NCBI RefSeq assembly: GCF_004010195.1
Contig: NC_057755.1
Coordinates: forward strand, 412,399-476,398
DNA: 64,000 nucleotides
From: Chiloscyllium plagiosum
Lineage: Eukaryota
Direction of reading: 5' to 3'
Shown: piece after piece, positions 1-64,000 of the stretch
Position numbering within the stretch: the first letter of the stretch is position 1
Layout of the letters: every line of letters begins with the position of its first letter
Translations under genes and position numbers: made by a program
Notes under the pieces: generated by a model
Database searches by the model: none
What the model was told of the DNA's origin: nothing
What the model saw: only the letters and a program-made list of their open reading frames with translations

Positions 1-51
1 ACCCTGATTGCACCAAGTTAACAACCCCATTCAGGGAACTCATATTCAATG

Positions 52-149
52 AGTCCAGATTAGAGTGGTGCTGGAAAAGCACAGCAGATGAGGCAGCATC
101 TGAAGAGTAGGAAAGTCGACGTTTCGGGAAAAATCCCTTCATCAGGACT
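52..149 (-). mobile_element. Short Penelope-like-element-derived repeat (pLTR fragment)
   Basis: GTGGTGCTGGAAAAGCACAGCAG..GGCAGCATC..GTCGACGTTTCGGG..CCCTTCATCAGGA; clearly related to the arms of the hairpin insertion at 40183-40360. Confidence 0.7.
114..149 (-). ncRNA. Minimal type I hammerhead ribozyme motif
   Basis: Minus strand: AGUC-CUGAUGA-A-GGGA(UUUU)UCCC-GAAA-CG-UC/GACU. Stem I 4 bp, stem II 4 bp, intact core, GUC cleavage triplet. Confidence 0.8.
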
Positions 150-199
150 AGAGGCAGAGTGCCTCCATCGAATAATTACATCTTCTCAAGTGCAACAAC

Positions 200-236
200 T
201 CGCCGTTTTGTAATATAGCGCCCAGAACAACCCCAG
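200..236 (+). pseudogene. Decayed 3' end of exon 1 of GPR139-like copy 1
   Basis: CCAG|GTATGC donor at 237, homologous to the CCCG|GTATGT donor at 61325; phase 1 joins to TT AAT at 1011 giving P-V-N. 5' limit not definable. Confidence 0.45.
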
Positions 237-1010
237 GTATGCTAAAAACAGTCCAACAAATGCCCCACAGTTGATGAATGTTAACACTTTGAAACTCAAT
301 TCCCTTTTTCGAAACGAACACCTTTCCTTTGTTTGCAATGATATGGTCTTGTGCGGGAAGAAAGCTGTGTTGATGTTGTGAGTCCAGTGACCCATGTTCA
401 TATGAAGATATTCTGATTAAAATTGATTCCAGTAACACGGTGTCTCTTTCCGCAGATGCTGCCATACCTGCTGAGTTTCGCCAGTTACGTTTGTTTCTGT
501 TTTATGCTTCCAGCATATATGGCTCTTTCATTAACCTGATCACAATATTTCAGTTCCCAACCAGCATCCCAGCAGCAATTCTTTGAATTACAGAACCCAA
601 CCAAGAGGTCCTTCTGTCCATCAAGTTGGTGTTTTCAAAGGTGTGAAAAATCAACTCTTGCCCCAGATTTCAGCACTATACTATCCAGGTAACGTCCGAG
701 GCATTGAATTATAAGATCCACCTCACTCTCTCGTTGAAAGGCTTTTCCCGCAATCCCGTCTAAACCGCTTACTTTTTACCTTGAAAATTATGACCCCTTC
801 TCGTCCATCAACTGCATCCGCCAATTAGTTAAATATAGCACTAAGCAGCTTTAAAATGAGTCAGACCTGGAGCTGTCATTTTAAAACGTGACATCTAAAG
901 TCTCCCAACTGACCCGGTAGGTGCTAAGACCTTCCATTGTTCTCTGGACAGATGGGGAGATGGTTTGTTTAGTAATTTCCAATTTCCCTTTTACCTTCTG
1001 TCTTTTTCAG

Positions 1011-1891
1011 TTAATTTACTGATGAGTTTGGTTCTTTCACGGGAAAAGTACGGCCTCTCTAACTGAACAAAACGCTGCCCGTTCAACTATTCATTCTCAC
1101 GAACATCAAACTCAAACTCAAACACGTTTACTACCCAAGGGTGCTTCCTTGACCTCATCCCTGTGTCCTGTGCTATCTTTGTCTTGGTTAGTGCAGCCAC
1201 AGACTGGTCCGTCTGTTTCACTGTTCTTTTCTTCTTTGATCGTTTTATGGCCATTTGCCGCCTGAAAAAGAGGAGAAAATATTAGACAAAGAATGCCTTG
1301 GCTGTGGATCTGGCTGCCATTGGCATTCTGCTCTCTTCAAAAACCATTCCCTTCTACTTTAGGTATCTACCTGGAAGGATAATTTGCAATGTTCAATGGT
1401 CGGGTTGAAGTAAGTCAAGTTGTTTTACAGGTAGCTGGGGATTTAGTGATTGATAAAAATTTAACCCCTTTCCTCCCATTCGTGTTAATTCTGTCGATGA
1501 ACACTCTGACGGTCAGATACATTTCAGTGGCCAGTAGAGTCAGCAAGAGCCTGAGGGGCCAGAGAAAGTGAGAGAATCACACAGACACAGAGATGGTGAG
1601 CCGGAGGAAGTCTGTGATTTCCCTCTTCACCACATCCATCAGCTTTTACTTCTATGTGTCGTGTACGGTGCAAATTTCTTATAATACATCATGAATGGAA
1701 CAACTGTAAATAAGTACAGAGGTTCTCAGAAGAGTTTTCTGTTCGTCGGAGAAATGCTGATGGATTTCAGCTGCAGCACGAACACATTATTTTATGCAGC
1801 GACTCTGCCCATGTTCAGAGCGAAGTTCAGGAATGCTGTGCAACAACTAGTCACGCAAATTCTTCATTTAATGACTCAGCGAAACAACTGA
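1011..1891 (+). pseudogene. GPR139-like class A GPCR pseudogene, exon 2 (copy 1)
   Basis: Acceptor TTTTTCAG at 1010; VNLLMSLVLSREKYGLSN*..CFLDLIPV..AATDWSVCFTVLFFFDRFMAIC (DRY-like DRF)..LTPFLPFVLILSMNTLTVRYI..EMVSRRKSVISLF..SCSTNTLFYAAT. Several stops and frameshifts. Confidence 0.9.
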
Positions 1892-2719
1892 GAGAGCTCC
1901 AGAGGCAGCTGCAGTGGTCCCAGTGCAGAAATTGCATATGTCCGACCAGGATTCCATCAGCACAATCACATGAACTTAGTATAACACCCATCTGTGGATG
2001 GGGAAGTGTGTGTGTGTGGTGGGGGGGGGGGGAGTTGTTAACAGGATGGGTCACCATTCATCACTCTCAGGATCAAGCTGCTCTCCCTGATTGACACACA
2101 CGGGGACACAAAGACAGGGAGCAACAGAAAACCCTTCAGCCCTTCGAGACGGTCCTTCTGCCAGCCCAGATGATCTCAGTTCATCCTATTTCAACATCCA
2201 TCTCTAATAGCTGTGTGCATCTGAGGACCATCCATGTCCGCCCCGCATAGCGACCCCCAAAAAATCTGAAAATTAATTTATCCACTTCTGCCTTCAACAA
2301 TATTGAAGGATGTGGCAAAAGTACAGCAGGCCAGCGAGCAAAAGATAACTGTCAGGGGCAGGATTGGATGGAAAGAGGTTGCAAGAGTGATATGAAATGA
2401 AGGACTGGCTGTGAGGGATGGGTTAAACTGGAACATTGAGTCTTCATGGACAGTCCTGTGATTGAGTGTTAAAGACCGGCAGGAGGGTCTTTGCATTTCC
2501 CCTGCAGGGGAGGAGGGGCGAGCCAGAAACAGCCCCTCCTGCATCATGATGATTTTCAGACCATATGTGTACAGCTCACGATAAACACTTTATTGCAACT
2601 GGGGTGCTCTGGGCACTGCTGATCCTCTCACCTGAGTTCATTATTATTCCATTCATTTTTCTTTATTTTTGAGACATCCTTGAGGTTAGCTCCTGCCTCC
2701 TCTCAACACAAGGATATTG

Positions 2720-2975
2720 TCCTATCTCTATTTCTCTGCCTCTTTGTGTGTGTCTTTGTCTCTGTCCCTCTCTTCCTCTCTTTCTCTGTCTCTGTATCTC
2801 TCTCCTTATCCCTGAATTTCTTGCTGTCAGTCTCTCTCTCTCTTGCTGTGTCTCACTCTGTCTCTCTCTTTCTGTCTCGTTCTCCTCTCTCCTCTATATG
2901 TGCTCTCTCTCACTCTCTCTCTCTCTCTCTCTGCCCATCTCATTCTCTCTCTCCCTCTCTGTCTCTTTTTCTCTC
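2720..2975. repeat. CT-rich microsatellite/low complexity
   Basis: Imperfect (CT)n runs; the overlapping S/L-rich ORFs are repeat artefacts. Confidence 0.9.
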
Positions 2976-3399
2976 ATGGACTATGTCAGACACTTGTTAT
3001 CTCAGTGCAACATATGTTCACGTGCATTGGCTCAAATCCATTCCTGATCCCTTCATTCACTCATTTTACCCCAAGATGCAATGTTGCAAAACATAAAATG
3101 CATGGACCCGGCCAGCAGTACTTTCACACAATACTCATTATAGTCCTGTAAATTCACTGTCCCTTCATCTCCTGTTCTTTGAATGCTTCCGTGTATCTGT
3201 GTGTTTTATTGTCTTTGTGGGAATGTCACTCTGTATGTTCCTCAGTTTTAGTCTTTGGATATTCTGGGCAATAATGCACCTGCACTCAAAGACAGACAAA
3301 CAGAGAGTCACAGAACCAGTATGACACACTGATACACACAAGCAAAAACAGCATATACAAAGATAGAAACCCAAAAAACTCCATATTTCCATCCACACC

Positions 3400-4640
3400 A
3401 TGCACACATTATGAGTGTATTTCTGCATCTATGTGTGCGTTTCACTCTGTATGTGTGTTTGGAAGTATTTCAGTGACTTTTTATTGCTGTGCCATTGTTT
3501 GGGTATGTTATTCAGTCTGTATGAAAGTGTTCCTATAATGCTGAATGTTTTTGTGTGGGTGTATGTTACTGTGCCTGTGTATCTCTGTCTGATTTACATA
3601 TAGTGTCTGTTGCACTTCTCTGTGTGTGTCTCAGCGTTTCACACTGATTCTGTGACTATCTGTGTGTCTGTGTTTGAGTGCAGGTGTATTATTGCATGAA
3701 TGCAGGGTGTGTTTCTGCCCGGCTGTGCTCCTGTTTATGTTGCTGTGTGTTTTTCAGACTGTGCTAGGCTGTTGGTTTGTGTGATAAGATCCTCTGTGTC
3801 TCCAGCAGGATTTCTCTGTGTCTTTCTGTGGGTATGTCTGTGTGTGTGTTTAAGCGTGTTGTTCTCTGTATGTATCTAACTGTGTGTAGTTCTGGAACTG
3901 TGATTGTGTGTGCTCATGTGTATGTACAGGTATGTTTCGGAAAGTTCTTGCAGGTTCGTGTGTAATGTCTGTCAGTATAGCTGTTTTATATGTGAGTGAA
4001 GATCTGGGTGTGATTCAGTGACTGTGTGAAAATGTGTTCTTATATTGTCAGATGACTTTTGTATGTATGTTTGTTCCGGTCTGGATGTCTGTCTGTTCCT
4101 ATAACTCAGTATAACTGTATTTCTCTGTGCCTGCTTGAGTTTAAAGGTGTGGATGTATTAATGTGGGTGTATGCAGTGGTTTTCACAAGCTGCAGTATGA
4201 TTGTTTTCTGCCGTGTGTCTGTGGGAGTGTGGGTCTGTTTCCGTGTTGGTATGTTCCCACATGTGTATGTGTGTCTGTGTAAGTGTGCGTGTGTGTGTGT
4301 GTTTTTATGGATTTGAAATGCATTCTTGTTTCGCAGTATATTTCTATGTCTCAGCCTGTTTTCATTTTTGCGTGTGGGTATGTTTCTGAGTCTCTATTTT
4401 CCCTTATCTCCTTTTGTCTGTGTGTGCGTGTGTGCTTGCACGGAAGTGGGGGGCGGGGAAGAATTTCAGAATCTGTGTGTGGCTGTGCATGTATATGTGG
4501 GTGGGTGTGCATTTGCGTGGGGAGAGTATTGGTGTGTTTGGGGGAGTGTGTTTGTGCACATGCGTTTGAGGGTATACCTTTTGACAGTATGGCACTACAT
4601 CTCATTCAGACTGTATTTCTGTGTGTGGGTGTGTTCCTGT
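3400..4640. repeat. GT-rich low-complexity tract
   Basis: Degenerate (GT)n; its 5' part is homologous in reverse to ~37840-38560. Confidence 0.85.
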
Positions 4641-4879
4641 GTCCTTCAGGGTGGAACTATGTCTCTGTCTCATAATGACACTTGCTCTGCTGAAAATGGC
4701 TGAGTGAATCCTACAGCAAGTTCCAGTGCACAGATTGCTTTCATTGAAGTATTTCTGGGAACATGGAAAAGATCTAAATATCATTATATCTACCCTAAAA
4801 ACTCTGAACATTGAACTGTTACTTCAGTTCAAAGACGAATGTCAAAGTAACTGAACACGATAAGGGAATATTGAATGAA

Positions 4880-5100
4880 AAGCAGGACACAAGCAAGATC
4901 AGAGTAACAGGGGGATCTTGGAATGCATGTCCACAGATCCCTTAAGGAGGCATGAGAGGTAAGTAGAGTAATTAAGTAGGTACACGGGCTATATCAGTAT
5001 GGTGCTGATTATAGGAGGTCATGTTGAAGCTTTCCAGACTTTGGTGAGAATACAGCTGAGATACTGTGTGCAACTCTGGTCAACACATAATGGGAATATA
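4880..5100 (+). mobile_element. Decayed CR1-type LINE fragment
   Basis: GGGATCTTGGAATGCATGTCCACAGATCCC..TACTGTGTGCAACTCTGGTC (RDLG..YCVQLW). Confidence 0.6.
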
Positions 5101-5219
5101 TACATCATGTATATATCAAACCGCAAAATGCTGTTGAGCGGTGGGAACAGTAGCAGAGTTTAATATGGGGAGCGAAGCATATGGTAATCTTATAAACTTC
5201 TGCTGGAACACCTATAACA

Positions 5220-7200
5220 CCAGCACATACTTCCTTCGATACATGGTACAAAACTGCTCACAACATTCCAAAAACGATCTGACCAGAGCCTTATCCAGCC
5301 TCAGCAGGGTGCCTCTGCTCTTGTGTTCTAGCTATCTTTAAATTAATGTTGACATTGCGTTTGCTGCCTATTATGAAGTTGTGTAGAGTACTCGTGAAGT
5401 GGAAGGCAGGAAGCTCGAATTTGTTTGTAAAACTGAGAGAAGGAAAGAGTGCGTGGTCCCTTTAAGAGGTAAAGTGTTTTCCTAAACTCAGAGATTTATG
5501 CAGACAAATGTATCTGTAAGCAGCTGCAGATTGCAGACAGTTCTGACATTGAAACATATTTCAAATGGTTGTGTGATTGGAAACCTTTGGCTTGTCTTGA
5601 TGTTACGGCAACCAGCTTGAATATTCGCAATTAATTTAAACCAGGCCCTCGACACCAAAACCCAATTCAATTTTACTCTGATGGTTTTGACTACTTCGAA
5701 CCAATCCAATTGTAAAGAAATTAATAGACGATCAAGAGTATAAAAGACGAGGGCATTTGGAAATTTGGAGGCAGCCAACTGCCATCTCTGGAAGTAATAA
5801 CGTTCAGCTCTCAGAGAAAGCACCATCTATTCATAAAAGGTACCGTGGCAAGTTTTTCTAATATTCCAGACAAATAAATTCCAGACAAAACACCCCTGAC
5901 AGCAGGATCAGCAGAAGAAAGGCTTTTGTGACTTGAGATCAGAGATGAGACTGAGAGTCAGCAGAGAAAGCAGAGCATCCCTAAAGGCCCATTCTATGTG
6001 AACTTTGAGAGGCTAAGTTTTAATTTGTTGTTTTCTTATTACCTAGATTTATATCATTGGGACATATGTTTATTGGAACAGCAAACCAGTGGAATTTCGC
6101 TCAGTTAGGGAATAGTTATTAGTTCGGGGGAATTGTCCGGTTTGTTTGTAATTCTGTTAGTTTATTCTCTGTTCGGCTTAAATAAACAAACTGTTACTTG
6201 TCACTTTAAAACTAGTTATCAGAAATTCCTTTCATTTAATCCCATTTCTAACAGATTATGAGAGACAAAGTGAGCTACTCTGGGTTTTTCAGGTTTGATT
6301 ATTAAAAGGAAACATCTACTCCTTCCAAAACAAATTGGGATTTGCTGTTAGGTTTAATTCTCAGAAGGGTTCGATCTGTTCCCCTTTGTAACACTTTCTA
6401 ACTGATAACTGAAATTGCACATTCACTTGAAGATAATCCTATACAAGGACTCCTGAGTCGCTTGTATGCTTCAGGTTTCCAAAGATTTTCCGTCATTATA
6501 AAATAGTCTGCACCTCTATCCTTCTGACCCCAGTTCATAAACTCTCACTTGCAACGTTGTATTCCATTTGCCACTTGTTTACGCACTCTCCTAGTCTGCC
6601 TGATTTCTTTTTCAGTTACTGTGTCCCTCAACATTACCTGTTGCTCCACCAATCTTTGCATCATATGCAAACTTTGTGTAAATGACCTCCATCATCCAGA
6701 TCATTAATGTATAACCTGAACACTTGTGATCACAAATTAACCTCTGCGGAACTTCACGAGCAGCCAGTTGCCAACCTGACAAAAAACTCGTTTAGTGCTA
6801 CTGTCTGCCTTCTGCCAGTCAGATAATCCTCTATCCATGATAGTACTTTGCCATGAATACAATGGGCTTTTATCTTTTTTAGGGCCTTCTTCATGACCTG
6901 CTGCACCTGTGTCTTGCGTTTTCTGTAATTTGTGCAGGATTACGACAAGTCCCTTTACGTTGCAGCTTTCTTCAGCTTTTCGTTTTTTAAATAATACTCT
7001 GCTCTTTTATCTTACCTTGCAAAACAAGTAACTTCATATTTTCCAAAGTTAAATTGACAATGTTTTGCTCACTTACTTAACCTATTAAAATCTCTCTGTA
7101 AACTGTCTGTATCCTTCTCCTAACTTTCCTTGTCACCTATTTTTGTCCCATCTGCAAATCCGGCTGTAGTAGGTTCAATACCTTACTCAGTCATTCACGT
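5220..7200 (-). mobile_element. Decayed CR1-type LINE fragments, split by an LTR
   Basis: Reverse strand shows FAYDAKIGG and other RT-region remnants on both sides of 5369-6393. Confidence 0.6.
5369..6393 (+). mobile_element. Probable solo LTR
   Basis: Starts T(A)TTATG, ends TGTAACA, AATAAA at 6181, interrupts a LINE. No clean TSD seen. Confidence 0.55.
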
Positions 7201-8214
7201 GCACAGTATTGCAGGTTTTATGCAGAAGAAATAATATATAATATGCATTGTTGTGCAGAACTGTTTGTCTGTGATTAACGATTGTTTTGCTTTGGAGCTG
7301 ATCATGTTTACATGTAAATATTATTTTGCATTGGGACCATCTGTGTTTTTAAGTAAATATTGTATTTTAAAAAATAAATATAAATATTGTTGTGCAAGGG
7401 AACTACTCTTGTAGCTGTACATGTTAATATATGTATTATTGTTTTTTGGAAGTGTTTATGTGTACATAAATACTGTTAAATATTGTTTATGTGTTTTGTT
7501 CTGGAATGGAACTGTTTGGAAATAAACATGACTGTGTATTGGAGGTGTTCTTGTTTATGTATACACATTAGTGTATGTTGAACTTGTGCCTGTCTCCTAC
7601 TTATCATCAATACCGACCATGTGGTGTGAATGCTGAGCTCCCTCTGTGCTTTGGCATGGGTCTGCAGTCCCAAAACTTGCTGGAGGAGCAGCTGCACAGA
7701 GTAGTTTCGGTTACATGTTAGCGATTATGGGGCGGACTGAGACATAGGCAAGTAAGTAGGCTGGGACACCTGATCTCTCAATATATATTAAGGGAATGAT
7801 AATTGAAGAGAGCCAGGAGAATATTAAGTACTGGTAGGGAGCGAGTTAGATATTGTAATAGACTGAGAATTCAACAGAGAATAACGGGGATAGGATTAAC
7901 TTGACAATAATAAGGAGAGGTAGAAATTAATAGGGAGAGGATTAAATAAAAGTGAACATGGAGAGTGTTAAACACAGGAGAAGATGATGGGATTTAATAC
8001 TAAAGTGACAGAGACAGGTGTAAATGGTGAGTTGCAGAAAGAAGAATGAGTACAGTGGAGCAGGGAAAGGGTTAAATAGAGTCATTATGAAAGCACTACT
8101 TCGAGAGAAATCGGGCGACAGTCAGTAGGTGAAGAGTTAAAGTTTGTCATGGATGCAGCTTAAAGAATGTCAATGGCTTGAAAAAGCTCTGGAAGGAGAT
8201 GAACAGTTAGAGGG

Positions 8215-8730
8215 ACATAGGAACAGGCCTTTCAGACCCTCAAGCCTTGTCTCCCATTCAATTGCTGATCTGTAGCCGAGCTCCACATGTCTTTGAGACT
8301 TATCCCTGAACATATTTGCTTAACAAAAGAATATCTATCTCACATTTAAAGTTAACAACTGGCCCAGCATCCACTGCTGTTTGTGGAAGAGGCTTCCAAA
8401 CGTTCACCACCCTTCCTGTGCGGACATGCTTCCTAACATCTCCAGCGAATACTCTGGTTCTAATTCTCAGGCTATGTCGTTTTGTTCTAGAATCACCAAC
8501 CAGTGAAAATAGCTTATCTTTATCTTGTAACTTCTGTAGAAACCAGGCCTAATTTGTGTAACCTCTCCTCATATCCTAACCCCTGATGTCCAGGAATCAT
8601 TCTTGCAAATCTACATTGTACTTCCTACAAAGCCAATACATCCCACCTTAGGAGTGATGCTCACAGTACTCCACGTGGGAGCTAACCAAAATTTTGTACA
8701 GCTATAGCATGACTTTTGTGGCCTTACATG
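8215..8730 (-). mobile_element. CR1-type LINE 3' fragment
   Basis: Reverse strand has the LINE 3' end pattern (RVVNVWKPL) and 3' UTR. Confidence 0.6.
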
Positions 8731-8744
8731 CGATGAGAGAGTCA

Positions 8745-8880
8745 CTGGTCAGGCCAGCATTTATTGCTCATCCCAGATGGCAGTTAACAGTAAACTACCT
8801 TGCTGTGAGTCTGGAGTCACACATCAGTTCGACCACTGATGAGAATGGCTCTTTCCTTCCCAAAGGGCATTAGTGAAAAT
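8745..8880 (-). mobile_element. Deu-domain SINE fragment (SacSINE1/AmnSINE-like)
   Basis: GGCCAGCATTTATTGC..GGCAGTTAA..GTCTGGAGTCACA..CATTAGTGA; same family as 21017-21330. Confidence 0.6.
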
Positions 8881-9825
8881 ATTCTTGTTTGTTTTCATGT
8901 AAATGCTGACGTAAAAATAATGAATCAATATGTTGGCCATTTCACCATAGCTGTTGACAATATCCCCTGTAATTTTGGTAAGACCTGATCTACTTCTTTA
9001 CTTAGTGGGCCTTGTTTTACACAAATGAGACACGGTTGACTACAAGACGTGGCTTATTATATTTGAAACACAAGGTAGATAAATGTACACCTTTCCAAAA
9101 CTGGCATTTCCCTTTAACATCCCGAGTAATCTTGCAGTTCTGAAATGTCTATGCTAGTTTAAAATCTGCTTTGGAGAAGATGCTGTTAAAAAGTGCATAC
9201 TACCCTGATTACAGTTCATTGAACTGGAGTTGGAGCAGTTCTGCGTTCTTCAATGGTTCCTGCTTCTTGGTCCTCATGTTTTCTGGAATGTCTGTGGGAT
9301 CACTCTTATTTGGATGGCTTGTGTGTTAGCTCGCTATTGGGGAAATATCTGAGCAAACTGGCTTAGCAGTAGTTTGACGAAACAATGTAATTAGCATATT
9401 TTAAATGGAGTTTCTTTTGCGGGAAGGATGGTTCCTAAGACAGTACTGGATATTGTAATATATTCTTTTTAGTTGAGCCAACCCTTATAGCCGAGCTGAC
9501 TCAAGAACAATTTTACTGAAACTCAGATCTATTGTTCCAACCGAAACCTCGTGGCAGTGTCTCACCAACAATCCATTCAATATTCAATCAAGGTGAATGG
9601 CTTGCATGTCGATCTGGCTTCATTCAATTAATCAGTGAATGCTGCAAGCTTCCTGGCTTAATATCATTAACACCAACTCAATGTATTCAATCAAAGAAAT
9701 CGTTTTGCGTACTTGAGTCTGCTCTCTGCTGTTGCCAGGATTCCAATACCGGACCCACAATGCTGCCACCGCAAATGCAACTGATGCCATCTTCCTCCAG
9801 TGTCACCAGCAAAAGGAAGAAAAGA

Positions 9826-11355
9826 CAGGTGTATCAGAGAACTCAGTGGGAATCCAGAGAAGTGATTGCAGGGCCTCTTGCTGAGATATTTGTATCGTCG
9901 ATAGTCATAGGTGAGGTGCTGGAAGACTGGAAGTTGACAAACGTGGTGCCACTCTTTAAGAAGGGCGGTAAAGACAAGCCAAGCGACTATAGAACGTGAG
10001 CCTGACCTCGGTGGTGGGCAGGTCATTGGAGAGAATCCTGAGGGACAGGATGTACATGTATTTGGAAAGGCAAGGACAGAGTAGGGATAGTCAACATGGC
10101 TTTGTGCGTGGGAAATCATGTCTCACAAACTTGATTGAGTTTTTTGAAGAAGTAACAAAGAGGATTGATGAGGCCAGAGCAATCGATGTGGTCTCAATTG
10201 ACTTCAGTAAGGCGTTCGACAAGGTTCTCCATGGGTGACTGATTTGCAAGTTTAAATCGCATGGAATACAGGGAGAACTAGCCATTTGAATACAGAACTG
10301 GCTCAAAGGTAGAAGACAGAGGCTGGTTGTTTTTCAGACTAGTGGCCTGCGATAGTGGAGTACCACAAGGATCGGTGCTGGGTCCTCTACTTTTTTGTCA
10401 TTTACATAAATGATTTTGATGCGAGCATAAGAGGTACAGTTCGTAAGTTTGCAGATGATAAAAAATTTGGAGGTGCAGTGGACAGCGAAAAGGGTTACCT
10501 CAGATTACGACATGATCTGGACCAGATGGGCCAATGGGATGAGAAATGGCAGATGGAGTTTAATTCAGAGGTGCTGCGTTTTGGGAAAGCAATTCTTCGC
10601 AGGACTTATTCAGCTAATGGAAAGGCCCCGGGGGAGTGTTGCTGAACCACAAAACCTTGGAGTGCAGATTCATAGCTCCTTGAAAGTGGAGACGTAGGTA
10701 GATAGGATAGCGAAGACGGCGTTTGGTAAGCTTTCCTTTATTGGTCAGAGCATTGAGTGCAGGAGTTGGGTGGTCATGTTGCGACTGGACAGGACATTGG
10801 TTAGGCCATTGGTGGAATATTGCGTGCAATTGCGGTCTCCTTCCTATCGAAAAAATGTTGTGAAATTTGAAAGGGTTCAGAAAAGATTTACAAAGATGTG
10901 ACCAGGATTGGAGGATTTGGGCCAAAGAGAGAGGCTGAACAGTCTGGGTCTGTTTTCCCTGGAGCATCGGAGATTGAGGGGTGACCTTATAGATGTTTAC
11001 AAAATTATGAGGGGCATGGATAGGAAATGCAAAGTCTTTTCCCTGGGGTCGGGGAATCCAGAACTAGACGGCACAGGTTTAGGGTGAGAGTGGAAAGATA
11101 TAAAAGAGACCGAAAGGACAACTTTTTCACACAGAGGGTGATACGTGTATGGAATGAGCTGCCAAAGGAAGTGGTGGAGGCTGGTACAATTGCAACATTT
11201 AAGAGGCATCTGGATGGGTAAATGAATATGAAGGGTTTGATGGGAAATGGGATGGGTGCTGGCAGTTGGGACTAGATTGGGTGGGATACCTGGTCGGCAT
11301 GAACAGGTTGGACCGAAGGGTCTGTTTCCATGCTGTACATCTCTATGACTATGAC
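9826..11355 (+). mobile_element. 5'-truncated CR1/HER1 LINE, ORF2 RT region to 3' tail
   Basis: [68 protein letters not shown]; ends CTCTATGACTATGAC; frameshifted. Confidence 0.95.
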
Positions 11356-11489
11356 AAGAGAGAAAATGAAATGGTGCAATTGGCCCAGAGATTGGAAGTA
11401 AACGGGTTCAGCTACCGCTGCCGAACCTGCCACTGCCGCCATCATTAACAAAAATTGACAATGGAGATTGACCAGGGCTCGGGTGTTTC

Positions 11490-11920
11490 ACCTCTGAAGT
11501 GAGACTAGAGAAGCAGGGATTGTTTTCGTTTGATCAGAGAAGCTTAGGGGGACCTGAATGAGGTGTACAAAATTATGAAGGGTATAGATAGGATCGGTTT
11601 AAATAAACCTTTTCCCCATAGAATTGAATAAATAACCAAGAGGCATCAATTGAAGGTGAGGGTCAGAATGTTTAGAGATGTGAGAAAGGTATTTTTCACC
11701 CAAAGAGTGGTGGGAATCTGAAACTGATTGCCTATAATGGTGGTAGAGGCATAACTATTGAAAACAATAATTAATTATTGAAATATGCACTTGTGATGCC
11801 CAGGGACACTAAGCCATGGGCTAAGAGCTGGAAAATGCCATGGAAATTGGCCAGTGGTTGTTTTTGACTCAATGGGCTGAAGGGACTTTTTGTGTGCTGT
11901 ATATTTCTATGACTCCAATT
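11490..11920 (+). mobile_element. CR1 LINE 3' fragment
   Basis: EVYKIMKG..FFTQRVVGI; tail TTTCTATGACTCC. Confidence 0.8.
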
Positions 11921-12179
11921 TAGACCTTCAAACTGAATTAGCGTTTTTGTACTCTGGACTCTCCCCGTCCCCTCCACTGTTCTCCCCAACACCACCCCAA
12001 CATTGGTTGCAATCCAAGTTTAAACCTAAACGCCGCCATGAATTCTTCCAGGAAGTGTAGGAATGACAACATGCCCAGGTCGAACTGCCCAGATACACGT
12101 GAGACTGTAAGCGTTACAGCTGTCTACTGGCTGAAGTCGTCAAATTGGCATTTGGCATAACAATTTGGAACAGGCCACA

Positions 12180-12470
12180 CAACGAAACCCCGCCCTAAGC
12201 ATCGCGCGGGGTCGCCGTTCAACTGACACCGCGGGAGCCGTGCCGCCCCCGGGAAAACGACAGCGTACTGTGAAGATTAGGGGTCCTGGCGTTGAGCAGT
12301 GATCGACAATGTTAAATACCTATAAAATGCGCATGTCCGCAAACTCCCCCTTGGGGGCATGTTCAGAACAATGCGCGGGCCCGGAGTGAGTGTGCGTGTG
12401 TGTAACCCACTACTGAGCATGCGTGGTGACGATCGAAGGAACATTTCCGTGTTTTGTTTATTGACGGTGA
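12180..12470. promoter_or_regulatory. CpG-rich promoter-like region
   Basis: CpG cluster in CpG-poor DNA; GC box CCCCGCCC 12188, TATAAAA 12321, NRF1-like TGCGCATGT 12328 and TGAGCATGCGT 12414, possible donor GTGAGA 12467. Confidence 0.55.
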
Positions 12471-12647
12471 GAAATTTATGTAAACTTCACAGTTAGAGCG
12501 TCAGTGTGCATGGTTTATTGGATTAACACTGTGGTGATTTATTGTATAAATGTACTATACTTAACGCACGCACTGCTAAAGGAGGTACGAGTGCAGCTTT
12601 GGAGTCAAATTATAAACATCAGACAGTTTATAACCACCCCACACAAC

Positions 12648-13176
12648 GTGAGATCAGACAGTGTGTGACCCGCCAGTGAGATCAGACATTGTGTGACCTC
12701 CCCCAGTGAGATCAGACAGTATGTGACTCCCTAGTGAGATCATGCAGTGTACAACACGCCACCAGTGAGATAAGACCGTGGGTGACCCGCAAATGTGGTC
12801 AGGCAGTGTGTGACCCCCCCCCCCCCCACATTGAGATCAGACAGTGGGTGAGCCGCTCCCACCGTGAGATCAGACAGTTTGTGGCACCCACCCACGGTGA
12901 GATCGGACAGTATGTGACCCCCCCCCCAGTGAGACTGGACGGTGTGTGAACCCCCAGTATGTTCAGACAGTGCGTGACCCCTCCGTAGTGTGATCAGACA
13001 GTGTGTGACCCACTCCTCCAGAAAGACCAAACCGTGTGTCAGACAGTGTGTGATCCTCCACTCAGTGTGATCAGACAGTGTGTGCTACCACTCGAGTGAG
13101 TTCAGAAAGTGTGTGACCCACTCCCCCAGTAATATCAGACAGTGTGTGACCCCCCCAGTGAGATCAGACAGTGTGT
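12648..13176. repeat. Minisatellite, ~28-32 bp unit GTGAGATCAGACAGTGTGTGACCCC
   Basis: More than 15 imperfect tandem copies running into the gap. Confidence 0.95.
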
Positions 13177-14176
13177 NNNNNNNNNNNNNNNNNNNNNNNN
13201 NNNNNNNNNNNNNNNNNNNNNNNNNNNNNNNNNNNNNNNNNNNNNNNNNNNNNNNNNNNNNNNNNNNNNNNNNNNNNNNNNNNNNNNNNNNNNNNNNNNN
13301 NNNNNNNNNNNNNNNNNNNNNNNNNNNNNNNNNNNNNNNNNNNNNNNNNNNNNNNNNNNNNNNNNNNNNNNNNNNNNNNNNNNNNNNNNNNNNNNNNNNN
13401 NNNNNNNNNNNNNNNNNNNNNNNNNNNNNNNNNNNNNNNNNNNNNNNNNNNNNNNNNNNNNNNNNNNNNNNNNNNNNNNNNNNNNNNNNNNNNNNNNNNN
13501 NNNNNNNNNNNNNNNNNNNNNNNNNNNNNNNNNNNNNNNNNNNNNNNNNNNNNNNNNNNNNNNNNNNNNNNNNNNNNNNNNNNNNNNNNNNNNNNNNNNN
13601 NNNNNNNNNNNNNNNNNNNNNNNNNNNNNNNNNNNNNNNNNNNNNNNNNNNNNNNNNNNNNNNNNNNNNNNNNNNNNNNNNNNNNNNNNNNNNNNNNNNN
13701 NNNNNNNNNNNNNNNNNNNNNNNNNNNNNNNNNNNNNNNNNNNNNNNNNNNNNNNNNNNNNNNNNNNNNNNNNNNNNNNNNNNNNNNNNNNNNNNNNNNN
13801 NNNNNNNNNNNNNNNNNNNNNNNNNNNNNNNNNNNNNNNNNNNNNNNNNNNNNNNNNNNNNNNNNNNNNNNNNNNNNNNNNNNNNNNNNNNNNNNNNNNN
13901 NNNNNNNNNNNNNNNNNNNNNNNNNNNNNNNNNNNNNNNNNNNNNNNNNNNNNNNNNNNNNNNNNNNNNNNNNNNNNNNNNNNNNNNNNNNNNNNNNNNN
14001 NNNNNNNNNNNNNNNNNNNNNNNNNNNNNNNNNNNNNNNNNNNNNNNNNNNNNNNNNNNNNNNNNNNNNNNNNNNNNNNNNNNNNNNNNNNNNNNNNNNN
14101 NNNNNNNNNNNNNNNNNNNNNNNNNNNNNNNNNNNNNNNNNNNNNNNNNNNNNNNNNNNNNNNNNNNNNNNNNNNN
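13177..14176. other. Assembly gap (1000 N)
   Basis: Run of N. Confidence 1.
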
Positions 14177-16305
14177 CGGAAACATGTTTTCTGCCTCCAG
14201 AGTGTCCAATCCTTTAATAATCTTATATGTCTCAATCAGATCCCCATTCAGTCTTCTAAACTCAAGGGTATACAAGCCCAGTCTCTCCAGTCATTCAGTG
14301 TAAAGTAGTCCCGCCATTCCAGGAATTAACCTCGTGAACCTACGCTGCACTCCCTCAATAGCCAGAATGTCTTTCCTCAAATTTGGAGACCAGAACTGCA
14401 CACAGTAGTCCAGGTGTAGTCTCACCATGGCCCTGCACAACTGCAGAAGCACCTCCTTGCTTCTATACTCAGTCTCTCTTATTATGAAGGCCAGCATGTT
14501 ATTAGCTTTCTTCACTACCTGCTTTACCTACATGCTTATCTTCATTGACTGGTGTACAAGAACACCCAGATCTCTCTGTAATGCCCCTTTACCTAAATTG
14601 ATTCCATTTAGGTAGTAATCTGCCTTCCTCTTCTTGCCATCAATTTGGATAACCATACATTTATCCACATTAACCTGCATCTGCCATGCATCTGACCACT
14701 CACCTAACCTGTCCAGGTCACGCTGTAATCTCCGAACATCCTCCTTACATTTCACCCTGCCACCCAACTTAGTATCATCGGCAAATTTGTAAATGTTATT
14801 GCTAATGCCATCTTCTATATCACTAACATATATTGTAAAAAGCTGAGGTCCCAGCACTTATCCCTGCAGTACCCCACAGGTCACTGCCTGCCATTCCGAA
14901 ATGGAATTGATTAACACTACTCTTTGTTTCCTATCAACCAACCAACTTTCAATCCAAGTTGGTACATTGCTCCAATACCATGCGCCCGAATTTTGCTGAC
15001 TAACCTCCTATGTGGGACTTTATCAAAAGCCTTCTGAAAGTCCAGGTACACTACATCTACTGTATCTCTCTCGTCCATCTTCAAAGTCACATCCTCAAAG
15101 TATTCCAGAAGATTAGTCATGCATGTTTTCCCCTTCACTAATCCATGCTGACTCTGACCTATATGTCGTAATTTCATTCTTTATAATAGACTCCAGCACC
15201 TTTCCCACCACTGAGGTCAGACTAAATAATCTATAATTTCCTGTTTTCTCTCTCCCACCTTTCTTAAAAAGTGTTACAACATTAGCCACCCTCCAATCCG
15301 CAGGAACTGATCCCGAATCTATCAAACGCTGGAAAATAATCAACAACGCATCCACGATTTCTTGAGCCACCTCCTTCAGGCCCATGGGATGTAGACCATC
15401 AGGCTACGGAGACTTATCAAAATTCAGACCTAACAGTCTCTCCAACACCAATTCCTGGCAAATATAAATTCCCTTAAGTTCAGGTCCTTCAGCCACTGTT
15501 ACCTCAGGGAGATTGCTTGTGTCTTGAAGTACCAATTTAATTCTTCTGCCATTTCTTTGTTCCCCGTAATATATTCCCCTGTTTCTGTCTTCAAGGGCCC
15601 AATTTTAGTCTAAACCATTTTTTTTGGCCTTTCACACACCTAAAAAAGCTTTTGCTATCCTCCTTTGTATTTTTGGTCAGTTTACCTTCGTACCTCATTT
15701 TTTTCTCTGCGTATTTCCTTCTTAGTAATCCTCTGTTGTTCTTTAAAAGCTTCCCTGTCCTCCGTTTTCCCACTTATTTTTGCTATGTTATACTTTTACT
15801 CTTTTAACTTTATATGTTTATTAACTTCCCTCGTCAGTCACGGCCACCCATGCCCCCTCCTAGGATCTTTCTTCCTTTTTGGAATGAACTGATCCTGCAA
15901 CTTCTGCATTATACACATAAATATCCGCCTTTGTTCCTCCAATACTAAGGTATTGCACCATTGAACTTTGGCCAGCTCCTCCCTCATAGCTCCATAGTTT
16001 CCTTTATTCAACAGAAATATTATCACTTCCGGTTGTACCCACTCCCTCTCAAATTGCAGATTGAAGCTTATTGTATTATAGTTACTACTTTCCAATGGCT
16101 CCTTCACTTCGAGGTCCATGATAAATTCTGGTTCGTTGCACAATACCAGATCCAGAATTGCCTTCTCCTTGGTCGGCTCCAGCACCAGCTGTTCGAAGAA
16201 TCCATCGCGGAGGAACTCCATAAAGTCTCTTTCTTGAGGTCCAATACCATCCTGATTCTCCCCGTCTACCTGCACATTGAAATCCCCCATAACAAGTGTA
16301 GTAAC
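14177..16305 (-). mobile_element. CR1-type LINE ORF2 (endonuclease end to RT), duplication copy A
   Basis: LVMGDFN, LDLVLCN, VVYLDFQKAFDKVPH, LGPQLFTIYVSD, FADDTKLGG, YCVQFWSP. Confidence 0.95.
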
Positions 16306-17542
16306 ATCTTTGAAGGCTTTGAACACAAAAGTCTCAAGGGAAGGCAAGAAATTGTGAATTTCAGGGAATTGGTCCTTAGGAGAGTGACAACTAAACCCAG
16401 TTACCCAGTCTGAGACTGCAGAATGGAAGATGAATTCAGAGCAGTTTTCGTCACAAGACACAAAATCACAATGGAATCTGGTGTGTTTTTTAGTGCAATA
16501 TGATTTGAACTGAGAGTCTAATCCAGTCTGAGGCAAAGTATAACCAATGCACCTATTCGCCCACAAGTCATCTTGATTGTCCATATTTGAATTGCTGGAT
16601 CTGTTCTGAGTGCAAACTACTTTGCACGGTAGTAGTGCACATAGCATGATAAAGCGTGTCTCCAAAGTGAAGACAAGACTTTATCTCCACAAGGACGATG
16701 TGAGAGTCACTTCTGTCTATACTGTCAAGGGCAGAGACATCTACGACAGATGAGGATAATGTCAATAGGTTGACTTGGTTCCCTCACCACCTATTTCTGC
16801 ACAGTCAGGCACACATGTCCTCCTGGATTTGGCTAGCTTAGTAAGCAGTGCTGCTACCAAAACACTTTTTGGTTGGACATTTTGAAGTTGTCAATTCTGA
16901 GCACCTTTGTGCTCAAGCCACCCTTCGTGCTTCTTCCAAGTGGTGTCCATGTTCAAGTACTCATCAGCTGAGAGAGAGCACTGAGATGGTGCTGATGTCA
17001 TGGGTCTTGGTGCATTCCCAGCGCTATACCCTCCCAGCTGTTTGCTGCCACCTTCAATGGTAGACAGGGCAGAAGCAAGGATGGTGATGGTTATATCTGT
17101 GACATTTGCTGTAATGTATGATTCACAGTGAGTATGGGTCTGTCCGGCTGTTACTTAAATTGTTTGTGGCACAGTTTCCTAATGATGCCAGTTGACAGAT
17201 TTCAGTAAAGTGGACCTTGCAGAATTGACTGGGCAGCTTATGTCATTGTCACTTCCAGGATCCATGTCGATGCCTGGTGTCCCATCCAATTTTTATTTTT
17301 TGTTCCTCTATCATCGTTAGCCGCGTCAGAGCCAGTTAACAATCTCTTACATTGGCTGGAATTCCATGCAAAACGTTTTCACCAGGAATGTGTCAATGAA
17401 TACTCCCAGAGTTGAGTTTGCGCTGATGTGAGTCCATTTGGGTTGTGGAAATCTGTGGGAGTGACAGGATTTCATGAGGTAGCTGTCTGTGTCACAATTG
17501 ATTGTTACAGTTCAACATATTCTTACAGTGAACATAGGAGAT

Positions 17543-17792
17543 ATTAGATTAGATTAGATTACTTACAGTGTGGAAACAGGCCCTTCGGCCCAACAAGTCC
17601 ACACCGCCCCGCTGAAGCGCCACCCACCCATACCCTTACGTTTACCCCTTACCTAACACTACGGGCAATTTAGCATGGCCAATTCACCTGACCTGCACAT
17701 CTTTGTGACTGTGGGAGGAAACCGGAGCACCCGGAGGAAACCCACGCAGACACGGGGAGAACGTGCAAACTCCACACAGTTAGTCGCCTGAG
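17543..17792 (-). mobile_element. HE1-type SINE, 5'-truncated, only in copy A
   Basis: (TTAGA)n tail, GGAAACAGGCCCTTCGGCCCAACAAGTCC body; empty site near 27180. Confidence 0.9.
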
Positions 17793-17931
17793 GTGATTAC
17801 TGATAGGGGAAAGGAGGAAATGCTATTATTTGTAACAAATCAAAGTTTTCACTGCATTATTTCTGTCTACACATTCTATTGATATTATACCTGATACAAA
17901 GCATACGAATCTGGTAATACTGGTCGTCAGC

Positions 17932-17994
17932 ATTGCTAAATGATTAAACAGGGAAGAAGATCCAATACCTCGCAAAGTGTTAGAATGGACACAG
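17932..17994 (+). pseudogene. NLR first coding exon, decayed (copy A)
   Basis: (I)AK*LNREEDPI..SQSVRMDT then phase-1 donor ACAG|GTTAGT, compatible with the acceptor at 18950. Confidence 0.55.
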
Positions 17995-18949
17995 GTTAGT
18001 TGAGAAGTTCATGTAAAATATAATTTGAAAAGGGCCGCTGAATGCACACATACAGAGTTCAGGCAAAGCTGCAGTCACACACAGTCAGTGGTCCCTCCCA
18101 CTTCACTTCCTTTTCCTGTCTCTCTCAAACTCTCTCTTTTCCACAGTCTCTCGCCCTCTGTCTCTTTCACCTCCTCACTATCTGTCAGTCATGCTCCCTC
18201 TCTCACTCACCATCTCTATTTTCTAACTCGCCCTCTCTCTTGTGCGCTGTCTAACTCAATAGCACCTCACCCTCTCTGTTGACTCGCTGTGTCTCTGTCA
18301 TCCCTCCCTCTTCCACTCCCTCCCCCCACCCTGTTGCTCCTTCTCTCTTTCACCACTCTGCAAATGTACCATTACCGTTTTGTACAATTTTAAGAGTTTG
18401 AGTCAGAAGATGCTGGCCTCAAAGGATAATGATGGGGCTGGAGCTCATTCATAAGCTACTTTTCTTCACGAGAAAGTTTCCGCTGCCTGCTCAAATCCAT
18501 TGCCCTCACCTTCAGAAATGGAGAGTTGCTTTTAGCACCTCTGCAGACATGATGCATTTCAAGGCGTCTGATCTGTTCGTGAGCGAGGCTCAAAGATTAG
18601 GAATCAGCACTTTCTTTGTTCCAAAATTTTCACTGTCTCTGATGAGTTTTGAAAGCTCTTCATGAATTATTATAAGTTGGATAAAGAGAATTATTTTTAA
18701 GGAACCTCTGGATTTTGTATTTCAGTATCAAAGTAATCAACCGAAAGCGGTGGAGGGGATGGTCAAGGGAGAGTGGCACAGTTAAGTCACGTTTGACAAA
18801 TATTATCAATTTTGAATAGTATGAACAGGTAGATTGGACATATTTGAAGACTGTGCTGACAATGTGGTTCACACATATATTCAGTTACTCAATATAAAAG
18901 GAATAATAACTGACTGGGTATAAAGTTTGATATATGTTTGTGCTCACAG

Positions 18950-19113
18950 GTCCATTCTCCACAATTACTCAGTTCTTGAAAGTGTGTACGAGCTACCAAC
19001 TATTGTGGATGGTGAAATTCTACTGGAACAGACTTGAAGAAGCGATTGAAGAAGGAGTGGATAGACTCGGCTCATTGTTAACATTTGAGAGGCTTTTCAG
19101 TGGAAAACAACAT
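18950..19113 (+). pseudogene. NLR N-terminal death-fold exon (copy A, open frame)
   Basis: CACAG| then PFSTITQFLKVCTSYQLLWMVKFYWNRLEEAIEEGVDRLGSLLTFERLFSGKQH, typical of chondrichthyan NLR N-termini. Donor unclear. Confidence 0.75.
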
Positions 19114-19389
19114 GCAGAAAGTTGAAGGGACACAGAATGGTTCCAATTATATAACTATCACAAAGCTGGGAGAATAATAACAAAGGAAATGCTGGATGAA
19201 TAAGAAGACCAAAGTTTTCAAACATCCTGATAGTCTCATGCTGTAATAATGTTGGCGTTACTAATCAATCACAGTCATCAGTTCTTTCTGAACAAATCCA
19301 GACCTGAAGTGAGAAACAGTTCTTTCTGAACAAATCCAGACCTGAAGTGAGAAAATCACCAGTGTTTGTGAATGAAATATTCAATTATG

Positions 19390-19940
19390 GGTGGTTACAT
19401 ATTGGCATGGATAGAAGCTTAGCTCGTCAAAGGAATCAGTGCTTGGGTCTTTTACTTTTTGTGACATGTATACATGATGTAGATGCGAATGTTGGGGAAT
19501 GATAAGCAAATATGCAGATGATAAAACGAATGGCCAGTTAGTTAGGACAATGAAGAGGAAAGTGTTAGGTAACATGATGATATAAACAGCTTGATCAAAT
19601 GCGCAGATCAGTGGCAGATTGGAATGTAACCTGATAAATGTGATGCACTTTAGAAGAATTAAGAAGACAAGGGAGTACTCTATGAATGAAGGACACTTGG
19701 AATTTCAGAGGGACTTTCAGATAGTTTGTACACAGAAGAAGGGAGAGCAGGTTTATCGGGTCATTAAGAAGACACATGACACAGTTGTAATTATCATTCA
19801 AGAAATAAATTCTCGGTGCAGGGGAAAGCTGTACAGGTCTTTGGTTGGGCCATCGCTGGAGTACAGTCTGCCATTCTGGTCACCACACTGTAGGAAGGAT
19901 GTTTCCATGTGGAGGGCATTTTAGTGATGAAGAGAAGCTG
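19390..19940 (+). mobile_element. Decayed CR1 fragment (twin at ~28750-29340)
   Basis: KYADDK, LYRSLVGPSLEYSLPFWSPH. Confidence 0.7.
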
Positions 19941-20509
19941 GAGAAACACAGTTTTGTTGTCCTTTTACAGAAAGCTGGAGAAACACAGTTTTGTTGTCCT
20001 TTTACAGAAGAGGGGAATCTGGTTGCGATACTGTAGATTATGAGATAATTATTGTAGAATCCCCAGAGCATGGAAACAGGCCCTTTGGCCCAAAAATCCC
20101 ACAGCGACCTCCTGAACAGTGTCCCACCCAGACCCATTCGCCATTACTCTACATTTAATGAAATAAAGGTGGATAGGAAACTGAATTCCAGAGAGGACAT
20201 AAGGAGCCTACAAAGAGGTATAAGTAGGTTAAGAAAGTCAGTGAAGATCTGGCAAATGTATGATGTGGGAAAGTGCACAATTGTCTAATTTGGCAGGACG
20301 AATAAAGAAGAAGTACACATTCTAAATGGTGAGAGATTGACATTTTAACATGTTGGAAGCATTTCAGAAAAGGTTTACTACAAGATGTTCAACATGGACT
20401 GGTTGACCCCCAAAGGGTGTGTTTACTCTATGAGAATCAGAGAGCTCTACAACATGGAAACAGATATTTTAATCCAACTCATCAATGCCGAACAGGTATC
20501 ATCACAACA

Positions 20510-20790
20510 CCAGGGACCCGCTTTCAAATCTACCTCGGTCATCTGCCTGTGTGGAGTTTGTGCATTCTCCCTGTGGGTTTTCTCCAGCTGCTCCAGTTTT
20601 TAGATATGCAGGATAGGTGGATTCGCCATGCTAAATTTTCCAGGAAGGTGCAGGATAGGTGCAATAGCCATGGAAATTGCAGGGTTATTGGATAGAGTGA
20701 GGGGGGTGGATCTGGGTTGAATGTTCTTCAAGGTTTGGTGTGGATTCGATGGTCTGAACGGCGTACTTTCACACCAGACATTCTATACAT
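20510..20790 (+). mobile_element. Decayed HE1-like SINE (twin at ~30400-30680)
   Basis: TGTGTGGAGTTTGTGCATTCTCCC..GGTGGATTCGCCATGCTAAATT. Confidence 0.7.
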
Positions 20791-21016
20791 CTGTGACTTA
20801 TTAAGTATTGGTGTACCTAATGTCATCAGCTTAGAAGAAATTTTATCCTCATCCCCAACTACAGTCTCACGCTGTATCTAACTTTACTGTCTCCAATACA
20901 TCATAAATATTGTTTGATTCTCCCTCCATAACATTATTCCAGTGTCTCCTATCTCAGTCTGTGAGCTGCGGAAACACCCATTCATGCTTTGGACACACTA
21001 AGCAATAATGACTTCT

Positions 21017-21330
21017 TTTAATCATTCACGGGGTGCGGGCATGGTTGACCAAGCCAGCATTTACTGACCAGAAGGCAGTTAAGAATCAACCACATTGCTG
21101 TGGGTCTGGAGTCACGTTTTGGCCAGACCAGGTAAGGACAGCAGTTTCCTACACTAAAGGACATTAGTGACTCAGATGTTTTTTCCAACATTCAAAAATA
21201 GATTCAAGATCATCATTAGACTTTGAATTCCAGATTTTACTGAGTGGAATTGCACCATCTTCCATGGCGCGATTCGAACCCGGATCCCCCAAGCATTATG
21301 CAGGGCACTGTATAAACAGCTTAATACCAC
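21017..21330 (-). mobile_element. Deu-domain SINE (SacSINE1-like); twin at ~30945-31265
   Basis: AACCACATTGCTGTGGGTCTGGAGTCAC..GGCCAGACCAGGTAAGGAC..GGACATTAGTGA; B-box GGTTCGAATC on the minus strand. Confidence 0.75.
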
Positions 21331-21544
21331 TCGGACTTTGACTTTAAAATAACTTAAGTGCTATTGTGACAGGCTTTACTTTGAGCTCGTTAAACTTCAG
21401 TTGTCCAAGCTCTTTTACATCTATCCTATCCCACCTGACTGCCAGTGCTCCTGGTGCTCAAATAACTATCATTCAAATATCCTGCCTCCAGTTTAAGTCG
21501 GTTAATGGCCTCAATCCAGACTATTTCTGTAACCCGTCAGGATC

Positions 21545-22765
21545 ATTGAGTCATAGAGATGTGCAACAAGAAAATAGACCATTATAAACAACTTGTCCAT
21601 GCCGACTAGATATCGCAACCCAATCTAGTTCCACCTGCCAGCACCTGGACCATATTCCTCCAAACCCTTCCTATTGATATACCCATCCAGATGCCTTTAA
21701 ATGTAGCCATTGTAACAGCCTCCACCACTTCCTTTGGCAGCTCACTCCAAGCACGTATCACCCTCTGTGTGAAAAAGTTGCCCTTAGGTCTCTTTTATAA
21801 CTTTCCCCTCTCACCCTGAACCTATGCCCTATAGTTCTGTATTCCCTCAGCCCAGGGAAAATATTTTGTCTGTTTATCGTTTCCATGCCCCTCATGATTT
21901 TATTAACCTCTATAAGGTCACCCCTCAGCCACCAATGCTCCAGTGAAAACAGCCCTAGCTTATTCAAACTCTCTCTATAGCTCAGATCCTCCAACCCAGG
22001 TAACATCCTTGTAAATCTTTTCTGAACCCTTTCAAGTTTCACAATATCTTTCCGTTAGGAAGGAGACCAGAATTGCACGCAATATTCCAACAGTGGCCGA
22101 ATCAATGTCTGGTACAGCCGCAAAATGGCGTCCCAACTACTGTACTTTATACTCTGACCAATAAAGGTACGCATGTCTAACGCCTTCCTCACGATCCTAT
22201 CTACCTGCGACTCCACTTTCAAGGAGCTATGAACCTGCCCTCCAAGTTCTGTTTGTTCAGCAGCACTCCCGAGTACCTTACCATTAAGTGTATAGGTTTT
22301 GCTAAGAATTGCTTCCCAAAATGCAGCACCTCACATTTATCTGAATTGCACTCCATCTGCCACGTCTCAGCCCATTGGCCCATCGGATCAATATCCCATT
22401 GTAATCTGAGGTACCTTGCTTCGATGTCCACTATACCTCGAATTTTGGTGTCATCAGCAAACTTACTAACAATACCTCGTATGCTCACATCCAAATCAAT
22501 TATTGAAATGATGAAAAGTAGAGGACCCAGTACCGACCCTTGTGGCACTCCACTGGTTACAGGCCTCCAGTCTGAAAAACACAACCACCACACTCTGTCT
22601 TCTACCTTTGAGCCAATTCTGTATCCAACTTGCGAGTCCTCCCTGTATTCCGTGAGATCTAACCTTTCTCACCAGTCTCCCATGGGGAACCTTGTCAAAC
22701 GCCTTACTGAAGTTCATATAGCTCACATCTACTGCTCTGCCCTCATCAATCCTCTTTCGACTTAT
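21545..22765 (-). mobile_element. CR1/HER1 LINE 3' part
   Basis: [43 protein letters not shown]. Confidence 0.95.
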
Positions 22766-23850
22766 CTTCTGTGCTGTGACCTTTCTCAAGCAGGTTTCTT
22801 GAAATCTGTGTTCCCTCTGTTTATGTTTTCTTCCTCACATCTCCATATCTTTACACGATCAGCAGTGACTGAGTTTGAATCAAGTTCAGTGTGATAGTGA
22901 GACAGGAATGGTCATTCCATTGAATGGGAAAGAATGGCAGCAAATCTGGCTCTTATTGCAGAAACTGATCAGTTGACAATTCTGTGCCATGAACATTACT
23001 TCTCACTTGTCAAACCAATCCAGGTTGTCATCCAGGGCTGGCATCCAGGGCTTCTCACATGGTTGAACACAGTTGATCCCAATGTCTAACGCCTTCCTCA
23101 CGATCCTATCTACCTGCGACTCCACTTTCAAGGAGCTATGAACCTGCCCTCCAAGTTCTGTTTGTTCAGCAGCACTCCCGAGGACCTTACCATTAAGTGT
23201 ATAGGTTTTGCTAAGAATTGCTTTCCAAAAATGCAGCACCTCACATTTATCTGAATTGCACTCCATCTGCCACGTCTCAGCCCATTGGCCCATCGGATCA
23301 ATATCCCATTGTAATCTGAGGTAACTTGCTTCGCTGTCCACTATACCTCGAATTTTGGTGTCATCAGCAAACTTACTAACAATACCTCGTATGCTCACAT
23401 CCAAATCAATTGTTTAAATGATGAAAAGTAGAGGACCCAGTACCGAACCTTGTGGCACTCCACTGGTTACAGGCCTCCAGTCTGAAAAACACAACCACCA
23501 CACTCTGTCTTCGACCTTTGAGCCAATTCTGTATCCAACTTGCGAGTCCTCCCTGTATTCCGTGAGATCTAACCTTTCTCACCAGTCTCCCATGGGGAAC
23601 CTTGTCAAACGCCTTACTGAAGTTCATATAGCTCACATCTACTGCTCTGCCCTCATCAATCCTCTTTCGACTTATCTTCTGTGCTGTGACCTTTCCCAAG
23701 CAGGTTTCTTGAAATCTGTGTTCCCTCTGTTTATGTGTTCTTCCTCACATCTCCATATCTTTACATGATCAGCAGTGACTGAGTTTGAATCAAGTTCAGT
23801 GTGTTAGTGAGACAGGAATGGTCATTCCATTGAATGGGAAAGAATGGCAG
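22173..23850 (+). repeat. Local tandem repeat, 909 bp period, ending at the gap
   Basis: 22173-23081 restarts at 23082 (junction GATCCCA|ATGTCTAAC). Confidence 0.9.
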
Positions 23851-24350
23851 NNNNNNNNNNNNNNNNNNNNNNNNNNNNNNNNNNNNNNNNNNNNNNNNNN
23901 NNNNNNNNNNNNNNNNNNNNNNNNNNNNNNNNNNNNNNNNNNNNNNNNNNNNNNNNNNNNNNNNNNNNNNNNNNNNNNNNNNNNNNNNNNNNNNNNNNNN
24001 NNNNNNNNNNNNNNNNNNNNNNNNNNNNNNNNNNNNNNNNNNNNNNNNNNNNNNNNNNNNNNNNNNNNNNNNNNNNNNNNNNNNNNNNNNNNNNNNNNNN
24101 NNNNNNNNNNNNNNNNNNNNNNNNNNNNNNNNNNNNNNNNNNNNNNNNNNNNNNNNNNNNNNNNNNNNNNNNNNNNNNNNNNNNNNNNNNNNNNNNNNNN
24201 NNNNNNNNNNNNNNNNNNNNNNNNNNNNNNNNNNNNNNNNNNNNNNNNNNNNNNNNNNNNNNNNNNNNNNNNNNNNNNNNNNNNNNNNNNNNNNNNNNNN
24301 NNNNNNNNNNNNNNNNNNNNNNNNNNNNNNNNNNNNNNNNNNNNNNNNNN
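23851..24350. other. Assembly gap (500 N)
   Basis: Run of N. Confidence 1.
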
Positions 24351-25785
24351 GGAATTGGTTAAAGCTACTCTTTGTTTCCTATCAACCAACCAACTTTCAA
24401 TCCAAGTTAGTACATTGCCCCCAATACCATGCGCCCTAGTTTTGCTGACTAACCTCCTATGTGGGACTTTATCAAAAGCCTTCTGAAAGTCCAGGTACAC
24501 TACATCTACTGGATCTCTCTCATCCATCTTCAAAGTCACAGCCTCAAAAAATTCCAGAAGGTTAGTCAAGCATGATTTCCCCTTCACAAATCCATGCTGA
24601 CTCTGACCTATATGTCGCAATTTCATCCTTTATAATAGACTCCAGCACCTTTCCCACCACTGAGGTCAGACTAACTAATCTATAATTTCCTGTTTTCTCT
24701 CTCCCACCTTTCTTAAAAAGTGGTACAACATTAGCCACCCTCCAATCCGCAGGAACTGATCCCGAATTTATCAAACGCTGGAAAATAATCAACAACTCAT
24801 CCACGATTTATTGAGCCACCTCCTTCGGTACCCTGGGATGTAGACCATCAGGCCCAGGGGACTTATCAAAATTCAGAACTAACAGTCTCTCCAACACCAA
24901 TTCCTGGCAAATATAAATTCCCTTAAGTTCAGGTCCTTCAGCCACTGTTACCTCAGGGAGATTGCTTGTGTCTTTGGCAGTGAACACAGATCTGAAGTAC
25001 CAATTCAATTCTTCTGCCATGTCTTTGTTCCCCGTAATATATTCCCCTGTTTCTGTCTTCAAGTGTCCAATTTTAGTCTAAACCATTTTTTCTGGCCTTT
25101 CACACACCTAAAAAAGCTTTTGCTATCCTCCTTTGTATTTTTGGTCAGTTTACCTTCGTACCTCATTTTTTTTCTCTGCGTATTTCCTTCTTAGTAATCC
25201 ACTGTTGTTCTTTAAAAGCTTCCCTGTCCTCCGTTTTCCCACTTATTTTTGCTATGTTATACTTTACTCTTTTAACTTTATATGTTTCTTAACTTCCCTC
25301 GTCAGTCACGGCCACCCATGCCCCCTCCTAGGATCTTTCTTCCTTTTTGGAATGAACTGATCCTACAACTTCTGCATTATACACATAAATATCCGCCTTT
25401 GTTCCTCCACTGTCATCCCTACTAAGGTATTGCACCATTGAACTTTGGCCAGCTCCTCCCTCATAGCTCCATTGTTTCCTTTATTCAACAGAAATATTGT
25501 CACTTCCGGTTGTACCCACTCCCTCTCAAATTGCAGATTGAAGCTTATTGTATTATAGTTACTACTTCCCAATGGCTCCTTCACTTCGAGGTCCATGATC
25601 AATTCTGGTTTGCTGCACAATACCAGATCAAGAATTGCCTTCTCCTTGGTCGGCTCCAGCACCAGCTGTTCTAAGAATCCATCTCGGAGGAACTCCATAA
25701 AGTCTCTTTCTTGAGGTCCAATACCATCCTGATTCTCCCCATCGACCTGCACATTGAAATCCCCCATAACAAGTGTAGTAATATC
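24351..25785 (-). mobile_element. CR1-type LINE ORF2 fragment, duplication copy B
   Basis: LVMGDFN, KSPGPDGLHPRV, QHGFVKGKSCLTNL, DFQKAFDKVPH. Confidence 0.95.
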
Positions 25786-28351
25786 TTTGAAGGCTTTGAA
25801 CACAAAAGTGTCAAGGGAAGGCAAGAAATTGTGAATTTCAGGGAATTGGTCCTTGGGAGAGTGACAACTAAACCCAGTTACCCAGTCTGAGACTGCAGAA
25901 TGGAATATGAATTCAGAGCAGTTTTCGTCACAAGACACAAAATCACAATGGAATCTGGTGTGTTTTTTAGTGCAATATGATTTGAACTGAGAGTCTAATC
26001 CAGTCTGAGGCAAAGTATAACCAATGCACCTATGTGGCCATCTTGTTTTCTCTCATGTTTGACAAAACACCAGATTTGCATCACATTTCTAACGATACCT
26101 TCGTCTCTCCTGGCATGCTATCATAGACACTTTATTGTATGAGTGTTGGTTACACAGCTAAGTGGTAAGAGATTATAGTTGAGTGCAATTCATTCAACAG
26201 TGGCCCACAAGTCATCTTGATTGTCCAGATTTGAATTGCTGGATCTGTTCTGAGTGCAAACTACTTTGCACGGTGGTAGTGCACATAGCATGATGAAGCG
26301 TGTCTCCAAAGTGAAGACAAGACTTTATCTCCACAAGGACTATGTGAGAGTCACTTCTGTCTATACTGTCAAGGGCAGAGACATCTACGACAGATGAGGA
26401 TAATGTCAATAGGTTTACTTGGTTCCCTCACCACCTATTTCTGCACAGTCAGGCACACATGTCCTCCTGGATTTGGCTAGCTTAGTAAGCAATGCTGCTA
26501 CCAAAACACTTTTTGGTTGGACATCTTGAAGTTGTCAATTCTGAGCACCTTTGTGCTCAAGCCACCCTTAGTGCTTCTTCCAAGTGGTGTCCATGTTGAA
26601 GTACTCATCAACTGAGAGAGAGCACTGAGATGGTGCTGATGTCATGGGTCTTGGTGCATTCCCAGCTGTTTGCTGCCACCTTCAATGGTAGACAGGGCCG
26701 AAGCAAGGATGGTGATGGTTATATCTGTGACATTTGCTGTAATGTATGATTCACAGTGAGTATGGTCTGACCGGCTGTTACTTAAATTGTTTGTGGCACA
26801 GTTTCCTGACGATGCCAGTTGACAGATTTCAGTAAAGTGGACTTTGCAGAATTGACTGGGCAGATTATATCATTGTCACTTCCAGGGTCCATGTCGATGC
26901 CTGGTGTTCCATCCAATTTTTATTTTTAGTTCCTCTATCATCGTTAGCTGACACGGCTGAGTGGTGTTCTCAGCCGCGTCAGAGCCAGTTAACAATCCCT
27001 TATATTGGCTGGAATTCCGTGCAAAACGTTTTCATCAGGAATGTGTCAATGAATACTCCCAGAGTTGAGTTTGCGCTGATGTGAGTCCATTTGGGTTGTG
27101 GAAATCTGTGGGACTGACAGGATTTCATGAGGTAGCTGTCTGTGTCACAATTGATTGTTACAGTTCAACATATTCTTACAACGATTACCGATAGGGGAAA
27201 GGAGGGAATGCTATTATTTGTAACAAATCAAAGTTTTCACTGCAGTATTTCTGTCTACACATTCTATTGATATTATATCTGATACAAAGCATACGAATCT
27301 GGTAATACTGGTCGTCAGCATTGCTGAATGATTAAACAGGGAAGAAGATCCAATACCTCGCAAAGTGTTAGCATGGACACAGGTTAGTTGAGAAGTTCAT
27401 CAAAATATAATTTGAAAAGGTCCGCTGAATGCACACAGACAGAGCTCAGGCAGAGCTGCAGTCACACACAGTCAGTGGTCCTTCCCACTTCTCTTCCTTT
27501 TCCTCTCTCTCTCAAACTCTCTCTTTTCCACACTCTCTCGCCCTCTGTCTCTTTCACCTCCTCACTATCTGTCAGTCATGCTCCCTCTCTCACTCACCAT
27601 CTCTGTTTTCTAACTCGCCCTCTCTCTTGCGCGCAGTCTAACTCAATAGCACCTCACCCTCTCGGTTGACCCTCCCTCTCTGTTGACTCGCTGTGTCTCT
27701 GTCATCCCTCCCTCTTCCACTCCCTCCCCCCACCCTGTTGCTCCTTCTCTCTTTCACCACTCTGCAAATGTACCATTACCGTTTTGTACAATTTTAAGAG
27801 TTTGAGTCAGAAGATGCTGGCCGTCAAAGGATAATGATGGGGCTGGAGCTCATTCTTAAGCTACTTTTCTTCACGAGAAAGTTTCCGCTGCCTGCTCAAA
27901 TCCATTGCCCTCACCGTCAGAAATGGAGAGTTGCTTTCAGCACCTCTGCAGACATGATGCATTTCAAAGCGTCTGATCTGTTCGTGAGCGAGGCTCCAAG
28001 ATTAGGAATCAGCACTTTCTTTGTTCCAAATTTTTCACTGTCTCTGATGAGTTTTGAAACCTCTTCATGAATTATAAGTTAGATAAAGAGAATTATTTGT
28101 AAGGAACCTCTGGATTTCGTATTTCAGTATCAAAGTAATCAACAGAAAGCGGTGGAGGGGGTGCTCAAGGGACAGCAGCACAGTTACGTCACGTTTGACA
28201 AATATTACCAATTTTGAATAGTATGAACAGGTAGATTGGACAGATTTGAAGACTGTGCTGACAATGTGGTTCACACATATATTCAGTTACTCAATATAAA
28301 AGGAATGATAACTGACTGGGTATAAAGTTTGATTTATGTTTGTGCTCACAG

Positions 28352-28515
28352 GTCCACACTCCACAATCACTCAGTTCTTGAAAGAGTGTACGAGCTACCA
28401 ACTATTCTGGATGGTGAAATTCTACTGAAACAGACTTGAAGAAGCGATTGAAGAAGGAGTGGGTAGACTCGGCTCATTATAAACATTTGAGAGGCTTTTC
28501 AGTGGAAAACAACAT
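28352..28515 (+). pseudogene. NLR death-fold exon (copy B, two stops)
   Basis: PHSTITQFLKECTSYQLFWMVKFY*NRLEEAIEEGVGRLGSL*TFERLFSGKQH. Confidence 0.75.
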
Positions 28516-29404
28516 GCAGAAAGTGGAAGGGACACAGAATGGTTCCAATTATATAACTATCATAAAGCTGGGAGAATAACAACAAAGAAATGCTGGATGA
28601 AGAAGACGATCAAAGTTTTCAAACATCCTGATAGTCTCATGCTGTAATAATGTTGGCGTTACTAATCAATCACAGTCATCAGTTCTTTCTGAACAAATCC
28701 AGACCTGAAGTGAGAAAAACACCAGTGGTTGTGAACCAAATATTCAGTAATGGGTGGTAACATATTGGCATGGATAGAAGCTTAGCTCGTCAAATGAATC
28801 AGTGCTTGGGTCTTTTACTGTTTGTGACATGTATACATGATGTAGATGCGAATGTTGGGGAATGATAAGCAAATATGCAGATGATAAAACGAATGGCCAG
28901 TTAGTTGGAACAATGAAGAGGAAAGTGTTAGGTAACATGATGATATAAACAGCTTGATCAAATGCGCAGATCAGTGGCAGATTGGAATGTAATCTGATAA
29001 ATGTGATGCACTTTAGAATTAAGAAGACAAGGGAGTACTCTATGAATGAAGGACACTTGGAATTTCAGAGGGACCTTCAGATAGTTTGTACACAGAAGAA
29101 GGGAGAGCAGGTTGATCGGGTCATTAAGAAGACACATGAGACAGTTGTAATTATTAGTCAAGGAATAAATTCTCGGTGCAAGGGAAAGATGCACAGGTCT
29201 TTGGTTGGGCCATCGCTGGAGTACAGTCTGCCATTCTGGTCACCACACTGTAGGAAGGATGTGGTCACACTGGATGCGGACTCCGCAAGAATGTTTCTGT
29301 GTGGAGGGCATTTTAGCGATGAAGAGAAACTGGAGAAACACAGTCTTGTTGTCCTATTACAGAAGAGGGGAACCTGGTTGAGATACTGTAGATTATGAGA
29401 TTAT

Positions 29405-29755
29405 TATTGTAGAATCCCTAGAGCGTGGAAAAAGGCCCTTTGGCCCAAAAATCCCACAGCGACCTTCCGAAACGTGTCCCACCCAGACCCATTTGCCATT
29501 ACACTACATTTATCCACTGAATAAAGCACCCAACCTACACATTCCAAAACATTTCTGTGAACTAACGATGGGCAATTCACCTAAACTGCACATCTTTGGA
29601 GTGTGGAAGGAAACCGAAGCAGCCGAAGGAAACCCACGCAGTCACGGGGAGAACTTGTAATCTCACACAGACAGTTGCTCGAGGGCGGAATTGAACGCGG
29701 TTCCCTCGCGCTATGAGGTAGCACTGCTAACCACTGAGCCACATTGCCGCCCCCA
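29405..29755 (-). mobile_element. HE1-type tRNA SINE
   Basis: Minus strand GGCGGCAATGTGGCTCAGTGGTTAGC (A box), CGTTCAATTCC (B box); only its tail survives in copy A (~20050-20155). Confidence 0.85.
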
Positions 29756-31489
29756 TTAGGAGGGGAGTTGAGGAAAAATTCCCTTAGAAGATGGTGGGGC
29801 CTGCAACACATTGCTTGGGAGGGTGGTTGATGTGGGTAACCTTTACAAAGTACTTTAGTGAACAAGTGAAATGTCGTAACTTTCCAGGCTATGGTCCTAA
29901 CGTGGTAAAGTAGGTTTCGGGTAGGTGGTGGTGTGTGTTCTGGTGGTACAGACTCTTTGGGCTGAAAGACCTCTGCTGTAGTTTATGATTCTTTGAACGA
30001 GAAGGAGAGCGTTGGAAGTATCAGAGGAACATTAGCTAAGTATGCTAATGAAATAAAGGTGGGGAGGAAACTGAATTACAAGAGAGGACATAAGGAGCCT
30101 ACAAAGAGGTATAAGTAGGCTAAGAAAGTCGGTGAAGATCTGGTAAATGTATGATGTGGGAAAGCGGACAATTGTCTGTTTTGGCAGGACGAATAAAGAA
30201 GAAGTACACATTCTAAATGGTGAGAGATTGACATTTTAACATGTTGGAAGCATTTCAGAAAAGGTTTACTACAAGATGTTCAGCATGGACTGGTTGACAC
30301 CCAGAGGGTGTGTTTACTCTATGAGAATCAGAGAGCTGTACAACATGGAAACAGACCATTTAGTCCAACTCATCAATGCCGAACAGGTATCATCACAACA
30401 AAAGGGACCCGCTTTCAAATTTACCTCGGGCATCTGCCTGTGTGGAGCTTGTGCATTCTCCCTGTGAGTTTTCTCCAGGTGCTCCAGTTTTTAGATATGC
30501 AGGATAGGTGGATTCGCCATGCTAAATTTTCCAGGGAGGTGCAGGATAGGTGCCATAGCCATGGAAATTGCAGGGTTATTGGATAGAGTGAGGGGGTGGA
30601 TCTGGGTTGAATGTTCTTCAGAGGTTTGGTGTGGATTCGATGGTCTGAACGGCATACTTTCACACCAGACATTCTATACATCTGTGACTTATTAAGTATT
30701 GGTGTACCTAATGTCATCAGCTTAGAAGAAATTTTATCCTCATCCCCAACTACAGTCTCACGCTGTATCTAACTTTACTGTCTCTGTCTTCTTTGTGCTT
30801 GGACTGAGCATTTAATTCTTTCTCCAATACATCAGAAATATTGTTTGATTCTCCCTCCATAACATTATTCCAGTGTCTCCTCTCTCAGTCTGTGAGCTGC
30901 TGAAACACCCATTCATGCTTTGGACACACTAAGCACTAATTACTTCTTTTACTCATTCACGGGGTGCGGGCATGGCTGACCAAGCCAGCATTTACTGACC
31001 AGAAGGCAGTTCAGGATCAACCACATTGCTGTGGATCTGGAGTCACGTTTTGGCCAGACCAGGTAAGGACAGCAGTTTGCTTCGCTAAAGGACATTAGTG
31101 ACTCAGATGTTTTTTCCAACATTCAAAAATAGATTTAAGATCATCATTAGACTTTTAATTCCAGATTTTACTGAGTGGAATTGTACCATCTGCCATGGCG
31201 TGATTCGAACCCGGATCCCCCAAGCATTACGCAGGGAACTGTATAAACAGCTTAATACCACTAGGACTTTGACTTTAAGATAACGTAAGTGCTACCGTGA
31301 CAGGCTTTGCTTTGAGATCGTTAAACTTCAGTTGTCCAAAGCTCTTTTACATCTATCCTATCCCACCTGACTGCCACTCAGTTTAACTTCAGTGCTCCTG
31401 GTGCTCAAATAACTATCATTCAAATATCCTGCCTCCAGTTTAAGTCGGTTCATGGCCTCAATCCAGACTATTTATGTAAACCTTCAGGA

Positions 31490-32710
31490 TCATAGAATCA
31501 TAGAGGTGTGCAGCAAGAAAATAGACCATTCTATCCAACTTGTCCATGCCGACCAGATATCGCAACCCAATCTAGTTCCACCTGCCAGCACCTGGACCAT
31601 ATTCCTCCAAACCCTTCCTATTGATATACCCATCCAGACGCTTTTAAATGTAGCCATTGTACCAGCCTCCACCACTTCCTTTGGCAGCTCACTCCAAGCA
31701 CGTATTACCCTCTGTGTGAAAAAGTTGCCCCTTAGGGTTCTTTTATAACTTTCCCCTCTCACCTGAACCTATGCCCTATAGTTCTGGATTCCCTTACCCC
31801 AGGGAACATATTTTGTCTGTTTATCCTATCCATGCCCCTCATGATTTTATTAACCTCTATAAGGTCACCCCTCAGCCTCCAATGCTCCAGGGAAAACAGC
31901 CTTAGCTTATTCAAACTTTCCCTATAGCTCAGATCCTTCAACCTAGGTAACATCCTTGTAAATCTTTTCTGAACCCTTTCAAGTTTCACAATATCCTTCC
32001 GTTAGGAAGGAGACCAGAATTGCACGCAATATTCCAACAGTGGCCGAATCAATGTCCGGTACAGCTGCAAAATGGCGTCCCAAATACTGAACTTTATACT
32101 CTGACCAATAAAGGTACGCATGTCTAACGCCTTCCTCACGATCCTATCTACCTGCGACTCCACTTTCAAGGAGCTATGAACCTGAACTCCAAGTTCTCTT
32201 TGTTCAGCAGCACTCATGAGGACCTTACCATTAAGTGTATAGGTTTTGCTAAGAATTGCTTTCCCAAAATGCAGCACCTCACATTTATCTGAATTGCACT
32301 CCATCTGCCACGTCTCAGCCCATTGGCTCATCGGATCAATATCCCATTGTAATCTGAGGTAACTTTCTTCGCTGTCCGCTATACCTCGAATTTTGGTGTC
32401 ATCAGCAAATTACTAACTATATCTCGTATGCTCACATCCAAATCAATTGTTTAAATGATGAAAAGTAGAGGACCCAGTACCGATCCTTGTGGCACTCCAC
32501 TGGTTACAGGCCTCCAGTCTGAAAAACACAACCACCACCCTCTGTCTTCTACCTTTGAGCCAATTCTGTATCCAACTTGCGAGTCCTCCCTGTATTCCGT
32601 GAGATCTAACCTTTCTCACCAGTTTCCCATGGGGAACCTTGTCAAACGCCTTACTGAAGTTCATATATCTCACATCTACTGCTCTGCCCTCATCAATCCT
32701 CTTTCGACTT
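31490..32710 (-). mobile_element. CR1/HER1 LINE 3' part (copy B of 21545-22765)
   Basis: Same RT and C-terminal motifs. Confidence 0.95.
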
Positions 32711-33527
32711 ATCTTCTTCTGTCCTGTGACCGTTCCCAAGCAGGTTTCTTGAAATCTGTGTTCCTCTGTTTATGTGTTCTTCCTCACATCTCCATATCTT
32801 TACATGATCAGCAGTAACTGAGTTTGAATCAAGTTCAGTGTGATAGTGAGACAGGGATGGTCATTCCATTGAATGGGAAAGAATGGCAGCAAATCGGGCT
32901 CTTATTGCAGAAACTGATCAGTTGACAATTCTGTGCCATGAACCTTACTTCTCACTTGTCAAACCAATCCAGGTTGTCATCCAGGGCTGGCATCCAGGGC
33001 TTCTCACATGGTTGAACACAGTTGATCCCAGAACACAGTGCTGCGAGACTGTTACAGTCATTAACTGAAGCTGAAATAATTGTTCTCCTAAACAATGACC
33101 ATGTGCTTTTGCGCAAGGTATGAGTGGAGTGTTTTTGTGAAAAAAAGGTCATTCACTTGAACCTAATTTTGAGTGATGAATAGATTAGGTTGGAGGGGCT
33201 GAACGGGCCACATCTGCTCTTCACTGTTTTTCCCTTAATCAGACTTGTCAGTAAGTTGTCCAGTAACTATCCTTAAAGAAACTCTGAGATACAGTTAATG
33301 GAAAGGCCATGGTCGAGGGCAAAATGGAGTATTTAGGATCCCAACTTTCCAGAAGAGGTTTACAGTATACTCACCCATATTCACCAAGGGTCAGGATATG
33401 GTGCAGTGACAGCTTTCCAGGGTCAACGTTATGGTGGAATCCCATTGCTGAGGAGATCCCTTCCTTCTCATTCACAATATTTATCTTTAACTCAACTACT
33501 CAATCTATTAATGATTATTCTTTCCAG

Positions 33528-33699
33528 GAAATCACTGGCTTCGTGGAGAAGGGAAACCGGGCGAACAGTTCCAAACTGCTGCTAAATCTGGTGATGGAGA
33601 AAGGCTTTCAGGCCCAAAGAATGATGTGGGTATTCTTTGTGAAAATGCGTCACAGGATACCAAAGTTGGATAAAATACTGAAAGAAATAGAGGAACATG
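33528..33699 (+). pseudogene. NLR death-fold second exon
   Basis: TTTCCAG|EITGFVEKGNRANSSKLLLNLVMEKGFQAQRMMWVFFVKMRHRIPKLDKILKEIEEH|GTACAG; open frame. Confidence 0.85.
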
Positions 33700-33800
33700 G
33701 TACAGCAGTCTCACACTATTTTATTTCGGTTTGGAACACGTCGTATTTTGCAACAGTGTTACACAGTTCCGAAGTAATGAAATCTAAATAATCTCAACAG

Positions 33801-33866
33801 GTCCTCATCTGTTTCATTTTATGGATATGGTCCGAAATATCTCCGGAATACCCAATCACCTGAAAG
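33801..33866 (+). pseudogene. NLR linker exon
   Basis: CAACAG|GPHLFHFMDMVRNISGIPNHLK|GCAATT (GC donor); phase 1-1, 66 nt. Confidence 0.7.
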
Positions 33867-35139
33867 GCAATTGGCAATATGGAAATCTTAAATCATTTTA
33901 TTTCATTTCTGTGCATCAGTATGTTTGAATTTAGCCATTTATTTAATGATTCATAATTTGAGAATTAATATTCACAGCTGGGAAACAAAATTCCAGTTGG
34001 TTTGAAAGTTCAACTATTTTGCATAAATTCAATTTACAATTCACACCGTTTCTCCTGTATGCAGAAAATGTGTGGACGTTGTATTAGTTCATCAATTGAA
34101 TCTGCTGATCACTGTTAGGTGGCAGTTTTACAAGGCGGATCCTGATACACTATGACACCCTGTACACACCTGGCTGTATCCTGATGCACTTATAAGTGTA
34201 TTTGAATCCTCCTGAAATATGATTGTAACTGCACTTTGAGTCTGACAATTTGGTTGTTGCCTGCTGATTGAATGCAGAGATTAAAAACAAAGTGATTTGT
34301 AACTCCTTGAGTCTATACCATGGACGCAGGTCATTCTGCTTAAATGTTCTGAATCCAACCTCTCTTCCCTGAATTTCCATAACACTTCTGTTTGTTTATT
34401 CAGCTTTCGTCCATATTTTCATCTGAACCATTCCTTTGTTTGTGAACCCAATGTACTTATCCAAATCAAAACATCTCTGGAGTAAAGAAGTTTCACCTGA
34501 AATACTTGGTGACGATTTAAATTTCCATATGGATGCTTCCACTGTCCATATACTGTTCCAACCATCAATCATATTCATTAAATGAAATACTTTTATGATG
34601 CGAACCTCGCCCTCATCTCTTTTGCAATGGGATGAGTCCAGGCCTATCCAGTCTCCCTTGCTCACCACAATCTGCAACCTGCAGGTATTTTAGAATGTGG
34701 TGAATTTTATTTGTATCTTTCTCATACATATGATATGGAAATGAGAACATTAATGTACGGTACTGCATTGCTTTTGAATTTAAAACCCTGAGTGTGGATA
34801 TCACTGTCTCGACCAGCATTTTTTGCCAATCCATGGTTACCTTTTTGAACTGCTGCAAAGATTTGTGACATAGACCGGGAATACCAAGATTTTGGCGGAG
34901 CAACTGTGAATTAATTTTCTGGTAGTGTCTGACTTGGAAGGAAAATCTCATGTTGTGCTGGTCCCATTCATCTGATGTCCTTGAACTTCCAAATTACAGG
35001 TTATGAATGTGCGGTCTATGGGATCAAGTGAATTGTGGCAGTGCTGCCATTTTGTGCTCATGATTGATGGAGTGAATATTGAAGGTCATGTAAGTGGTCC
35101 CAATCCAGCAGGATACTTTGTCCTGAATGGTGGCTGAGG

Positions 35140-35680
35140 ATGAAGTTCTGGTCTCCTTGTTATTGAAAGGATGTTAATATAATGGAGAGGATTCAGGAGA
35201 GTTTTAGCAGTATGTTGCCGGGTATGGAAGGTTTAATTTATAACGAAAGGCTATATAGTCTATGACTTTTTTTTCTCCAGGACTGTAGGAGGTTAAGAGA
35301 CGAACTGATAGAAGTTAATAAAATAATGAGGGGTGTAAATAGGGTTAATAGCCTTTGCCTTTTCCCTACGATAGGGATTTCAAGATGACGGGACATATTT
35401 TTAAGATGAGAGGAGAGAGATTTAAAAAGGAAACAAGGAACAATTTTGTTTGCAGAGGTTGTGTCACGTCGAGAAAGAACATCCTGAGCAAGTGATGGAT
35501 GTGGCTAAGATTACAATATTTAAAAGACATTTCGATAAGTAAACAAATAGGAAGGGTTTGGAGGAAATGGACAAGGCGAGCAGGCAGCAATAATTTAGTT
35601 GGGATTATGTTTGGCATGGACTGCTTGGACTGCAGTGCTTGTTTACGTAATGTCTGACACTTTAACTCTATAACTCCAGT
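35140..35680 (+). mobile_element. CR1 LINE 3' fragment in an NLR intron
   Basis: RRLRDELIEVNKIMRG; tail AACTCTATAACTCC. Confidence 0.8.
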
Positions 35681-36070
35681 AATCCAAGCAAATGAGAACA
35701 TTCCATTCACACAGCTGAACTGATTTGTAGGTGGTTGGAGATAGGAGGTGAGTTACTTGCGAGAATCTGTAAGATAATGTCTGTTATAAGCTTCTGTATA
35801 AATCTTGCCGAGAATACATCAGCTTTGTAGAAGTCTCCATGACCAAAACCAGAAGAATTTGAAATCTTTCAAAACTATCCTTCTTTTACATGCGATGTTT
35901 TCATGGATGGCAGTTTAACTTCTACACAAATCTGTGTTCAATCTGTGCACATAATGCTGCATTTTGCTTTCAGATTTGCATCACTCAAGTAAGCAAGTAA
36001 TGCATTTTGACGTTTTATTTTTCGTCAATGTTTAACTAACTTGGTGAACTGCTTTCTGTTCTAATTGACG

Positions 36071-37544
36071 ATGTTCAACAGAATCACAAGGAGACATTGC
36101 GGGTCCAAACTGAAAATCTGAGAGTTGACACTGCAGTAATAAAAGAGGTGAAGATTTTCCCACTGGTTGATCGATACACTGAGCTAACGATTATTTCTAC
36201 TGTTCGAGGTCGGACACTTGTAGAAGATGAATCGTTAGCAAGAGGCCGAGACCATGAAGAGTAGAGCGAGAAACTTCTCCAAACAGAACTGGAAAAAATC
36301 CGAGTTGATCAGTTGTTCCATTGCAAAATTTCCAGGGCAATGTCCAAACCAGGGATTTGAGCAGTCATAAATGGAGTGCCCGGGATTGAAAAATCAACAA
36401 TGATACAAAGGATGCTTTATGACTGGGCCACTGGGAAAATATACCCACGCTTTCAATTTGGATTCATTTTTAATTCCGGTATTTGAATGCTCTTAATTGT
36501 TAGATAAACCTGAGAAATCTGATATTGATTCATTACCGTTACTTAGGGAATGTTGTGGGAGAGTTCTGTAAGAACCCAGGGAGATTGCTGTTTATATTTG
36601 GATGGTTTGCATGAATTCAAGGGCAGTATTCATTTTTTTTTGACAGTCAGGGAAATACAGAACCTCAGTCTATCACTGGATCCATTCTTCACACAAAGGG
36701 GCAGGAAACATCAGCAGGTTCTCAAGACCATCACCCAACTGTATTTCTACTGTATTTATAACATTCTGAAAAACTACGGCCGTCAGATTGCAAACCCTGG
36801 TGAGGTGTTTCTGAAACTTGGTGAGATGGCCTTCACTGGTGTCTCTGAGAAAAATATTGTGTTTAGAAATGGAGATTTGATTCAGTACAATCTGGAACTT
36901 TTCCAGTTCCTGTCTGGATTCCTAACTGAGAGAGATTATTCTGAACGGATTGTTAGTTGCACATTCCCACACATCACCATCCAGGAATTTGTAGCGACCG
37001 TTGGTCGATTCCTGACTCCTGATCCCAGGGACATTCAGAAATTGCTCATTGAGGCCCATGGTAAGGAAGATGAACAATTTGCAATATTCATCCAGTTTGT
37101 TGTTGGTCTCTCCTCCCCACAAGCAGCTCGTCCACTGGAAGGGTTTTAATGTCAATTTCTTTATCAGACAATCTGTCAGGTTATTGATTGGTTGAAGGAC
37201 ATTGTTAACAGACAGATTGGAAACACTGAGACTATAATTGGTAAAAAGAAACCTCCTGAATACATTGCACTACCTGTTTGAGTCTCAGAATAAATCACTT
37301 ACACAGAACTCAGTGAAAGATGTGGAAACATTTTCAGTTAGTGACTTTTGACTCACCCCAATAGACTGTGCAGTCCTCTGTTTTGTCATTGAATTCTGTG
37401 AGTCACTAAAAGAACTTGATCTTTTGAAGATCAGATAGTGTCAGCAGCTGTTTTCAATCATGTAGAGGAGAACGACAACTGCTGCATTCAGTACTAAGGA
37501 TTGCAGCGATTGGGACCCATACTTCACAAATGCCGAGAGCTGAA
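36071..37544 (+). pseudogene. NACHT exon of the NLR pseudogene
   Basis: VQQNHKETLR..LVDRYTELTII..GVPGIEKST (damaged Walker A)..LYDWATGKIY..LLFI/DGLHE (damaged Walker B)..TFPHITIQEFVA..TPIDCAVL..HKCREL|GTAACT. Acceptor reads GACG, not AG. Confidence 0.92.
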
Positions 37545-40148
37545 GTAACTATCTGTCTCTAATTTTGTCAAATTGTTGAGCAGTCATGGATTATGCCATT
37601 TTCTCCATAATGAAGGGAGACTAATAGTTCAGTTGGAACAGAGAGAATCATTTTCAGCATAAAATTTGCTGATAATAAAAATTGTTGACAAATTTCACGA
37701 GGACTGAGGAATCTTAAATGGATTCTTGTCAATAGGATGGGATTTTACTGTCTTTTCCTGATGAACTAATACAAGTCATTGAATTTTGGTCAATAAGTCA
37801 TCAAATTCGTAACCAACCTGTTAGACTTGACCGAAAAATCTTTGATCCACACACAAGCATATTCAAACACAGTTGCTGAACCACAAACCCAATTGGATAC
37901 AGACTGAAAGGGACACCCAAAGAGAAACAGAGACACATCCACAAAGAGACACCGAGAGACCCTACTGGAGGCACAGGAAGATCTTGACACATGCGCCAAA
38001 CACAGTCTGAACAACATACTAACCTGCATAAACAAGAGCACAAGGCAGATACACACCCCAGAGTCTGACGATAATACGCTCACACTCAGAGACACATTCA
38101 CACAGATGGAGTCACAGAACCATGATGATATGCTGACAGCAACCACACAAACAGCATAAACGCAGATAGAACATAACAGATGCACATTTGCAAAGCACAA
38201 ACTTATGCACAATCACATAGGTACAGTAACATACACCCACATAAACACATTCAACTTCACGGAAACACTCTCATACAGACCGTATAACATTCCCAAATGC
38301 ATAAATACATGAATATGCAATCACCAAAATACTTGGCAATACACATAAAGGGAAACCTACACGCCGATGCATAAATACCGTCATAATGTGACCCATTGAG
38401 GGAAATATCCAACGACTAAACCGAAAGACACACACACAGTGGTATTGCCACAAAAGCAATGAAGCCCCCCACGCACACAGACACACATACACCCTCACAT
38501 AACGAAAGGGAAACTCATGAACACACCTCCTGCACAGCCACAGGGAAAGGAAAGGAAGATGATCAAGTTTCGGGAGTCGCACTTGTAGTAACATGTCAAG
38601 GTCTTGCTGGCTTTGTCTGTGCAGTTGGTATTTTGCAAAATCACTGCCTGGGGAAAGATCACTGAATAACGGGTTTAGGAAGGAATTTGATTCAAGTGGT
38701 AGTACAACTGACCATGTTCTAAACAGAGACAACATGTTCCTGTCATGGTAAATGTGAGAAAAAGATGCAGTGAGTGTGAGGGAGAGACAGAATGAGCTAC
38801 ACAGAGAAACAAAGAAGGATAGACACAGGGGGAGACTTAGAGACAGGTAGAGATAGAGAATGACAGGCAGGGAGAGACACAGAGTGTGACAGTCAGAGAG
38901 AGAGAGAGAGACTGAGCAAGTAGCTTCGAGATGAGGGAGAGGGCGAGAGGATGAGCAGAACAGAGACAAAGACAGACTGAAAGAAGCTGAGAGAGAGAGT
39001 GCATTCGCCTTGTGATGTGAGAAGACAGGAGGTATACTCAATAAACTCTTTCAAAAACAAATGTGCATTTAACAATAACCAATTCAGATCAGGGAATTAT
39101 CAGCACCAAGGGCATTTCTCTTGTTGTAAGAAAGTGTTTATTGTGAGATGAACAGAGAGGGTCTGAGAATTATCATGGTGCAGGAGGAACAGTTTATGCT
39201 CTTCCCCTCCTCTGCTGAAGGGGAAATGCATAGACCCTCCTGCCGGTCTTTAACACTCACCCACAGAGCAGTCCGTGAAAACCCAATGTTCCAGCTGAAC
39301 CCATTTCTCACATCCGGTTTGCTATTTCGAATCACTAGTCCAGCCATTTTCCAACCTACCAAGCCCCTGACAGTTACCTCTTGCCTCTTTGCCTGCTCTC
39401 CCGTTTTCAAGTCCATCAATATGGTTGAAGGTGAAGATGAATAGCATCCTGTTAAAATTTGAAAAGTCGTGGGTATGGCAATCAGGTGTACAAGGGACTA
39501 TTACAATTGGATGAGCTGTGATTTTATGGGCTGGCAGGAGGACCAGACTTGAAGGGCTGACTGGCCTACTGCTGTTCACTGTCAGACACGGGGACACACA
39601 GACAATCAGGGATATCAGCGTGTTCCTGAGCTTCGTGAACGGTGACCCATTCTGTTACACCCCTCCCCATCCATCATTGGGTGTTATGCTCAAATCCATG
39701 TGATTGTGCTGATGGAATCCGGCCGAACATGTGGAAATTCTGCACTGGGAACTCGACGACTGCCTCTGGAGCTCTCTCAGTTGTTTTTCTGAGCCACTAA
39801 GTGGAACATTTACATCACCAGTTCCTGCACTGCATTCCTGAACTTCGCTCTGAACTTGGGCAGAGATGCTGCCCAGAATAATGTGTAGGTGCTGCACCTG
39901 AAATTCTTCAGCATTACACTGAAGTACGGAAAATGAAAGAATTGTTCTACCAAAGATGTGTTCTTTTGATGCTATAGTATAAGGTGTTCGTACCTTGCAC
40001 TAAACACCGATATATGAAACTAATGGATATGGTGAAGAGGGAAATCACTGACTTCCTCCGGCTTTCCATCTCTGAATCTTTATGAATCTCTCCATCCTTC
40101 TGACGTCTTATGCTCTTGTGGACTTGACTGGCCACTAAAATACACGTG

Positions 40149-40359
40149 GAGAAAGTGAGGTCTGCAGATGCTGGAGATCAGAGATGGAAATGTGTTGCTG
40201 GAAAAGCGCAGCAGGTCAGGCAGCATCGAGGGAGCAGGAGAATCGACGTTTCGGGCATTAGCCCTTCTTCAGGAAGAAGGGCTAATGCCCGAAACGTCGG
40301 TTCTCCTGTTCCCTAAATGCTGCCTGACCTGCTGCGCTTTTCCAGCAACACATTTCCAT
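40149..40359. mobile_element. Palindromic Penelope-derived mini-element with 16-bp TSD
   Basis: 34-bp tail plus hairpin 40183-40360 (2-nt loop at 40271-40272); TSD CACTAAAATA(C/T)ACGTG at 40133-40148 and 40360-40375. Confidence 0.9.
40241..40276 (-). ncRNA. Minimal hammerhead ribozyme motif (weak stem I)
   Basis: UUC-CUGAAGA-A-GGGC(UAAU)GCCC-GAAA-CG-UC/GAUU. Confidence 0.65.
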
Positions 40360-42699
40360 CACTAAAATATACGTGACCGTCAGAGTGTTCATCAACAGAA
40401 TGAACACGATTGGAATGAAAGGGGTTAAAATGATATCAAGCAACTTAACCTCCAGCCACCTGGGATCAGTAAAATAACTTGACTTTGTTTGACGGTGCCA
40501 TTTAACATTCCCAATTACCCTCCCAAAAATAGAATGGAATGCTTTTTGAACAGAGCAGATTGCCAGTTGCGGCCAGCGCCATACCCAAGGATTTGTCTGT
40601 CCATTTTTTTTATTATTTTCAGGCAGCAAATATCCACAAAACGATCAAAGGATAAAAGGGCAGTGAACCTGACGGAACAGTCTTTAGCTGCACGAGCCAG
40701 GACAAAGACAGCACTGTACACACTGGTGAGATCCAGTAAACACCAAGGGCAGTAAACGTATATGAGTTGCCACAGTATGATTTTCGTCAGAATGAACAGG
40801 TGATGCGACGTTGCCATAGACAACAGGCAGCGTGTTGTGCGTTTAAAGAGTCCACACATTCCATGTGTGAGAACAAAAATGACTAGGAAATTAACTGGAG
40901 GAGACAAGAGGTAAAATGCAAATTAGAATCAATAATCAAATGTACTCCACGTCTGCCCCGACAGCAGTGGAAAATCTTAGCGCCGAACTGGGTTAGCTGG
41001 GAGGGTTCAGATATCGGGTTTGAGCAAGACAGCGCTAATGGTCAGATCCATTTCGAGGGTGCTCGGTCCTGGCTGTGACTAAGTGTGGGCAGGCAATCAA
41101 CAGATGGCGGGGGGCATAATTTGTAAGGTGAAAGGGAAGAGGTGTAGAGGGGATCTGAGGAAGTGATTTAGAGGGGATCTGACGAAGAGGTTTTCACCCA
41201 GAGAGTGGTGGGGTTCTGGTAATTCAGTGCCTGGGTGCGTAATGGAAGCAGGAAATATTACAAACTTTAAAAAAAATAACTACTTGAATGAACACTTGAA
41301 GCATCCTGGCATTTACGACTATGAGTATAGTGCTCGAAGCTGGGACGAGTTGTAGATTTCGTGTGGCTTTGACAACACAAACTGGATGGAACTAAGGACC
41401 TCTTCTCTATCGTCGGATTCTATGATTCTAAGAATTACTTTTTGAAGGCAGGTTGGTAAGCGAAGCATTTTAATGAAATAAATCGAAAGGTTTTGAATGC
41501 TGAAACATGACACAGAATCATTAATAGCTGGCAAAACCCAACAGGTATGGCAGCATCTGTGAAGAGAGAAACAGAGTTGATGGAATCGCTTTTCATCAGT
41601 GCAACTTCATCTGAACATGGATCAATAAACTCAAAACATCATCTTAGGTTTCTCCTCGCACAAGGTCCTATCATTGCAACCAAAAGACAGTCATTCATTT
41701 CTAATAGGGAATTGAGATTTACAGTAATGATATTCATCTACCATGAAACATTTGTTAGCCTGCTCTTCGCATACTGGGCATTGTTAGAGTCATATAGATA
41801 TATAGCATGGAAACAGTCCCTTTAGATCAAATTGTCCAGACGGACCATATATCCTCAATTAATCTCAGCTCATATGCCCCCATTTCCCTCTCAACCCTTT
41901 TCATTCAGTTAGCCATTCAGCTAAATTTTAAATATTGTAATTGCACCAGCCTCCATCACTCCCTCTGACAGTTCATTCCATATACACACCACACTCTGCA
42001 TGAAATACTTTACCCTTACGTCCCTTTTAAAATTTTCCCTCTCATCCTAAATCTATCCCCTCTCATCATGGACAATCTCACCCCAGGGAAAAGACCTTGT
42101 TTATTTACACTGTGCATGCCTCTCATGATTTTATAAACCTCCATAACGTCACCCATCGGCCTCTGACGCTTCAGGGAAAACTGCCCCAGCCTATTCAGCC
42201 TGACCTTACAGCCCCAACCCTCCATTTCTGGGACCATTCTTGTAATTGTTGAACCCTTTCAAGTTTCACAACATCTTCTCTTTTCGAGGGTGAACAGAAA
42301 CACACATTATTCCAAAACGGGCCGACCTAATGTCCTGTACAGCCACATAACCTCCCAATTCCGACATGCAATGCTCTGACCAATAAAGGAGAGCACACCA
42401 AACGTCATCTTTACTATCTTATCTACCTGAAGCACTATTTTCAAGGAACTATGAACTTAACTCCAAGGTCTGTGTGTTCAGCAACACTCCCCAGGACCTT
42501 ACCATTAAGTGTATGCTTTCAGCCCTTTCAAAATTATACTCGATCTGCCACTCTTCGGCCCATTGGCCCACCTGCAGATCCCACTGCATTCTGAGGTAAC
42601 GCTCTTCACTGTCCACTGCAATGCCAATTTTGGTGTCATCTGCAAACTGACTATACCTCCTATATTCACATTCAAGCAATTTACATAAATGATGAAAGA

Positions 42700-43410
42700 T
42701 GTTTGTGGTTGTGCAGGGTAAGTCATCTCAGCTCTGGAAGATCTCTGCAGGAGCTCTCATGGTACTGTCCTCGGCCCAACAATCTTCAGTTCCTTCGTCA
42801 ATGAATCTCCCTCTGTCATAAGGTCAGAAGTGGGGATGTTCACAGATTATTGCTCAGTCCTCAGCGCTATTCGCAATTCCTGAGATAGTGAAGCATTCCG
42901 TGCTCAAATGCAACAAGCTCTGGGCAATATCCATACTTTGGCACACAGATGGCAAGTAATACTTGTGCCACACAAAGACCGGACAATGCCCATCACCAAT
43001 AAGAAACACTAACCATCGACCATTTATATTCAATGTTATTACCGTCAGTAAGTCCCCTAATGTCAATATCATTGGAGTGACAATTACAGGAAACTCACCA
43101 AAGATCCTTATACAGCACCTTTCAAACCCGTGACCACTGTCATCTGGAAGGAGGAGGGCAGTAGGTACTGGGGAACACCATCACCTGCAAGTTTCCCTCT
43201 AAGCCACTCACCACCTTGAATTGGAATTATACTGTTGTTTCTTCACAGTAATTGGGTCAAATTCCTGGAATTCGTTCTCTGCCAGCATTGTCGGTCAACC
43301 CACAGCAAGTGGATTGCAGCGATTCAAGAAGGCTGCTTACCGCCACATTCTCAAGGGCAAATAGTGCTGACCAGCTAGCGATGCCCAAGTCCCGCAAATG
43401 AGAAAATAAA
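42700..43410 (+). mobile_element. Nested LINE 3' fragment (different CR1/L2-type family)
   Basis: TVLGPTIFSSFVN..VGMFTDYC RT remnant and a 3' end ..CCCGCAAATGAGAAAATAAA; interrupts the host RT. Confidence 0.75.
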
Positions 43411-44166
43411 CAAGGAAAGCAGTAGACCTAGCACGGATCCATGTGGCACACCACTGGTTACAGGCCTCCAGGCTGAAAAGCAATCCTTCACCACCAAACA
43501 CTCTCTTCTACCTTTGAGCTACTTTTGCATCCAAATGGCTAGTTCTCCCTGTACTCAATGTGATCTAACCTTGCAAACCAGTCTACCATGAATAATCTTG
43601 TCAAACAGCTTACTGTCGTCCATATAGATGGCGGCCACTATTCCGCCCTCATCAATACTCTTTGTTAATTCTTCAAGTAACTTAATCAAGTTGGTGAGAC
43701 ATGCTATCCCACACACAAAGCCATGTTGACTATCCTGAATCAGTCCCTGCCTTTCCAAATACATCATGTAAAGGCTATCCCTCAGGAAACAACTTGCCCA
43801 CTACTGATGTCATGCTCACCTGACCATAGTTCTCTAACCTTTTCTTGCCCTCTTTCTTAAGCAGTGGCATTACATTAGCCAACCTTAAGTCTTTCGGCAC
43901 CTCACCTGTGTCTATTTATGATATAGATATCTCAGCAAGGAGCCCAGCAATTACTTCCCTAGCTTACCACAGAGTTCGAGTGTACACTTGACCAGGTCCG
44001 GGAGACTTATCCACGTTTATGTACGTTAAGATATCCAGCATCTCCTCTTCTTTAATATGGACATTTGATCAAGATGCCACCATGTATTTCCCCACGCTCT
44101 TTATCTTTTATGAAGTTAAAAATCACACAACACCAGGTTATAGTCCAACAGGTTTAATTGGAAGCA

Positions 44167-44201
44167 CACTAGCTTTCGAAGCGACGCTCCTTCATCAGGT
44201 G
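44167..44201 (-). ncRNA. Minimal hammerhead ribozyme motif (left pLTR)
   Basis: CAC-CUGAUGA-A-GGAGC(GUC)GCUUC-GAAA-GC-UA/GUG. Confidence 0.8.
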
Positions 44202-44680
44202 ATTGTAGAGGGCTCGATCGTAACACAGAATTTATAGAAAAAATTTGCAGTTTGATGTAACTGAAATTATACATTGAAGAATTGATTGTCTGTTAAGCCT
44301 TTCATCTGTTAGAATGCAGTGATAGTTTCACTTCTTTCATGTGTAAATCACAAAACCCTTTTTTTATAAGTTGCATTCTCGGGTTAGCTGTTAACAATGG
44401 TGATAGCTAGACAATGTGTTGAAGATGTTAGCCCCCTGTGTTCTCTGTCTATGACCTGATGTTTAGATTGATTCCAATCTAAAAAGTGAAATAACGGAGT
44501 TTTACATAAATTCATGCAGTTTTTGAGCTCAGAGTTCGACATGAATCTATGTGGTTTTTGAGCAAAGTGCAATGTAACCTTGCACCAAAAAAATTCACCA
44601 CACACAATATATGTGTGTGCACGTGGGTCTTTTTCTGTCTGTGTGTGTGTCTGTCTGGGGTGAGGGTTGTGAGTGTGAGA

Positions 44681-44721
<41 letters not shown>

Positions 44722-44911
44722 GTGTGTGTGCGTGTGTAGTGAGTGCAGAGTGTCTTAAGTCTGTGAGGGGCTGTATGTGTGGGAGTCTGTGTGTCGAAAA
44801 GGGTGTGTGTGGGTGTCTGTGTGCGCGTCTGTGTGTATCTGCGTCCGTGTGCATGTGAGAGTGTGAGTGTGTGTAGGAATATCTGTTTGTGTGTGTGTAG
44901 TGCAATGGTGA

Positions 44912-45476
44912 TCACCTGTAATGTGACATGAACCCAAGGTCCCGGTTGAGGCCCTCCCTATGGGTACCGAACTTAGCTATCAGCCTCTGCTCAGCCACTT
45001 TCCTCTGCTGCCTGTCCCGAAGTCCACCTTGGAGGATGGTCACCCGAAGGTCCGAGGCTGAATGTCCTGGACCACTGAANNNNNNNNNNNNNNNNNNNNN
45101 NNNNNNNNNNNNNNNNNNNNNNNNNNNNNNNNNNNNNNNNNNNNNNNNNNNNNNNNNNNTCCACCGTGACAGGGTTGTATGGAGTTGTCCTGAGAGCCGG
45201 GCAGTTTACTACGAACAATGATCTGTTTGAGGTTGGCGGTTGTTTAAAGGCAAGTAGTGGAGGTGTGGGGAAGGTCTTGGTGAGGTGCTCATCTCCATTG
45301 ATAATGTGTTGCAGGTCACGAAGAACATGGCGTAATATTTACATATGAAAGAGGTGAACCTATCACTGTATTCTAGCAGATGAAACCCTTCACTGAACAA
45401 CGAAGGGTACCCTGTCAATTGCAGCCCGTGTCTGTCTCCTGAGGAGGTCATTACCGTTCCTTGCTGTGGCACGTCT
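44912..45476 (-). pseudogene. Penelope ORF C-terminal fragment (linker + GIY-YIG endonuclease end)
   Basis: RRATARNGNDLLRRQTRAAIDRVPFVVQ..LRHVLRDLQHIINGDEHLTKTFPTPPLLAFKQPP..KQIIVRSKLP..PCHGG[gap]FSGPGHSASDLRVTILQGGLRDRQQRKVAEQRLIAKFGTHREGLNRDLGFMSHYR*. Confidence 0.85.
45080..45159. other. Assembly gap (80 N)
   Basis: Run of N. Confidence 1.
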
Positions 45477-45647
45477 CCATTGCACTACACACACACACAC
45501 AGATATTCCTACACACACACACACACACTGAAATGCACACGGACGCAGATACACACAGACGTGCACACAGACACCCACACACACCCTTATAGACAGACAG
45601 ACTCCCATACATACAGCCCCTCACAGACCTAAGGCAGTCTGCACTCA

Positions 45648-45691
<44 letters not shown>

Positions 45692-46171
45692 TCCCACACT
45701 CACAACCCCCACCCCAGACAGACACACACACAGACAGACAAAGACCCACATGCACACATATATGCTGTGTGCGGTGAATTTTTTTGGTACAAAGTTACAT
45801 TGCACTTTGCTCAAAAACCACATAGATTCATGTCGAACTCTGAGCTCAAAAACTGCATGAATTTATGTAAAACTCTATTATTTCACTTTTTAGTTTGGAA
45901 TCAATCTAAACATTAGGTCATAGACAGAGGACACAGGGGGCTAACATCTTCAACACATTGTCTAGCTATCACCATTGTTAACAGCTAACCCGAGAATGCA
46001 ACTTATAAAAAAAAGGGTTTTGTGATTTACATATGAAAGAAGTGAAACTATCACTGTATTCTAACAGATGAAAGGCTTAACAGACAATCAATTCTTCAAT
46101 GTATAATTTCAGTTACATCACACTGCAAATTTCTTCTATAAATTCTGTGTTACGATCGAGCCCTCCACAAT

Positions 46172-46206
46172 CACCTGATGAAGGAGCGTCGCTCCGAAAG
46201 CTAGTG
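46172..46206 (+). ncRNA. Minimal hammerhead ribozyme motif (right pLTR)
   Basis: CAC-CUGAUGA-A-GGAGC(GUC)GCUCC-GAAA-GC-UA/GUG; perfect stem II. Confidence 0.82.
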
Positions 46207-46627
46207 TGCTTCCAATTAAACCTGTTGGACTATAACCTGGTGTTGTGTGATTTTTAACTTTGTACACCCCAGTCCAACACCGGATCTCCTTTATCTTTTA
46301 TGTCATTCTTCACGTAAACAATGATGCACAATGCTCATTTAGTACCCTTGTAGCTCAGTTGCAATCCATCCATCTCGTACAGGTCACTTCCACCCCAGAA
46401 GAGATTCAAACGATCCAAAAATGTGAACTGCTCTATCCTGTACCAGCTCCCCAGCTATGCATACATCTGCAATATCCTCCAATTCCTCCACTCACTAGCT
46501 CGGAGCACCTGGAATAATCCAAATACTGTATTACTACACTTGATGACCTCCTTTTAAATTCTGCTTAACCTTCGGTGTTCTCCGCTCAGAATCTGATCCT
46601 TTTCACTTCCAAAGTCATTATTTCCAA

Positions 46628-46744
46628 CCAAAAGAGAAATGCTGCAACATCTAATCAGGTCTGGCTGCCAGACCTGCTGAGATTTTCCAGCATTTTCTCT
46701 TTTGGTTACACATTTCAGCATCCGCAGTAATTTGCTTTTATTTT
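46628..46744. mobile_element. Short hairpin Penelope-derived mini-element with 15-bp TSD
   Basis: Imperfect palindrome 46626-46707 plus tail; TSD AGTCATTATTTCCAA at 46613-46627 and 46745-46759. Confidence 0.8.
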
Positions 46745-47899
46745 AGTCATTATTTCCAATGCGTACAATGACCTTCTGCTGGCCACACTCTCCATTGAGA
46801 ATACTCTACACTCTGTCTGAGATATCCTTGATGCTGACACCAGCGAGAGACTACTCTGTTCTGGTTTCTCGCTGTTCGCTGCAGAAACGTCTGGCTGGGA
46901 CTCTGGCTATAGACAGTCCCGGACCACAACTGATCGTTTGGATGCTGACTTACCCTTCGTTACTTTAGAGCCAGTCTTGGTACCAGAAGTTTGGATGTTC
47001 GTGCTCCATTCCCCTGAGATGCTATCAACCTTTACATTTTCCAAGCATCATACTTGTTTGAGGTGGGGATAGCCACAGGAGCCTACTACACTATCTGCTT
47101 TCCTCCCCCAATTTTTCCTGGAGGAAACCTAACTGTATCTGTGATTTTTCTTTCTTCCCATAGCTGCCATCCGTCACACCATTGAGATCCTATAAATTCC
47201 TCGTTGCCTCTAACTGCTGCTCCAATCGATCCTTGCAATCTGATAGGATTAGCAGCAAAACACACTTTCTGTAGACGTAATCATCAGTAATCTAGACGCT
47301 CTCCCTAATCCCCCACATCCGGAGGGACGTGTACATCATTCTACTAAGGCTCAACTTTGCACTTCAATAATCTCTAGACCCAGAAAATAACAGAGTATTA
47401 CAGCTCTTAAAAAAAAAAGACTGCCAGGCTAACGTCGTGCCTTTTTAAAAATATTTTAATCAAAAGACATATCTCAATAAACATACAACCAACGATAGCC
47501 TACTGTAGATTTACAAACAAGAAGTCAGTAAGATTAGACTTTAAAAACATGCTCTTATCTGCTCCCCTGCTGTGAGCTCTCCCACACAGCGTCCTCCAAG
47601 GTCAGCTGTGATTTTCCCTGTTTGTTATTTTTTGACAGGTGCACTTTGTTGCCCAGAAATACATGAATTCAAACAGCAAATGCTGTAGCTGTGCAAGTTC
47701 ACTGCTGTGTCAGACATCAGCTTATGTTTCTTTCTCTCCTTGTCTCTGACTATGTGCTCTCTACTTTTGAGTCTTTTACTCCCTTTTAAAGAGTTGTTGT
47801 TCTGATGTTCCCCCGCCCCCCAAGGAAAGATCCACAACCTTGTAAAACTATAATTCCTGATACGAAATGCTGCATGGTCTTGGAACTTTAGAGAGAATC

Positions 47900-50800
47900 A
47901 AAAGGTCAAACGAACCAAATTTCAAAATGTAGAGGAACAGTGAATTGCAGCACATGTGCAGGAAAGAGAGAGTAAGAAACTCACAGTGCTAACTGACTCA
48001 GGAGTGAACCTGCGCAGTTAATGCTTTTGCTGTTGAATTCATGAATCGCTGGTCATCGGAGTGCATCTGGGAAAATGAACAAACAAAGAAATTCACAACT
48101 GATCATGGGGGAACCAGTTTGGAAGAGATCACAACACTGAAACAGATAAGTGAATAGTTTTAAACGTAACATTGCTGTAAGTCTGCAGTAGTGAGTAGTG
48201 TGGGTGCTTTCGTAATTATGTGATTTGTTGAGATATGTCTCTTGATTAAACTTAAACATAATTATTAAGTTAGCCTGGAGCAGTGTTTCGTAGAGGAAGA
48301 AGACGGTGCTTTTTTTTGTGTCTGCAGATTGGAAGAAGCAAAAATGGCCCTCAGGAGAGTGATATTCTTTTCTTGTCAGATGTGGGAGTTTAGGGAGAGT
48401 TTACGTGTTCCTGAGAATTATATCTGCAAGAAATACCACTGGTTAAAAATCCTATAACATCGAATGGATTGGTTGAAGACAAGATTAGAGGCAATGAGTA
48501 ATTTACGAGAGGAAGGGGGTGTGATGGAAGTCAGATATAGGAAGTGGAAAAAGGTCGCAGATCCAGTCACATAGATTGGTTACCTCCAGGAAAGATAAGG
48601 GAGGTAGGTAGGTACTGCAGGAGTCTTCTGTGGCTATCCCAATTTGGATCAAGTATCCAGTGTTGAAAATGTTGGGGTTACTGAATTATCAGGGGAATAT
48701 AGCACGAACAGTCAAGTTTCTGGTATTGAGACTGGCTCGAATGTAATGAGAGGTGCATTGGGTTCCAAGAGATCGATTATGTTTGATGGTTCTCTAGTCC
48801 GAGGCAGAAACGGACGTTTTTGTGGCCAACGAAAAATCAGAATGGTGCTTTGCTTCATTGGTGCCCATATCAAGGATGTCTCAGAAGGGTGCACAATGTT
48901 CTCAAAGGGGAGAGGGATCAGCAGGAGGTCATTGTACACACTGCAACCAACAAAGTAGGAAGGAAAATGGATGAGATTCTGAGGAGAGAACAGGCAGAGT
49001 TAGGCCGGAATTTTTAAAGGACGTTCTTGACAATAGTAATACCTGAATTACTCTCCGTGCTCCGAGCTATTGACCGTAAGAATAAGACGATAGAGCAGAT
49101 GAATGTTTGGCTGAAGAGCTGGTGCACGGGAAAATAAATCACATTTTTGGATCATTGGAAAAACTTCTGGGATAGAAATGTACTGGACAAGAAGGGCGGA
49201 TTGCACCTGAATTGGAGGGGGACAAATATACTGGCAGGGAGATTTGCTAGAGCTGCTCGGGAAGATTTAAACGAATAACGAGGCGGATGGGACACCAAGG
49301 AACATGGAGAACATCTGACACTGGGACAGTTGAGAAAATAAGCGAGTCAAATAGTCAGGGCAGGCATGGACAAAACAGAGAACAATGTAGGATTGATAAC
49401 TTAAACTGCATTTACTTCAATGCAAAATGACTAACAGTGAAGACAGATGAACTCAGGGCATAGTTAGGAACATGAGACTGGGATATCATAGCAATTACAG
49501 AAACATGGCTCGGGAATGGTCTGGACTGGCAGCTTAATGTTCCAGGATATAAATGTGACAGGGAAGACTGACAGGGGGGCAAGAGAGGAGGGTGAGTGTC
49601 GTTTTGGTAAAGGATAGCATTGTGGGAGGATATTCCAGGAAATACATTCAGGGAAGTTATTTGGATAGAAGTGAGAAATAAGGAAGGGATGATCACCTTA
49701 TTGGGAATGTATTATAGACCCACTAATAATCAATGTAAAATTGAGAAACACGTTTGTAAGGAGACGTCAGAATCTTTAAAAATAATCGAGTGCCTCTAGT
49801 AGGGATTTTAGCATTCCAGACATTGACTGGGACTGACATACTGTTAAGGGTATGGATGGAGGGGAACTTGATAAGCATGTGCAAGAAAAGTTTCTGGCCC
49901 GTCTGTGGATGTACCTCCCAGAGAAGATGCAAAACTTGACCTACGTTTGGGAGATAATGCAGGGCAGGTGACTGAGTTGACAGCGGGGGAGCACTTTGGG
50001 GCCAGCGACATTAATTATTTCAATTTTAAAATAGTGATGGAAAACGATAGGCCAGATCTAAAAGCTGAAGTTAGAAATTGTAGGAAGTCTAATTTTGATG
50101 GTATTAGGCAAGAACTTTCAAAAGCAGATTGGGGGTGCAAGCTCAGAATTAACGTGACGGCTGGAAAATGGGAAGCCTTCAGAAATGAGATAACAAGAAT
50201 CGAGATACAGTATATTACTATTTGGGTGAAAGTAAAGATTGTTAGGCATCGGGAAATCTGGATGACTAAGGAAGTGGAGGGTTTAGTTAAGAAAAAGAAG
50301 GAAGCATATGTCAGGTATGTACAGGATAGATCGAGTGAATCCTTAAAAGAGTATAACGGTAGTTGGAGAATACTTAAGAGGGAAACAGGAGGGTAAAGAG
50401 GGGACATGAGATAGTTTTGGAAACTAGAGTTAAGGAGAATCCAAAGGGTTTTTAAAATACATTAAAGACAAAAAGGTAATTAGGAGAAAATAGGGCTCCT
50501 GAAACGTAAGCACAGCAGCCTTTGTGTGGAGCAGCAGGAGATTGGAGGTATAATAACCGAATATTTTGCATCAGTGTTTTCTGTGCAGAAAGGTATAGGT
50601 GACATCTTGAATATGCCTATATCACAGAGGAGGATGTGCTGGATGTCTTGAATTGCATAAAAGTGAATAAATCACCAGGGCCTGATCAAGTGTAAACTGG
50701 AACTCACTGGGAAGCGAGGGAAGTGATTGCTGGGCCTCTTACTGAGTTATTTGAATCATCAATAGTCACAGGTGAGTTGCCAGAAGACTGGGGGTTGGCT

Positions 50801-52498
50801 ATCGTGGTGCCACTCTTTAAGGAAAGTGGTAAGGAGAAGTCATAGAACTATAGACCAGTGAGCCTGACGTTGGTTGTGGGCAAGTTGTTTGAGGGAATCC
50901 TGAGGGACAGAATGCACATATATTTGGAAAGGCAAGGACTCATTAGGCATAGTGAACATGGCATTATGCATGGAAAATCATGTTTCACCAACTTGATTGA
51001 GTTATTTTGAAGAAGTGACAAAGAGGATTGATGAGAGCAGAGCAGAAGTTGTGATCTATGTGACCTACAGTGAGACATTCGACAAGGTTTCCCATTGGAG
51101 ACTGTTTAGCAAGGTTAGATCTCATAGAATACTGCAAGAACTAATAATTCCAATATAAACCTCGCGCAAAGGTAGAAGACAGAGTGAGATTAGATTACTT
51201 GCAATGTGAAAAAAGGCCCTTCGGCCCAACAAGTCCACACCGACCCTCTGACGAGCAACACACGAGCCCCATTCCCCTACACCTAACACTGCGAGCATTT
51301 TAGCATGACCAATTCATCGAACCTGCACATTTTTGGACTGTGGGAGGAAACTGGAGCACCGAGAGGAAACCCACGCAGACCCACGAGAATGTGCAAACTC
51401 CAAGCAGGCAGTCGCCTGAGGCGGGAACTGAACCCAGGTCCTTGGTGCTCTGAGGCAGCAGTGTTAGCCACCGTGCTGGCGTGCCGTGAGGTGGTGGGAG
51501 AGTTGTTTTCAGACTGGAGATCTGTGACCACAAAGATCGATGCTGGGTCCAGTACTTTTCGTAATTTATATAAATGATTTGGATGTGAGCATAAGAGGTA
51601 TAGTTAGTAAGTTTGAAGATGACACCAAAATTGGATGTGTGGTGGACAGCGAAGAAGGTTATCTCGGTTTACAACAGAATCTTGATCAGATGGGCCAATA
51701 GGCTGATGAGTGGCAAATGGAGATTACTTCAGATAAATGTGAGGTGCTAGTTTTGAGAAGCAAGACTTATAAGTTAATGGTAAGATCTTAGGAGGTGTTG
51801 CTGAACAAAGAGACCTTGGAATGCATGTTCATAGCTCCTTGAAAGTACAGTCGCAGCTAGATGGGATAGCGAAGAAGGCGTTTGGTATTCTCTCCTTTAT
51901 TGGTACAGGAGTTGGGAGGCAATGTTGCGGCTGTACAGGACATTGGTTAGGCCACTTTTGGAACATTGCGTGAAATTCTGCTCTGCTTCCTATTGGAAAA
52001 CTGTTGCGAAACTTGAAAGGGTTCAGAAAAGATTTACAAGGATGTTGCCAGGGCTGGAGGATTTGAGCTATGGGGAGAAGTTGAACAGGCTGGAGCTGTT
52101 GTACCTGAAGCTTCAGAGGCTCAGGCGTGACTTTTTATGGTTTATAAAATAATGAGGACCTGGTTAGGATAAATGGACAAAGACTCTACCCTAGTGCAGA
52201 ACTAGAGTATATATGTTTAGAGTGAGACGAGAAAGATATAAAAGAGACCCAAGGGGACCTTGTTCACGCAGATAGTTGTACGTGTATGGAATGAGCTGCC
52301 AGAGAAAGTGGTGGATTCTAATTCAGTTGAAACATTTAAAAGTCATCCGGATGGGTATGTGAATAGGAAGGGTTTGGAGGGATAGAGACCAGGTGCTGGC
52401 AGGAGATATTAGCTTGTGTTGGGATATCTGGTCGGCATAGACGAGTTGGCCTGAAGGGTGTGTTTCCATGCTTCACATCTCTTTGACTCTTTGACTCC
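47900..52498 (+). mobile_element. Near full-length decayed CR1/HER1 LINE (5' UTR, ORF1 with esterase-like domain, ORF2 EN-RT)
   Basis: ORF1 from ATG 48343 (MALRRVIFFSCQMWE; GSLVRG, CFIGAHIKDV, DHW, GLHLN), ORF2 YFNA, IIAITETWL, RT motifs, tail CTCTTTGACTCTTTGACTCC; many stops. Confidence 0.92.
51189..51485 (-). mobile_element. HE1-type SINE nested in CR1
   Basis: A/B boxes on the minus strand, (AATCT) tail, TSD GTGAG. Confidence 0.9.
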
Positions 52499-52499
52499 A

Positions 52500-54070
52500 A
52501 GTGACCTGTATGAGAAAGACGGATTGAATTGAAAAGGAACTAATTTACTGGCAGGAAGATTTACAAGAGCTGTTCAGGAATATTTGAACCAGTAATGTCG
52601 AAGTCAGCGGTGTGGGCTTTTGGTGTGTGGGGGGAGGGCGTGGTTGGGGGACCCAGGCAGATAGTGAGGAAAGAGATCAATCTAAGAATGATACCATTGA
52701 ATAAAGGAGCTAGTCAAATAGTCAGGGCAGGCAAGAGCAAAGCAGAGAAGGAGGCTCGACTTATAGTTTAAATTGCATTTACAGTATTTCCATATAAGAT
52801 GCCTAATAGGGATGGCAAATGAACTGAGGGCATGGTTAGGAACATTGAACTTTAATATCACAGGAATTACACAGATGTGTTTCAGGGATGGACAGTACTA
52901 GCAGCTTAAAGTTTCAGAATAGAAATGCTGTAGGAAGGAAAGATCGGGGACAAGATGAATGAGGAGTTACGTTTTTGCAAAGGGATAACGTAACGGCTGT
53001 ACTTGGTAGGATTTTTCTGGGAAATAGATGGCGACAGTTTCAAAATTTTCATATTATAGAGGAGGGTGTGTCGGATGTCTTGAAACATATGAAGGTGGAT
53101 AAATCCCCAGGCATGGATCAGGTGTAGCCTCGAGCTCTGTGGAAGTGCTTGCTGGATGTTGACAGTGGGGGATTCGGTGATGATAGTACCATTGAATGAT
53201 TAGTGGCGGTGGTTAGCGTGTCTCTTATTGGTGATGGTCATTGTCTGGCATTTGTGTGGTGCGAATGTTACTTGCCACTTTCCGCCCAAGCCTGGATATT
53301 GTCCAGATCTTTTTGCATTTGACCACGGACTTAAACACTGAACGGTCAGGTCCTGAGGTGTGTGGCTGAACCAGGAGAGCTTGGAGTACAGGTTCGTTTT
53401 TCCTTGAAAGAGGTATCTCAGTCAGAGATGATACTGAAAAAGGTGTTTGGTATGGTCTCCATTATTACTCAGAGCATTGAGTATCGAAGTTGGGAGGGCA
53501 TGTTGCGGCTGCACAGGACGTTGTATAGGACACTTTTGGAATATTGTATGCATTTCTGTTCTCTCCAAACGAGGGCATGGTATGAGACTTGAAAGCGTTC
53601 AGAAAATATTTATAAGGATGTTTCCAGGGTTGGACGGTTTCAGCTGTAGGGAGAGGCTCAATAAGCTGACGATGTTTTCCCGTAGGTTTGCTGGCTGAGC
53701 AGTGACCGTGTGAGGGTTTATAAAATCATGAGGTGCATGGACAGGTTAAATAGATTAAGTATTTTTCCGGGGGTGGTGGAGTGCAGGACGAGAAGGCATA
53801 AATGTATGGTGAGAGTGGAAAGATGCAACATAGATCTAAGGGGCAACTTTTTCACGCAGAGTGTGGTACGTGTATGGAATGAACTGCCAGACGGAGTGAT
53901 GGAGGCTGGAGCAATTTCAATATTGAAAAGATAGCTGAATGTTGAATTGAATAAAAAGGATTGAGAGGATTATGGGTGCAAAGGGACTAGATTGATTTAG
54001 GCTAACTTGTCCACGTGGACAATTTGGGCAATAGGGTCTGCTTCCAAGCTATTTATCTCTCTGATTCTAA
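52500..54070 (+). mobile_element. Internally deleted CR1 containing an antisense LINE piece (53150-53330)
   Basis: ORF1/ORF2 junction, DKSPG, then the 3' end FFTQSVVRVWNELP. Confidence 0.8.
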
Positions 54071-54074
54071 CTCT

Positions 54075-54570
54075 GCCGGGTGTGCGAAGAGCAGTCTAAG
54101 AAATGTTCCATTGTAGATGAATATCAACACTTTAAATCTTTATTTCCTGTTAGAAATAAATCCCTGTCTTTTGGTTGCAGTGATAGGGTCTTGTGCGGGG
54201 AGAAACCTGAGATGATGTTTGAGTTCAGTGACCCATGTTCAGATGAAGATGTTCTGATGAACAGTGATTGCATTCAGTTTGTTTCTCTCCACAGATGCTG
54301 CCATACCTGTTGGGTTTTGCCAGTTACTTCTGACACTGTTTCATTTTTTTTCCAGCATTCAAATCCCTTTCATTTATTTCATTAAAATGCTACATTTCCC
54401 AACCTGCGCCCTAGAAGGAATTCTTAGAATCAGAGGAGCAGACTGTACAGAAGCGATCCTTCATTCCATTCAGTTTGTGCAGTCAAAGCTACACAAAATC
54501 TTCCATCATCCCAGATTCCAGCACTATACTCCAGGTTTCAAATACTATGACGTTTCATGTGTTTATCCAT
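54075..54570 (+). pseudogene. Intron-only remnant of the GPR139-like unit (copy 3)
   Basis: Collinear with ~236-690, with 41300-41780 in reverse and with 61325-61780; no exon 2 follows. Confidence 0.75.
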
Positions 54571-54572
54571 GA

Positions 54573-54692
54573 TTCGGAGATTCCGGTGTTGGACTGGGGT
54601 GTACAAAGTTAAAAATCACGTAACAACAGGTTATAGTCCAAAAGGTTTAATTAGAAGCACACTAGCTTTCGGAGCAATGCTCCTTCACCTGA
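54573..54692 (-). mobile_element. Penelope pLTR end fragment with a broken hammerhead
   Basis: Reverse match to 46180-46288; core reads CAGGUGA instead of CUGAUGA. Confidence 0.85.
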
Positions 54693-54824
54693 TTCTGTCT
54701 CACATATAATCAAAAATAAGAAAAGCGATGTTTCTGCAGCAGCTGTATTATTAAACCTATATCTCATTGAGCATTTTCCAAAAATTAAAGCTAAAATTCC
54801 AGAAGGAATTCTGTCACAACGTCA

Positions 54825-56290
54825 TAGAGTGCTGAAATTGTACTGAACAGAAAAACACCCTTCAACGTTACCCGTTTATGCGAACAGGTATTTTACATTA
54901 ATTTAGCCATATTTGCTAGCATATCGCCCCCATGTCCACCAAAATCTTCCTGTTCGTGTCAACATCCTGATTCCTTTGAAATGTTATGGTTTTCCCAACC
55001 TCCACCACTTCTTCTGGCAACTCAGTCCATACACGCACCAAACGTTGCATGAAAAATTGCCACTTAGATACATTTTATATCTTGCCTATCTCACTTCAAG
55101 ACTATTCCCTCTTGTTTTGTTCTCTCCTATCCTGGGATAAAAGAAGGCACTGACTATTCCCTTTTCTGTGTCTCTATGATTATATAAACGTCTTTAATAT
55201 CAGCTCTCAGCTTCTGATTGTGAAGGGAATAGAGCTTCAACAGATTCCTTCTCTCCCTATTGCACAAAAACACTAATTCCGAAAACATCCATACAAACGT
55301 TTTCTGCACGATTTTGAGATAACTTTTTTTTTAACAGCGAGACCAACATTGAATGCAGTACTCCAAGAGTTGCCTAACCAGTGTCTTGTACAGCGTGATG
55401 AAGCGTTTCCTTTGGCAATGTTAGGTTGGCCTTTTTTTTCTTGGAGCGGTTATGAACACCACAAGGTCCGATCAGCCTGTGTTTGGATGAATTTTAGGGC
55501 CAATTATTTTACAGCTTACAGATGCTCCTCAGGCAGAAGGCATTCAAGTTCTTTTTAAAAACTTGCATAATTTAAGTAGAGTAGCCAGTTGCCTCAGCTC
55601 TGTTCAGCTATTCTTTGGTCTCATCAAATGCAGTGAGGGAGTTTGAGTGAGTGAAGCTGACATTGCTGGAGTCTCTCTCTTTCCCTCTCTAACATAAAGC
55701 TTGTAAGCCCTTGTTTGATTTATATTTTGTGCCAAGGGCTGTGTTTGGAGATTGTTGCAAGTATTTTGGAACAGTATCATTAAGTTGAGACAGTCTGTTG
55801 GCTTTTCAGATATGATAATTTATTCAGTATTCTGTTTTCTGTTCTTTGTATTTCATTCAATGATCTTGTAAATAAATTCTGCTTTGTTTAAAACTTTGTT
55901 TTACAATTCTGCTTAGTTTGACCCAGTAATTCTCTGCTGGAATATCCACGATACACTTGCTTTAAATAAATGCAAAGTTGGGGTCTTCGCTACAGTCTTG
56001 AACTGTTCTGACGTGTCTGGCCTTGTCCATATCAACAGACACAAACTCATTACTAAACTCTGCACTTAATGCACTGATCAATAAAGAGAAGTGCACGAAA
56101 CGCCTTCCCTAATTTCCTATATACCTCTGAACTCATGAGGAATTATAAATCTGTACCCCAAGATCTCTTTGTTGGAAAAGATGCCCTAGGAACCAAGCAT
56201 TCAGCTTGTCTGTCCTGCATTGGTTTACGTCACTAAAATTCAACACCTCATGCTTATCTATATTGAACACTACGTGCAAATCTATGGCCC
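54825..56290 (-). mobile_element. Decayed CR1 3' part split by an LTR
   Basis: Reverse strand FFMQRLVRVWTELPEEVVE; continues after 56038. Confidence 0.75.
55394..56034 (+). mobile_element. Probable solo LTR with 4-bp TSD
   Basis: ACAG at 55390-55393 and 56035-56038; (C)GTGATG...ATCA ends; AATAAA near the 3' end. Confidence 0.65.
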
Positions 56291-57994
56291 ATCATTTTAA
56301 TTTTGCACAGTTAACGTTAGCCCAGCACGACAAGTAATTGTGTGGACTTCTGTGTCCATGCCGCTAAAATGCAGCATAGCATCACCAGAATGAGTAGCAG
56401 TTCAGTCATGAAGGTGAGAAATAACACAAACCCAACGTGATTCTCTTTAAATTACGAAGGATCGGCGTGGTATAAAGTTACCAAAACAATAAGGGAAACA
56501 ACTGACGTGAATATCAGAGGCTTCTTGCACCTCTTTGATCTAGGACGAGTATAATTATCTAACAATCTAGCAATAGTCTGAAATCCTTTCTAAACTAATT
56601 TGAGGGAACAACAGCTCACATATCTCTATGTCTAACTCATTCACCCACTCATTCTCACTCTCTGTTTTTCTCCGTTATCAGTCCTCACACTAAGTCTAAT
56701 TTCCCCATTGTTACTAGGTCTCACGAACAAAACTAATTGGCTCCCACGTAAATAATCACATTTAACAATTATGCATTTTTGCATGTGCCAATCCCTCCCT
56801 TACATCACAACTTACTTCAACTCTTCCATCCCATTGTCAGTCAGTTGTGTTTTGCTTATTCAATGTATGCGTCCAGTACACTGCAGATCACCAATAAATA
56901 TTCACTTCCATGTGCTGCTGTTCAGTCCATTTCTGTTTCAATATCTGCTTCTGTGCATGTCCAATGCACTGCAGGTTGCAGAGAACAATTTACTCCCATC
57001 TGCTGCTTTACGGCTCATATGTGCCTCACTGTTATCTTCTGTACATATTTGGTACATTACAAATATGGAAAATGAATCACCCTCTCTGTACAGTTCACAT
57101 GCATCCCAGAATCAGCTCTAACGCATTTCCAGGAGGTTTCATTCGAGTAGGAGGAACTGTATTAACTGGAGTTTATGAAACCATTGACGATGTCATTTGA
57201 TGAGTTACTTAATTCATTTAAAGCTGGGAATGAGTTTGAGTAGCGATATTGGATTATGATTTTGCATCCAGACAAGGGAAGGAATTCTAGTCAGGTGTCG
57301 AATATGTTAAAACATACAACGTGTCTTCTCAAGTAACCAAATAAACTTCATTTCACGGAGCAGCCACTGGGAAACAAGGAAGCTACAGGCCTGTGTTGAG
57401 AAGGACCATTTTCTGATAAATGCTGAACATCCGAAAGTCAATTACCAAATGTTCGCAATCATATGATGGTTGGTGTTTGGTATGACTGCTAGAGTGTGTG
57501 CATCTTCCAATGTGTGTTAGTGAACAAATGAGATTCAATATTTCTATAAACTTCAAAACGTGTTCTGTCATAACTGGGGTTTAACTCACATTTGTCATCT
57601 GTTTCTTCATATTCTTGAAAAAAAAAACTGTTGAAATGCAATGAGACATTTACCCAGGTGATGTCAGCAGGAAGTGTGAAAGATTTTGGGGGAACAGCAC
57701 CTCGTCGCAGAAAATATTTTGCACAGTCCTTCCAATTGTAACAGTTTCTGGTAAATGCCTTGCACCATTGAATTCGAATGAATCCGTGTGAGCATTATCT
57801 TCGCTTTCACTCTGCAACTGGAAATGATATAGCGGCATGCTGTGACCACCCTCAGATAGGGGCAGACGAGCAGTGATCTCATCTCAGGTTGCAGAGACTC
57901 TGTGGAATCCCCATCATTGCAGTTTCCACAAGAATTGCCAAGGAAAATGAACTTTCCTCTGGATAGTTCATCTCCTCCTGGAACCTTGATGAGA

Positions 57995-58715
57995 AAAATT
58001 GGTGAACAGCGAGATCTGGCAGTTCAGGTCCATTGTACCCTGAAAGTTGCTGCCCAAGTGTATAGAGTAGTCAAGATCGCATATGGCATGCTTGCCTTCA
58101 TCGGAAGGCATATTTACTATAAGAGATGGCAGGTCATGTTAAAATTTTGGATGACGCTGGTTCGGCTGTATTTAGAATACTGTGCACAGATATGGTCGCC
58201 GCATTACCAAAAGGGTATGAATGCTTTGGAGAGGGTGCAGAGAAGGTTTTTGAGGATGTTGCTTGCGATGGAAGGTATGAAGAGAGGTTGAGTAGGTTAG
58301 GTTTGCTTTCATTAGTAAAAATGGAGATTGAGAGGGGACCTTATTGAGATCTACAAAATCATGTCGGGCATAGACAGGTTAGATATAGATAAGCTTGTTC
58401 CCAGGGTGAAGTACTCTGTAATGAGTGGTCACGCTTTCAAGGCGAAAGGTGAAAAATTTAAGGGGGTTACACGCGGCAAGTTCTTTAGACAGACGGTGGT
58501 GGGTGCCTGAAATCATTGCCAGCAGAGGTAGTAGAGGTAGGCACGGTAGATTCATGTAAGGTCCGCCTGGACAGTTGCATGAGTAGGTGGAGAGCAGAGG
58601 GAAACAGATGCTTAGGAGTTGGGCGACAGGTTTACACAGTAGAGTTGGATTGGCTCAGGCTTGGAGGGCCGAAGGACCTGTTCTTAGGCTGTAAATTTTC
58701 CTCGCTCTTTGTTCT
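57995..58715 (+). mobile_element. CR1 LINE 3' fragment
   Basis: EQRDLAVQVH..AYGMLAFI..LEYCAQIWSPHY..LERVQRRF..RGDLIEIYKIM. Confidence 0.9.
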
Positions 58716-60029
58716 TCTGGAATTTTCCATTTCAATCAGAGACTACAAAGAGTTTCAATGGGATTAATTGCAGTAGTCACATTCGATAAATGGGGATTTT
58801 TTTGATGTAAAAATTGCGATAACATTTGTTTCTGGTTTCCCTGCGTGATTAACCGGAAGGTTTCTCTGTGTATTTGCAGCTGACAGGTAACATGCAGGCA
58901 TTTCTGCAACCACAGCAATTTCTTTTAAATATCTCTTTTGCAGAATGGTCATGGGATGAATGTCTGGGTGCTCAAACGAACCTGTGTTTCTTTTCAATTG
59001 CTTGGAGCTCAGCACGGTATTTAGAGAACCTCAAAGGTTTGTTCGTGAATTCTGGGATTTGATCTTAATCATAACACCCTTACCTAAGAAACCTTTCATT
59101 TCATTTTTAACTTTGAGTCATTTATTTTAGTCCGTGGAACAACCTGGAGCTGGATGGATGTATATATCAGTACTCATGAGAAGGGACTGAGAGAAGCATT
59201 CAATTATATTACCTTCGAGTGAAAAGTATGTGTTCATTCATGACCAGAAGTGCTGTGATAACAGGAAGAAAATCAGAAGAGATTACTTAAAGCTGCATGC
59301 ATTGAAGCTCAGCTGTGTTCACTCCCACAAGAAGCTATCATAGTTATGATTTAAATTGCAAGTTGCAAATCGTTTAATCAAGTATAAGACACAGTTATTC
59401 TGGTGTGAATATTATATGAGAAGTGATTTTTTGGAACTCTACTACAAGTGGAGCCTTGTATGCCCGTTGTTTTTCTGTTGAATTTGAAGAATGTTTGGCA
59501 TTAATTAGGATATATGTTTGCTGTGTGCTTATTCCATTTTATCATAATTTCTTTAGCACCAAACTGCTGTTTTGTTATTGAAGTAAAATTTGTTACATTA
59601 TGTATTTATGATTCACCAAGAGATCACGTTGTTCAAAACTGAAACAAACAAGATTGTAATCTATTAAGCTGTATCCATTTCCAGCATTTGATTTGTTCTG
59701 TAATTACATCACCTTTTATAGGAACAGAAGACAGGCTATTAAACACGTAGTCTGACTTCTGAGCTACTGACCTACTGACCCCACAAAGGGTTAGACGTTC
59801 CCAACTGCAGCCGTTAGGATCCATTATTTGTACCAGAATCTGGCCGGAAATCCACAATGGGAATCACTTCCATATTAACTGTTTCCAAAATTACTGCCCC
59901 CTCACTGTGGACGTAACTAAATCTAAAAAAAAAATATCTTGTTCCCTGTAAAATCTGTGACACTGCGATGACATAAAACATTGAGTACCTCTCCGTTACG
60001 GTGTTGTGAACATTGCTCGTCACCGGTTA

Positions 60030-60530
60030 ACACCAGAGACAGAATTTCACTGGAAAGAGTACAGAGAAGATTTACAAGAATGTTGTCCGAGCCTGGCAAT
60101 GACTGAAATATTGGAGGAAGATTGGATAGGCTTATCTTGTTTTCCTGAGAACAGAGGCGATTGAGGGTTGATGTGATCGCAGTACACAAAATAATGAGGG
60201 TATTACGAGAGACCGGTTACCCAGACTGGAGTGGACCACTCACCAAGGGAAATAGAATAAGGTTGATTGCTGGAAGCATTATGGGGGACGATGAGGCGAA
60301 CTCTTTCATCGAGAAGGCGATGGTCTCTCTCGAGTTCACTACCAGTTTTAGGGGGTTTGAGGTGACAACCCTCAACACATTGAAAGGGGGATAATATCTG
60401 CAACTGAAGTGAAGTCACCTTCAAGACAGTGGACTGGGTGCTGAAAATTGGAATTAGAGCAGGTGACTGGTTTACTCAGTTGACTTACAAATGATGGGCT
60501 GAATGAGATGTTTCGATGCCTTAAATATCC
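60030..60530 (+). mobile_element. CR1 LINE 3' fragment
   Basis: LERVQRRFTRML..RVDVIAVHKIMR. Confidence 0.8.
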
Positions 60531-61263
60531 TATTTAACAACAGTGGAAAGTCGGAGGACTGTTAGATTGAATTCACATAGTGGACTGAACGCCTGTTCCT
60601 GTGCCATAACTTTCATATAGTTCCATGAGGTAGGAGGACAGCGGACGAGTGCTGAACTGAAATCCAGAAGGCTGTGGCTTCCTTCCACTTACTCAATGAA
60701 GAAGAGATTATAGCTTACTAATAATTACAGGAAGGAATGAAAAACGTAGAGGATTATAGCTTCCTTATTCTTTACATGAAGGAAAAAAATGAACTAAATT
60801 TAGAGCATAATACCTTATGAATCATACCATTTGGTTAATACAGTTCACCTTGTTTAATTAGAGAGTCAGAGAGTCCGGAATTTTATTAGATTGTAGTTTA
60901 TTGTACACAGACTAGAGCAGTGGCAATCTATGATTCCACAAGTGCACTGTCTGTTTGGATTTTCATTTTTCAATTTATTCATAAAATGTTGACAGGATCA
61001 TTCCAAAAGTATGTGAGTTCGGCAATGAAGAGAAAACAATTCAAAATCACATTATACTCTTTGAGTTTTGCACTCTTTGCTGAGTCAAAATTAGAACGCT
61101 TGCTAAATATGACTAGGGATTTTTGACATTGCAAGACAAGCTATCAGCGTCTGAATGTGTTACCGTGTTCTGCTTATCATGACACAGAGGTCTTAGATAG
61201 TGTCTTGTGCCATTGATGATGAAACTAAATTTTCTCAGCTCTATTATCACTCTGCATCAAACA

Positions 61264-62833
61264 ATGACAACGTCTCCATCGTATGAACGCATGATTCGTA
61301 TTATAATGAACAGAAGTAAACCCGGTATGTTAAGTGAGGTTTTCCGAAGGTTCCATAGCAGATTCATATCAAAACTTTGTATTTCAATTCCCTTTTTGAT
61401 AGTAACACCTGTCCTTTGCAGTAATAGTGTTGTTCGGGAGAAAATAGACTTAATGATGTGAGTCTAGTGGTTCTTCTTGAGAAGAATTTGTTCGGATGAA
61501 GAGTGATTCTAAGCACAAAAGGTTAACTCAATTTATCTCTTCCCAGATGCTGCCATATCTTTTCAGTTTCACCAGCTATTTCTTTTTCTGTTCCACATTT
61601 CCAGCATCCACTGATTAATCTCCAAACGTGACTCCTAGACGAAATGTTTAAAATTATAGAATCCGAAAGCACAGAATAGATACTTCAGTCCCTCAATACT
61701 AAAATTAATCAACTCTCGTCCCTCCTGGCAGCACGAGGTACATAGCTTCGATTGTTATGCGACTTCGAGTGCTCATTCAGGTAGAGTTTAAAGGTTGTGA
61801 GGTTGCTCGCTCAACTACCCTCCCAAGAACTGCATTCCAGATCCCCAATATTACCTGAGTGAAAGCCATTTCCTTAAATCCATGCAAACTCTCTTGCCCA
61901 CTCATCATTTGTCAATTCCCTGCCGACAATTAGTGAAACACAAGAGCAGCTTTGCTTTGAGACAGGCATGGGACTGTCATTTTTAGATTGGACCTCTGAC
62001 CGGTCCCAACTGATTTCTGTTGCTGTCTGGGGCAATGTTTGATTTGTAATTTCTGATTTTCGTTTACCTTCTGTCTCCTCCAGTTAATGTACTGGTGATT
62101 TTGGTTTTTGCACAGAGAATGTGTGCCCTTTCAAACTGCACCATGCGCTGCCTGATGGTTATGGCAACGGCAGATCTGCTGTTCATAATTACGAACATCG
62201 TACGGAGGAGACTGAATATTTATTACTTTCCAATGTGTTTCCTGGACCTCACCCCTGTGTGCAGTCCCTTTTTTTGCCGTGGTTCATATAGCCACAGACT
62301 GTTCCACCTGGTTCACTGTTCTTTTCTCCAATAATCATTTTGTCGCCATTTATTGCCTGAAACAGAAGAGAAGTTATTGGACACAGAAAGCCTTGGCTGT
62401 GGCTCTTCCTATAGCTCGAATTCTGATCTGTATAAAAAGCATTCGCTTCCATTTTAGGTTTGAACCAAAGAGGATACGAGACAATGTTCCATGGTATTCC
62501 CGATTTTTTTACTGATCCCAGATGGCTGGGATTTAATTGGCTTGATACCATTTTAACCCCTTTCATCCCATTCATGTTAATTCCGTTGATGGACATTCTG
62601 ACGGTCAGGTAGATTTTAGTGGCCAGTCGAGTCTGCAAGAGCCTGAGGGGTCAGAGGAAGGGTGAAAATCACAAAGTCGCAGAGATGGAGAGCCGGAGGA
62701 AGTCATTGATTTCACTCTTTATGATATCCATCAGCTTCATACTTCTGTTGGTAGTGTACAGTGCAAAAATCTTACACTGTATCATTCTTTACTTAAGTAA
62801 ATTCTTTACTTAATGATTCACCAAAACAACTGA
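61264..62833 (+). pseudogene. GPR139-like GPCR pseudogene (copy 4): exon 1 ending 61324, exon 2 62084-62833
   Basis: CCCG|GTATGT..CTCCAG|TT AAT gives PVNVLVILVFAQRMCALSNCTMRCLMVMATADLLFII..CFLDLTPVCS/..ATDCSTWFTVLFSNNHFVAIYC..EMESRRKSLISLF; frameshifts, stop, TM7 region deleted. Confidence 0.9.
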
Positions 62834-63229
62834 GACAGCTCCAGAGGTAGCCACAGTGTTCCCAATGCAGGAATTGCATATGTACAGCTAAGATTCAATC
62901 AGCACAATCACATGGATCGGAGTATAACACCCAGCGGTTGATGGGAAGGGGTTAACCATTCACCACGCTCAGGAACACACTGCTGTCCCTGATTGACTGG
63001 CCGATTGACACACACAGGACACACAGACAATAAGCGGCAGTAATTCAGTTTTCCGTTCAAGCCTGGTACTCCCTCCACCCCGTTCTAGAAGATCGCGGTT
63101 CATCTAATTGATATGTCAAATCCATCTTCCCTTCTTCACCTGAGGACCCTCCCTCTCCCACCGCACAAACTTAACAAGAATCTATCTGGTGTGAATGTCT
63201 TATCACCTTCGGACTTGTCAGCTTCTCCA

Positions 63230-64000
63230 GCACCTTGCTTTTAATAATAGGCATCTCACTTATCTCTGTCCCGACTGTCTTGAACTTTCAGAATCTTGCG
63301 AGTACTTTCAGTATGGAAACTGATGCAAATAACCCATTCAAGTCCTTTCCCGATTTCTTTGATCTCCATTACTACTTCTCCACCCTCATTTTCCAGTGGT
63401 CCAATAGCCACTCTTGCTTCTCTCTTATCTTTCGTACATCTAAAAAGCTTTTGCAATCTTCATTTATATTGCCAGCTATGTTATCTTCCTTTTCATCTTC
63501 TCCCCCCCTTATTGCTTTTATTAGGTCTCTTCTGCTGTTTTTTCAAGGTTTCCCACTCCTCTTGGGCGGCACGGTGGCACAGTGGTTAGCACTGCTACCT
63601 CACAGCGCCAGAGACCCGGGTTCAATTCCCGCGGAGTTTGCGCGTTATCCCCGTGTCTGCGTGGGTTTCCTCCGGGTGCTCCGATTTCCTCCCACCATCC
63701 AAAGATGTGCAGGGTCAGTTGAATTGACCATACTAAATTTCCTGTAGTGTTAGGTTAGGGGTATGGGTGGGTTTCTCTTCGGCGGGTCGGTGTGGACTTG
63801 TTGGGCCGAAGGGCCTGTTTCCACACTGTAATCTAATCTAAATCTAAATCTTACTTCCCACTAAAATTCACTATAGTTTGTGCTTTTGTTTTTATGCTGT
63901 CCCTAACTTCCGTTGTCAGTATTGATTGCCTTATCCGTGCCTCTGTACGTCTCTTCTTCCATTGGGATTAAATTTTGTTCTGCCTCTTGAATTAGTCCCA
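63230..64000 (-). mobile_element. CR1 ORF2 fragment
   Basis: KREARVAIGPLENEGGEVVM on the minus strand. Confidence 0.75.
63564..63848 (+). mobile_element. HE1-type tRNA SINE
   Basis: GGGCGGCACGGTGGCACAGTGGTTAGC (A box), GGTTCAATTCC (B box), (AATCT)n tail; short deletion after the B box. Confidence 0.92.

Follow-up and report, generated by a model that had tools for sequence, protein, structure and literature searches.

Polyadenylation beside the hammerhead motif of a shark Penelope-like element family, and the probable two-ended origin of one of its inverted insertions

Within the 64,000-nucleotide stretch of Chiloscyllium plagiosum DNA analysed here (the window), positions 44113-46288 very probably hold a dead-on-arrival, 5′-truncated insertion of an abundant shark family of EN+ Penelope-like elements (PLEs), likely of the Neptune type, that was formed by two-ended priming. 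The layout of the insertion, its target site duplication (TSD) and its truncation are seen at the locus, as is the shared source of its two halves; its ends recur in the family, whose transcripts are polyadenylated just past the hammerhead motif. What we have not found described elsewhere is the position of this polyadenylation: RNAs of the family gain poly(A) about 30 bases past the predicted cut site of the ribozyme. The insertion itself is real but ordinary, hammerheads in inverted pLTRs and an AGCU stem III having already been published.

Results

Two inverted arms flank the remnants of a single ORF

The features of the locus, in the coordinates of the window, are these:

44099-44112, plus strand: left TSD copy, 14 bp, an exact match to 46289-46302
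44113-44911, minus strand: 3′ pLTR/3′ UTR of the long ORF-bearing copy, with the 'no-tail' family end (arm alignment; loose ends at the equivalent 46261)
44138-44158, minus strand: mirror poly(A) hexamer (44158-44153) and poly(A) site, identical to the right arm and predicted at the locus
44167-44201, minus strand: minimal type I hammerhead motif of the left arm, with a private stem II G-U pair at 44179; predicted cut after 44170
44912-45079, minus strand: 3′-terminal piece of the RT-EN ORF, 55 codons and the stop, for the C-terminal end of the GIY-YIG domain; it matches P0005 residues 268-322 at 98% identity
45080-45159, no strand: 80-N assembly gap; the corresponding stretch in relatives is 81 residues long (243 nt) and includes the CxxC and GIY-YIG motifs
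45160-45336, minus strand: RT-EN linker piece that holds the first Cys of a Zn-finger-like linker and is frameshifted near 45235
45337-45396, plus strand: filler in right-arm orientation, about 50 nt from pLTR 46025-46074 plus a 7-bp fold-back
45397-45476, minus strand: most upstream ORF remnant, 28 codons, reaching the 5′ truncation point and head-to-head junction
45477-46260, plus strand: inverted 5′-truncated second copy, pLTR only, beginning a few nt past the stop-codon equivalent (arm alignment)
46172-46206, plus strand: minimal type I hammerhead motif of the right arm; predicted cut after 46203
46215-46220, plus strand: polyadenylation hexamer AUUAAA, which a common family variant at 46216 turns into AAUAAA
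46232-46235, plus strand: poly(A) addition site of family transcripts (poly(A) loose ends of run X21)
46239-46256, plus strand: GU/U-rich stretch that follows the poly(A) site, its role inferred from textbook 3′-end signals
46261-46288, plus strand: 'tail' of 28 nt, on one arm only; the family end lies about 7-11 nt further (loose ends behind 46280-46283; third copy)
46289-46302, plus strand: right TSD copy, an exact match to the left copy

Pairwise alignment of the inverted arms (44113-44911 on the minus strand against 45474-46260 on the plus strand) gave identity in 749 of 802 columns, the others being 35 mismatches and 18 gaps, in line with the arms of about 790 bp described in an earlier, sequence-only reading of this DNA. 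The 14-bp TSD of that reading likewise held up, matching at 14/14 positions, and the 14-mer occurs only these two times in the whole window when both strands are counted; no empty site was seen. The organization is that of an EN+ PLE: pLTRs lie in inverted orientation around a 5′-truncated body, the TSD belongs to a class of variable length (14 bp here), and one end carries a tail, for which 30-40 bp is usual and which in this copy is the 28 nt by which the right arm exceeds the left; the ends of the family, by the consensus of loose ends, are 46261 and about 46295-46299. Thirteen differences fall within 485 nt of non-repetitive arm, runs of perfect identity between the arms reach 82 nt, and the head-to-head junction near 45476 is without a palindrome. 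Identity as a non-LTR retrozyme, a class made up of non-coding tandem repeats whose every unit holds a hammerhead, was considered and rejected, as the locus has two inverted copies with ORF remnants and no tandem units.

The remnants of the ORF lie on the minus strand at 45476-45397, 45336-45160 and 45079-44912, and map by tblastn to residues ~94-186 and 268-322 of the protein P0005. Among 37 candidate proteins, 21 matched the last 55 aa; the best-matching named proteins, at 95-98% identity, belong to Chiloscyllium punctatum, which upholds the earlier assignment to a Penelope-like element of shark origin, and more distant relatives come from four other shark species. The RT domain is truncated away here; Pfam RVT_1 (E 5e-9) is found in the relative P0009, whose C-terminus is 78% identical. 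None of the four ORF remnants matched Pfam and the visible 55 aa alone match no family, but they are the C-terminus of proteins with GIY-YIG (in P0006, Pfam GIY-YIG, E 2e-5). Of the GIY-YIG C-terminal core named in the sequence-only reading, the match of the last 55 aa to the C-terminus of relatives thus stands, whereas the GIY-YIG motifs themselves fall inside the N gap.

A CX4CxxC linker is found in 6 of 10 aligned relatives (P0005, P0009, P0011, P0012, P0016 and P0007), and only its first Cys precedes the gap in the copy here. In the pertinent passages of Craig et al. 2021 (PMC8557442), a CX2-5CxxC linker between RT and EN is the mark of the Neptune/Nematis clades, the linker and EN motifs of the shark copy being mostly hidden by the gap. 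With the RT and GIY-YIG motifs out of sight in the window, we assign the clade from the relatives, as probably Neptune-type. Note that the gap could conceal more than 243 nt. The 60-nt filler stands in for 7 codons and introduces stop codons, and it has the right-arm letters at both sites where the arms differ. Judged by its reading frame, the copy at 44113-46288 is unable to encode a working protein.

Elsewhere in the window there are at least two more hammerhead motifs, of other families, at 145 and 40272. The 25 of 67 long frames that were scanned yielded a single LINE endonuclease remnant and a single NLR exon, the latter broken by stops and frameshifts; among these 25, no intact host gene was seen around the locus, and a downstream LRR exon was not recognised.

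The ends of the insertion recur among family copies

Four of 24 runs, whose species may differ from that of the window, were aligned to 45780-46500 at 85% likeness. Three contig sets, from three coded organisms, yielded 66,952, 56,788 and 90,809 matching records. DNA depth climbs steeply towards the 3′ end of the pLTR region, as expected for 5′-truncated retroposed copies. Loose ends behind 46261 (566 in run X1) continue into heterogeneous AT-rich letters and mark the no-tail end; those behind 46280-46283, present in all four runs, continue for about 10 more shared letters and then into A-rich sequence, and mark the tail end. The insertion at 44113-46288 has one end of each kind. A third copy, at 54577-54687, matches out to the same tail end, and no TSD of at least 7 bp was found in the flanks searched.

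Of 16 compared positions at which the right arm has the minority letter of the family, 10 have that letter in the left arm too and 6 have the majority letter there. The 10 shared letters suggest that the arms come from one source or subfamily and have drifted since, although gene conversion between the arms could also have produced them.

Family transcripts are polyadenylated just past the hammerhead motif

Both AAUAAA and AUUAAA are canonical poly(A) hexamers, and one or the other stands shortly after the motif in the family. We followed polyadenylation in X21, a single-cell poly(A) RNA run of one sample, assigned by species label, of which about 2% was read with duplicates included. Family transcripts are common in it (3841 matching of 12,955,460 records). 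Sense-strand loose ends consisting of long A runs were found in 438 reads behind 46232 and 524 behind 46235, or 962 together, as counted from the top entries, with 1618 further ones outside them. These 962 reads amount to about half of the depth at the site; main-mate-class depth drops from 1560 before it to 680 after it, DNA depth peaks at the same point, and the genomic sequence there is not an A-tract. The drop in RNA depth, the DNA peak and the absence of a genomic A-tract make internal priming unlikely. Reads over the motif show both loop II types, which argues that more than one locus contributes.

The poly(A) site is 12-15 nt 3′ of AUUAAA and 5′ of the GU-rich stretch; the predicted cut lies about 30 nt upstream of it and the two DNA ends 25-65 nt downstream. 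Because the site precedes both DNA ends, the polyadenylated RNAs cannot template insertions; the templates of insertion must read through a pLTR. Poly(A) reads span the predicted cut site uncut, and X21 has no pile-up of read ends there. Note that a poly(A) library would rarely capture a 3′ product as short as about 30 nt; the missing pile-up is therefore no evidence on cleavage.

The hammerhead motif has the standard anatomy and drifts with the arms

A hammerhead motif is present in each arm at exactly the positions given in the sequence-only reading (44167-44201 on the minus strand, 46172-46206 on the plus strand), and its description there as a minimal type I hammerhead with an AGCU palindrome and a predicted cut after CUA matches the consensus anatomy. 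A 3-bp stem I is followed by a CUGAUGA core, an extra A, a 5-bp stem II capped by a 3-nt loop, GAAA and the AGCU palindrome, with cleavage predicted after CUA; both arms thus have the features of PLE min-HHR, namely the CUGANGA / GAAA / UH core, the extra nucleotide after A9, G10.1-C11.1 and a palindromic stem III. An AUG in the hammerhead core meets a stop after 8 codons.

The single difference between the two motifs, C at 46194 against 44179 (U on the minus strand), changes a stem II G-C to G-U, just as had been reported. That the pair is kept, as also noted there, is uninformative. At the arm-wide rate 0.94 differences are expected per 35 nt and 1 is observed, so that there is no sign of selection, 5 of the 10 possible stem II transitions keep the pair, and the change destabilises the fold by 2.9 kcal/mol. 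On these three grounds we reject it as covariation. A hammerhead search and stem covariation across copies had been named as checks. The search gave no support, in that none of the 8 Rfam matches at E up to 10 was to a hammerhead family, and the motif call therefore rests on anatomy. Across copies, the in-motif variants among 40 rows (a further 96 lie outside these and may include core or stem variants) were in loop II, at 46188 and 46189, together with a 2-nt loss at 46204 that leaves the 3′ stem I strand intact.

The predicted hammerhead fold has -8.1 / -5.2 kcal/mol, compared with -65.5 / -69.5 kcal/mol for the arm duplex over the motif, and the predicted fold of the 56-nt left motif differs from a hammerhead. 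Monomer folds did not exceed shuffled sequences in stability (z from -1.24 to 0.14), and the modelled dimer (-16.3) was no more stable than two monomers (-18.2). In a 150-nt context the predicted probability of stem I is near 0, and that of stem II is low too. The result for the modelled dimer and the low predicted stem probabilities speak against a workable ribozyme; they fit the weak, protein-assisted activity that has been reported, and are no proof of it. We take the motif to be a standard dimer-type minimal hammerhead, presumably kept in active master copies, and the motif at this locus to be a probable passenger that would be unable to dimerise in cis.

In a pattern scan of metagenome contigs that put no constraint on the inside of stem II or on the 5′ strand of stem I, we obtained 67 loci in 36 clusters, taken with one representative each. 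At least 4 stem II pairs were formed in 8 of 36 clusters against 1.8 expected (P 4e-4), and at least 3 stem I pairs in 6 of the 8 stem II-paired clusters against 2 of the 28 others (Fisher P 4e-4); across unrelated AGCU-type motifs, the stems are kept with different pairs, beyond chance. These look-alikes are not members of the shark family, and tblastn found no PLE ORF within ±400 nt of them. A scan of viral contigs gave 1 match, which was without stem pairing, was treated as chance and was excluded from the counts.

Formation of the insertion

We infer that the insertion arose by two-ended priming as follows. The element protein would nick both target strands 14 nt apart, and each 3′-OH would prime reverse transcription on RNA of one source element, one cDNA beginning at the no-tail site and the other at the tail site. 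Both cDNAs would stop early (~1.4 kb visible and 0.81 kb) and be joined head to head, and one template jump, in which the long cDNA moved briefly onto the short one, would give the 60-nt filler, which may instead stem from later templated repair. Each half would inherit the hammerhead carried by every pLTR of the family. That both 3′ ends face outward against the TSD fits nicks 14 nt apart that each prime one cDNA, and the presence of an ORF without a tail on one arm and of a tail without an ORF on the other argues that neither arm is a plain copy of the other. Moreover, the abundant polyadenylated RNA stops short of the ends of inserted DNA, a finding that agrees independently with RT starting internally on read-through RNA.

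Fold-back self-priming of a single cDNA or RNA, the route suggested for Penelope elements of rotifers, might also have produced the inverted arm. The shared minority letters are compatible with one template, palindromic junctions are interpreted as fold-back in the relevant part of Arkhipova et al. 2013 (PMC3846280), and a small fold-back hammerhead element of another family is located at 40191-40363. The junction near 45476, however, has no palindrome, and with the ORF arm tail-less and the tailed arm ORF-less, fold-back copying would need a second start or a template switch; we consider this route unlikely. The gap that separates the two halves, with 80 N against about 243 nt expected, leaves some room for an assembly join across it or for a pair of independent insertions, the later one in or next to the earlier. 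Such an origin is highly improbable given that one exact TSD flanks the entire unit, that the ORF pieces on either side of the gap are collinear with P0005, and that 10 minority letters are common to both arms.

A different role for the locus had been put forward in the sequence-only reading, namely that it may yield RNAs that cleave themselves on both strands together with a long dsRNA hairpin; extended to a regulatory hairpin for which the hammerheads are conserved, this could draw on the retention of all core letters in both motifs, on the very stable duplex that the arms, with perfect runs of up to 82 nt, could form, and on the abundance of family transcripts in X21. The two halves of the proposal are, however, opposed to one another: each read-through strand has one sense motif, made after its complement, and since the duplex is far stronger, the hairpin would bury the hammerhead. 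Moreover, the motifs differ at the arm-wide rate, and the left-arm change weakens stem II in a motif whose 56-nt form folds otherwise. RNA reads are mostly without the letters of the locus (498/534 differ at 46135), no read-through of the locus was seen in the ~2% of X21, whose species may be another (RNA depth 0 in 5/8 flank bins), and read ends do not pile up at the cut site. The nearest gene remnant found, the disrupted NLR exon, is about 7 kb off. Such a function thus seems quite unlikely, and the preferred reading remains a two-ended, dead-on-arrival insertion.

Discussion

The inverted pair of hammerheads is not surprising; it has precedents. In the parts of Cervera & De la Peña 2014 (PMC4209133) that concern us, min-HHR pairs occur on opposite strands 100-700 bp apart, one of them around a bracovirus PLE, and a GAAA-GCU core is found in 5 of 56 aligned motifs (two of S. 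mansoni, and those of Adineta, Philodina and painted turtle). The same source describes an S. mansoni motif that in vitro showed no monomer cleavage and low dimer/trimer cleavage; judged by name, the S. mansoni (1) row among the GAAA-GCU cores appears to be the family so tested. The shark motif shares with this set the CUGANGA core, the unpaired nucleotide before G10.1-C11.1, the short stem I, the palindromic 15.2-16.2 and the pLTR position. It differs in its host, no cartilaginous fish being among the 56 rows, and in its 3′ flank, which these passages term only 'AU-rich', with no poly(A) site, whereas the shark family is polyadenylated there. HHR retrozymes were found in one chondrichthyan according to a 2026 preprint; no description of a shark PLE hammerhead was found in the passages at hand, where 'shark' refers only to the namesake of the ribozyme.

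The layout of the insertion also has counterparts. Published PLE complex insertions comprise an inverted 5′-truncated copy and, at one of the ends, a tail of 30-40 bp (Craig et al. 2021, PMC8557442, in the section on such insertions), and the rotifer insertions detailed in Arkhipova et al. 2013 (PMC3846280) have TSDs of 8-10 bp, arms of 181-218 bp and palindromic junctions. As far as the excerpts of these two papers and of Schostak et al. 2008 (PMC2377424) go, the head-to-head inverted 5′-truncated copy, the one-arm tail and the variable TSD are shared with the shark insertion. Unlike the rotifer examples, the shark insertion has arms of ~790 bp and a TSD of 14 bp, lacks a junction palindrome and contains an internal pLTR filler.

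The relevant passages of Frangieh et al. 2024 (PMC11167929) concern PAc, a Poseidon element of Anolis carolinensis, for which both strands were cut and extended, RT started at two internal sites that define the tail downstream of the hammerhead, and the hammerhead required protein. The shark family resembles PAc in having a hammerhead in the pLTR and no RNA-seq reads that end at the cut site. PAc is of a different clade, however, and in these passages its ORF starts inside the hammerhead, whereas the AUG in the shark core soon meets a stop. A looser analogy, and no more than that, is the Clec2 mammalian 3′-UTR hammerhead in the corresponding part of Weinberg et al. 2019 (PMC6765202): there too the cut is between stop codon and poly(A) signal and cleavage would remove the tail, but in Clec2 the hammerhead is split and belongs to a host gene, whereas the shark motif is a minimal dimer-type one in a retroelement repeat.

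No description of a poly(A) site next to a PLE hammerhead was found in the literature on Penelope and pLTR polyadenylation, of which most subscription papers and Repbase reports were beyond reach. AAUAAA or AUUAAA is within ~15 nt of the cut in 11 of the 56 published min-HHR rows, as far as letters are printed after the cut and by a by-eye, null-free count. Among the metagenome clusters, 3 of the 6 structured ones have members with a hexamer within 60 nt, compared with 2 of the 30 others; the two groups differ in base composition. The other-family hammerheads at 145 and 40272 have no hexamer within about 75 nt after the cut, so the coupling is not universal. We offer as a tentative idea, one that we hold to be less probable than its negation, that the 3′ end of the pLTR unites ribozyme and poly(A) site in one module, by which transcripts are sorted according to their fate, and that this coupling may be general in PLEs and have been overlooked. 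If so, polyadenylation ahead of the RT start would make an mRNA incapable of templating insertion, only RNA that reads through a pLTR, such as the upstream pLTR of a tandem, would retain the RT start sites, and cleavage of a dimer would remove the poly(A) signal or tail.

The locus itself is of little weight. Its value is that of a clean specimen of how inverted PLE insertions may arise, in which a single source and a single TSD go together with two RT start sites, one to each arm. The poly(A) site adjoining the ribozyme is a lead worth following, and at the level of the family it places a testable constraint on the role of the PLE hammerhead and on which RNA is reverse transcribed.

Features of the family and a third copy

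Each pLTR arm of the insertion carries an internal 35-nt tandem duplication (44497-44563 and 45809-45876), the repeats of which are 78-79% alike. Because the duplication lies inside both arms, it is a feature of the source element. Past window position 46288, the consensus of the tail's loose ends stops near an ATG, which may be the family's true ORF start. The window also holds another copy of the family:

54577-54687, minus strand: third family copy, very short

This copy has the tail and retains the poly(A) hexamer; its 5' break falls within the hammerhead core, and its loop II is unlike that of the arms. A TSD was sought in the sequence flanking this copy, and none of at least 7 bp was found.

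Other hammerheads in the window and in metagenomes

Another family is represented at 40191-40363 by a short palindromic (fold-back) element, 93.6% self-complementary, that has an ACGU-type minimal hammerhead at its centre (C3 at 40272), with a full core on the minus strand only. A related ACGU-type motif lies at 65-147 on the minus strand (C3 at 145), and the stem II pairs differ between the two motifs. Outside the shark genome, the marine metagenome contigs L020 and L035 (397-432) contain a hammerhead 94% identical to that of the insertion over 36 nt, with a 5-bp stem I and an AATAAA 18 nt past the predicted cut; the rest of their sequence is unrelated.

Surroundings of the insertion and host proteins

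To the right of the insertion, another high-copy repeat at 46355-46429 shows large DNA depth and some RNA reads, and a hairpin of about 80 nt occurs at a distance of 330 nt (46628-46708). Matches of the hairpin to miRNA models are weak, at chance level, and it looks like the end of another fold-back repeat. To the left of the insertion, a broken NACHT/NLR exon (~36050-37600, plus strand; Pfam NOD2_WH and NLRC4_HD2) has many stops and frameshifts and is followed by a single LRR-like exon. Almost identical translated stretches at ~18900-21200 and ~28300-31200, spaced about 9-10 kb, suggest a local segmental duplication.

The C-terminus of the family's endonuclease is also held by annotated bamboo-shark host proteins (P0003, P0019, P0020 and P0022: a PPP1R12A-like isoform and GPCRs), which reflects either exonisation or gene-model error.
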